DNA of 64,000 bases from assembly GCF_963921235.1 (NCBI RefSeq), contig NC_086097.1, positions 60,452,001-60,516,000 of the forward strand. The letters run 5' to 3'. The notes beneath the pieces were generated by a model that was given only the letters and a program-made list of their open reading frames with translations, was not told the DNA's origin and did not search any database. The stretch is from Mobula hypostoma. Taxonomy: Eukaryota. Of the stretch, positions 1 through 64,000 are shown piece after piece (the first letter of the stretch is position 1; each line of letters begins with the position of its first letter). The position numbers were made by a program, and so were the translations under genes.

Positions 1-126
1 GCTGAGTTGCTAGTTTGATGCTTGACCAAGCACGGATGGAAAGCGTACAAGGAGCCGGCTAAATTCGAACCCGCAACCACTTGTCTCGAAGTCCGGTGTG
101 GATGCCACTACAGTACCAGCTGGCTA
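1..126 (-). mobile_element. tRNA-derived SINE 5' head, truncated by window start
   Basis: Minus strand reads TAGCCAGCTGGTACTGTAGTGG...GGGTTCGAATT (pol III A/B-box-like), followed by a non-tRNA body. Confidence 0.55.
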
Positions 127-384
127 TGTAAACAATAGGTACACTAAAAAGCTGGGAGCTGAATATCTCAGTGCACACAAAACATTTAGAAGTGGCCACA
201 ATATGACTCAGCGCTGGGTTAAGCCAATCTTCAACTGCACAGTGTGATTATAGTTGCAGTTGAGTTATGGGATTTTCAAGTCTTTACCATTCTATTTCAA
301 AATCCATTCCATATATTGTTCATCAATTACATAAAGTCCATAGATATTAACATTTGCTCAGTGGCATTGCCTGTCAAAGTGATA

Positions 385-565
385 CAATACAGAAACAGGC
401 CCTTGGGCCACCATCCTCACTGACCAATAAGCATGCATTTACACCAATGCATAGTAATCCAATTTATCACTCTCCCCAAATTCTCATGAACTTCCCCTAG
501 ATTCTACCCATCGCCTAAACACTAGAGGCAACAGACAGTAGCCAATTAACCTACCAACGTACATC
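385..565 (-). mobile_element. Degenerate V-domain (HE1-like) SINE 3' part
   Basis: ACAGAAACAGGCCC (CR1-type tail) through GCCAATTAACCTACCAAC; resembles the reverse complement of the SINE at 12830-13087. Confidence 0.45.
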
Positions 566-801
566 AAAAGGTCGTGATTTTATAGCCTTCTTTAGATAGT
601 CGCTTATTTTGGGAGGGCAGCATTGTCTTTGGGAAGAACTATAATTTAAAGACATCAACCCCTCAAGCCAATGATCTGACTACCTCATTGCTATTTCTGG
701 GAGTTGCTGTGCACTGATTGGTTGCGGAGTATAGCATGGCACACTACATAGGCACTTTGGGACACTATAGTATTATAAAAGTTAGTATCTGACCACAAAT
801 C

Positions 802-1308
802 ACAAACAAGAGAAGATCTGCGGATGCTGGAAATCCGAGTAACACATGCAAAATGCTGGAGGAACTCAGCAGGCTAGTTGGCATCCATGGAAAAAAGTAC
901 AGTCAATGTTTCGGTCTGAAACCCTTCAGCAGGACTGGAGAAAAAATGCTGAGGAGTAGATTTAAAAAGTGGGGGGGGGGGGGAGAGAAACACCAGGTCA
1001 TAGCTGAAGCCAGAAGGGGGAGGGATGAAGTAAAGAGCTGGGAAGCTGTTTAGTGAAAGACACAGAAGGCCATGGAAGAAAGAAAATGGGGGTGGAACAC
1101 CAGAAGGAGGAGTTGATGGGTGGGCAAGGAGTTAAGGTGGGAGAGGAAAAGAGGATGGGAAATGGTGAAGGGGAGAGGGTGGCATTACTGGAAATTTGAG
1201 AAATCGATGTTCATACCATTAGTTTGGAGGCTACCCAAATGGAATATAAGGTGTTGTTCCTCCAGCTCAAGTGAGGTCTCATCATGACAGTGGAGGAGGC
1301 CATGGATA
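802..1308 (-). mobile_element. Penelope-like element 3' fragment (end of GIY-YIG, pyrimidine-rich UTR, terminal repeat with hammerhead-like motif)
   Basis: 11-bp TSD GACCACAAATC at 791-801 and 1309-1319. Homologous to the reverse complement of 46370-47001. Hammerhead-like motif at about 899-938. Confidence 0.85.
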
Positions 1309-3920
1309 GACCACAAATCTGTTGGTATTGTTAATTTTTGCTCTGCAGTGTTTCTGGGCAAGTTTAAAATCAGATCTACTGTAGTACAATGTTATCTTTC
1401 AGCATCAACTTCTTTCAACTGTAAATGTAAATACAGGGTCATCTTTGTTTTAGATGTGCAGTACTTATCAATATTAATCATCAATTTCATTTAATATCTG
1501 AGGAGTCTCTGCTAAGCTCTTCTGATTTAACATTATTTGCAAATTTAAAGTTGCTACAGTGAGTTTCTGAATCAAAATCAATGATTTAATTGAGAAACAT
1601 TATTGACCCCCATACTGAGTGCTCTAAAACCACCCTCAGCACTTTGCCCTAGCCTATCTTACAGTGATAAAGTGTGTTTAATGACAGGTTGGTACTTTCC
1701 ATCCTGTTGTTTTGCTTACTATTTTCAAGACTGATTTCCCATGGTCAAGGGTTTAATTAATGACCCCTAGGAAATCAAGGTGTGGTAGCCTTGATGTGGT
1801 ACTTCGGTTGTTACTGCCTTTAAGATTTCAAGACAAGAAAACATCTTATTCTCTAAATCCAGGCCAACTTCTCTTTAATGGGTTTACTATTAACTGGAAC
1901 TTATCCATGGCAGAAACAAAAACATGCATCTATTACTGACAGGGTTGACTTTTTAAATTCATTCCTAGCTGACTTCCTCTTACAACTCTTCATAAACATG
2001 AGTTCATTCAAAATTCCACTTCCCATTACTCAGCTTCCATCCACCTACAATGTACTTTCTTGACTTACACACGCAATGATTTTATTTAATAATTCTCCTA
2101 CCTAATTTCATGTGTCTCCATGATCTCACCATTTCTGATCTGGTGTCACTGCTATGCTTTCAAACCAATTAGCTGCCAGACAGCATCCCAGCCTCCACTA
2201 AGCTTTGCTCATTTGATTGTGGATCCAACCTTCAATGAAGACCCTGTCATTCCTCACAACTATTCCTGCTAATACGCATTATTTTTCAGTTCCCTTTCAT
2301 AATAAGGTAAAATGCTGTTTCATGCTTTAATAATGTTAGCTTTGACAGCCTTCAGATTCGAAAAGAGCAACTTATGATTTTCAACCTGGAACAGAAGCAG
2401 TGAAAAAATGTTTTTTTGTAAATTTGAATACAAGATTTTTAACACACAAGAAATGTAAATTTAATGCAGCGCAGCAGAAAATATTTACTAAGTTAGTGTG
2501 GAAAATGGTTACATTATTATATGGTGCACAGCTTTACTCCCTTTCTACTTCTTAACTTTTATCCTGTAATGAATGGGCAGGTGCAATGATGATGAATCTT
2601 CTGCTATTTGCTGTCATTGCACCTTGAAATTGAGACAACTCTGAGGTTTGCAAAATTGCAAATTACAAACATGAAAAAATACTTGCAGAAACTGAAGTTG
2701 CTGCCGGTGTTTCAGTGCACCTCCAAAGGCCATACTCGTTGTGACCTCTGGCATTGGAAGCAAGATAAATGATTAAAAGTGAGATTAAACTAAGCCATTT
2801 ACTAACAAGTTCTTCACCAAAACACCTTGAATAAGCCACAATTACTATGTAGGAAAACATTTTGACCTATAAATCTACCTTAAGTATGCGCATGTGATTT
2901 TTGTTTATAAATACTTCAAATTAAAAGTTCTGTTTTATTTTCAAATACTTATTTGTTCTATTTCAGCTTCGATCCTACTCTAGTCTTTACTGAGAATACA
3001 GCAAGCTACTCAAGAATATAATTAAATATGGAGTCTCTGACTCCCTGCTATGTGGTATGTGAGTAATTCTTAATATCATTTGAGGAATCACATTGAGGAG
3101 TGGTGACTACTCAGCTAGCTACTAACATCACTGCTGACAGATGTAAGAGATCTCCTTGAACTCATGCCTCATAGCGGCAGAGTTTAGAAAAGGGGAAGTC
3201 TCTCATTAGTTCTTCACAGGGAGCTTTCTTTAATGTCAACAGCAAGTGAAGTTGCAATTTTGGGCCAAAATATTTTTGTGTCTTTATTAGATAGTCTTAC
3301 ACAGATAAAAATATCAAGGTTTCCTAAACTGATGTATTACAGTAATGCATTATTATAGATTATCCAAAGAGCATTCCAATCTAAACATCATACTTTTCAT
3401 TGTCAAATTTGTTTGTAGAAAATATCAAGCAACTTCAGGATGTACCATGTTCCAATACTACTTTATGCCCAAGTACATTAGGTGTCATGCAGAACAAACC
3501 AAGTAATATAATCTGTTCCATTATACATCAATCTACCCTTTGGATTCCTGGCACATTGCCAATCTTAGATAGAAGTCAGATTTACAACCTAAATGTTAAT
3601 GTGGTAAATATTATAACTCCTGCATAGTATACAGTAGATATGAAGAAACATTTGAATGAATTTGGTGCTGAACCTTGACTTCTGCCAGTTGTAGCACATG
3701 CTTCCATTTTTACAGCTGATGGGTATACACAAACCTCTCGTACATCGATCAGTAATTTCTCATTTTACCAGCCTTGTCTAATCTGCAAAACATATCGGTT
3801 TTCTTATAGATTGTTGCATTGGTGCAAAGTGCTGCTTTTTTCAATTGGCCTTTAATACATGGATGAATTTTCGGCTCAGACGCATGTTGATACATTCCTA
3901 GTTTTGTGCTTAAGAAGTTA

Positions 3921-5542
3921 TGTTAGATTAGATTTGATTAACTTTATTTGTCACACCTACATCAAAATATGCATTGAAATGAGTCACTCGCATCATCAAA
4001 TCACCAAAGGTTGTGCTGGGCCGGCCACAAGTGTTGCAAGAATTCCAGTACCAAGATTGGATGCCCACAGCTCAGCAACTCTAACTCTAACCCATACATA
4101 AGAACATAAGAAATAGGAAAAGGAGTAGGCTATCTAGCCCGTTGAACCTGCTCTGCCAGTCAATAAGATCATGGCTGATCTGGCCATTGACTCAACTCCG
4201 GCTACCTGCCTTTCCACCAAAATCCTTAATTCCCCTACTATGCAAAAATCTATCCAACCTTGTCTTAAATATATTTACTGAGGTAGCCCTCATTGCTTCA
4301 TTGGGCAGAGGATTCCACAGATTCACCACTTTCTGGGAAAAGCAGTTCCTCTTCATCTCCATCCTAAATCTACTCCCTTGAATTTTGAAGCTCTGTCCCC
4401 TAGATGTAGTCTCACCTACCAGTGGAAACAATTTTTCTGCCTCTATTTTATCTATCGCTTTCCTAATTGTATATGTTTCTATAAGATCTCCTATCATTCT
4501 TCTGAATCCCAGCAAGTACAGTTCCAGGTCACTCAATTTCTCCCTATAGTCTAACTCCCTCATCTCTGGAATCAACCTGGTGAACCTCCTCTACATTGCC
4601 TCCAAAGCCAGGATATCCTTCTTCAAGTCAGGTGACCAGAACTGCGGTCAGCACTCCAGCTGTAGCCTCACCAGTACCCTGTACAGTTGCAGCATAACCT
4701 CCCTAGTCTTAAATTCAATCCCTCTAGCAATGAAGGCCAATATTCCAATTACCTTCTTGATAGATTGCTGCACCTGCAAACTAACCTTCAGTGATTCATG
4801 CACAAGCACTCCCAAGTCCATCTGCAATTTTTTAAGTGGATGACCTCGCATTTACCAACACTCTACTCCATCTGCCAGACCCTTGCCCACTCACTTAACC
4901 TATCTATATCTCTCTCTGCAGACTCTCCTTATCTTCAGCACAATTTGCTTTTCCACTCAATTTAGTATCATCAACAAACTCAGATGAACTACACTCGGTC
5001 CCCTCTTCCAGATCGTTAATGTATATCATGAACAGTTGCGGGCCAAGCACCAACCCCTGCGGGAAAACCGCTCACCACTGATTGCCAACCAGAGAAACAC
5101 CCATGTATCCCAACTCGCTGCTCTCTATTAGTTAATCCTCTACCTCTATCCATGCTAATACATCACCCCCAATTCTATGCATTCTTATCTTATCCATAAG
5201 TTTTTTATGCGGCACCTTATCGAACGCCTTATGGAGATCCAAGTAAATAACATCCATCTGTTCCCCTTTATCCACTGCACTCATTATATCTTCAAAGAAC
5301 TCCAGTAAGTTTGTCAAACAGGACCTGCCTTGCTGAATCCATGCTACATCTGCCTGATGGATCCATTTCTTTCTAGACGCTGCGTCTGCCTGATGGATTG
5401 ATTTCTTTCCAGAAATCTTTGGAAAGTGGGAGGAAACTGGAGCCCGCAGAAGAAATCTGTGCCATCACAGCAGGAATTAGCCCTGAGCTTAGAGCCAGCA
5501 CTTTAATTGTGTTACGCTAATCGCTACACCACTGTGTCGCCC
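3921..5542 (-). mobile_element. V-domain SINE split by a CR1 insertion (pieces ~3921-4095 and ~5415-5542)
   Basis: Both pieces match the reverse complement of the SINE at 39662-39978 (tail GACAAATAAAG, V-domain TTTCCTCCCAC). Confidence 0.65.
4096..5412 (-). mobile_element. CR1 LINE, 5'-truncated, decayed RT and 3' UTR
   Basis: ORF fragments TNLLEFFEDI..VIYLDLHKAFDKVPH, DLGVLVHESLKV and FSQKVVNLWNPLP; (TTCTTATG)n tail. Confidence 0.95.
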
Positions 5543-6048
5543 TTCAGCACTTAACAGTGCATAAAAACATTGAGTGAAAATAATGTTCATACTTCTCCAG
5601 TTTACACCATATGTTTCACTGTACTGTATGCAGAACTACAGTAATGTTTGCATCATCAATCAACCATGAGAAACAGTTGTTAACAATAGAAGCAAAACAT
5701 CTCTTAGAGGAATCTTTTCGAATCAGAGATATAACAGGACTGTTGTGCTAACCTACAGCAAAAGAGATTTTGGTGAGTCCACAGATAATTATTTTCTAAG
5801 AAAATACAAATATAATTTGGAACATTTCAGTAGCATGAATGTATTTTTTCATCTCTTGTGTGTGGAAAGGTTATTTCAATGGTCAACTCTCACACTCTAA
5901 TCGAATCAATAGATACACAACTCATAGTTAAATTAATCCCTGCTTTTAATATTAAGAAATATTGAGGAATATGCAAAATCTGAGTCGGACTGCAGCTACC
6001 TTCTTGCGTTATATGTATATATATATATCTATATCTATCTATCTATCT

Positions 6049-6562
6049 ACTGTGCAAAAGTCTTAGGCACTCATGTATAGCTTTGGTGGCTAAGACTCTG
6101 GCATCAGACTAGTAATTTTATGCATTACACAGTACTGCTGCAAAGAAAATCATGATATATGTGAATGATAGTAATCTGATTCTGATATGGGTGTCTGTTG
6201 TGGACTGAAAGTGGGAAAGGATCAGGGAGAGAGGAACCCTGGTTGGGAAAAGGAGAAGGGAGAGGGTAGCACCAGGGAGACATTCTGCAATCATCAATAA
6301 ACCAATTGTTTGTATTCAAATGACCTTGCCTGGTGTTTCACGGCTGGGTGTGTCTGCACCCATGTCATCCCTCGCCCATGGTACTCCTTCTCTGTCACCT
6401 GACCCACCTTCCTCCCGTGCTGCTCCACCTTCACCATTCCCAACATCCTTTGCTCCTGCCAGATTTACAAACTTGCTCTCTGTTCCTCTTTGACAAGTTC
6501 AGTACTGTGCGAAGGATTTCGGCACCCATGCTATATTTTTGCGCCAGACTTTGCTCAGTACT
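6049..6562. mobile_element. Non-autonomous Tc1/mariner-like element with short hairpins at both ends
   Basis: Starts TACTGTGCAAAAGTCTTAGGCAC, ends GACTTTGCTCAGTACT, and carries a second TIR-like copy CAGTACTGTGCGAAG at about 6500. Flanked by TA/TATC repeats. Confidence 0.5.
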
Positions 6563-7322
6563 TTATATATATAGAGATAGATATTTGATTTTCTGGCAGA
6601 AAGGTAACGAGCAACATTAAAATAAATAGATGCCTTCTAGTGATAGTCTGGTCAGAGAAAAGAGCAAGTGGTTAATTAAAAAACTATTGCTTCAGGAATT
6701 GTGCTCTAACTGGTTTTCCAGATTTCTGTAATGCACATTAATGAAATATACTTATCTGTAAGACCCAAAAAGAATCACCTTAGGCTTCAGAATGCAATTA
6801 CTCCCCTGCTTCCTTGCACTTGCGTGATTGGTATTCTACATCAGGACCACTGAGAATGCTAACAGAAGACAACGTAGCAGATTACACCGCAAAGTATCAT
6901 ATATCTTGCAATTTTCTCAAATCAATCCAACTTCTATAAGACATTAATAAAAATGTATAAAATTAACTTCCAGCCTTCATTACATATTTTATAAAATATG
7001 TAAAATATTGAAGATAAAGAAACTGGGTCTCGTTTGATTAGAGCTAAAAAATAGTGAAATTCAATAGCAAGGTTAAAAATCAGAAAAGACTACATAAGGC
7101 AGTAAGACACTATTTATTATGCAAGGGGAAAAGGTTATGCTTACCTTTAAAAGAACAAAAATAATATTTTCAGGGATTTCATTTCAATGAGACAAAGTAT
7201 AGTTAGATATTACTATTCACGTGGCTGCACCCTCTTTAATATTATTTGCCATATCATAATGAACAAACCTGTATATGCTACATGATGAACAAACTTTTGA
7301 AAGTTTCACTTATAACAAGTTC

Positions 7323-7548
7323 CACACATCAAAGTTGCTGGTGAACGCAGCAGGCCAGGCAGCACCTCTAGGAGGAGGTACGGTCGACGTTTCAGGCCGA
7401 GACCCTTCGTCAGGACTTTGAAGGGTCTTGGCCTGAAACATCGATTGTACCTCCTCCTAGAGATGCTGCCTGGCCTGCTGCGTTCACCAGCAACTTTGAT
7501 GTGCATTGTTTGAATTTTCAGCGTCTGCAGAATTCCTCTTGTTTGCAT
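7323..7548. mobile_element. Fold-back mini-insertion made of two inverted PLE terminal repeats
   Basis: Arms ~7325-7417 and ~7418-7504 are near reverse complements. 13-bp TSD TTATAACAAGTTC at 7310-7322 and 7549-7561. Confidence 0.9.
7382..7417 (-). ncRNA. Minimal type I hammerhead ribozyme motif (near intact)
   Basis: Minus strand AGTC-CTGACGA-AGGGTCTCGGCCT-GAAA-CGTC-GACC. Confidence 0.7.
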
Positions 7549-7974
7549 TTATAACAAGTTCATTCAGTTCATGAATACTTCGTTAATTTGTAAAATAAAT
7601 CCAAATAAATCCAACTAAATTAGCAGTGCAAGTGGTATTCCACATAAATCCATGTTCACAGTTCCCAATAGGTGCCTATAATTCTCAACAATTACTATTT
7701 TAATTCTTCACTCACTCCAAAAGCTAATACACACTGAAAATAACTTCCTAATTAATTCTTTACCTCATATGTAACACTAAAAACTTACAACTCAAATGCT
7801 TTTTCAAAACAATTTTGGATAACAACAAATTTCATGACATATGTCAGTGATATTAGGGATTATTATGGCCTTTGAATATCAGATGCTAATTCAAATGAGA
7901 ATCATTCTTCATTTCTCAAAGTAAATTAAAAGCAGTAATTAATGTGAAGTTAAAAGAACACCTTTGCAAATAAG

Positions 7975-8019
7975 AAAACAAGAGAAAATCTGCATATTGC
8001 TGGAAATCCAAGCAACACA

Positions 8020-8057
<38 letters not shown>

Positions 8058-8497
8058 GGAACTCAGCAGGCCAGGCCAGCATCCATGGAAAAGTGGACTG
8101 TCGATATTTTGGGCTGAGACCTTTCATCAGGACTGGAGAAGGGAAGATGAGGAGTCAGAGTAAGAAGGTGGGGAGAGGGGAGGAAGAAACACAAGGTGTA
8201 GGTAAAACCTGGAGGGGTGAAGTAAAGAGCTGAGAAGTTGAATGGTGAAAGAGATACAGGACCAGAGAGGGGGGATCTGATAGGAGAGGACAGAAGGCCA
8301 TGGAAGAAAGAAGAGGGGGAGCACCAGAGGGAGGTGATGAGCAGATAAGGAGATAAGGTGAGAGAGGGAAATGGGAATAGGGAATGGTGAAAGAGAGGGG
8401 CAGGCATTGCCGTGAGTTTGAGAAATCAATATTCATGTCATCAAGCTGGAGGCTACCCAGATGGAATACAAGGTGTTACTGAGCTGTGGCCTCATCA
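7975..8497 (-). mobile_element. Penelope-like element 3' fragment with internal (CA)n
   Basis: Same family as 802-1308. 8-bp TSD CAAATAAG at 7967-7974 and 8498-8505. Core CTGATGA kept, GAAA mutated to AAAA. Confidence 0.85.
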
Positions 8498-9164
8498 CAA
8501 ATAAGTAATACTATTTGTGTAGTACAAGCTGGCCCATAGACTTAGAGATTTGGTTTGCAAAATGTTGTCCATGAGACATTTGCATATGCATCAGCCAAAC
8601 ATTGAAACATCAAACCAGGCTACTACAGCTAAGTTATCTGACCTGAAAGGAACCATTTGTCAGACATAAGATACTGAAGTAAACAATGTCGTTGTAACTA
8701 TGGAAATTGTACTGAATCACTGGTTGTACTTCGATCTTAAAGGTATAAGAATTTGATGTACTTTGAGCTTGTGAGACTCTACTGAAGGTGTCTCCATGAG
8801 AATGGCTGTTTGTCGTGATGAATGCAGTCTTCCATTTCCACAACTTTTCTAATTTCTCCAGTGCCTTAGTCACAGTCATAACAAATGATATTAACCCTGA
8901 TTAGGATTCTAATTCGGTGCCTTTGACATCTTCCATATTCATTCAGACTGGATGTTTCCATTTGTGCTTCATTAACTTTGTTGGATAGTGCTTCTGAATG
9001 CTAGTAGACATTTTGCATCAGCCTGTGTAATTCCAGTGGTTTTTTGTTAAAGTGTCATCTTAACCTTATTCAGAATAGTTACAAATTAATCCAGTATTTC
9101 CACTCTTCTAACTACAAGATAGTTCCGTTAGTAAAAGTTCTCCCTTAATTGCTCTTTATCCTTG

Positions 9165-9832
9165 GTACTGGTATTGATTTATTTCTATTGATTTACTGTT
9201 GTCACATGTACCAAGATACAGTGAAAAGCTTACCTTACATGTTGTTCATACAGATCAAATCATTGCACAGTCTGTTACGTTAGAATAAGATAAAATAATA
9301 GCAAGACAGAATAAAGTGTAAAAGTTACCAAAAAAGTGCAGTGCAGGTAAACGCTAAAGTGCAAGAGCATAACAAGGTAGATTGTGAGGCCAAATGTCCA
9401 TCTTATCATACAAGAGATCCATTCAAGAGTCTGATGACAATGGGTTAGAATCCTTCCTTGAGGCTCTTGGTATGTGCTTTCAGACTTGTGTATCTTCTGC
9501 TTAATGGGAGAGGGGAGAAAATAAGTTGTCCAAGTGGGTAAGATCTTTGATTATGCTGGTTGCTTTACCGTGGCAGTGAGAAGTTCAGATGCAGTCCATA
9601 TAGAGCTGGCTGGTTTTTGTGATGTGCGGAGCAGTGTCTACAACCCCCTGTAGTTTCTTGTGGTCTTATGTGGAGCAGTTGCCATACCAAGTTGTTATGC
9701 ATCTGAACAGAACACTTTCTATGATTAATTGAAAAAATTGGTGAGAATTGATAGTGACATGCCAAATTTCTTTAGCCTGCTGAGGGACTAAAGGCATTGA
9801 TAAGCTTTTTTGGCTGTGACATCTATGTGGTT
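9165..9832 (-). mobile_element. Rex1/Babar-like LINE 3' fragment
   Basis: Homologous to the other Rex1 copies (ACAACTTGGTATGGCAACTGCTCC..; 3' tail GTACATGTGACAA); frameshifted. Confidence 0.75.
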
Positions 9833-10028
9833 AGGCATTATTGCAGGTTATAATGAACCTTAGGTATATTTTTTCAGATTGCATTACCAGCCTAATGTAA
9901 ATTAATAAAATAATTGTGTGTGTCAATTTGTGTGTCAAGTCTATGAAATCATACTGAGCTTTCAGGATCTTATAAACATTCAAGTGGATAGAGTTGTGTG
10001 AAACAGCTGGGTTCATTTATATCTCAAA

Positions 10029-10107
10029 CAGGGGTTCTTAGCCTTTTCTATGCCAAGGGGCCTGACCATTAACTGTAGGGTCTGTGCACTGAAGGTTGGG
10101 AACCCTG
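10029..10107. mobile_element. Short hAT-like MITE
   Basis: Termini CAGGGGTTC ... GGTTGGGAACCCTG; no clean 8-bp TSD. Confidence 0.5.
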
Positions 10108-10908
10108 ATTCAGAATGTGAATTCATAACATCTATTCCTATTTTTATGTATTGATAGATATTATTTCCTCCATGTAATAAAATCTGAGTATTAATTTATC
10201 TAAAATATGTTATGCCATAACCTTCTCTTTAGCAATTGACACAATTAATTTGTAAAATTTGAAATGTGAGAAGGTTCAGATTCAGCGTAGTGATTTGATA
10301 TTAATATATTTCATATTGTCTGGGAATGCTATAAGGGATTCTATATTTTATTTATAGAAGCAACTATATTGGCTGGTAAATTCTATAAATGTTACATGAT
10401 GCTTAGGAAAGGTTGTCGGATGATCTAAGAGACCTGTTTATGCCTTTCTTAATCTTATTGTGTGACTCCCGGTAGAGGCTAACCTGTTGCCCTGGATACA
10501 CATGCTTGCTTCTTGTATCAGGTTGACAATTTCTTAATTGTGATTGAAAGAGCAATTATAATTGATAGAGAAACATTACACCAGCAATCTACCTGAAATG
10601 CATCACCACTCACTCAGACACCACTGAGGTCATAAAAAAAATCACAATATGATTTTATAACAATTCAAGCTATACAGATCTATTAGAAATGTTTAAAAAA
10701 GTAGTTTAATTAGCTAGCAAATAATATTCAGTTATAATTTACATATTTTTTCTTAGCCTATGAATAGAATCAGAGATTAACTGTGATATTGATTATAACT
10801 CAGTAAAAGATTTGCAGGACGTAAGCTAAGGTAGAGGCTTTCAAAATCTAGATGCTAACATCAAGTGCTGTGTTGCTTAGTAAGGCATATATTAGAAAAT
10901 CCACTTTT

Positions 10909-11894
10909 TTTAAATATAATTTCTGCTGAGTTTTTGAAGTGATTACATAGAAGGATAATAACTACCCTCCCCCCTCCTCTTAACCCTACCCCCCGATATA
11001 TACCCCTAGCTGAAAAAAAAGAAAAAGAAAGAAGAACTGCCTGGATATTGGAAGGTTTCCACATGCTCCATAGGATTCAAAATAAATTTAGTATATTTAT
11101 TTATTACTTTCCCCAAGGGACCAATATCTTTATCATTGGAGCAACTAAGTATGCCATCCTATCTTTTGTAAATAAGGATGCCAAATATTCTAAAACGTAT
11201 CATATTTATCTCTTAAATTATAAGTAATTTCTCTCGAGTGGAATACAACTAGCCATTTCATTGTTCCAACGATTCATACTTAAATATGAATCCGATTTCC
11301 AAGTAACTGCTATAGCCTTCTTGGCTACTGCCAATGCAATTTTTATGAGTTCTTTCTGATATTTATTCAGTTTAAGTTTCGGTTTTATCCCTTCAATATC
11401 ACCTAATAGAAATAATACAGTGTTATGTGGAAGTTGAGTCCCAGTAATTTGTTCCAATAAGACTCTTACATTTATCCAAAAAGGTTGAATAACAATGTTT
11501 TTGCCAAAACCCAATGAAATTGAAATTTTAATTCAAAAAGGAAAAATTTAAAAATTTATTTCTTGTATGTATAATTTGATTCAAAAACAGATAATTAAGC
11601 AAGGAATCCACAAGTCAAAACAAAAATGAGAAACAGATCTGAATATTAATATTGATGAAACAAATTGGTCAAGACAGTGTCTTGACAGTATGACAAATAC
11701 AATAAACATTCGACTTAGATTAGTGCAATATAATTTTTTACACCAATTATATGTCACACCGCAAAAAATAAATAGATTAAATTCAAACCTATCTGATCAA
11801 TGTTTTCGGTGTCATCAAGAAATTAGTACTTTCTTACATTCTACTTGGTCTTGTTCTAAAATTCAACCTTTTTGGATAAATTTAAGAGTCTTAA
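10909..11894 (-). mobile_element. L1-clade LINE 3' end with 5' inversion
   Basis: 16-bp TSD TAGAAAATCCACTTTT (10893-10908, 11895-11910). Plus segment encodes the Cys-rich ORF2 C-terminus (CFRCHQEISTFLHSTWSC); minus segment continues IQPFWINVRVL..IALAVAKKAIAVTWK. Confidence 0.9.
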
Positions 11895-12225
11895 TAGAAA
11901 ATCCACTTTTGAGCAAGTAGAATAATGATAGAGTATCGAAGCATAAATGCCACTGTTTTGATGGCACTTTGTTCCTTGAAGTGTCTCCAATAATTCCCAT
12001 GACCTGCTAACATTTCTAGCACTTATTATTTATACACTGGAGTATTTCTTCCAGGCCACTGGATTTCTGAAGAGGGAGAGGTACCGGAGCAAGGGAAACT
12101 TTTACTTGGCAAAGGATCATGGCAGATTCGATAATTCGGCCCTTAGCTTTCAGAGAATTACCAGGCTATATTGTAAGCTTTAAAAGTGTTTAGCTTACAC
12201 AGCTCTTCTGGAACACAGAATCACC

Positions 12226-12230
<5 letters not shown>

Positions 12231-12275
<45 letters not shown>
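12231..12275. repeat. (CA)n microsatellite
   Basis: Direct reading. Confidence 0.98.
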
Positions 12276-12278
<3 letters not shown>

Positions 12279-12829
12279 CCAATCTGTAACTCTGTATTGT
12301 GTCATAATAGATCATTAATCATTTCTCACATCATGCAAGTGCTGAGTCCACTTCATTTAAAATGACTAATCCCAAATTATTTTGTGGAAAGAAAGGATTG
12401 CAATCTATTTACAAAGCAAGATAAAATCCATCACATGTGGTTCTTTATCAGGCTTCAGCATTTCCTAACCCATCGCTTTCCAGAAGGTAACGACATAGCT
12501 CTAAGCCGAACTGCACTGAGGCATATAATTACAAACTTAACCCATTCATTTTCTCTTTTCCTCCTTCATTTGATTTTTAATTCCTTAATCCTTTGCTGGT
12601 TTATCTGTGATTACTTTTCCTTGTTGTTATAAATGCACCTCACAGATGGAACTGAGTCCTTGCACTCTACTACTACTGCAAAACAACAGATTCCGTAAGT
12701 AAACTTGCTTCTGTCTTTGTCAGAAAGAAATGACTCAGCAGGCCAAGCAGCATCTGTGGGAAGAGAAAAGATTAACATTGTTGGCATAGTAATGCATCTG
12801 GTAAGGTTGCTGCCCCACATCTGGCTTCC

Positions 12830-13087
12830 AGTGGACTTTGTACATTCTCCCTGTGACCAAGTAGGTTTCATCCACTTGCTCTGGTGTCACCCCACGTGCC
12901 ACATCCCAAAGGCATGTGGATTGGTACATTTTCCGGCCACTGTAAATTGTCCCTAGTTGTGTGAGTGAGGAATCAAACTCTGGGGAAACTGATGAGGAAG
13001 TGGGGAAAATAAATTGAGATTAGTGTAAATGGGTTCCAGCTGGTTGGTGTGCACCCAGTGGGCCGGTGGACCCGTTTCTGTGCAGTA
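12830..13087 (+). mobile_element. V-domain (HE1-like) SINE, 5'-truncated
   Basis: TTTGTACATTCTCCCTGTGACC...CCACATCCCAAAGGC...GTAAATTGTCCCTAG with CR1-like tail GGGCCG..CCGTTTCTGTGC. Confidence 0.65.
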
Positions 13088-13270
13088 AGTTTAAATAATG
13101 TGGATCAGAGCACGAAAGCTAAACTTTATTTCTCTTTTCAAACTTCGAAGTAAATTTATTATCAAAGTATCATTATATACTACCTTGAGATTCACAGATG
13201 TTTTCAGACATGCTGAGTGCTTCTAGCATTTTCTATTTTGTATTTCTGATTTCCAGCATCTGCAATATAT

Positions 13271-14092
13271 CAAGCAGTAGTAAGTCAAAGCAACTGGGCT
13301 TGCTGTGTTGTCTAGAGGCTATTTTGCTACTCATCCATATGGTTTCTTCAGTTCTGATCCATAGTGGGTAGTTTCCAGCTTATAAACTGAGTTGTTTAAA
13401 GGTATAGCGATCACATGTGGGTCGTTAAAAGCCACAGAGGTAATGAGAGGTTCATTAGCCTTGTCTTTGCATGAATGGAAGTGTGAACTGTTGTGGAGAT
13501 GCTGGGGTAGAGATGTTAGGACAGCATTGTAAGTAGCTAATCCTATCCATTCTATAAGCAGCAGAGCCCATCCCCTCTGTCAGGGATGAGTTTTCCAGTT
13601 TGACAAAGATGACTTCTTTAACTCCTCTTTCAAACCAGCTGCCCACCACACCCCCCATCCAAAATGTGCACATTGTTGTCATCGAAGGAGTGTTCCTTGT
13701 CCTTTAGGTGTAGATAATACAGCAGAGTCTTGACATAGTCCTCGTATGTTTGGGCCATCCATTTGTGAAGTGTTTGTTTTGTCTCACTGATATACAGATC
13801 TGTGCAGTTCCCATTGCATTGGATAGCATTTACAATATTGGATAGCATATACAATAAAGACTAATGACCCTCTCATTACCTCTATGGCTCTTAATGACCC
13901 TCATGTGAGTGCTGTACCTCTAAACAACTCACAGAGTTTATAAGCCGGAAAACTACCCACCATGATTCAGAACTGAAGAAGCCTCTCGAAAGAGTGGCAA
14001 ATCATTTTGTAGACAACACAGCAAATCCAGTTGCCTTGATTTACTACTGCTCGTTATATAATGTCCTGGATGACTGAGAGCTTTCACAGACA
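13271..14092 (-). mobile_element. Penelope-like element (Poseidon-type) GIY-YIG fragment between inverted terminal repeats
   Basis: Minus ORFs NIVNAIQC..CTDLYISETKQ, HLKDKEHSF and WFERGVKE. Inverted arms ~13271-13462 and ~13857-14053, each with a CTGAAGA hammerhead-type core. Confidence 0.85.
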
Positions 14093-14337
14093 TGTAGCAT
14101 CTGCAGTGTTTTTCAAATTTCCATTCAATATTGTTTGAAGACTTGGCATATGGATATGGCATCAATCAATGTGAGTTGGACAGACAAATGCCCTAGAATT
14201 TCTGTACCTCATCTGAAAGGATATGATACAAAGTCCCAATACCATCAAAACACTCAGGCATTTCATCATTCCCCAGATCTTCCTGGCCTGGTACATGGCC
14301 CAGAATTGATACTGACAGATTACTCTTAACCTGGTAC

Positions 14338-15538
14338 AGGTTCAGAATCAGGTTTAATATCACTGACATATGTCATGAAATTTGTTATTTTATGGCAGCA
14401 ATATATAATTAAATCAAATTAAATTAAGTAGAGCAAAAAAGAGAAGAAATATCATCAGATAGTGTATATGGGTTCATTGTCCATTCAAATATCTAATGGC
14501 AGAGGGAAAGATGTTGTTCCTAAAATATTGAATATGTGTCTTCAGGCTCCTATACCTCCTCCTTGATGGTAGCAGTGAGAAGAGGCCATGTCCTGGGTGA
14601 TAGGGTCCTTCCTTACTGATGGATGGCGCCTTTTGAAGATGCCTTCGGTGCTGGGGAGGCTAGTGCCCATGATGGAGCTGACTGAGTTTGCAACTTTCTG
14701 CAGCTATTTCTGATCCTGTGCTGTGACCCCTCCATAGCAAATGGTAAGGCAACCAACCAGAACGCTTTCCACAGTATCTCTGTTGAAATTGGTGAGTCTT
14801 TGGTGTCATACCAAATCTCCTCAAACTCCTAATGGAATATAGCCACTGTTATGCCTGCTTTGTATGTGGGCACATGGCCAAGTAGTTAAGGCATTGGACT
14901 AGCTACCTGAAGGTCGTGAGTTCGAGCCCCAGCCGAGGGAACATGTTGTGTCCTTGAGCAAGGCACTTAATCACACATTGCTCTGTGACGACACTGGTGC
15001 CAAACTGTATGGGTCCTAATGCCCTTCCCTTGGACAACATTGGTGTCGAAGAGAGGAGAGACTTGCAGCATGGGCAACTGCTGGTCTTCCATACAACCTT
15101 GCCCAGGCCTGCGCCCTGGAGAGTGAAGACTTTCCAAGCGCAGATCCATGGTCTCGCAAGACTAACGGATGCCTTTTTAAAAATTTTTTATGCCTGCTTT
15201 GTAATTGCATCAACATGTTGGGTCCAGGATAAATCTACAGAGATGTTAACACTCAGGAACATGAAACTGCTCACTCTTTCCACTGCTGATCCCTCAATGA
15301 AGACTGGTGTGTGCTCCCTCAACTTCCCCTTCCTGGAGTCCATAGTCGATTCCTTGCTCTTACTGATGTCGAGTGTGCGGTTGTAATTGTGACACCATTC
15401 AACCAGCTGATTTGTCTCACTCCTGTACACCTCCCCGTCATCATATGAAATTCCGCCAGCAATCATTGTGTCATCGGCAAATTTATAGATTGTGTTTGAG
15501 TTGTGCCTAGCCACACATCGTGGATGTAGAGAGAGTAG
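14338..15538 (-). mobile_element. Rex1/Babar LINE RT fragment
   Basis: ORF 15188-15514 NTIYKFADDTMIAG..LVEWCHNYNRTLDISKSKE; tail TAAACCTGATTCTGA. Confidence 0.9.
14865..15187 (+). mobile_element. Full-length tRNA-derived SINE inserted in Rex1
   Basis: A box TGGCCAAGTAG, B box GAGTTCGAGCC. 16-bp TSD TTATGCCTGCTTTGTA (14849-14864, 15188-15203). Confidence 0.9.
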
Positions 15539-16547
15539 GTCAAACCCCTACCCCTAGAGAGGCTTGCTATAAACATTGTGAAAGATCTTTTATATATCTG
15601 CAATCATTGACATTTAAAATCTATTAACACTGAAATAAATAATTTAAACATTAAAATTCAGAAAAATTAAAGATTACTAAATGTCAACTGGAAGCACCTG
15701 TAGCAGTTATAAATAATTAAATTACAAAACTAATGCAAAAATAATCATTTTAGGAACTAACAAACTTTTGACTTTGATCCTAGGCTAAAGCACAGCCATC
15801 CCTTTGAAATCAACGGGCTCTTAGATCCTTCACCAGCCCATGCAGGGTATTCATCGAGACTGGGCTCCAGTTGCTTGACTCCACCTGGGATCAGAATTCA
15901 GTGTGAGAACTATGTAAATAAATGGTATTTCAAATCTGTCATTAAATCTGAGACAAAGGAATGCTTATGATGAATGAAGTCACAGTCACAAGTGCATGAA
16001 CCATAAGAGGAGAAGTAGATCACCAGACCCCTCTTGCCTTTCAGTCATTCTGCATGATCATGCCTGTCTGCCCAGGCCTCATTTCCTATTCTGTGCCGGT
16101 TTTCACAGTCTCAAGCACTGATCTGTTAAAATGTTTCTATTTTCTCTTTAAATTCCTACAGTGATCAAGACTTCACTACCCTCCATGGTAGCAGCTTCCA
16201 TTTACCTCTGCAATTAAAAATGTCTATGTATCTTGATTTTAAATAACTGTCCACTTATCTTGTAATGACTGGAGATTGTTCCCTTTAGTAGTGAATTTCA
16301 GCAACTATTCTGTTATGCACACTGAGGGGAGTGGGAGTATGGATGGTGAATTAAAGTGACAGGTAACTGGAACTCAGTATCTCCCATACAATCTGCTTAT
16401 CAGTCACTAAAAACAATAAAGATAATTTGGTCATTCAGATGAAAATGATCGGCAGAGGATGCACTTCTTGCAGCAATTTGTAAAATTCCATCTCCTGCAA
16501 AACATAGTGGTGCAATTTTACATTGCCATCATAGAGAATGAGGTGTC

Positions 16548-17008
16548 TAGGGAGGGGTAGCACCTCTGGTGAGGGGGCCTGCCGTGCCCTTTTTCAGGGC
16601 AGCTCGTCCACCTTTGGTCCCCACCTGGTGCTCAGCTCTCACCTGTGGCTCCAAGTAGCTGTAACACGCTTAACAGCCACATGCCGGTAAACCGTCTCGG
16701 CAGACGGGCCAAACCAGGTGAGGGTGGCCGACGGGTCTTCGACCCTCGGTAGGTGGGGGATCTGCCTGTCCCAGCGTGTGAAGTCTGGCCCTGGCAGATT
16801 GAGTGGAAGAGGCCGATTAATGGTCCAACAGTCAAGAAGGCAGGCCAGCAGGCATTGTGGAGCGCTGAGAACATGACAAGGCACGTAGACATCGTAGTCA
16901 TCCACTGCAAGAAGTGGTGATCTCTTTAAACTCACCCAGCAGAAGGCAAAGGCAAACCACCGCTGAAACCGGCGACGTACTTGATTTCCCAATATGTCAG
17001 AGTGGCAT
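16548..17008 (+). mobile_element. GC-rich repeat, probably RTE-LINE-derived (5' UTR-like part plus GGCAAACCAC tail-like motif)
   Basis: Sharp GC/CpG rise against the AT-rich flank, many hairpins, GGCAAACCAC motif. Family assignment is tentative. Confidence 0.4.
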
Positions 17009-17795
17009 TAAGAACATAAGAACATAAGAAATAGGAGCAGGAGTAGGCCATCTGGCCCATCGAGTCTGCCCCGTCATTCAATAAGATCATGGCTGATCTG
17101 TCTGCAAACTCAGCTCCATCTACCTGCCTTTTCCCCATAATCCTTAATTCCCCTACTATGTAAAAATCTATCTAACTGTTTCTTAAATATATTTAGTGAA
17201 GAAGCTTCAACTGCTTCCCTGGGCAGAGAATTCCAGAGATTCACCACTCTCTGGGGAAAAACAGTTTCTCCTCATCTCCATCTTAAATCTTCTTCCCTGA
17301 ATCTTGAGGCAATGTCCCCTAGTTCTAGTCTCACCTACCAACAGAAACAACTTTTCTACTTCTATCCTAATCTATCCCTTTCAAAATGTTGTATGTTTCT
17401 ATGAGATCCCCTCTCATTCTTCTGAACTCCAGAGAGTACAGTCCCAGGCAACTCAATCTCTTCTCATAGGTTAACCCATTCATCCCTGGAATCAGCCTGG
17501 TGAACCTCCTCTGCACTGCCTCCAAAGTCAGTATATCCTTCCTCAAGTATGGAGACCAGAACTGCACGCAGTACTCCAGGTGCGGCCTCACCAGTACCCT
17601 GTATAGTTGCAGCATGACCTCCCTGCTTTGAATTCAATCCCTCTAGCAATGAAGGCCAACATTCCGTTTGTCTTCTTAATAACCTGTTGTACCTGCAAGC
17701 CGACTTTTTGTGATTCATACACAAGCACTCCCAAGTCCCCCTGCACAACAGCATGCTACATTTAAATAATAATCTGCTCTTCTATTATTCCTTCT
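17009..17795 (-). mobile_element. CR1 LINE 3' fragment
   Basis: [39 protein letters not shown]; (TTCTTATG)n tail; close relative of 4096-5412. Confidence 0.95.
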
Positions 17796-18184
17796 AACAT
17801 GAATAGCCTCCCAGCCAGCCTGGTGACATCACTAATGCCAGGCCAACCAATCCCACAGTTTTAGTGGGGATCAGAAAAGTGAGAGTTCTCACCAAGCAGA
17901 GCCCTAGACTTTTGTGGAGAGCTTTCTTTAAGGTCAGTGGTGAACACCATTGCTCCTCTACTGACAGAACTTCAAGAAATCTAAAGCCCAGAATGTATGA
18001 CCTGACCATTTATCAGCACAAGAATAGTAGAACAAAAGTGATCATGTATTCAGGCCTGGTTGTTTAGTGCAGCATAAAGTCAGCTCATTAGCCAATCTGA
18101 CAAAAATCCATTTACCTACCTTTTCCCTGTCACTTCCTGATATCTTTTATTTTTTTTTCAACTTCTAAGATTGAATTCAGAGGG

Positions 18185-21100
18185 ATACAACACAGGAACG
18201 AGGCCTTTGCCCAATGAGCTCACGTTGCCCAATTAACCTACTAACCCGTATGCCCTTGGACTTTGGGAGGAAATGTGAGATTATACAGTTTAATACATGG
18301 CTAAGGAGTTGATGTAGGAGGGAGTGCATAAAATTTTTGGATCATTGGGCTCCCTTCCAGGGAAGGTGGGACCCGTACAGGAGGGACAATTTGCACCTGA
18401 ACTGAAGAGGGATTAATATCTAGCAGGAAGGTTGTTAATGCTACACAGTGGGGTTTAAACTAGAGTTGCAGGGGTATGGGAACCAGACTGCCAGAAGAGT
18501 TAGTGGAGAGTTTGTAGAGGCAGATTTTTGTTAGACCTCAGACAAAGTTAGGAATTAAAAGGTTGAGCATTGTGCGACTAGTGTCCTGAGATGAGGTGGC
18601 TAGTTTACAAACAGAGGAATGTTTAATGAGGAGCGGCTGTTGATTGTGCAAAATTGCAGTCAGCAGGATGAGTTGCAACATAAAAGGCGGACAAAATCAA
18701 AAAGGGTGAAAACAGGACCGAAAGTGTTATATTTGAAAGCGCACACAATACAGAATCAGGTGGATAAACTTGCAGCACAGTTGCAGGGGGGCAGGTAGGA
18801 TGTTGTAAGTATCACCGAATCTTGGCTGAAAGAAGATTATAGCTGGCTTAATATCCAAGGATACACGTTGTATTGAAAAGACAGGCAGGTAGGCAGAGGG
18901 GGTGGCATTAAAAATGAAATCGAATCATTAGAAAGGGGTGATATAGGGTCAGAAGATGCTGAATGATTATGGATGGAGTGAAGAAAACGCAAGGGTAGAA
19001 AGACCTGGATGGGTGTTGTATACAGACCCCCAAATGGTAGTAAGGCTGTGGTCTACAAATTACAAGGGGAGATGGGAAATGCATAACAAAAGGGCAATGT
19101 TACAATAGTCACGGGATATTTCAATATGCAGGTAGATTGGGTTCATATTCCTAAAATCAGGTTGGTGCTGGATTCCAGGAGGGGGAATTTCTAGAGTACA
19201 TACAAGATGGTATTTTAGATCAGCTCATGGTTGAGCCCTCTAGAGTATCAGCTATTTCGGACTGTTGTGCAGTGAAGAGAGCTAAAGTCAGATGTATCAG
19301 TATTACAGTGGAGTAAAGGGAACTACAGAGGCACAAGAGAAGAATTGGCCAGAATTGATTGGAAAAGGACACTGGCAGGGATGACTGCAGAGCAGCAATA
19401 GCTGGAATTTCTGGAAGCAATTTGAAAGACACAGGATATGTACATCCCAAAGAGGTAGAAGTATTCTAAAGGAAAGATGACACAACAATGGCTAACGAGA
19501 TAAGTCAAAAGCAACATAAAAGTCAAAGAGAGGGCATATAATAGAGCAAAACTTAGTGGGAAGTTAGACGATTGGGAGGCTCTTAAAAACCTGCAGAAGT
19601 CAACTAAAAAGTCATTAAGAATATAAAGATGTAATATGCAAGTAAGTTAGCCAATACAATTTAAGAGGATGTCAAATGTTTCTTCAGACACAAAAAAAGG
19701 CAAGGGTGGATATCAAACAGCTGGAAACAATGCCGGAGGGTTATGCTGGGGGACAACAAAATGGTGGGCAAACTGAATAAGTATCTTGCATCAGTCTTTA
19801 CTGTGTAGTGTGGTGTAAATTTCAGGCATCAGACGTCATGAAGTGTGTGAAGTTACCATAACTAGAGAGAAGGTTCTTGGGAAACTGGAGTGTTTGAAGA
19901 TAAATAAGTCACCTGGACCAGATGGTGTACACCCCAGGATTCTGAAAGAGGTAGCTGAAGAAATCGATGAGGCATTAGTAATGATCTTTCAAGAATCACT
20001 AGATTCTGGAACGGATCTGGAAGACTGGAAAATTGCAAATGTCACTCCACTCTTGAACAAGGGAGAGTAGCAGAAGAAAGGAAACTATAGGCCAATTAGT
20101 CTGACTGCAGTGGTTGGGAAGATGTTGGAGTGAAATAATAAGGGTGAGGTTTCAGAGTACTTGAAGGCACATGATAAAATAAGCTGTAGTTAGCATTGTT
20201 TCCTCAGGAGAAAATCTTGCCTGACAAATCTGTTGGAAATTCTTTGAAGAAATAACAAGCAGGATAGACAAAGGATCGGTTGATATTGTGTACGTGGATT
20301 TTCAGAAGGCCGTTGACAAGGTGACATACATGAGGCTGCTTAACAACATGTATTACAGACAACAGGTATTACAGAAAGATTTTAGAATGGATAAAGCAGT
20401 GGTTTGATTGGTAGGAGGCAGAATGGGAATAAAGGGAGCCTTTTCTGGTTGGCTGCCGGTGACTAGTGGTGTTACACAGGGCCTGTTTTGGGACAGATTC
20501 TTTTTACATTATATGTCAATGATTTGGATGATGGAATTGATGGCTTCGTTGCAAATTTTGCAGACTATATGAAGATAGGTGGAGGGGCAGGTGGTTTTGA
20601 GGAGGTAGATAGGCCACAGAAGAACATAGACAAATTAGGAGAATGGTCAAAGAAGTGGCAGATGGAATACAGTGTTGGGAAGTGCATAGTCATGCATTTT
20701 GGTAGAAGAAATGAAAGGGTTGACTATTTTCTAACTGGAGAGAAAGTACAAAAACCTGAAGTGCAAAGGATCTTGGGAGTACTTCTGCAGTATTCCCTGA
20801 AGGTTAACTTGCAGGTTCATTCTGTGGTGAGGAAGGCAAATGCAATGTTAGCGTTCATTTTAAGAAAACTAGAATATAGAAGCAAGTATGTAATGTTGAA
20901 ACTTTAGAAAGTACTAATGAGGCCTCACTTGGAGTATTGTCAGCAGTTTTTGGTCCCTTAGAAAGGATGTGCTGAAACTGAAAAGGGTTCAAAGGAAGTT
21001 CACGAAAATACTGTTGTATGAAGAACATTTGATGGCCTAGGTGTGTATTCACTAGAATTCAGAAGAACGAGGGGTGACCTAATTGAAAACTGTTGAATGG

Positions 21101-21528
21101 CAAAAGGCCTAGATAGAGTGGATGTAGAGAGGATGTTTCCAGTGTGGAAGAGTCTGAGACCAGAGGGGACAGCTTCCAAATAAAGGGACATGTTTTTAGA
21201 ACGAAGATGAGGAACTTCTTTAGCAAGAGAGTAGTGAATCTGTGGAACTCTTTACCGCAGGCAACTTTGGAGGCCAAGGCTTTATGTACACTTAAGGCAG
21301 AGCTTGATAGATTCTTGATTGGTTAGGGCATGAAGGGATACGGGGAGAAGGCAGGAGACGGGGGTTGAGAGGAAAATTGGATCGGCCATGATGAAATGGC
21401 AAAGCAGACTTGATGGGCCAAATGGCTTAATTATACTCCTATATTTTATGAAACTGGCATACCTGGAGGAAACACACAGTCACAGGAAGAACCTACGAAC
21501 TCCCTACAGATGGTGATGGGAATTGAAT
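18185..21528 (-). mobile_element. V-domain SINE split by CR1 (pieces ~18185-18273 and ~21450-21528)
   Basis: CTAACCCGTATGCCCTTGGACTTTGGGAGGAAA | GAAACTGGCATACCTGGAGGAAAC rejoins across the CR1. Confidence 0.6.
18279..21447 (+). mobile_element. CR1 LINE: end of ORF1 esterase, decayed ORF2 endonuclease and RT, 3' UTR
   Basis: Motifs KSPGPDGVHPRILKE, DWKIANVTPL, LYVNDLDDG..FADYMKIGG and FFSKRVVNLWNSLP; many stops and frameshifts. Confidence 0.95.
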
Positions 21529-21564
21529 GTGGAGGGAAATCGTCAGCCCACTGGAAATTCCAGA

Positions 21565-22112
21565 TGCGACGTACAACGACGATCATAGAGAATATCCTCA
21601 CATCAGCCATGACTGTCTGGACAGCAGAAAAGGTCATTGTGGCAATCTACCTTTACTGCAGGACCTGTGTCCAGGACAAAGAAGCAGGCAAAAAAAATCA
21701 TTGCAGACACTACCCACTCTGTAAGCTGCCTTTTCCAAAAGCTCCCTTCTGGAAAGCAAAGAGTTCACACCTTCTTAAAAGCTCCTATCCCCAGGCAGTT
21801 AGTCTGTTTTACCATTCTAGTTTGCTTCTTTCCTGCCCTGTCTGTCTGTTACCCTATCACTGCATTGCACTGTGAACACTTTATAATACTGATAACATTG
21901 TAAATATAAGCTGGTATTCATGTATCTATGCACATTTTAATCCATATCAGTACTTTAATCTCTAACTTTATTTTCATATAATTCTTTATTCTTTACATTT
22001 GTTGAATGTTGTTTTTAGTTGCATGTTGTGCCCTGTCCAACACACCACAGCAAATTCCTATTGCATGTAACTGTATATGGTGAATAAAGGTAATCCTTGA
22101 TCCTTGATCCTT
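21565..22112 (+). mobile_element. Rex1/Babar-like 3' fragment
   Basis: IIENILTSAMTVW and KKIIADTTHS..LFQKLPSG; tail AATAAAG..(ATCCTTG)n. Confidence 0.7.
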
Positions 22113-22530
22113 GAGCAGGTGATTTGCTATTTTATCTGGAATGATTGTTTGGTCCATGAGTAGCGTTGAGGGAAGAGTTAAAAGACTTGCTGTTTCATCT
22201 CCCGCAGTTGTGTCTCCAAGTAAAGGAAGGGGTTGCAGCTGGTGGAGCTGAGCAGCCAGTTGTGCAGCCAACAGCCCTTTCAAATTCTGAAAGGGGGGAT
22301 GAGAGAAAATTGTGTTTGGCAGTGGAATCTCGTTGAAAGCAGAGGAAATTGCAGACGATGACCTGTTGAATCCCAAGAGTGGTGGGCTGGAAGATGAGAA
22401 CCAGGAAGAACTTATCCTTGCTCTGATTGGGAGGAAGGTGGGCGAGACCAGAGGTGGTGGTAAGCAGATAAAACATTCTTCTACCTGTGTAGTTGGGTAG
22501 GCATGTTTCAGGAAAAAAAGGAGGACATCT
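22113..22530 (-). mobile_element. Old Penelope-like fragment (RT-endonuclease linker)
   Basis: ORF 22195-22476 KDKFFLVLIFQPTTLGIQQVIVCNF..QRDSTAKHNFLSSPLSEF resembles the linker at the start of the 45390 element. Confidence 0.65.
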
Positions 22531-23732
22531 CAGAATGGTTAACGTAGTGAAGAAATGAAGTTAAGATTATCAGAATAAATGTTGGTGATCCCAAGAGCCA
22601 ACACATGGAGAAGGAGAAATAAATTATTGAGCAAGCACCAGGATGACCATGCATTGGATTTTAAAGTGCAATATTTTTTAACTGTTTGAGTTTTGTAAAA
22701 GAATTCTGCTAAAAGTTAATAGTGTAGTTGGTACTACTACTAATCAAGTACTGTATATTCAAATCATCATTATCACCACTTAATTGAAGGTCTAATTATG
22801 GCTTGATATTTGGTGCCATTATAAATTAAGAAACACAAACCTACACATATGGTAAATATCTTTCCCATAGAGGGAGCTATTGTAATAGATCAGAAATACC
22901 CTTGAGCAAATCAGGAACTCAGATTGGTGTATTAATTTACCATATTATTTTTGTTAGATGGTCTAGATTTTGTTGCCGGAGATCAATAAAAATTAGATCT
23001 CTTGGACAATAGAAACACACACACAATTGAAGTAGTAGATAAACAAAAAATGCTTCGGTGTAGAGGTTTAAATTTTGATGAAAAATACTGTTTTGGTATT
23101 CAATGCCAACGGAAAAGTAAAGTTATTTGACAAATGGTGTATTATTTTGAAGACAAATCGAATATCATGTAAAAATTCTTGGAAACAAAAGTTATATCCT
23201 GAATGTTGATAGCTTTTTGATAAATATGAGAAGTGATGATTTATATATACATTTATCTTTTGCTTTGCCATTAGCTGCACTGTTGTCCTTATAATCAGTT
23301 ATTCTGTTGTTTTGGCAGTTCATATAGTGATTCCATTTCTTATCAATGACTAAGTAATACATTATTTGAAGTTAATTTGATACCAGGATACCAGAAGGCA
23401 ACATTGACCTTGACTGTTCCATTGTATAGTTAATATTCTTGTGTATCAAATGCATCAATGTAAAATCCCCTCTTCAAATCCATCTTGTTAATTTAAGAAG
23501 TAGACAGTAGAACTTACAAAACTGTACGTCCTATTGATGCAGATGCAATTTGCTTCTCCTACTAAGACTGAAAGCGTATCAGTTGGAAGGGGATGTTTTG
23601 GGTACCTATATGCAGAGCTCATTCATTGAAAAGAGAATGTGATTAACAGCTGTAGAATAACAAGGAGTGGTCAGTTATATTGTGTTGGTATTATTTCGAG
23701 GGCGGTAATTCAGGGTAGTTCAGGACCAGGTT

Positions 23733-24089
23733 TGTTACGGTACACACCCGACTGCTCCACCTTCTGGGATCTAGGTACCCTGATTCTCCAGAGCACAGAT
23801 AGCTAGTACAATCCTTTTAAAGATTCTGGCCTGCTGTGTAAACTGGAGACCATGTTTTGGCATCAAGATTTGGTTATTTTAAAAACACCTGAACTCAGCT
23901 TCGTGCTCAACCGTGAACTCAACTTTGGTTCAGTCTGCAATTGCATTCAGGATTTCTGTCTCATCTGGATTTTCATCTAGTGTCTGTCAAGAGCCCTGTT
24001 CTCTTCTGAATCACAAAATCCTGTCTTGATTCTAGTCTCTGATACTCCAGCACTTGGTTCCTTACCACCCTCACCCAGGCTTCGTCACA
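23733..24089 (+). mobile_element. Solo LTR (Gypsy-type)
   Basis: TGTTACG...CGTCACA. Flanks AGGTT / AGGCT (5-bp TSD, one mismatch). Subterminal GCACTTGGTTCC resembles the ends of the LTRs at 34010 and 44393. Confidence 0.7.
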
Positions 24090-24123
24090 AGGCTTTATTT
24101 CCTATCGATAAATTCAACACGTA

Positions 24124-24717
24124 TGTCACACTGTGGTTCCGTCAGCTGCGTAAGTCTAGGAAAGACAATCTCCAGCTTCGTCAAACTTGGGAAATTAAGG
24201 TGCAAGTCCCACCCACCCGCCCCCCGATCCTCCTGTTTGTGTGGATGCTGCATGATTTGTTACCTTATTTCAAATAAGTACCTTGAAATAACAGACAGTA
24301 CACTACATACAATTAAAAGATTTAGCTTTATCATTATTAATTTGACTAAAGGGTTAGTAAAGTAAAAACAAAAAAAAATAAAAAGTGTGCAGTTTAATGA
24401 AACAGTCTAATGTGTACAAGTTGGAGCTCATGGTTTCCCCTTCACCGATCCTCCCTCAATCTCCCCAGGCTTCGTTGAATTGTGGCCCCACTCTGGGTCG
24501 ACTCCTATGACCTCTCCTCTCTGGAATCTTCTTTCTTCTTCCCCAATGAAGCCCCAGAAACCTCCCCTAAATCTAGCCATCCTAATTGGATGGGATGCAG
24601 CTCTCCTATTTCTTATCTTCAATAGCAACCCAAACAAGCAGTGTGCACAAAACAGAACAGCATACCAAAGAAAAAATTACAAACCATCGGAAACAGACCA
24701 AGGCAATATGTGTATAA
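24124..24717 (-). mobile_element. LTR-like repeat
   Basis: Begins TGTCACAC with a composition shift; the other end and a TSD could not be resolved. Confidence 0.4.
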
Positions 24718-25529
24718 TAAATATTCCAAGCACATTCAGGATATGGCAAAGTTTGACTTTAAAGAGAACATCAAATTCATGTAGTATAATCACAAAAATG
24801 ACAAACAGCAGATGCTTATGGTGGTTAAAATGTTTTAGTCATGTTGCTTTATGTCTAATAAGAAGTGTAAGAGGTGACTAATATGGGTGTATTGAAGGTG
24901 AATCTGAGTAAAATAACATGGGATGTAAGATTTTAACTTTCCTCCACAATCAAGGAATGGGTCGAGAAAGTAAGCAGCTTTATTTGTTCATAAGGAAATG
25001 ACAGTCATTGCAATTATCACAAGATACTGCAAAATCAACATAATGACTGTGACAATTCTCTCAGAATGGATTGATCAGAAATAAGTAAACAGTGAAATGT
25101 CTCAACTTCACACCTGATCTGCTGTGCTCTTATATTTATCATTTCTCTTCTTCTGTTTATCCAAAACTAAGATTGAGTCCACCTCAAAGAAGTTTCTACT
25201 AGCTGTCTGCTTTATATCCTTATTAATAAAATGTAATCTCCTGTTTTAAGGGTTTGCAATTTCCCCCTTTCCATCATTATCCTAATGACCTCAGCCTGTC
25301 ATTGAACCAATCACAAATCAACTCCTTGATCTGGTTATGCAGTTGTAACCCCATCCTCATCTTTGATCTCAGCAGAAGCAGCTCACTTGACTTAAAAAAG
25401 AATAGTCTCAACTATTCTTTGTTTCCTTAAATGATTCCCTCTTGACACAAAATATTGCATCAGGAAGTAATTAATTGGCAGTGCTATTACATCACATAGC
25501 TAATATTTTTGCATAAGAAATACACTATG

Positions 25530-26447
25530 TCATCTGCTCCCTGCTCTACTACTTACACACTAATGACTATATGGCCTAACTACAAGTTTGCAGATGATAC
25601 CATTGTAGTGGGTAGTACCATAAATAACAATGGGTTGGAGAACAGGAGGGAGATAGAGAGCTCAATAACATGGTGTCATAACAACAAGCTTTCCCTCAAT
25701 ATTAGCAAAACAAAAGAGCTTGTCATTGATTTCAGGATGGGGCGAGGTGCACATGCTCCTGTCTACTTCAATACTGTTGAGGTTGAGAACTTCATGTCCT
25801 ATGAATGAACATCAACAATAGCCTGTCCTGGTCTAACCACATAGATACCAGGGCCAAGAAAGCACACCAACTCAAATACTTCCTTATGAGGCCAAAATAA
25901 TTTAGCATGTTCCCTTCAACCTTGAACAATTTTTATTAACATGCCATCGAAGGGATCCTATCTGCATGCATAACAGCTAGATGTGCCAGCTGTTCTGCCA
26001 GTGACAGCAAGAAAATGAAGAGTTGTGGACACTTCTCAGCAAGGGAAACCAGCCTCCCCTCCATGAAGTCTATATGTACTTCTTGCTGCTTCAGTAAAGC
26101 AACCAATATAATCAAAGATCCCACTCACATCAGACATTCTCTCTTGTCCTGTCTCATAGGAAACAACATTCTGAAACCACATACACTAGGCCTAAGCACA
26201 GCTTCTATCCTGCTATTGTAAGAATGGCTCCCTAGCACAATAAGATGGACTCACCTCACAATCTTCCTTGTAGTGCAGATAAACCTTACTGTCTACCTGC
26301 ACTGCACTTTCTCTGTAGCTGTTATATTTTATTCTCCATTCTATTATTGTTTTCCCCTGTACTATTTCAACACACTATGTAGTTAATTAATTTGAATGAA
26401 CATTATGCAAGATGGGCTTTTCCATATACCTTGGTACATAAACCAAT
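25530..26447 (+). mobile_element. Rex1/Babar LINE RT fragment
   Basis: YKFADDTIVVG..WCHNNKLSLNISKTKELVIDFR and KATNIIKDPTH. Confidence 0.9.
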
Positions 26448-26790
26448 TCCTATGGTGATAGGATCTGTTGATGTACGGGAGAATCGAAACTTGGCCATCA
26501 ATGTGCAGGGGAAATCAATTACCAGATACACTGCTAGGATGAAGTTGAAACATAATGGGTGCAGGTTCCACCAAGTGGATGAGGATAAAGTTTAGGGAAC
26601 TATGGACCAATTGCGTATCTTTTCGACAAATGATGATGACAAACCACATCCAGACACTTGTGTTACATATACTGTACGAAAATTGAATGTGTATTGTGCA
26701 ATTTTGAAAATTTTATACAGTTGTATATTTTGTTAATTGTAGTTAAAATTTTGCTCTTGATAGATCAAAATTTTCTTTTCTTGGACGGGG

Positions 26791-27550
26791 TGTTACGTAT
26801 CCCATGAGCATGATGTAATGGTCTCATGCTATTGGAATGATGTAATGGTCTTGTGATAATGGGGTGATGTGACATCACGTGATGGCATGGTATAAAAGAA
26901 AAAGCCCTCCACGGTGATGCAATTCTCATTTTAACTTTGAGTGTAACGTTGTTGGCAGTTTCGCCATTCGCTGCCAGTTTTTGTTTGTTGCACCTTTGTT
27001 TTCTTTTACAGTATAGTATTGGAGAGTGAAGACATTAACAGAGTTATCTGAGCAAAGGATTGGGTAGAGTTAATGTCGTTCAGCTTCTTGGGAATGATGG
27101 ACCTTTTTAATCTTCATTCGGGGATTGTGGCATGCACATTTGAGTAAAACCACTGCCAGGGCGGGAAGGTTTGTGCAGTGACCACCCTTCAGTCAAAAGG
27201 TCAGTTCCTTTATTTCTTCGTGATTCCTTTGGACAAGGCTTCTCTCGGTTGAGATCGACGGATTCGTCATTGCTTCAAAGAAATCGTTGTTTCAGTTGAA
27301 GTCTCTCCTCAATGACTGTATAAATCACATGGACTTTTGAATTTGGCACTTTAAGTCTGTGCTTGGATGATAATTCTTTAAGAACAGCTTATATGTTTCA
27401 CTGTTTGTTCGATATAATGGCCTAACTGTTAACTTCTGGTTAAGTTAGTCATTCGTTTACTTTTCGATGTTCTGAGCAGAGGAATAAGTATCGTTGTTTG
27501 TTTATGTAACCTGACTCAATTTCATATCCATTGTTGCTGGACACATGACA
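26791..27550 (+). mobile_element. LTR, likely a 3' LTR with adjacent internal remnant from ~26450
   Basis: TGTTACG...CATGACA, preceded by purine-rich GGACGGGG (PPT-like). TATAAAA at 26891; repeated TGATGTAATGGTC; no TSD. Confidence 0.6.
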
Positions 27551-28059
27551 TTTGGAACATTTTTGAAACCCCTCAGTTTAATTACTCATGTGACAATTTA
27601 AAAGAAAAACTTTATAAAGCATGCAAAAATATATTTCTGGAGGTAGACACAAAATAATTCCTCACAAAACACAAGAGCATAATTTGGTAAAAATACTTAG
27701 TTTTAAATCAGTCTAAAATGCATGATGCAGGCTTAGACATTTGAGCAATTGATTGCTTGAGATTGTTATATTCAGCCATATTAGTATGTGTAGTACAGTT
27801 TCATCATATATGCAGAAGGTGCATGACAATGGGTAACTCATTTGCTAAGATATATATGTGAAATCTGAGGGAAATATTAAAGTTATAGATACTGTGATTA
27901 AAGAGAACACAAGCAAAAGGATGCCAGCTCTAATAATTTAGGACTGAATGTTATTGAAGAAAATAATCAGTGAATTTAAGTACATTAATGTACACATTAT
28001 AACCAATTGTTTATTTCTCATTGACTTACTGACAAGAAGTGAAATTATTTCACAAGTGT

Positions 28060-28846
28060 GTTAGCCACGGTTTACAAAGCCCAGGTATGAAGTATTATGG
28101 AGTATGCCTGCTTATCATGGATGAATGCCTCACAGAGTGTCCTCAGCCAGCTTTATTTCATTCAAAGAAAGGCTCTCAGGATTATAGGTGTAGATGAAGC
28201 CTCAGATCGTGAGAAGCTAGCCATCAGTAGCGTACACCACAGACGACAGGTTTCTGCAGCTACTGTGCTATACAAAATGCACACCAGCCACAGCCCTGCA
28301 GACCTTCGCACTATGCTGCCTTCATCTTCACCACACGATTAAGTTTATCTATGCCTGCTCATGCTGTTTCTATGCCTGATGGTGAGAACCTACACACTGG
28401 ATAGAAGCTTCCTTCACTGTGCTATCAGAATTTGAAACAGCCTTCCAGATGCTGTGGCTGGAAACATCTGCAACGATGGGGTCCAAGCCTTCAAGAGTCG
28501 AGTGCACAAACACGTATCATCTCTGGGAGGGAAGTCACATGCTTCTTCATAAGCTACCATGAAGGGGACCAGGATGGCAATGCTTGGTTGTTGGTAGGTA
28601 GGGTTAATACCTGACTTTCAAGTGCACTTGTGAGTTATGTTCCAGCTGGACTTAGTCCTTAAAACTGCTGGAGAACAATGCGGAAAGAACAGGTGCTGTT
28701 TTCTCCTGGTAGGGATTAGTTATTAGTTCCAAGTGCTCCTGCCATGCATTGTCACCCTGCAACCTTATTCTTCAATCTCTTTGAATTATGGAGGACAGCA
28801 TGTGTATAAATGTCTCTCTCCAGCAGACTTCATCATGATCATCATG
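28060..28846 (+). mobile_element. L2/Crack/Daphne-group LINE 3' end
   Basis: VYKAQV*SIMEYACLSW..IQRKALRII..HHRRQV..VLYKMH; CATCAT-type tail. Confidence 0.75.
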
Positions 28847-31800
28847 ACTCCAGTATTTCTACTTTTTTTTAATGTTTCTTAATTGTACATATGATTTTTT
28901 TTGTGTTTTATCACTGAGCAGCAGTGAAGCATCTGATTGGCCTATCAGAGTTCTCTTTGGGAATTAGTTGACTTGATCAGCATTTCTGATCTGACTATTG
29001 TTCACGACTGCATTTAATAAAACAAAAACAATTAAACTGGTTGGGTTTCAGGCATTTGGTCATGAGTTTGGGAAGTGTTAGGGGATTGGTATTTCAACTG
29101 TGCAGTAGGATAGTAGTCCAGAATTAAACTGCTGTCAGTGTTAAAATCTCAGTTATAGAAACCAAGGAAATTGCTTTTCAGGCCTGGAGGTGTGAGATCC
29201 GTTAGGATGCATAGATCAGATGGGACTTCCTGAAGTTCAGCTTGAAACCGACTGGGAATTCCCAAAGATTAGCCCGGTCAAAACCAGTAAGGCTATGGTT
29301 TTATTACGTAAAAAGTACCAGTTGGGAGAGAGATAATAAAAAGTAACCAGTAGAGAAGGGCCTAAAAAAAGTGGGTCTGACTGAATGAAGAATAGATTAG
29401 TGAAGTGGAGTACATTATAAGATCATGGATGTGGAGGATTTCAAATACCCAAATATCCTGTATAAACTGTAACCATATCTGCAGGAAGGCTAGTCTATGC
29501 CTATATGATAGGTGTCAGGTAGCTGTATCATAAAATAGATCATAGCCCATGTACTGTACTTAAAGAGAGACAGAATTTTAAAAAACAGTATGCCAAGGAA
29601 CTGTAAAACATGAAAGCTGTCAGAAGATAGAGACAGAGTGATATATTTGTTATTATTATTCATCATCTTTCATTTCAGACCACCTGTGGTTTCTGATCAT
29701 CAACAAAAATAATGAACTTCACAAGACAGGAGCAATATAAGATCTAAGATGTCTGGTTTCACCCCAAAATCTTTAGAAATGTTAAATGGTCAAAGTGCTG
29801 TTGAGTTAAAGACATTTAGAAGAACAATTGAATTACGCAAACAATGTATTATGCCAGTAACAATACTGTGTCCAATGGATTGGTTTGTTTTTAATAGGCA
29901 AACAGAGAACCACTTGAATCAAAACTCTGATTTGTCTGAGGGACCAGTACATATTCAGAATAATATTCAATCAGCAACAGTGTACAGTCTGATTCAGATT
30001 ATCAGAAACAAACAAAATAAAGCAGGCAACTCATTAAAAAGTGGAGAAGGCAGATGGCATTATATTTTCCTATTTGTAATATTAATTTATTGTAATTGTA
30101 CTTTCTCACTTCAATATTATAACTACATTTTCTCTTAGAATACTGTTCAGTTTGTGATTGTAACACTGAAATTATTTTCAGTTGACACAAGCATCAATCA
30201 GGGTTTGTATGGATGAATTCCTGTTTGGTCAGGCAAGCGGAAGGAATTACAAAATTCAGTGCACAATCAAAGAAGAAGTTCTAAATCAGCTGATAATAGC
30301 TTAACGGTTTCTTCACAAAGATAGGACTTGCATTTACCAGGAGATATGCCTCGTATTGATGTCAGGTTAGTTCATTGGATGGTGTCAGGTATACAAGACT
30401 CAATACATAAAATGGAGAGAGATGATATCACAGATTAAAGTTACTTAACAAGGTTGTGATATTGCAAGTGTCGAGGCCATGCCTTTGGTATCATATGCTG
30501 TAAGTAATTTCTGCAGAATATCTTATTTACAAAGCTTCCCTCCATATACATCCCCTCTCAACCCCATCCCTCATCACCTTAATTAGTGGTTTAACTTTAC
30601 AGTAAGTGTGGAAACATTTGGAAGCCTTGTTCGGTTGCTAGAAAATCGTGAACTTGTGCTTTGCATGGGTCGCAGGCTTCCGCACAATTGATAGCACTCA
30701 CATAATGTGATGGGCAATGCATATGAACTCAAAAGTGTCGTGCATCTGAAAAAAGAGTTCACTCCATCACTAGCCGCATGTGTGAGACCATGCTGTGTGT
30801 ATGGTCCGCACCTGGTATTTGCATAAATCCTAATAATGTCTTTCTATTTCACTTTACTGCACTGTCTGTGCTTGGCTGTATCACTCTTAGTCACTTGAGG
30901 TTGAGGATTAGCCCATTCACATAAGCCTTCATAGTCACATAATGAATGCCATGCTGCCACCACAATATCACTGGTATGGTGGTGTGTTTTGGTGAGCTCC
31001 GCAATGGCAGTCTCACTGGGTCAAGAGCATCTGCAGGAGGAAGAGGACAGTCAATGCTTTGGATCGGAACCCTTCATCTGCACAGGGTTGCAGTCATTTA
31101 TTGCACGAGGCTCACTCCTGCAATTTCAAACCCTTGGTCCTTCATAACTTTTACAACAGGCGTAGCCAGAAAACATGAAGTGAGTGTTGAAAAGGAAGAG
31201 GAGGATACAAGGGAGCAACTGCGAGAGTCCTTTCTGACGGGCAGTCCTGAACCAATTTAGCAAACTACTTTACAAAAATATATGGAATCCTAATTTCCCA
31301 GTAAATAATACATCTCCATTTATCTTACTGGTCCTCTTCAACTGGCCGTCATGGCTTAACCATTCAGTTGAACTGAAATTCAATATGAAAGGATCAATAT
31401 GACAAAAGAACAGTTATCTCAAAGTATGCCAGCTACCAGATAAATGTCAACTTCCAACAGTATTGTCAAAGACTATGATGGAGTTCGGTATCAGCACTGC
31501 ACAGGATTTTGAGAAGTGCTTGGAGCCCTGGTTTTCCAACATGGGACTTCAACAGAGCACTGGTGGACTGCTATCACACAGTGGCCTGGTGATGTCTTGA
31601 CTCCTGCCATGGCACAGGCCACTGAACATCTAGGTGCTCAGGCTTCTCTCACGCTCCTGGCTGCACTGAGGCTCAAACTGCTGCTATCGTGGCTCACAGC
31701 CCAGACATGTGCAAAGAATTTGAAGTCGAAAGCTCAGTGCTCTATGTTCAGAGCAGCTGGATGTCATCTTGTAAAGAAACTACTACTGGCTTTCTTTCAA

Positions 31801-33618
31801 AACCAGCACCTTACCTCAGCCATGCTTTATCTACAGGGAATGCGAGGTGTGGGTATGAATCACAATACACTTTGTTAAGCAACTCTTACTGTTTTTTTTG
31901 CCATCTGCCTTTCTATCTCACTTGTAGCTGTTGGCATTATTTAGGTTCTATGTTGCTGCTTTCTGGTCACTAGTTTTCTATGCCTCTTTACAAACAAGAA
32001 TTATATAAAAGAGAAAGGTTATTAGTCAGTGTTAAATGCTATACCTATCTCATATCACCTCCAATACAGGAGGCTGAAGCACTCATATTGCTTCTATTCA
32101 GGCCTTTTCTGTTTACAGTTTCATTCTCCTGGTACTTCATTGCTACTTGTAATTCTTTTCATAAAACAAAACTTCTTACAAATCATTTATTTTCTGACTA
32201 GGTCACAGTCCAGCACCTCAACATGAATCAAAGTGCTTACAGTTGACACTGCAGTTTACATGCTTTGCATAAAACAACTTTGATCTGGTTTTCATTGAAG
32301 TGCTAATCATCGTTCTTCAAAATGAAGGTAATAGATCCGGGAAGCTGACTATTTGGCTTTTGCGCAGTGTTTGCCAAATGAATAAAAAAAATTAATAACC
32401 CTATTGTTGAAAAGCTTTCATATTCATAATAGCAGTTTCATTTTTTAAATATTGCACTTCTGATGTCACAGAAGAATTACTGCTAAACCAATTTTCCCTA
32501 CATTTCTTTTCTCAGAGGTAATGCAACTGCAAACTGCCTACAGTTTGTAATGTAAGATGTAATTGGTTTAATTATACTACAGAATCAATTTCAATTAATA
32601 CAATAATGTGTGTCATAATAAAGTCAAAGACACACCTTCGAGATAATTACACTGGAGCAGTAGAAGCTGGAAATGAGGAAGTTCTAACAATGATTTGGGA
32701 AATGTGTATTCTTACAAATAAGCATGCCCAAGAGGAAGACAGAATCAACCTTGTTGCTCTATAAAAACCTGTTTTGCACAATAGGTCAGCCAGTATCTGC
32801 TGACAGAAGTATTTTTCATCATCTGAATATTTAAAAGGAATTTGAGATGGAGGCAGAGTGTGGCTGTGTAACCTTGCAAAGCTAGAGACCTGGACACTAA
32901 AGTTTTTTTTCATTTCCCACCCAGCAGCTCTGTCTGTTGCTTCCCTAGTGGTGTCAACAGAGGCAACAGGGTTCCCAACACACAGCAGTCATGAAGTGAT
33001 CAGCAGTGGAAAATGTGGTGTATATAAAATTTTATTAATGTTTGAGTAATATTGTTCGATTAAGCAATCCTAGTATGTTTTGATTACAGCTCAGCTTTTA
33101 ATACTGTCATCCCCTCATAACTAACCCATGTATTTCAATACATCCATGTGCAACCGAACCCTCAATTTCCTCACTTGCAAACTGCAGTTAGTTCAGATTA
33201 TAAGCAGCATCTCCACAATCTCCATCAGCACAGGTGCACCATAAGGCTGTGTGCTTAGCCCCCTGCTCCACTCGCTTTACAGTTACGACTGTGGCTCAGC
33301 ACAGTTCCAATGCCATATCCAGCATTGTTGATGACACTATTGTCGTTATTGTCAAAGGTGGTGATGAATCAGCATATAGAAGGGAGGCTGAAAATCTGAT
33401 TGAGTGGTGGCATAACAATAACCTGTTACTCAATGTTAGCAAGACCAAAGAGCTGATTATTGACTTCAGGAAAAGAAAAACAGAGGTCCTTGAGCTATCA
33501 GAGGATCAGAGGTGGAGGTGATAAGCAACTTTAAATTCCTTGGTGTTCTCATTTTAAAAGACCTGTCCTGGATCCAGTACGCAAGTGCAGTTACGAAAAT
33601 AGCACGGCAGTGCCTTTA

Positions 33619-33656
33619 CAGTCCTGACGAAGGGTCTCGGCCTGAAACGTCGACTG
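33619..33656 (+). ncRNA. Minimal type I hammerhead ribozyme motif, intact core
   Basis: CAGTC(stem I)-CTGACGA-A-GGGT/CTCG/GCCT(stem II)-GAAA-C-GTC-GACTG(stem I'). Predicted cleavage 3' of C33651. Confidence 0.8.
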
Positions 33657-33715
33657 CGCCTCTTCCTAGAGATGCTGCCTGGCCTGCTGCGTTCACCAGC
33701 AACTTTGATGTGTGT
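33620..33715 (+). mobile_element. 96-bp PLE terminal-repeat insertion inside Rex1
   Basis: 9-bp TSD TGCCTTTAC at 33611-33619 and 33716-33724; nearly identical to the reverse complement of 7323-7417. Confidence 0.9.
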
Positions 33716-34009
33716 TGCCTTTACTTCCTTATGACTTTGTGAAGATTTGCAATGACATCTAAAACTTTGCAAATCTATACAGATGTATGGCGGAGAGTAT
33801 ATTGACTGGTTGCACCACAGTCTGGTATGAAAACACTAAAGCCCTTGAATGGAAAACCCTACTGAAACAGATAGATGTGGCCCAGTCCATCATGGATATA
33901 GCCCTTCCCACTACTGAGCACATCTGCACATGGAGCATAGCTGCAAGAAAGGAGCATCCATCATCAGGGCACCCCACTGTTGTATCCTATCAATTAAATA
34001 AAGGCATGC

Positions 34010-36722
34010 TGTTGCAATGAACGGGTGAACCCAAACGCAGGACACTGGCACGGAGATAGAGTTAGAATGCAGACGAGGGTGTGAGCATGGCTGCAGCTGA
34101 ATAGCAAACAGGAGGGTGAACGGAAAGGCAGGAGGCAGGCAAAACTTATCTTGACATGGAGAGTCAGAGTTACACAGGCAAACCTCGGTTCCGAAGTAAA
34201 ACTTAGAATACACAATCCTAAGCGGCCGGAAAAGTGATTTACCACACTAGCTGAAACAACAACTTGGCAATAAGTGGATACAAAGCCGGGGTTTTAATGC
34301 TGCAGATTTAGATGAGAATCTGGTGCTGCAATCAAGGAGCCCAAGAGAACACGGAGAATAGGGAATTAGGAGAATATGAGGACTTAACGGCCGGGATCAT
34401 GAATACTGGCAAATACTGGATTGTCGCGATGGAAGTCTCGGATGAGGGAAGGGTCTAAGATGAAGGAGCGGGGAATCCAGGTGTGCTCCTCAGGACCGTA
34501 TCCCTCCCAATCGAAGAGGTACTGGAAACCCCTGCCTCAACAACGCACATCCAGTATTGGCCGGATGGTGTAAGCTGAGTAATCGTCGATGACCCGTCCG
34601 GGCGGATGAGGTTCAGCAGAAGGGCACAAAGCACTGACAGACATAGATTTCAGTTGGGAGACGTGGAACCTGGGATGAATGTGCATGAGGTTGTATAAGG
34701 CATTGTTGAGGCCGAATCTGGAGTATTGTGTTCAGTTTTGGTCACCAAATTACAGGAAGGATATAAATAAGGTTGAAAGAGTGCAGAGAAGGTTTACAAG
34801 GATGTTGCCGGGACTTGAGAAACTCAGTTACAGAGAAAGGTTGAATAGGTTAGGACTTTATTCCCTGGAGCGTAGAAGAATGAGGGGAGATTTGATAGAG
34901 GTATATAAAATTATGATGGGTATAGATAGAGTGAATGCAAGCAGGCTTTTTCCACTGAGGCAAGGGGAGAAAAAACCAGAGGACATGGGTTAAGGGTGAG
35001 GGGGGAAAAGTTTAAAGGGAACATTAGGGGGGGCTTCTTCACACAGAGAGTGGTGGAAGTATGGAATGAGCTGCCAGACGAGGTGGTAAATGCGGGTTCT
35101 TCTTTAACATTTAAGAATAAATTGGACAGATACATGGATGGGAGGTGTATGGAGGGATATGGTCCATGTGCAGGTCAGTGGGACTAGGCAGAAAATGGTT
35201 CGGCACAGCCAAGCAGGGCCAAAAGGTCTGTTTCTGTGCTGTAGTTTTTCTATGGTTTCTTCTATGGGTCTGGGCAGTTTGAGTTTGACCACCGAGGGGC
35301 TGATGATGCTCTCGATCTCGAATGGTCCGATGTAACGAGGGGTGAGTTTCTTTGACTCGGTTTTGAGGGGGGATGTCTCCTGAAGAGAGCCAAACCTTCT
35401 GATCAGGCTGACAGTTGGGTGCTGGAATCCAGTGGCGATCGGTGATACGCTGGTTGTGGTCAGCGCAGAGGAGCAGGGCCGAGCGTGCACCCTTCCAGAC
35501 CTTGCGGCACCGGCGGAGATGTGCCTGAACTGAAGGCACAGCAATGTTGTCTTTGTTGGCAGGAAACACAGGGGGTTGATCGCCTAGGGAGCATTCGAAA
35601 GGAGACATACCGGTGGTGGCACTGACCAGGGAGTTGTGGGCATACTCAACCCTAGGGAGATGTGTGCTCCAGGATGACGGGTTACTGGAGGAAATGCAGC
35701 GCAGTGCTGCTTCCAAATCCTGATTGGCTCACTCCATCTGACCGATAGTCTGTGGATGGAAACCAGAAGACAGACTTACTGAAGCTCCGAGGGCTTGCAG
35801 AAGGATTTCCAGACTTGGAAGATGAACTGGGGGGCCCCGGTCAGAAACAATGTCAGAGGGAATTCCATGAAGGCGGAAGACATGTTGGACAAGGAGGTCA
35901 GCTGTTTCACGGACTGTAGGGAGTTTGGGAAGGGCTATGAAGTGTATGGCTTTGGAAAACGGTCCACCACGGTGGGTACAGCATTGTTCCCATGTGAAGG
36001 GGGTAGTCCAGTGACGAAATCAAGAGCTGTGTGGGACCAAGGGTGGCCAGGGACAGGTAGGGGACGAGGCAGTCCAGCAGGTGGCTAATGGGATGCTTTT
36101 CTGTGGGCACACACAGTACAGGCAGAGACAAAGGAGCGAGTCTCAGCATCCATGGTGGGCCACCAGAAATGTCACTTCAAGAGGGACAGGGTTCGACAGA
36201 TTCCAGGATGGCAGGCAAACCGGGAAGTATGACCCCACTGAGGAACCTGAGAATGGACAGAATCAGCCACGAAGGGACGATTGGGGGGGGGGGGCATCGC
36301 CTGGGTCAGGTTGAGTCCGTTGGGCCTCCTTAATTATGGACTCAATCTCCCAGGCGAGGACAGCCACAACACAGGATGGTGGAAGGATGGTATCAAGATT
36401 GGAGGGGTCCTCTTCAGGGACCTACTGACAAGAGAACATCTGGCTTCACATCCTTGGAACCAGGATGGTAGGTGAGGGTAAAATTGAAATGGCCAAACAA
36501 CAGTACCCAACGGGCTTGGTGGGAGTTAAGGCGTTTAGCTGTCTGGATGTATGCCAGGTTCTTATGGTCTGTCCAGATGAGGAATGAGTGTTCTGCTCCC
36601 TCCAGCCAGTGCCTCCAATCCTCCAAGGTGAGTATGACGGCCAGCAACTCCTGATTCCCAATGTCATAGTTCCATTCAGCGGGGGATAGACAGCGAGAGA
36701 AGAAGGCACAGGGACGGAACTT
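34010..36722 (-). mobile_element. Ty3/Gypsy chromovirus (Sushi-like) 3' half: RNase H, integrase, chromodomain, 3' LTR (~34010-34402)
   Basis: [80 protein letters not shown] ends CTGCGTTTGGGTTC..GCAACA. Confidence 0.92.
34688..35263 (+). mobile_element. CR1 3' fragment nested in Gypsy integrase
   Basis: [25 protein letters not shown]. Removing it restores [18 protein letters not shown]. Confidence 0.95.
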
Positions 36723-36727
36723 TTGTT

Positions 36728-36950
36728 CTGGGACAGAGGAGATATCAGGGGTATGTTTTTTATGCAGAGAGTGGTGAGTGCATGGAATGGGCTGCCGGCG
36801 GATATGGTGGGGACTTTTAAGAGACTCCTGTATAGGTACACGGAGCTTAGAAAAATAGAGGGCTATGGGTAACCATAGATATTTATAAAGTTCGTTACAG
36901 CTTTGTGGGCCGAAGGGCTTGTATTGTGCTGTTAGGTTTTCTATGTTTCT
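36728..36950 (+). mobile_element. CR1 3' UTR fragment
   Basis: CAGAGAGTGGTGAGTGCATGGAATGGGCTGCC..GGGCCGAAGGGC; (TTTCTATG) tail. Confidence 0.85.
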
Positions 36951-37345
36951 ATAATGGGTAAGCAGTTCATCTGATGTTATTTGTCCCTTAGTTTCCTTGA
37001 CTGCTCTTTCACACCTTTCTAACCATTCCCATTTTGCTCCTGTCTGCAGCAGTGTGTTCAATGAATGCAGCACTGCAGCAATGATTGGGAAAAACTGGTG
37101 GTAGTAGTTTTAAAGTCAAGTATGACCTGAGTGGCGATACATTTTCCGGTTTCGGTGCCTGTAGCACTGCTTCATTCTTCTCTTGTGATTTACGTAAGCC
37201 ATGCTTATCAATGAGATTTCCATAATATGAGATTTCATTTTTGAAAAACTCACTTTTCTCTCTTTGACCATACTCACTCAGCCTGGTAGGCACTTTACCA
37301 AGGATCTGGAGCTGTCGGAAACACTTACTGCAGTCACAGGACAAC
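36951..37345 (-). mobile_element. Ty3/Gypsy RT-connection fragment of a second family
   Basis: EFFKNEISYYGNLIDKHGL..AVLQAPKPENVSPLRSYL and [23 protein letters not shown]. Confidence 0.85.
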
Positions 37346-39661
37346 TCCTGCAACCACCACAGAGGAGGCCCAAGAACCTGAGATTATTTCATAGTCACAA
37401 GTCTCACCTGCCAAGCAGAGTAATTTTCCTTGTCAGGAAAGACATTATCCCACATGAGTAAGAAATCCTCCATAGTGAGTAGATTTTTAGGCCTGAATGG
37501 GACAATTTAAAGTTTAATCAAGCCTCTTAGTGAACATCTACTGAAAGTCTGCATTTAGTGCAAGAAAAGACTGGAGGGCTACAGGGAGTGAGAGAGAAAC
37601 AGAAATTGGGGAGATCAAAATGATAGTATCATTGAGTCAATGAAATTTGATATTTTGCATATGGTTGTTGCCATAGAAACAACATATTAAAATTGGTTTG
37701 AATTAAATATTATCTATCATTCAGAATATTTATTACTTTTTGGTGACTTATAAAAGATGTTTATTCTACTGCAAAGCAATAAAAGTGAACCATTTTATGT
37801 TGAATTGGGTGATACAAAGTCATCAAAGCAAGGAGTGGCATAAGGACAGTTGAAGGCTCCCATGAGGCACCAGATGGAGAACTGTTGTCCCCTTGCTCCC
37901 TGAGAAGAGCTAGAAAGAGGACATATCTCTGAAGTTGACACCTTCCCACTTGGCTTTGCTGCTGAGTTTCTGAAAGGGGACACTCCCTGGGCACACTATT
38001 TGTTTTATATATTGTCAATCTTCATTTGTGACAGATTGCATGCATTCTTCAATTTAGTTCAATTAACATTCAAATGACTAGAAGCATTCTAAGCCTGCCT
38101 CCTTAACCAAGCTTCCTTATGGACATGTACTGCAAGTCCGGACTTTGTGCAGGAGGTGATCAAAATCAAAGTCAAAATCAAAGGCGAGTTTTTTTTTGTG
38201 ATTTGCACAAGTGCAATGAAAAACTTATGTGCGACAGCATTAGAAACACAAAGCATGATACAAGCAGCCTCTGCAAAAATAAACATAAATTATCTACAAC
38301 TAGAACAAAAAAAAAGAGAAACCTATGCAAAGTAGGTGAAGTGAACATAATGTTGTTAGACTGCAGTGAATCAAGTTTTGCTGGTTGGTTCAAGAACCAA
38401 ATAGCTAAAGGGCTTTTGTACCTCTTGGATAATAGCAGCTGCAAAAAGATAGAAACTCATTCCTCAATTTCAGACCATTGAGGAACAAGGAGAAATTCTT
38501 GCTATGCAACCTAATGTTTTGTTTCTGAAAGTGCATATATTCAGATTAACTATGAGTGCCATAAAATTCGGCTTTGCAAGGTGTTTTAGCACATCATATT
38601 CAGCACCTCAGACTAATATCATGTCTCTAAATAAAATGCCACCTCTATCTAAAGCAGCCCTAGAATCCAAACTCTGCTACCTGCTACTTGGTCTTTTAGG
38701 TTATTACATAAGCATCCTGACAGAACAGTCAGTAACTCTCATTGTTTTTATGGATGTATATTTAACACAGCTTTACTGGGGTTGGATCGTAAAGATTGAC
38801 AACATGAGGAGTATTGAGCAACGACTGATCACGTAGTTCGCACTTGGACATGGTCGACAGCATCACATCAAATGAGGTATCCTGTTAAAGGTCAGTATTG
38901 ACACTGTACCAAATCTGAGAGGTTACTTTCTTGAATTAAAAATGAATACAATGCAAATCTTATCGTGAAAAAAATAAATCTACAGCTTACGTTCCTAAAT
39001 TATTCATTCTGTGCCTACTCACTATCCATTCTAGTCATCCGTTGAATGTTTGGATACTTAACCAGACTGTAAATGTAGCTGTGAGGTGAATATGCAAATG
39101 ATAGAAAAAAACATCCATTACATTCAAGCTTGTCTTGTCCAATAATACAATAGCCTGACAAAACTATCACTTGTAGCATTACACTTTGCATGGTAGATGA
39201 ATACTTAATTATAAGCAAAGCAGAAAATGTAAAATCTGTTTAGCAAAGGGACCTATCAAGATACACCAAGGGCAAAATTCAATAGCCCCTAAAAGCAGGT
39301 GCAGAGATAGTGACATGCAATTAACTCACATGTTGATTGCAGTGCAGGAATAGGCCATCCTGGAGGACGTCTGTTCCTTTGTTTGATCCTTGCATCCAGC
39401 TGGCTTTAACAGCATGACTCATTCGGTTGGAGGCATCTGTCAGAAACCAATATCGTAAATTGCTTGTGTACATTGAAATGACCTCAAAACACATCATGTT
39501 GAATGACTGATAGGGAAGGGCAATATATTCTTGTCTTGAGAGTGACACAACTATCCTGTTAAAGCAGAGTTAAAACAAACCTGCACTTCTTACGAGAGAG
39601 AGGTTTGCGGCAAATGCTGGAAACATGTGAATATGACCTAGAAAAGAATGAATTGAGATTT

Positions 39662-39978
39662 GGGTGGCATGATAGCAGAGTGATTCGTGATCTGCTTTAA
39701 CAGTGCCAGCTGTAAGATCAGGGTTCAATTCCCACCACTGTCTGTAAGGATTTGTAAGTTCTCCCTATAATCATATGGGTTTCCTCCGGGTGCTCTAGTT
39801 TCCTCCCATATTCCAAAGATGCACAATTAGGGTTAGCGATTTGTGAGCATGCTATGTTGGGGCCAGAAGTGTGGCTTTATTTGTTGGCTGCTCAGCACAA
39901 TTCATGCTGAATTGATTTGATGCAAAAAATGCTTTTCACTCTATGCTTTGATGTACATGTGACAAATAAAGCTAAACT
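39662..39978 (+). mobile_element. tRNA-derived V-domain SINE with Rex1-like tail
   Basis: B box GGTTCAATTCC; GGGTTTCCTCCGGGTGCTCTAGTTTCCTCCCA; tail GTACATGTGACAAATAAAGC. Confidence 0.85.
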
Positions 39979-40914
39979 TTACTTAGTGTCACATTGTGTA
40001 AGACTGTCAGGTTAAGGGTTTCGGGGACTCCACAGAGATCATGGTGGAAGAGAGATGGTATATCATTATGGTGGCAAGGATTCCACCAGATAATTGAATA
40101 AAAGACAAGAGAAGTGGATAGCCTTGGTGATGAGTGCTGGGAATTCAGACTTATGGGCTTGCATGCAGCATTGCAAGATATTCATTCTTATGGGACTAAT
40201 CAAGGTCAATGGATGAACTTACAGACATTAGCCCAAGACATCACTCCAGTCACAACAACCATATCACTTTTCTGCTATCAACTTCTAGCAATTAGGTTTC
40301 ATATGTTCAATCACACCTGTACTCAGACAACACAGCTGAAGGCTTCACAATCGCAAATCTCAGCTTGCACACATTGCTGGTATTTAACACTGGCAGCTCA
40401 CACAATGCACACTGAGACAGCTCTGTCTTTTGCAGGTAATTGTTGTCAACAGCTAAAACATAGAGAGCTAAGTAGAGGTAGATCCTTTAAATTGCCTGTC
40501 AGAAGATCACCCATCCATGATTGCACCTGCTGTTCCTAAAGTTATGACCACCAGCAGGTCTGAAATCATTGAAAGTAATGGTACCATTATTCCTGATCAA
40601 TCACCTTCTACCATCCCATGATGCCCCAGATTTAAAAATAGTTAATGACGAAAGCAGGTACTTGTGCAATCCCCATATCACGGCTTAACTCCAGACACCC
40701 AAGAACTCATCTAGCCAGGTGGTAGAGGGAAATTGAGAGTACATAGTTTCTTGATTTCTTGTTTGCAGTTATCTGCAGCCACACTGCTTAATATAGAGGA
40801 ATGGGGCAGAGATGGGACACATACATGGTGGGACATTGAGGAGGAGTGGGCCTCGGCTAGAGCTGAAGGAAGTGAGAGCAGATGTCTGCAGCACAATGCT
40901 GCAGGTGTTCCACG

Positions 40915-41377
40915 ACTCAGTGGCGACCAGCATTTATTCTACACTCCAGCCTGCTGGGGCAGCAGGATGAGAGCAGCTGATGCCAAGAAGATCAATAAGC
41001 TCATCAGGAAGGCCGGGTCTGTTCTGGGGGTGGAACTGAACTACCTATTGAAAAGAGTGTGCTGCATTATGGACAACCTCTCTCAACCCCTCCATGACAT
41101 ACTAGACAAACACCCTCAGTAACAGACAGATTCCACTGAGGTGCACCACTGAACGCCACAGGAGATCCTTTCTCCCTGCAGCTATAAGACTCTACAACTC
41201 CTCCCCCTTAGGTGTACAAGTATATGGTTTCATCGCATATCTGTATTTCGCATTACTTTTTAATGCACATTTTGCATTTTTCATACCTCAATGCTTGCAT
41301 TTTGTATTTTAAGTATATATTTCTGACTGAGCAAGCTTGCAACAATAATTTCCTTCAGGATAAATGAAGTTTTATCT
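40915..41377 (+). mobile_element. Rex1/Babar 3' fragment
   Basis: CWGSRMRAADAKKINKLIRKAGSVLG..IMDNLSQPLHD; downstream SFLPAAIRLYN. Confidence 0.85.
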
Positions 41378-41647
41378 TATGTGTCTGCCATGTGAGGCGG
41401 CATATGAGCTCTGCCACAGAAGTCTCAGATGAAATCTTCAAAAAGCCAGCCCTTTGGAAATAAGCTGACACGTACATGCAATGAAATACTTGGCTCATGG
41501 GCAGGCAGTTGTAGACCCAGCTGTGCTTTAATGTCAAATAGCTTCCACTGCAGCACAAGCAGGGGCCACAAAATATCAGTGTGGCTGTAGTGGAAGCAAA
41601 GGAATCTAGACTGCAAAGTTGCATTACTCCAATGAAAGCTCAGACTT

Positions 41648-42623
41648 ATGTATTAATGATCTGGATGATGGGGTGGTAAATTGGATTAGTAAGTATGCAG
41701 ATGATACTAAGATAGGTGGAGTTATGGATAATGAAGTAGGTTTTCAAAGCTTGCAGGGAGATTTAGGCCAGTTAGAAGAGTGGGCTGAAAGATGGCAGAA
41801 GGAGTTTAATGCTGATAAATGTGAGGTGCTACATTTTAGTAGGACTAATCAAAATAGGACATACATGGTAAATGGTCGGGCATTGAAGAATGCAGTAGAA
41901 CAGAGGGATCTAGGAATAATGGTGCATAGTTCCCTGAAGGTGGAAACTCATGTGGATAGGGTGGTGAAGAAAGCTTTTGGTATACTGGCCTTTATAAATC
42001 AGAGCATTAAGTATAGGAGTTGGGATGTAATGTTGAAATTGTACAAGGCATTGGTAAAGCCAAATTTGGAGTATTGTGTACAGTTCTGGTCACTGAATTA
42101 TAGGAAAGATGTCAACAAAATTGCGAGAGTACAGAGAAGATTTACTAGAATGTTACCTGGGTTTCATCTCCTAAATTACAGAGAAAGGTTGAACAAGTTG
42201 GGTCTTTATTCTTTGGAGCGTAGAAGGTTGAGGGGGGACTTGATAGAGGTATTTAAAATTATGAGGGAGATAGATTGAGTTGACGTGGTTAGGCTTTTTT
42301 CCATTGAGGTTGGGGGAAATTCAAACAAGAGGACATGAGTTGAGAGTTAAAGGGCACTAGTTTAGGGTTAACATGAAGGGGAACTTCTTTACTCAGAGAG
42401 TGGTAGCTGTGTGGAACGAGCTTCCAGCAGAAGTGGTTGAGGCAGGTTCGATATTGTCATTTAAAGTTAAATTGGATAGCCATATGGACAGGAAAGGAAT
42501 GGAGGGTTATGGGCTGAGTGCAGGCCGGTGAGACTAGGTGAGAGTAAGAGTTCGGCACGAACTAGAAGGGCCGAGATAGTCTGTTTCCGTGCTGTAATCG
42601 TTATATGGTTATATGGTTATATG
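41648..42623 (+). mobile_element. CR1 LINE 3' fragment, relatively young
   Basis: Uninterrupted frame [38 protein letters not shown]; (GGTTATAT)n tail. Confidence 0.97.
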
Positions 42624-43390
42624 GCTAGTATGCCCATAGATTATAAATTGCAAAAGAGCTTGTAGAGTCTCCAGTGGATTACTGGGATAACTTGGCCCAA
42701 CATAAAACAAATGTCAGCAGCTCCTTGGAATATGGGCTTTGTGACTTCTTTCAGAAAGAGAGTGTCACGTACTCTTCTCTGCTATTTGATCTGCCCTTCA
42801 AACCAATCTAGCTGGACTGGGATAGTGAGATTCATAACCAGATGTCTTGGAATTCAGCTATCCACCTTGTTGTGCTGTCTACTTGGGATGCAGCAGTCCA
42901 TCTCAGTTGACTTGTTCTGCTTATTTATAATATTCACTATCCTTCTTCCTCTTAGTAGGTCCCTCAGAATCAAGGAAGACACAAGAGACTGGAGATGCTG
43001 GAATCTGGAGCACAAAATGATTCACTGGAGGAACTCAGCAGGTCAAGCAGCATCTTTGATGGGAAATAGACAGTTAAAATGTTTCACACCCTTCATCTTA
43101 CTGGGTTTTACCATCTGTCAACCTTTTCATCTCAACTTGCCAACATGACATTAACCTTCATGGTTTCACCATTACCCACGCCCAGTCACCCACTCAAACC
43201 TTGCCCCTTCTGAACTTGCAACTCTCTACTCACTCTGCAGCAATCCTAACTTCATGATCAAGCCTCAGACAGGAGCTGTGTCCTTGTGATCTGGCAGACT
43301 TACTTTTCCTGGAAGATGTCTGACGGCAACTCTTGGACACTTCTCATAACTCATTCCTGTTCCATGTTCCCACCAATAATCATCACTGTC

Positions 43391-44393
43391 TGTCATGGTC
43401 TGGATCGGGTTCCCTTTAAATTTACTTTGTTTGTGTTACAATACAGACCATTGACTCCCTATTTCCCTTTGGTTCCCTGTTTTCCCATGTCCCTTGGGCT
43501 TGGTAATTAGAGGCAATTTACTCTTGGCTGAACTGGCAGTTTATAGGTCTCCGGCTTTCAGCTGTTCGGCGCGAGAGTGTTAACGAAGTCAACGAAGCTA
43601 GTGCGAGCCAATGTCATCTGGCCGGAGCCAACTAAGTTTCTGCCGAAGCAAGCCCAGTCTCCTCCCGAAGCAAGTGCCAGCAAGCTGCCTTCCCTTGTCA
43701 GAGTGCGTCAGTCAAAGTTAACCCGCCAGGGTGAGCCAAGAGCTCGCCACTGCTTGGAGCATACTTGTGCCCAGTTATAGTACTGTCTATCGTTGTGTGG
43801 TCTCCGTATCCATGTCCTGCATCTAAAAGGGGTTCCAGCCCTGTACCCTGGAAGTGTCCTGACCCTGTGTCAAGTAGAGTCCTGACTCCGTCCTGTGTCT
43901 AAGGAGGATTCCCGGCTCAGCGTTTTATGTCTTGTGTCTGAGTCTGTCCAATGAATAAGAAGAGACCCTGGCTCCGGAGGTTTCAAGTATCAAGTCCTGG
44001 CTCTGAAGGTTTCAAGTATCAAGTCCTGGCTCTGGAGGTTTCAAGAATCAAGTCCTGGCTCTGCAGGTTTCAAGTATCGAGTCCTGGTTCTGGAGGTTTC
44101 AAGTATCGAGCTTTGGCTCCGAGGTCCGTGTTCCGGGTCCTGGCTCCGAGGTCCATGTTCGGGGTCCTGGCTCCGAGGTCCGTGTTCCGAGTCCTGGCTC
44201 CGAGGTCCGTGTTCCAAGTCCTGGCCCAGACCCTTAGTCCCAGCCTAGTCCAGGGTCTGAGTCCTTGTTCATTACGCTATTCCTGCTTCTACTTTGCTCT
44301 CCTTGTAATGAGCAATAAACTCAATTTAGTTAACCTCACAAGACATGTTTGTGTCCTGCATTTGGGTCCATCTTTGCTCCCCACCTTGTGACA
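43391..44393 (+). mobile_element. Solo LTR (Gypsy-type), 1003 bp
   Basis: TGTCA...TGACA; perfect 5-bp TSD CTGTC (43386-43390, 44394-44398); AATAAA near the 3' end. Confidence 0.95.
43964..44226 (+). repeat. Minisatellite inside LTR: ~5 x 29 bp then ~4 x 27 bp
   Basis: Units GTCCTGGCTCTGGAGGTTTCAAGTATCAA and GTCCTGGCTCCGAGGTCCGTGTTCCGA. Confidence 0.9.
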
Positions 44394-45047
44394 CTGTCTC
44401 CCATATTATCACAGATCTCATCACTTCAGGAGATCTCTCCTCCTTAGCTTACAACCCGATATTTTCCCAACCATGTACTGCCCATTTCTATTTTCAGCCA
44501 TGATTCACAAGCAAAACTGCCATAGTGGGCCTATTATTTTCCTCTTGGTCTTGCTCCACTGAACTTAGCTCTTCATACTTCAATTCTATCTTGCCTCTCT
44601 CTATCCATTAAATTTTGAAACGTATAGAGCATCTTTATCTGGGACACTTCACATGCTTTTCACAATTTTAACAACTTTCAATTCTCTGGCCCCTCTAACT
44701 TTACTTTTTACCATGGATTTTCAGTAACTATAAACTTCCATTCCTCATCAGGGAGGCCTTAGGGCTTTCCATTTCTTTTGAGAACATTTATAATCCAGAT
44801 GAAGGGCCTTGATCTGAAACACTTTGCTCCATGAATGAGAACTGTGAGTACATTCAGGGCCTCAGTGTTCACACTGATATCTCAAACTTGGTGGCGGTAT
44901 TTGAGAAAAAATCAGCATTTCCCAGCAAGTTCAAGTCCATCAATTTAACACAACTTAGTGAAGATTTGCATTCTAGTGCAAAAGGTGGAGAGATGTAAGA
45001 GATAGTGTTAACTGTATTGGCAACCCTGAATGACTGTGTATTCACTT

Positions 45048-45258
45048 AACACTGAAAATGCTGGAGGAACTCAGCCGGCCAGGCAGCATCTATGGAAAAG
45101 AGTACAGTCAACATTTTGGGACAAGACCCTTCAGCAGGACTGCTGAAAGGTCAACTCTACTCTTTTCCATAGATGCTGCCTGGCCTGCTGAGTTCCTCTA
45201 GCATTTTGCATGTGTTGCTTGGACTTCCTGCATCTGCAGACTTTCTCTTAATTTGTGA
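45048..45258. mobile_element. Fold-back mini-insertion of two inverted PLE terminal repeats
   Basis: AAAATGCTGGAGGAACTCAGC..TATGGAAAAGAGTA versus TACTCTTTTCCATA..GCTGAGTTCCTCTAGCATTTT. Flanking direct repeat ATTCACTT (45040-45047, 45263-45270). Confidence 0.85.
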
Positions 45259-45812
45259 CTGAATTCACTTTGATCATTTTGATCTAATCAAATAAATCAA
45301 TTCATTATTTGGGATCTAAAAGTGTTTAGCAAGAATCATAATAGCTAACATCAATCAAACAGTTATATTTTTTGAGCTGATTTTGAGCATCTTTCCTTCC
45401 CCACCTCTTTCTGCTTTCCACAGGGATCGCTCCCTACATGACTCCCTTGTCCCTTCGATCCCCCCTATCGCTTCCCACTGATCTCCCTCCCAGCACTTAT
45501 CCTTGTAAGTGGAACAAGTGCTACACATGCCCTTACACTTCCTCCCTCACCACCATTCAGGGCCCCAGATAGTCCTTCCAGGTGAGGCGACACTTCACCT
45601 GTGAGTCGACTGGTGTGATATACTGCGTCCGGTGCTCCCGGTGCGGCCTTCTATATATTAGAAAGACACAACACAGGCTGGGAGACCATTTTGCTGAACA
45701 CCTATGCTCTGTCTGCTAGAGAAAGCAGAATCTCCCAGTGGCCACACATTTTAATTCCAGGTCCCATTCCCATTCTGACATGTCTATGCACGGCCTCCTC
45801 TACTGTCAAGAT

Positions 45813-46364
45813 TCTTCTAGGGTGCATCACTACCTGGTATGGAAGTTGTCCTGTCCAAGACTGAAAGAAGCTGCAGAAGATTGTGAACACAGCGCAGCAC
45901 ATCACATAAACCAATCTTCCATCCTTGAACTCACTTTACACCCCACTCTGTCGGAGCAGTGCTGCCAGGATAATCAAGGACACGACCCACCCAGCCAACA
46001 CACTTTTTGTCCCTCTTCCCTCCGGGAGAAGGCTCAGGAGCTTGAAGACTCGTACGGCCAGATTTAGGAACAGCTTCTTTCCAACTGTGATAAGACTGCT
46101 GAAAGGATTTGGGCCGTACCCTCCAAATATCCGAACGTGCCTCTCGTTTTTTTTTGCAGTACCTTACTTTCCATTTTTCTATTTTCTATTTATGATTTAT
46201 AATTTAAAATTTTAATATTTACTAATTTTTACTATTTTTAATATTTAATATCTGTAATCCAGGGAGTGGGAAGCGCAGAATCAAATATTGCTGTGATGAT
46301 TGTATGTTCTAGTATCAATTGTTTGGTGACAATAAAATATAAAATATAATAAAGTATAAAGTAT
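45813..46364 (+). mobile_element. Rex1/Babar 3' fragment nested in PLE GIY-YIG
   Basis: ARIIKDTTHPANTLFVPLPSGRRLRSLKTRTARFRNSFFP. AAGAT duplicated at 45808-45812 and 46365-46369; host frame LLYCQD|EATLRL rejoins. Confidence 0.9.
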
Positions 46365-46491
46365 AAGATGAAGCCACACTCAGGTTGGACGAACAACATC
46401 TTATGTTCCGTCTGAGTAACCTCCAACCTGATGGCATGAACATTAACCTCTAACTTCCATTAATTCCCCTCCTCCACTTCTTACCCCATCC

Positions 46492-46492
46492 C

Positions 46493-46571
<79 letters not shown>

Positions 46572-46592
46572 TCTATTTATTTATTTATTTAT
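46492..46592. repeat. (TTTA)n microsatellite
   Basis: Direct reading. Confidence 0.98.
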
Positions 46593-47762
46593 TTTACCCT
46601 TTTTTTCTCTCTCTCTTTTTTCTCTGTCTGTCCCTCTCACAATAACTCCTTGCCTGCTGTCCAACTTCCTCAGGTTCTCCCCTCCCCCTTTCTTTCTCCC
46701 TAGGTCTCCCATCCCATTATCCTCTCCCTTCTCCAGCCTTGTATCCCTTTTGCCAATCAAATGTCCAGCTCTTAGCTCCATCTCTCCCCCTCCTGTCTTC
46801 TCCTATCATTTCAGATCTCCCCATTCCCCTCCCACTTTCAAATCTCTTACTATCTCTTACTTTAGTTAGTCCTGACGAAGAGTCTCGGCCCAAAACGTCA
46901 ACTGTATTTCTTCCTATAGATGCTGCTTGGCCTGCTGCATTCCACCAGTATTTTGTGTGTTTATCTGAATTTGCAGCATCTGCAGATTTCCTTGTGTTTG
47001 CGATTTTAAACACTTGCCTGTTAGGTTGATATCAGTCACAGTTCTTCACAAAATAATGTGTTATTTTTTTCAGTATTAATGAGATCCTGGCTTGACTCTC
47101 CAAACATGTTGCTTTTTCAATTGCTTTGTAAAATCAATCAGTAACTAAAGATTAGCAATCATTAGGCCATTCAAACTGTTTTCCTTGCTATTTCACTTAA
47201 AAAATTGCCTGAATTAATTATTTCATATTTTTATTATTACAGAGAAAATTCAGCATACCTCCATTGGTGCTATTTTTAATGAGAGCCCTGTTTTTAGCTG
47301 GACTGGATGTTGGAAGCTGGTATTACTAGCAGGTGTATGATTGTTGAAGATTGCAGCTGAAAGTGTTTCCTTTGCGCAAGAAAATCCACAACATCAACAC
47401 TATTCCATCTCTTCTGTTGCTTAGAAACACAGAACAGTACCTGAGTCCCTGGTAGTTCAACATGTTTCTTCTTTCAGATTTCACTTTTTACCTACACTGA
47501 TGAACCTACCTTACTGACCTGATCTATAGCTAATGTCACTTAAAACAGATAATTCACAGTCACAAAGAAGATTGCAGCAATGTGGTGGCTATAGCTGAAC
47601 CTTATTTAATTCCAAACCAATAAAGTTATATTGCTTTTATGATAGTGCTCTCTACTTCTGATAAACTGTAGTGTGTAAAGTCGAGGGCAACCAAGATATT
47701 CAGGTGGAGATGTAACACATACAGTATGAGGTCGGAACACAGTCCAGGTTCAAATTAGTTAA

Positions 47763-47993
47763 AGCGGGAGGAAACATCGACTCAGACCATGAGAGGCCTG
47801 CGTCGGGCATTTTCATGCCATACAAGGCGCAGATTGGAAGTCTGTGTGGGGTGACACTCCTCGCACAGACTAGAGCAATGTGTGATTAAGTGCCTTGCTC
47901 AAGGGCACAAACACGCTGCCACAGCTGAGGCTCGAATTAGCGACCTTGAGGTAACTAGACGAACGCCTCAACCACTTTGCCACGTGCCCAACA
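47763..47993 (-). mobile_element. tRNA-derived SINE
   Basis: Head GGGCACGTGGCAAAGTGGTTGAGGC..TTCGAGCC, homologous to the 14865 SINE. Flanks CAAATTAGTTAA / CAAATTAATTAA. Confidence 0.85.
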
Positions 47994-48829
47994 CAAATTA
48001 ATTAATTTAATTAATTAATCAATTAATTAATTAAGCATATAGTTAAATGTATACATGTTTAAAGAGAGAGGGTACTTGCACTTATTTAGGTATGTCAAAA
48101 AACAAAATGGAAAATGATTTTAAAATATTGTCAGTTTCCCCTTGACAATATTGTCCTTGCATTTATTTTCTAACACATCTACTGTAATTTCATTCTATTT
48201 TCTATCAGTTCAGTAGGTATTTTGTATCAGATAATGACACCTTTGTGTTGATACAGAAACAGATGGTTATTTTATTAATAGTATTTGTGGCACTTGGATT
48301 AGGGATTTCTGGAATGAAATGAATAGTTGCAATAATGGCAACACAAAACGCTAAGCTTGATCTTTAGAATCCTTAATCTTATGCAAGGTGGTCGAGTGGC
48401 TGTCATGGTGACCAGAGCAATGAACATTTCATGCCCAGCTGTTTCCACTATGGAGCAAGTAAAAAGGAGTTTATTGAGGATTTTTTAATTCAAAGAGAAC
48501 AACATATTTTGCAGATATAAATACCACATTCAAGGATTGCAAGTTCCTCCTCTTGTTCAAGATCTCACTGACAACATACGGTTTTACATCTGCTGTAAAC
48601 CAGAACAGATAGGGTATTTACTGTAGCAATGTCTGCCTGTTGTGGACAGAGCTGCAAATAATAGACTCACAGAAATTTTCTGATAATCATCCTGATTTGC
48701 TGATTCTAAGGTGGTCCATTTCATCAGCACTAGCTCTACAAGATGTGTGACCAACTGTTCAGCAGGATATGTTCCCTGTGATTAGGATCTGAATAAACAT
48801 ACAAAATCTACAACAAAGTATGCACCACG

Positions 48830-49368
48830 TGAGACTAATAAAGGAGATCAATATAGTCTTCCAAACACACAAGATCCCACTGGACAGATCGGCAGTCTAA
48901 TGCCAACATCCTTTCCCAAGTCAACACATCCAACATTGAAGCACTAACTCAGTTCTGATGGGCACATTCTTCCCAAACTTTATGCTAGTTCCTGAAATAG
49001 ACACTCTGTTTTGAGCTCAATCACAGTGAGACATTCGCAGCTGGACAGAGGAAAGAAATTCAAAGATGTTCATGCTCCTTGAAGCATTTCGATGTCCCTA
49101 CCAATTCCTGGGAATCTCAAAACCATTCAAAGTGTAAAGGTGGCACTTTGAGTGGTACTAAGAAGCTTGAGTCCATGTGTTGGGAGTGTGCAGAAGCCCT
49201 GAGTGAATAGTGAAGGATATGCACTACATTGCAAACTAACAATTGTTCATAGATTCAACTCTTCCTGTACCACCTGTGTAACACTTTATGGTTTCCACCT
49301 GAGCCTCATCAGCCAGCTCAGAACCTACAAAACCAAATGGAAGCAAATCATACGTGATCCCGAGGGAA
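48830..49368 (+). mobile_element. Old RTE-clade LINE 3' end
   Basis: HWTDRQSNANILSQVNTSNIEAL; terminal Cys/His-like CTTC..LISQLRT; heavily decayed. Confidence 0.6.
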
Positions 49369-52199
49369 ACAAACAATGAGCTACTGGAGGAAGTTAGCGG
49401 GTGTCTGAGGCCCTAGTAATGCTCTAAAAATGAGTTCATATGAGTCCAGTGGCAGAAAGTCACTTTACTTCAATCTACCAGCAGCTACACAAGCAGAGCT
49501 GCCCAGTGCACCTCAACCAGAATAGATCTTGAACAGGCCCTTTCATTTAAGCAGAAATGAAAGACTGCAGAGGAGCTAAGTAAGAAAATTATTTACATCT
49601 TTCGATTTAAGTTGGCATAAATTACATTTTAATAATATGTTAAGTATTTGTAATTCTTCTGTTGATTTTAGTAGTCTTTAAATGTTGCTGAATTAATATT
49701 TCTCAACCTCCCTGAATGTCAGAGTCTTTGACAGCTGCTAAGCCCAAGGACAGTGACTGAGTCAGCTATCAAGGCTTTTTCCTGCTACATTGTGGAGTTG
49801 CTTTTTTGTCTGTCCATGTAAAGTCTTTACTCCAGGCTTGGCCCTTGTGCCATGCAAAGTATTATAATTTGGATTGCAAAGACGTTGGAGGTGACTTCAA
49901 ATTTACATGTGTGTTAAAATAAGTACCTGCAGCTCACTGAAACGCAATGCCATTTGCATTATTGCGCAGATCGGTCTATTTGCATTCTATAGATTGATTT
50001 TTATCATGGCCAGACCTCCTAATATATGGTTGGAAGACACTTCTGCTCATCCAGTACTGGAAACTATCAGATAAATTTAGAAACGGTGGAGGAGTCAAAC
50101 AAGGTGGTGATTATGGAGACTGTTATCAACGTGATAATATACTCCATCATTATATTTTCTTACAATGTTGCCAAAGGATAGAGGGTGGAGCTGAGATAAG
50201 AAGGTTTAAGGATATGCCTTTGGAAAATGCTAAGGATGGTGGATGTAGAATGGTGGAAACATGCAAATTGTTTGGAATCATTTAGTTGATTATAGAATTT
50301 AAGCTTAAAAGTTAGATCTAAAGGTATAACAAATGTAGGCAAGGTAGTAGTTAACGCAGTGGAATGCTCCTCCTGTGAGACGAGGGATTTCAGGGTAAAT
50401 GGTCGTCCTGAAGACCACATCGGCAGGATGTACACCACACTTCAGCTCCTGACTGACAAGGTCAAGGAAGTGGAGCTGGAGTTGAATGCACTTCCTAGAG
50501 GTTGAAAACCTTATAGATGAGATTTTTACTGAGGTGGTCATACCCAGTGTGCAGGCTTCAAATAGTAGAAAGTAAGAGGAGTAAGCAGTTAATGAAGGGT
50601 TTCCCTGTGGCCATTCCCCTAAGCAGCAAGTATGCCCATTTTGGTACGTCGGGAGGGAATGGTTTTTCAGGCTACAGCAGCAGCAGCCATACCAGTGGCA
50701 CTGTAGCCAATTCTGAGGCTCGGAAGGGAAGGGTAAATTTAGGCAGAGTGAAAGTGATAGGAGACCCGATAATTAGAGGAACAAACAGGAAATTCTGTGA
50801 TTGAGAAAGAGATGCTAAGATAATGTGTTACCTCTCAGGCGCCAGGGTCCAGGATGTCTCAGAGCAGCTACAGAATATTCTCAAGAGGAAGAGTGAGGAG
50901 TCAGAGGTTGTGGTGTACATTGGCACTAATGATATAGTTAGAAACGGGGAAGAGGTCCTGTGCAGTGAGAATGTGAGTCAGCGAAGAGGCTGAGGGGCAG
51001 GGCATCTAAGGTTGTAATCTCTGGATTACTCTTGGTGCCTCATGCTAGTCAGGGCAGGAATAGGATGATAGTACAGATGAGTGGCTAGCTGAGGAACTGG
51101 TGCAGCAGGCAAGGGTTCAGTTTCTTGGATAATTGGAACGTTTTCTGGGGCATGGGTGACCTGTACAAATGGATTTGGCGGCACCTAAACTGAAGGGGAA
51201 TCAAAACCCTGGCCAGGAGGTTCACTAGTGCTACTTGGGAGGGTTTAAAATAGTTTGGTGGGGGATGGGAACCAGAGAACCAGATCAAAGAGTAGAAGGA
51301 CTGAGAGGAAGGTAGACACCAGTGTGAGTAAAAATAATAGGTATGAAGAATAGATCTATTACTGCAAAGTAATAGTTATGATGGGACAGATAGTTTGAAG
51401 TGTGTATATTTTAATGCAGAATAAAGGTGATAAACTTAGAGCATGGATCAACAAATAGAACTTTAATATAATGGCCATTACAGAGAAGGACAGCAATGAG
51501 TGCTTAATATCTCAAGCTTTTGGTATTTTAGGAAAGATAAGGAGGGAGATAAATGAGGTGAGGGAGTTACTCTACTAATCTGGGACAATATCACTGCTGT
51601 ATTGAGAGGATGCATAATGGAGGGCTCATTCCCCGAGTCTGTATGAGTAGAACTCAAAAATAGGAAGGGTGAAATCACTCTGATGGGATTGTAGTACAGA
51701 CCCAACCCCAATAGCCACCAGGACATTGAGGATCAGATGTGCAGGCAGATTAAAGAAACTTGTAAAAAACAAATAGGGTTGTTGTCATGGGGGCTTCAAC
51801 TTCCCCAGTAGAAGCTGGGATCTTTTTAGTGCAAATGCATAAGCTGGGGCAGAATTTGTTGGGTGCATCCAGGAGGATTTCTTAAATCAATATGTAGAAT
51901 GTCCAACAAGAAGGGGGTAATGAGCCGGGGCAGGTGACTGACCTTTCAGTGGGTGAACACTTAGGGAACAGAGACAACAACTCCTTAAGCTTTAAGAAAT
52001 CTTTAGATAAGGATAAGTGTGGACCTTAATTGGAGCAGGGCAAATTATGAGAGTATTAGGCAGGAACTAATTTGGATCAGTTGTTTTTGGGCAACTCCAC
52101 ATCTGATAGGTGGAGGGTGTTTAAAGACTAATTGCACAGAGTTCAGGACAAGTCTGCTCCAGTAAGAAGGAAGGACAAGGATGGCTTGAATTGAAAACC

Positions 52200-52670
52200 T
52201 TTCATCATGAGTAGAGCCCTCCCCACCGTTGAACACATCTACATGGAGCACTGTCACAGGAAAGCAGCATCCAGCATCAGGGACACCTATCACCCAGGCC
52301 ATACTCTCTTACTGCTAACTTCAGGAAAAAAAGGTACAGGAGCCACAGGACTCACACCACCAGGTACTGGAACAATTATTACCCATAAGTCATTAGGCTC
52401 TTGAACCAGAGGGGATATCTTCACTCAGCTTAACTTTTTCCATCACTGAACTGTTCCCACAAACTAGGGCTCTTCATCTCATGGCCTTGATGTTTATTGC
52501 TTATTTATTATTTTTCATTCTTTTTGTATTTGCACAGTTTGTTGTCTCTTGCGCATTGGTTATGGTCTTTTATTGACTCCGTTGTGTTTATTGAATTTAT
52601 AATGAATGTCCAAAAAAATCAATCTCAAGAATGTATATGATATTGAAAATAAATTTATGTTGAATTTTGA
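52200..52670 (+). mobile_element. Rex1/Babar 3' fragment nested in CR1
   Basis: ALPTVEHIYMEHCHRKAASSIRDTYHPGH; AATAAA tail; CR1 resumes GGTAAGAAAACCTTGGATG. Confidence 0.85.
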
Positions 52671-53040
52671 AGGTAAGAAAACCTTGGATGTCAAGAGAGG
52701 TGATGAAATAGGAAAAGGAAATGTATGTAAAACTTATGAAGCAAGAATCAAGCAGAGCCCTTGATGATTATAAATAAGCCAAGAAAAGAACTCAAGAAGG
52801 AAATCAGGAAAGCCATCAGGGGCCATGAGGTTTCCTTGCCAAGTAATATTAAATAGAATTCCAAGGCATTCCATACGTACATAAAGTGCAAGAGGATTAC
52901 TAGGGAGAGGGTAGGAACACTCAAAGATAAAGGAGGGATCACTTGATTGGATGCTGAGGTTGTGGGTGAAGTCCTTACTGAGTACTTCACATCAGTATTT
53001 ATCAAGGAGAACGATGAGAAGGAGAGGGAGATGAGTGAAG

Positions 53041-53813
53041 ATAAATAGATATACTTTATTGATCCCGAAATTACAGCCACACCAACCAAGAATAGAGCGT
53101 AAATATAGCAATATAAAAACCACAACCAATCAAACAACAAAATGCAAACTATGCCAGATGGAAAATGTCCAGGACCAGTCTATTGGCTCAGGGTGTTTGA
53201 CCCTCCACAGGAGGAGCTGCACGTTCGATGGCCACAGGCAGAAACGACCTCCCGTGGCGCCCAGTGTTGTATCTCGGTGGAATGTGGCCGAAGTCTAACA
53301 GTAAAAAGTTCAATATCCGGTCTACAAACACGTTCCTCGATCGTAATATGGCCTGGATTGCACCATCCGTTGTTAACCAGAATAGTAAGCACCCAACTCC
53401 TTTATGCTTACTGCTCTCAGTGCACTTCCGGTCAGCCAGAACGGTCTGGAAGCCGTCCATGGAGAAGTTTTGATCGGGTATGTCCTCGTGCAGCCCCGTT
53501 CCAGTGAAACACATAACACTGCACTCCTGAAATGTTCTCTGACACCTGGCTAGCGCCGTGAACTCGTCCATTTTATTACCCACTGAACTCCTCTTCTCCA
53601 TAAGTCTCTGTTGTCTCGACTCGGTCCTCTTTCCTCACCTTTGTGATCCCCCTCTGCATCCTCTGTGTGTTTTCCTCCAGATTTCAGCCGGGGCGTCCGC
53701 CACTCTGCTCGCTAAACCGGCCAGCATTAGCGCAAAAAGCTGGTCCCTGGAATACACAATGCGACCTTGCTTCTGTCCCGCGTGTCAGGATGTAAACATT
53801 TACAGCGCTATCT
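53041..53813 (-). mobile_element. Internally deleted Rex1/Babar element (5' UTR and APE N-terminus joined to 3' tail) nested in CR1
   Basis: GNKMDEFTAL..CSVMCFT.TGLHEDIPD and DIELFTVRLRP, followed within about 150 bp by the tail GGGATCAATAAAGTATATCTATTTAT. Confidence 0.75.
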
Positions 53814-56196
53814 ATATTGATATACTATGGCATTGCAAGGGAAAGTAGAAGCTCCTAAAGAGCATTAAGGTAGATAAATTCCCTGGCCCAGATGGGATAT
53901 ACCCCTGGTTATTGAAAGAGGTAAGAGAAGAGATTTCTGGGGCCTTGATCAATATCCTTTTGTCCTTTATAGGCACAGGTGAGGTCCCAGAGGACTGAGT
54001 AGCTAATGTTGCTCCATTATTCAAGAAGGGAACAATGATAATCCTAGAAACTATTGATCGGTGAGCTTCACATCAGTAGTAAGGAAATTAGTGGAGAGAA
54101 ATCTCAGGGATAGGACTTAAGATCATTTGGAAAACCGTGGCCTAATTTGGGAGAGACAGCATGGCTTTGTGAGTGGTAAGTCGTGCTTTACTAACTTGAT
54201 TGAGTTTGTTGACAAACTGATGAGGATGATTAATGAAGGTAGAGCTGTGGATGTTGTCTACCTGGATTTAGGAAGGCATTTGACAAGGTGCTTAATGGGA
54301 GGCCCATCCAGAAGATTAAAATGCATAGGATCCATGGTAAATTGGCCATTTAGATTCAGAATTGGCTTGCCCATGGAAGACAGAGAGTGGTGGTTGAAGG
54401 GACATTCTAACTTAGTGGTTTTCTGCAGGGATCCATACCGGGACCTCTGCTGCTGTGATGCATAAGCTTGTAGATGATACAAAGATTGGTGGTGTTGTGG
54501 ATAGCGTAGAAGACTGGCAAAGAGTACAACACAATATAGACCAGTTGCAGATATGGGCGGAAAAATGGAAGATGGAATCTAACCCAGCCAAATATGAAGG
54601 GCTGCACCTTGGTTGGTCAAATGCAAAAAAAAAAGTACACTGTTAAGGGCAAGATCCTCAACTGTTGATGAGCAGAGGGATCTTGGCGTCCAAGTTCATG
54701 GCTCCCTGAAAGTGGCTATGCAGGTTGATAAGATGCTTAAGAAAGCAAACTGTATGGCATGCTTACCTTTATTAGTAAAGGCATTACGTTCAATGTCAGG
54801 AAGTTATGTTGCAACTTTATAAAATTTTAGTTAGGCTGCATCTGGGGTATAGCATACAGTTCTGGTTGCCTCATTATAGGAAGGATATTGAGGCTTTGAA
54901 GAGGATGTAGAACAGATTTACCAAGAAGTTGCCTGGATTAGAGGGCATGTGCTATAGCATGAGGTTGGACAAACTTTCTTTGTTTTCTCTGGAGTGGAGG
55001 AGACTATAAGGAGATCTAGCAGGTTTATAAGATTACGAAAGGCATAGATAGAGTAGATGGACAATATCTTTTTCCCAGGGTTGAAGTGCCTAAACCAGAA
55101 GGAATGCATTTAAGGTGAGAAGGGGTAATTTCAAGGAAGATGTGAGGGATAGGTTTTTACACAAAGAGTGGTGGTGCCTGGAATGCACTTCCTGAGGAAA
55201 TTACAATGGAGGCTTTTAAGAGACATTTAGGTAAGCACAGGTGGGCACATGAATGGGAGGAATGTGGGAGGATATTGTGTAAACAGAAGAGATTAATATA
55301 GTTAACCTTTTGATTACTAATTTATTTGGTTCAGAACAACATTGTCGGCCAAAAGGCCTGTGTCTGTGCTGTATTGTTCTATGTCCTACAATTAATTCAA
55401 GTTAGTTTCTTGCTCTGACTCTGTAGAAAAGAATGGGGCCAATGAAATTCTATTACTCTCCTCTAGAAAATAGAGAAGAGGCTTTGGAAGAAGATGGTTT
55501 GTCATCTGACCCATAGATGGTAGACGGTAAAGGAAGATGGATTTAATATTTACTTACAATCTTTGCATTACACTGAGCAAGAGGTAGCTTACATATACCA
55601 TGCTCTATAAATTAAAAAGAAATGTTGGAAATCTAAAATAAAGAAGAGAAAATGATGGTAACACTTAGCCAGTCAACATGGAGATCACCTGGGGTAACCA
55701 TGGCCCCCCTCAGTCAGAGATACTCTATTTGTCCTATTCATCCCTCACACACTTTCTCTGCAGTGCAGAACTTGTTTCCTCATGCTTCCAGGATCTTGAA
55801 CCTGAAATATTTATTCTGTTTCCCCTTCCACAGATCTGATCTAAATTACTCAGTGCTCCAGCCTTTTCTGTTCATATTTTTCTGAGTCCTCACTGGCTGA
55901 ATGGAAACATGCTGCTGCAGGTCAAGATACGATTTACTGGAGGAACTCAACAGATCAAACAGTTTTTATGGAAGGGAATAAACAGCTGAAGTTCTGAACC
56001 AAATTAAATATTTTGTTTTTCGTTAGGAGGTACAGAGTGCATGCTCCTGTCACTTCACTTCCTGGACACTACTACCTGGTCGTTTGCTTTATTTCCCAGT
56101 GCGTACTAGAACAACATCTGGGCCCTTCAACATGCTGATTTTGCATGCGGTTCATGATTACGAGCTAACATCTCATGCAAGTTTAAGTTGTTGGTA

Positions 56197-57817
56197 CAGG
56201 TGTCCCCCTCCTTTTCGAACGTTCGCTTTAAGAAACTTCACTGTTACAAAAGACCTACATCAGTTCCCTGTTTTCGCTAACAGAAGGTGTTTTCACCGTT
56301 ACGAAAAAAGGCAGCATGCGATAAAAGCAGCGCACGCCCCGAGCAGCCAAGCTCTTCCCCCGGAACTGCATTCCAGCTGGCATTGCTTAAACACTTGCCT
56401 GTGAGCAGCAGTTAGCAAGATGAATTCTAAGGTATCGGAAAAGCCTGAAAGAGCTCGTAAGGGTGTTACACTTAGCATAAAACTAGACATAACTAAGCAC
56501 TTCGATTGTGGTGAACGAAGTAAGGACAAAGTGAGTTTGGCTTGTGGAAGTTGACGAAGATGATGTTGAAGAGGTTTTGTCATCCCATGACCAAGAACTG
56601 GTAGATGAAGAGCTGATGCAATTGGAAGAGGAAAGGATAACGATCAAAACTGAATGCAGTAACGAACGGACCGAAAGTGAAGTCGTCCAGGAACTGAACA
56701 TGAAGCAACTGCGTGAGATTTTCGCTTCAATGATTGCAGAAAAGTACAACTTTAATTTTGAAAGGGTACATCAGTTTAGGGCATATTTGCAAGATGGTTT
56801 GAGTGCTTACAAAGAACTGTATGATAGAAAAATGCACGAGGCGAAGCAGTCATTTTTCAAGCCTTCCACAGCAGACGACGAACCTCGACCTTCGACATTG
56901 AGGCAGGCAGAGATAGTAGAAGATGACCTACCTGCCCTGATGGAAATAGAAGACAATGAGATGAGATGACACCTCAGTGTCCCTCATTCCCAACCTCTGG
57001 GCCGCGGACCGATACATTGCCGCGGAGAATGCAGCATTTGCCGGGACGCACCCAACACACCCTAAAGAAAAAAAAGCCGAAATAAAGAAGCTCATTAATT
57101 AGGTGCCGCCCGGCACATAATTGGCGGCCCAGATCAGAGGCGATTGCCAATTGCATCGCCTCTGATCTGGGCTGGCATTTACGTGCCGGGCAGCACCTAA
57201 ATAATTAGCTTGTTTATTTCGGCTTTTTTCTTAAAGATGTGCTGGGTGCATCCCGGCTACTGCTGTACCACTGCATGCTTCGTGGATCGGTATCAGTCGG
57301 CAGCCTGGAAGTTGGGGACCACTGCATCACCCCAACCTCTGACAACTCAGCCTTACACACCATCATCAGTGTGCTCGGCGCTGTCTTCCCAATTCCAGTA
57401 AGTGATACTACACTGTACATACATTATTTCTACTTTATATGGGCTGTGTATTTTTATGCGTTATTTGGTATGATTTGGCAGCTTCATAGCTTAAAGGTTA
57501 CTGGAGAGAGTGTTTCTGCCGAGAGCGCTTGCGTGAGATTTTTGCTACAGATAACAGTGCAGCAATGATTGTAGAAAAGTATTTCTACTTTATATTGGGT
57601 ATGTATTTATCATATCATTCCTGCTTTTACTATATGTTACTGTTATTTTAGGTTTTATGTGTTATTTGGCATGATTTGGTAGGTTATTTTTGGGTCTGCG
57701 AACGCTCACAAATCTTTCCCATATAAATAAATGGTAATTACTTCTTCGCTTTACGACATTCCAGCTTACAAACCATTTCATAGGAACGCTCTACCTTCGG
57801 ATGGCGGGGGAAACCTG
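56197..57817 (+). mobile_element. Tigger/pogo DNA transposon, internally deleted
   Basis: TA-CAGGTGTCCCCC ... GGGGGAAACCTG-TA. N-terminal RKGVTLSIKLDITKHFDCGER (CENP-B-type HTH start, ATG 56420) abuts the acidic C-terminus EVDEDDVEEVLSSHDQELVDEELMQLE; no DDE domain. Confidence 0.9.
56975..57324. repeat. ~350-bp imperfect palindrome with hAT-like ends inside Tigger
   Basis: Perfect 18-bp inner arms GCCCAGATCAGAGGCGAT (57127-57144) and ATCGCCTCTGATCTGGGC (57155-57172). Outer ends CAGTG..CCCAAC / GTTGGGGACCACTG. Confidence 0.85.
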
Positions 57818-58137
57818 TACTGTGTTTGGTTCAAGTAATTGAAAGCATAAAATTGAAGCATGCTCTCTGATCAGTCTTTATGTCGTATCATTTACATTTT
57901 TACCTGTGGCCTAATTGAAAGATGCTGATATATTCTTGCATCCTTTTGGAATGCTTCTTCTTGGAAAGATGTCAACAATGGATGCCTGCAATCTCAAAAT
58001 AATAGTGACAACCTGGGTAATTTTTTTCTGTGAATGATCTCTCGGCGAAGTGTACCAGACCCAAAATGTTAGCTGAGTCTCTTTTCACAGATGGTTGACC
58101 TGTTGCATTTCTAGGTTTCTGTTCTAATACAGTGGTT

Positions 58138-58224
58138 CAACACACACAAAATGCTGGAGGAACTCAGCAGGCCAGGCAGCACCTACGGAAAAAAGTACAG
58201 TCGGCGTTTTGGGCCAAAACCCTA
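58138..58224 (-). mobile_element. Short PLE terminal-repeat fragment
   Basis: CACACAAAATGCTGGAGGAACTCAGCAGGCCAGGCAGC..CAGTCGGCGTTTTGGGCC; truncated within hammerhead stem II. Confidence 0.8.
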
Positions 58225-58302
58225 TTGTCTGAATGGGTTGGGATTACTTTCCTAATATCAGAAACTCAGCAGATGCATAATCACCTATTTAAAAGTTTAA
58301 TA

Positions 58303-58693
58303 CAGTGGATTACGTTGGGACCTGTACATTTTGGCCCAATTAAGCGGCTGTCCCCATTTGCCGATTTCATCGAAGTAAAAAAAATCTAGTGCTTTCCACA
58401 CGTACATGACAAATAAACTCTTCTCAGGCTTCAGGCTGGGTACATGTTTCAATTATAACCGGCGTTTTGATGACAAACTCTGCCATCTTCCTCAGGTATG
58501 ATGCCTGGGCATACCTCAATCCAGCTTGAAGCCTGAGAAGAGTTTATTTCATGGAATAGTTAAAAGGTATATAAAAAAAGACAAACTACCATTTAGCTAA
58601 GTCACAATTTATGTTTTTAAATGACATACAGAACAAATTAGAACACTGCCAATACCTCTAAAATACTATAAAACTGTGTAATAGTTCCTAATA
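58303..58693. mobile_element. Probable pogo/Tigger-like MITE fragment, interrupted
   Basis: TA-CAGTGGATT start and GGCCCAATTAAGCGG subterminal motif; other TIR not found. Confidence 0.35.
58411..58549. mobile_element. Fold-back terminal-repeat relic of a third PLE family
   Basis: AAATAAACTCTTCTCAGGCTTCA / TGAAGCCTGAGAAGAGTTTATTT inverted. Minus strand CTGAGGA-A-GATGGC..GTCATC-AAAA-CGCC is hammerhead-like. Confidence 0.7.
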
Positions 58694-58959
58694 CATATAT
58701 GCAAAAATTGTATTATATCGGGTACTGAAAAGAACAATGTCCATGCTAATATTTTCAATTCTTTATTCCTCAGTGGATGAAAGGATAAAGAAAGAATTGA
58801 AAGTATTGGCATGAAAATCGCCAATACTTCCAATTAGCTATTGAATATATTGGCAATTTCTGCATCGACACTGACAGGGTGCTTGGCAGCACCCTTGCAT
58901 TTCATACATTACTGTATTGCATCTGTCCTATGATAAAATTCTGTTTTTAATCTCTTCCC

Positions 58960-59520
58960 CACAATCCTTCCAAATCATTAGATCATCTTTTTCTATTTTA
59001 GGCACCTCCATCACAACACCAAGAACATTTGTACCTCCCTCCTTTCTGCCTTCACCAGTGCAAAAGGGGTACTTCTCCAAATCTTTAATGCACCTCTCAT
59101 TTGCCACCACATTTTTCCCATTCCCTTTGTGCCATCCTGTGTGACTGCAAGAGAGATCACATATGTTATTTCATCCCCTGCCTCTTCTGCTCATTCTCAA
59201 GATCACAAGCAATATTTCCACAGTAAAGAGCAATTTACCTATTATTTTTGACTATAACGTACAACCTTCGCTGCTTAAAACATGGTCTCCCCTTTGAATA
59301 GGCCAAGAGGAGATTTACTGTCTACTTTGGCGAAAATTTCCATTCAGTCTGCAAGAATGACTCCAGACTTCCTGTCACTTTAATTGTTCATCCCACTTCC
59401 AAGCTAAATTTGCTGTCCCTTGCCTCCAACAATGTTCTATTGAAGCTCAAGTAAATTGCTTTTTCTGAATAGATACACTTTAGTCTTCCATTGTCAACAT
59501 TAAATTAAACAGCTTCATAT
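58960..59520 (+). mobile_element. Very old PLE GIY-YIG-region relic
   Basis: Patchy similarity to 45390-45810 (CCTTTCTGCCTTC.., TTTAATTG..TCCCACTTCC). Confidence 0.45.
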
Positions 59521-60685
59521 GATGTTTCTGCCACACCTGTTTAGTAATCTTTCCCACCCATCTTCTGTTTTTCTCATTACACTTTTTTTACAGCTTGTAT
59601 CAGCCCTTCAGCAATATGCCAACTGCAGATGATGTATTTACTAATTATATGAAAGATAATTTTAAACTAAACTAATTGTTTGGTTTTCCTAATTTCAGTA
59701 TGTATTTACATTTGTAATTAATTAAAAGTAGCGTTATCAGTTTTGAATGCACTTAAGTTTTTTAAGTTATTTTTTAAAAACAATCCACTTACTTGATCAG
59801 CAGGGATGTTTCGAAACTACAAAAGAGACCACATGCTGCACAAGACCATCAGGGTCAGCTATTCTCTGGGCCTTAGCTCCCACTGCCCATGATTTCATCT
59901 CCACTCACAGCCCAGTACACTTCATGGAAGAGGCATGGTGGGTGCTCCAGATGGAATTCAGGACCAGTATGGCTTCAAGCATTTAGACTGGCATGGGTAC
60001 AGCACAAATAATGACCATGTGTCTGTGTCTGGGTCTCTTATTCTCAGAACAGCTGCCTCCTGAGTATGTCCATCATTTTCTAATTTATTTTAGAAGACCC
60101 ACTTGCATTTCTTTAATACAATTATTTCTTTGATTGGCTGTTTTACAAATTCTTAGTTATGACCTAATTAAAAATTTTAACCAGAAGGTTCTGTTTCTGG
60201 AATTCCACAAGAGTACTGAGAATCATTTAATCAGCTTTCTGCCAAAGGCTATGGGTTCACTTGCAGCAATAATGTTAGTGCTTAATGCCACTATCAAATA
60301 AACATGGGTTTCAGCCATCAAAACAACAGCATACTTTTGCTATGTATCATTGCAAAAAGAAATTAAAGTCTTATTTCATACCAGCATGATAACATTAATG
60401 GTGTATTATAAGGAAATTATGTCCGTTTATAGTTAGGATAAAGTAAAATGTTGGAACTATTCTCATATGACCATAAAGCATAACATTCCTCTAATGCTGG
60501 GGACACAAGAGTCAGCAAGCAGATGCTGGAATCTAGAGAATATTCAATTTGCTGGAGGACTTTAGTCGATGGAAGAGCATCTGTAGGGGTGTTGGGGGTC
60601 AGAGTTGGGGAGGAAATTATCACCATTTTGGATCAAAATCATGCATCAGGTTAGGTTTCAAAGCAAAATGTTAACTGCTTGTTGC

Positions 60686-61091
60686 TGTTGTGTAAAGGAA
60701 GCCATGGAGAGCAGTGGTGGTCGATATGAAGCAGTCTCTTTATTCAACAAATTATCACAAGTAAGTTGACAGCCTTCAGAGTCATGAGAGAGGGAGGGAG
60801 ATATCAAAGGATAATTCCATATTTACAATGCTTCCCTTGAACTTCATGCCTGGATCTTCCCACCATCACACCTCCCTGTTTGCCCCTATATTACAGACAC
60901 CCAAATATGCACAAGTAACACATTTAAATCCGTATTGCCTGTTCTTCCAAGTAACTTGGTTCATGGTTCTTAGGAACCTATTGTTCAGAATTGCATTTTA
61001 GATTTAATCCACGACTTGAATCTGGAGACTAGTGGCTGAAGTCAGTTAAAATTACTTGCTACATGTGCTAAACCCAAAAATTGCTCTAACA
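60686..61091 (-). mobile_element. Solo LTR-like repeat
   Basis: Plus-strand TGTT...CTAACA termini; minus-strand AATAAA about 55 bp from its 3' end; no clear TSD. Confidence 0.5.
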
Positions 61092-61590
61092 ACTTACTCC
61101 CATAAATTAGCAATTACATGAATGTTTAATGATGTAAATCAAGATGGATACTATCACAATGGCAAATATTCTAGATAAAGGGAACTACTGTGGGAGGAAG
61201 TATGCACCCACCTGCAAACATTCTCACAAAAAATTGTTACAGTAGATTTATGGTGCGAAAAACAGCTCCTCAGTGCAGCTCTCCTAATTCTGTTCTTCTT
61301 CAAAAAATTTGATATAACCGGTGTATATGAGCTATAGAGTTAACTACTGATCTGGTCCCTGCTTCCAATCTAGAAGAGAAAACCCAGGATACGGAACCAC
61401 TGCATTATGAGATTATAAATTTGCATTTATTAAGATGTACAATAGCTCTCAGCTACTTTACCAAATGATCGCATAAGAATAGAATTAATTCATATTGACT
61501 GAAGAATACAAATGCATTGTTATAAAGGGCTGCAAGTAAGATGGATATGATATGCAGTAGCAAGGATCATTTAAATATAAAGATTCCATT

Positions 61591-61842
61591 TGTTACGTTT
61601 TGTAACTCCAAAACAGTAAAGATAATTGAAAGGAAACCAAAAGAGCCAGGAATACAAATCTAACTTTGATTTTACTTTAAGAAAAGCGTGCACGTATAAC
61701 GTGGTAGTATCATGATGTATGCAATTTGCTTATTTTTACATACTGTATAACCCACAATAAATTATTTAATCAAACAAGAATACTTAATCAAACAATATAG
61801 TTGGAATATTATTCAAAATATTACTTCAATATTCTTGCAGCA
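61591..61842. mobile_element. Short solo LTR
   Basis: TGTTACG...TGCAGCA flanked by CATT on both sides (61587-61590, 61843-61846). Confidence 0.6.
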
Positions 61843-62746
61843 CATTGGGTTAACAACACCAAATCCAAGACCTTCTGGTTTCAGAAGATGTGGCAGGTTG
61901 TATCTGTCCCTATTAGCATTTGGTATCAATGTAATCATAAGCATCAGTCATGAGGATATTAGCTCATAGACTAATGGGAATAGCTTTACTGGAACAGAAT
62001 TCCATAATATTTGACAATTGACTGAATCGTCATGATCTATGGAGAGCAAACGTTTGAAAAAGTAATGTCATTGTAAAGTTTTGAACTGGCAATTTTGACT
62101 AGAATGATTACATTCAGTCATTCTGTCAGCAGGAAATAAGACCTGACTGTAAATGGCAACTCCAACATAAATCACCCAAGGAATGAACATCATTTCCATG
62201 ATAACAGGGCCAGGAACAAAGAAGAATTTATTGGCCATCAAAAAAGTAGGGAAAAGAAAGTGTTAGAGGGTTTTCAGATCTCTCTGAATAATTTGTCAAT
62301 GACCTTGTTTTTATTAAGCCTGCGATTAAAAACCTGCCGCCGTCTGGTTTCAAGAATGAGCCATTACTGAGAAAACTCTGCACATTTGAAGTGGGTGATC
62401 TGAACCAAGCTGAAAAACAGGCTTCAAGTCTGCTTAGAATTACATAATGTTGCCACCTGCATGTTAAACACCTCCAGAGGCAAATTACCCAAGAAATGTC
62501 TCAAATAATACCCGACTTAAAACTAGATTAGACAACTTTTAAAAACCTTTTGATGTGAGAAATAGGAATGCAAAACTGGCCTTTTTACTCACATTTTACT
62601 TCTTTCATTTGCTTTTCTCACATTAAAGGCCCTTCCTGAATTATAACAGAAAATCTACTAACTTACAAATAATATCTACCCCAGTTGTTGAGGGAACAGC
62701 CCTGAAAAAATTCTCTTGGGGATGTAGGGTTCTCAGAAATACTCAT

Positions 62747-63256
62747 TGTAATGTTAATTGTTAAGGCTGACAAAGTGGCTTCTCTGTACTGTTAACTGCT
62801 GAGTAAAGTGTTCTCTGTAGCAGCATGTTTGGGTTATAATTAGTAATAACGGGACTTGTATTCATTTGCTAGCCAATGGAAGTCATGTTATTCTATCTGT
62901 ATGTGTGGTAACCGGAGGAGCGGGCTTTTGGTGGCGGAGAAGAGAAGAGGTCGGATGTGGGTCGAGCGCTCTGGTAGATCACCGGGAGTGATTCCACCCG
63001 AGGGTCGACGGTGTGCGGAGGAGATCGAGGGGAGGAACGGATGCCGAATTTCCTGAGCTCCAACAAATTATTTGTGCACAGAAATGATAAAATTTACTGA
63101 TTTGGCACCTTTATTTTATTTGTTTCTACTAACCCATCACCAAGAAATAATTATAAAGTGTAATCATTTACTTGCCTATTGTGTACCGTCTGATATTCTA
63201 TGTCGTGGGCTTGTACCGGGGTGCAATCACACAGTATCCACACCAACGCGATTACA
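62747..63256 (+). mobile_element. 5' LTR of a Ty3/Gypsy element
   Basis: TGTAAT...ATTACA terminal inverted repeat, followed by TGG at 63261 (PBS position) and a gag ATG at 63386. Confidence 0.85.
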
Positions 63257-63385
63257 GAGTTGGCAGGGTCAATGCCAGTTTACCCTAGACGAACGGGAGT
63301 CAAGTGGGGCATAGTCGCTACATGCTTGTCTGGGATTTGAATTTTCACGGATACTGTGTAATTTGTCCGGGTTAAATTAGTGAAG

Positions 63386-64000
63386 ATGGACCCGGATAAG
63401 ATTGAATGCTGGTGTGAGATTGAGGAAGTACCGGTTAATCATTCCTGCGTATTAAGTGGGGTGGATATACGTACCTCAGAGGAAGTGTTAATTCGATGGT
63501 TGAGTACGGTAAAAGCTGTAGGTAAAGTTGAAATCGTAGACAGAAGGTTTGGTAAAATGGCGGAGGCCGGATTTGTGTTAGTTCAGACTCGTGCTGATGT
63601 CACGGCAGCGGGACAGCCAGCGTCTATTGGTGACCACGGTGAAGCGGGATAGTGGACCGTGCACACTGTCACGGAGGGAGGGTCTGATAGGACACCAGAG
63701 GAGTTGCCTGATGCTGGGGGCAGAGATTTTAGAGATCGGGTCCTGTTGTTCCTGAAGGATGAAGGAAGGGAGTGGACAGATTTGGAAGTTTTACTTAGGC
63801 CCCACCCCCACGGATAAGTAGTCCCCATCTCCCACGGAAGGGTGAGGGCTCTGAGTTGGCCTCAGCCATTAACTCCCTGGTGAACAAGGCGGCGGGTCCT
63901 TGTCAGAAGTTAAGAGTTCTCTCTGGGAGGACTCCCACCCCCGTAGGGGAAGACGATTATGAGATATGGATAGAGCACATGTCTCAGCTGCTAGATGAGT
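63386..64000 (+). pseudogene. PNMA (paraneoplastic Ma)-like Gypsy gag, disrupted, runs off window
   Basis: WCEIEEVPVNHSCVLSGV..EEVLIRWLSTVKAVGKV; stop at 63650-63652; FLKDEGREW; frameshift; QKLRVLSGRTPTPVGEDDYEIWIEH. Confidence 0.85.

Follow-up and report, generated by a model that had tools for sequence, protein, structure and literature searches.

A hammerhead-bearing insertion in a LINE fragment

Between positions 33288 and 33990 (forward strand), the window, i.e. the whole 64,000-nucleotide stretch analysed, contains the decayed C-terminal region of a LINE reverse transcriptase (RT), which we take to be of the Rex1/Babar type. A Pfam search of the host LINE fragments in the window gave no match; paralogs carry RVT_1 and PF09004. 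The 9-mer TGCCTTTAC is present twice in this region, at 33611–33619 and 33716–33724 (both forward strand), with a spacing of exactly 96 bp. A paralogous LINE copy (locus L051) contains the 9-mer once, uninterrupted, and the host frame with a single copy reads A-R-Q-C-L-Y-F-L. From this paralogous empty site, we concluded that the intervening 96 bp (33620–33715, forward strand) are an insertion with a 9-bp target-site duplication (TSD), as the first-pass annotation had proposed. The right TSD opens with TGC, three bases that are shared with the element (+97 to +99) and represent a microhomology. In two DNA runs from one sample (X1 and X2), contigs spanned the left junction with no difference, and a join skipping the insert was absent among the joins listed, the contigs being broken in repeats.

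Positions in the element are numbered from the first base of the insert (+1 = window position 33620, the A of AGTC), which places the predicted hammerhead cleavage between +32 and +33. The insert corresponds to +1 to +96 of the pseudo-LTR (pLTR) of a Neptune-like Penelope-like element (PLE), with its 5' end at a junction hotspot and its 3' end at a tail-less site. A minimal type I hammerhead (HHR) is predicted at 33620–33656 (forward strand). It is characterized by a stem I (AGTC, 33620–33623, with GACT, 33652–33655), the core CTGACGA (33624–33630), a bulged extra A (33631), a 4-bp stem II (GGGT/GCCT, with loop CTCG), GAAA (33644–33647), and C17 (C33651), 3' of which cleavage is predicted; a fifth pair of stem I is supplied by C33619, which belongs to the TSD. 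Stem III is replaced by a palindromic ACGT (33647–33650, forward strand) which, judged by its sequence, is unable to close intramolecularly and could pair only in a dimer, as in the dimer model presented in PMC4209133 and in the review PMC6765202. Core, stems and palindrome match the features given in PMC4209133, and the anatomy read by the first-pass annotation was confirmed, with one correction: the 10.1–11.1 pair of the insert is G.U and not the conserved G-C. Among the 41 copies with an intact core (out of 76 sampled), this pair was G.U in 30, G-C in 9 and A.C in 2.

An Rfam search did not call the motif as a hammerhead. The lowest-energy fold of the monomer was a non-hammerhead hairpin (−13.0 versus −9.0 kcal/mol for the hammerhead fold; z −0.93), and the minimum of the dimer cofold was a structure other than the hammerhead, trans-paired ACGU being outside the scoring. 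The hammerhead core pattern was found four times in the window (0.69 expected by chance), with only two matches in the PLE family (7.4 and 33.6 kb). The matches outside the family are located at 12067–12099 (forward strand) and 49291–49312 (reverse strand).

The parent element and its copies

A full-length copy of the element (L140) has a unit of 3515 bp, with a 5' pLTR from −122 to +134, an ATG at +171 and a 3' pLTR whose end is at +100; the insert matches both of its pLTRs at 95 of 99 bases, the other four being different. Its 1043-aa open frame comprises an RT, in which DKG and YIDD motifs are visible, a CX4CxxC linker (CKRNKCYTC) and, C-terminally, a GIY-YIG endonuclease (EN). This single ORF is the one expected of an EN+ PLE, with Pfam matches (RVT_1 on L140, E 5e-5; GIY-YIG on the copy L120, E 0.007) that are both below the curated cut-offs. 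Partial-tandem pLTRs, inverted 5' arms and an optional 30–40-bp tail, also typical of EN+ PLEs, were all observed. A CX2-5CxxC zinc-finger linker between RT and EN marks Neptune, and also Nematis, according to the text of PMC8557442 available to us; placed by this linker, which marks either clade, the sequence is that of a Neptune-like element. The link with a Neptune-type PLE carrying a minimal type I hammerhead, made in the first-pass annotation, is supported.

Exact matches to the intact HHR motif numbered at least 41,475 in the 3.48-Gb genome, in agreement with the very large genomic load of ribozyme motifs that had been predicted. A 35-mer from the insert had 39,706 exact matches in the same genome, and the ORF start 686. 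All 40 places scored with the 99-mer of the insert were identical over 99 bp, and 20 of the 30 fetched loci identical to it continue upstream into the ORF. A protein search revealed open frames of up to 1092 aa in the family, and several copies (among L138–L157) have open frames of 900–1090 codons, which indicates that the family is active, now or recently. Contigs from presumed RNA runs cover the pLTR; such contigs give neither ends nor levels.

Copy structure was described on the first 100 exact matches to the 35-mer, unselected and all from C1 (0–6.5 Mb). Their 3' ends were bimodal, 57 being located at +89 to +106 and 43 at +123 to +135. The resulting optional tail of about 36 nt agrees with the 30–40-bp tail reported for PLEs in PMC8557442 and with the two adjacent internal RT start sites identified in vitro for a Poseidon element from Anolis (PMC11167929); the 3' end of the insert is the known tail-less priming site. 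One copy, at the edge of its locus, was left out of the classification; the other 99 included 45 copies with an inverted arm, 48 simple copies and 6 direct joins. TSDs with a score of at least 8 (mostly 11–14 bp) were detected in 18 of the 48 simple copies versus 1.1% of mismatched controls, and were found on copies of all lengths. Since both the bimodal 3' ends and the TSDs extend across the family, the 3' end and the TSD of the insert are ordinary for it. Simple, tail-less copies starting at the HHR edge represented 5 of the 99 classified copies, which extrapolates, with a wide error, to about 2,000 among the 39,706 matches. Stand-alone, TSD-flanked copies of about 96 bp (92–105 bp), on whose existence the first-pass annotation had staked its reading, were indeed present elsewhere in the genome (L048/L189, L215, L269, L282, L287, L298, L299, L306, and L307).

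Two further observations were made on the unit itself. Many ORF-start copies (L158–L187) end within the ORF, at about +280 to +350, which suggests a third, rarer priming region. Upstream of stem I, the region from −21 to +2 (e.g. about 2980–3001 in L140) exhibits TACTAAC, which resembles a branch point and reads TACTCAC in the youngest copies, together with a pyrimidine tract and a CAG or TAG that abuts stem I; with this acceptor-like sequence, PLE copies within host introns could act as splice acceptors.

Other copies of the family were observed in the window. A head-to-head copy at 7310–7561 consists of an inverted arm (+95 to +1, 7323–7417) and a forward arm running from +10 through the tail, within a 13-bp TSD (7310–7322 and 7549–7561), and an older head-to-head copy, whose inverted arm likewise ends at +1, is located at 45059–45269. 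The Zn-linker and GIY-YIG region are present in an older, 5'-truncated copy (45388–47010, forward strand; −813 to the tail), interrupted at about 45813–46365 and scoring 78–89% against L140. Its HHR at 46868 is broken by a change from GAAA to AAAA at 46892. Being older and with a broken core, this copy is therefore kin of the insert and not its source; the same motif had been thought to end the GIY-YIG element (45390–47001), which holds for family kinship but not for an intact motif. Older decayed fragments of the family lie on the reverse strand, two of them 3' fragments (803–1311 and 7976–8477) and one a pLTR fragment (58138–58223). Related copies previously listed at 0.9, 7.4, 8.1, 45.1, 46.9 and 58.2 kb were thus recovered, but that at 44.8 kb had no BLAST match at E 0.1 and appeared by eye as a decayed motif.

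The interruption of the GIY-YIG region at 45813–46365 is due to a 3' fragment that is LINE-like and bears an A-rich tail, and the 3' UTR of the same copy contains a long (TTTA)n run (about 46495–46595). The head-to-head pairs (7323–7551 and 45059–45269) fold into long hairpins with scores against miRNA models of Rfam; a mir-789 match at 7366–7462 (E 1.4e-5, under the gathering score) is in fact the inverted PLE pair. Inverted-arm copies (45 of 99 sampled young copies) may give rise to false miRNA calls or to double-stranded RNA. On the reverse strand, ORF fragments occur at about 35100–37400, presumably related to the RNase H, integrase and chromodomain of Gypsy-type LTR retrotransposons, which they resemble.

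Distribution of 5' junctions around the hammerhead

Among the 100 sampled copies, 21 had their 5' end at −6 to +5, while the neighbouring 12-nt bins held 0–7; these were 21 of the 48 5' ends falling within −66 to +49 (p = 3e-9). The aligner placed the 5' end of one copy (L048) at −14, its true start being +1. Junctions were then counted genome-wide at a set of positions, a junction being scored where three bases off the consensus preceded 19 bases matching it, and the counts were normalised for prefix probability and local divergence on the basis of 100 copies of one 6.5-Mb region. Raw (normalised) counts upstream of the hammerhead were 81 (361) at −30, 334 (1352) at −9, 588 (2185) at −3 and 1101 (3988) at 0. 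They reached 3019 (10558) at +1, a count that takes in unbroken older-family copies (3–4 out of 30), and 2380 (10319) at +2, then fell to 1037 (4088) at +3, 489 (1637) at +7, 499 (2613) at +20, 626 (2001) at the cleavage site, +33, and 261 (659) at +43; the junctions listed at −30, −9 and +43 include, by eye, small internal deletions. Normalised counts at +1 and +2 (about 10,500 each) were therefore 4–6 times those at +7, +20 and +33, 5 times that at −3 and 15–30 times those at +43 and −30, and the upstream edge of the peak was sharp. Unbroken copies at +1 numbered 58,527 genome-wide.

Microhomology blurs every junction end by 1–3 nt. Position −3 shares the AGT start with +1 yet was about 5-fold lower, so microhomology alone fails to explain the peak. 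The cleavage site itself was not enriched, the normalised count at +33 (2001) not exceeding that at +20 (2613).

The same position stood out in other sets of junctions. An older subfamily, which has one more pair in stem I (5 bp), gave raw counts of 376 at +1 versus 86 at 0 (about 840 versus 310 after prefix correction), and 14 of the 15 +1 loci examined were true junctions. Among the loose 5' ends listed for L140 in the DNA run X1, which possibly comes from the same individual and includes older copies, +1 was the best supported (54 contigs). In both head-to-head copies of the window (7.4 and 45.1 kb) an arm terminates at +1, and 18 of the 30 unselected +1 junctions were one arm of an inverted pair. 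The 5' ends of 30 ORF-start copies were spread from beyond −1366 to +138, with only 4 near −8 to +6; many templates therefore begin far upstream.

A 5'-junction peak at stem I was not found described in the literature searched (open main texts; Fig. S2 of PMC11167929, on pLTR genomic coverage, may bear on it). A peak at the hammerhead's 5' edge, with none at the cleavage site, offers a clue to the PLE cycle that is new, if modest, and can be tested directly.

Origin of the insert and comparison with known systems

We interpret the insert as a short, tail-less copy of a Neptune-like PLE pLTR, for which RT was likely primed at its internal start site, about 100 nt past the hammerhead, and, again likely, ran off the end of an uncleaved RNA beginning at hammerhead base 1 (probability of about 0.8 for this reading). 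The GIY-YIG domain would nick the target, and RT would prime at the tail-less internal site with the 3-nt microhomology, both steps being modelled on the in vitro work on Poseidon (PMC11167929). The cDNA would then pass the uncleaved HHR and stop at +1, the cause of this stop being our own proposal, and joining would leave the 9-bp TSD.

That the stop at +1 reflects the 5' end of the RNA, i.e. a transcription start, has in our view an even chance. Position +1 sits in a YYANWYY context, which is initiator-like. Such a consensus says little within a tract rich in pyrimidines, and the ACGT misses the DPE position by 2 nt; both points count against a transcription start at +1. Run-off is favoured by the sharp upstream edge of the peak, its independence of stem I length, the initiator-like +1, the internal pLTR promoter reported for D. 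virilis Penelope (PMC2377424) and short re-copies of the HHR core. The latter, of at least 4 bases just before the junction, were observed at 4 of 30 +1 loci taken without selection, compared with 1 in 52 control flanks, a ratio from which 40 prefix-picked loci, not being a sample, were left out; HHR-core re-copying at +1 junctions is suggestive only. A cap-derived G before +1 was not in excess in the young family (25 of the 100 junctions listed versus 29% expected, by eye), which counts against run-off. In the older subfamily, G preceded +1 in 61 of the 100 junctions listed versus 26% expected; some of these G's were traced, in loci L238–L252, to target DNA, inverted arms or short HHR-core re-copies, and the excess could be due to cap copying or to HHR-core re-copying.

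The same stop could arise with no special RNA start if the HHR fold, or a hairpin in the fresh cDNA, made RT pause or release on finishing stem I; among the alternatives to run-off this is the leading one, which we consider possible but doubtful. Folding of +1 to +37 into a single long hairpin, junction rates raised over the whole HHR (+7 to +33) with a drop at +43, and the many ORF-start copies that read well beyond +1 are all consistent with such a stop, as is the frequency of palindromic head-to-head joins at +1 (about 19 of 100 among the junctions listed). RT pausing normally occurs at the 3' side of an RNA structure. Pausing would thus be awaited at +36 and not past the structure; moreover, the peak has a sharp upstream edge, and the 5-bp stem I of the older subfamily did not shift it from +1 to 0. 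Splicing or a joining bias, taken together as the cause of the stop, is distinctly less probable. Short copies derived from spliced RNA, with the boundary as a 3' splice site, are very unlikely: the acceptor-like upstream sequence (branch-point-like TACTAAC, pyrimidine tract, YAG at 0 to +2) and the D. virilis Penelope intron, which extends to the 5' end of helix I (PMC4209133), point in this direction, but the 50 +1-junction loci (30 unselected, 20 prefix-picked) had no common upstream exon, their flanks being target DNA or an inverted arm, and +3 was below +1 and +2 in the junction counts. It is hardly credible that short copies were templated by ribozyme-cleaved RNA. Seven of the 100 sampled 5' ends do fall at +30 to +41; against this, the normalised count at +33 was not above that at +20 and was 5-fold under that at +1, the insert retains the entire motif, and the dominant in vitro substrate in PMC11167929 was uncleaved RNA.

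The first-pass annotation had seen in the insert the youngest and smallest mobile unit of an under-described system. Its youth is supported by 40 places that show full identity over 99 bp. A non-autonomous element in its own right (SINE-like or a retrozyme monomer), with its own RNA and mobilised in trans by the PLE protein, is quite improbable, in spite of the recurrence of stand-alone 92–105-bp TSD-flanked copies and of the simple, HHR-edge, tail-less class (5 of 99). Ends were ragged where a SINE-like family would have fixed ends and private diagnostic mutations, and the commonest five-site haplotypes were common to short copies and to long, ORF-bearing ones; short copies are therefore recurring products and not a lineage. 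Two-thirds of the loci identical to the insert (20 of 30) bear the ORF, 18 of the 30 unselected +1 junctions are inverted-pair arms, and the two tandem arrays checked were local duplications of inverted insertions. In addition, the insert starts 32 nt ahead of the cleavage site, unlike the self-cleaved retrozyme units of PMC7229834, and so is not a ribozyme-excised RNA; it is also devoid of the ORF-start region, which the protein of Poseidon requires on its template (PMC11167929). A distinct smallest mobile unit was thus not borne out, and neither was an under-described system: the insert itself is an ordinary by-product of an ordinary element, here a PLE family.

How PLEs transpose, and what role the hammerhead plays, are presented as open questions in PMC8557442 and PMC11167929. 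As the family is young, has full-length ORFs that are open and provides junctions in the tens of thousands, its copies offer an in vivo map of where cDNA starts and stops. This map agrees with the in vitro finding that cleavage is dispensable, to which it adds an abrupt stop at stem I. Tentatively, transcription may start at hammerhead base 1 and internal priming may yield a strong-stop-like cDNA of 96–135 nt, integrated thousands of times either alone or as an arm of an inverted pair; we regard this extended model as possible rather than probable. If it were true, insertion junctions would record the 5' end of PLE RNA, the ribozyme would be uncleaved during retrotransposition, and each short copy would re-seed a promoter-plus-ribozyme module that could feed the birth of retrozymes.

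Minus-strand strong-stop DNA of LTR retroelements is a short cDNA that is primed internally and extends up to the 5' end of the RNA. If run-off is right, the insert resembles it in reaching the RNA 5' end; unlike strong-stop DNA, it would be target-primed and integrated as is, with no tRNA primer and no strand transfer, and it is not a member of this class.

Compared with Neptune-clade PLEs, as far as described in PMC4209133 and PMC8557442, the family shares an RT with a C-terminal GIY-YIG and a CX2-5CxxC linker, a pLTR minimal HHR with a bulged base after A9 and a palindromic 15.2–16.2, heavy 5' truncation, inverted 5' arms and the optional 30–40-bp tail. Most motifs are solitary, in line with the mostly solitary truncated copies of minimal, dimer-type pLTR hammerheads reported in PMC4209133; such hammerheads are also covered in PMC6765202. 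It differs from these clade members by the G.U at 10.1–11.1 in most young copies, and from the coelacanth and Xenopus PLEs, for which 4,000–9,000 motifs have been reported, by its at least 41,475 exact motifs. For rotifer PLEs, solo pLTRs have been reported, as have TSDs of 8–10 bp and tails (PMC3846280).

The Anolis carolinensis Poseidon element PAc (PMC11167929) is similar in having two adjacent RT start sites that bound the tail, 3' of the HHR, and uncleaved RNA as a template; it extends both strands, which fits the 45 inverted copies out of 99 observed here. The PAc ORF begins inside the HHR, whereas the ATG is at +171 here, and the main text of that study maps 3' priming ends and not 5' stops.

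Retrozymes are described in PMC7229834 as tandem repeats of self-cleaved, circularising monomers derived from pLTRs, and animal retrozymes reach up to 120,000 copies in axolotl (bioRxiv 10.64898/2026.07.22.740005). Near-perfect local tandem triplications of inverted PLE insertions were observed at L308 339–774 and L309 174–1034 (145 and 327 bp, respectively), and are not retrozyme-like. Like the animal non-LTR retrozymes of these two sources, the insert is non-coding and pLTR-derived, carries a type I HHR and has a very high copy number. Unlike them, it is a single, dispersed, TSD-flanked piece that begins before the cleavage site, and the copies of its family are dispersed, single or inverted, instead of forming tandem HHR units bounded by cleavage sites.
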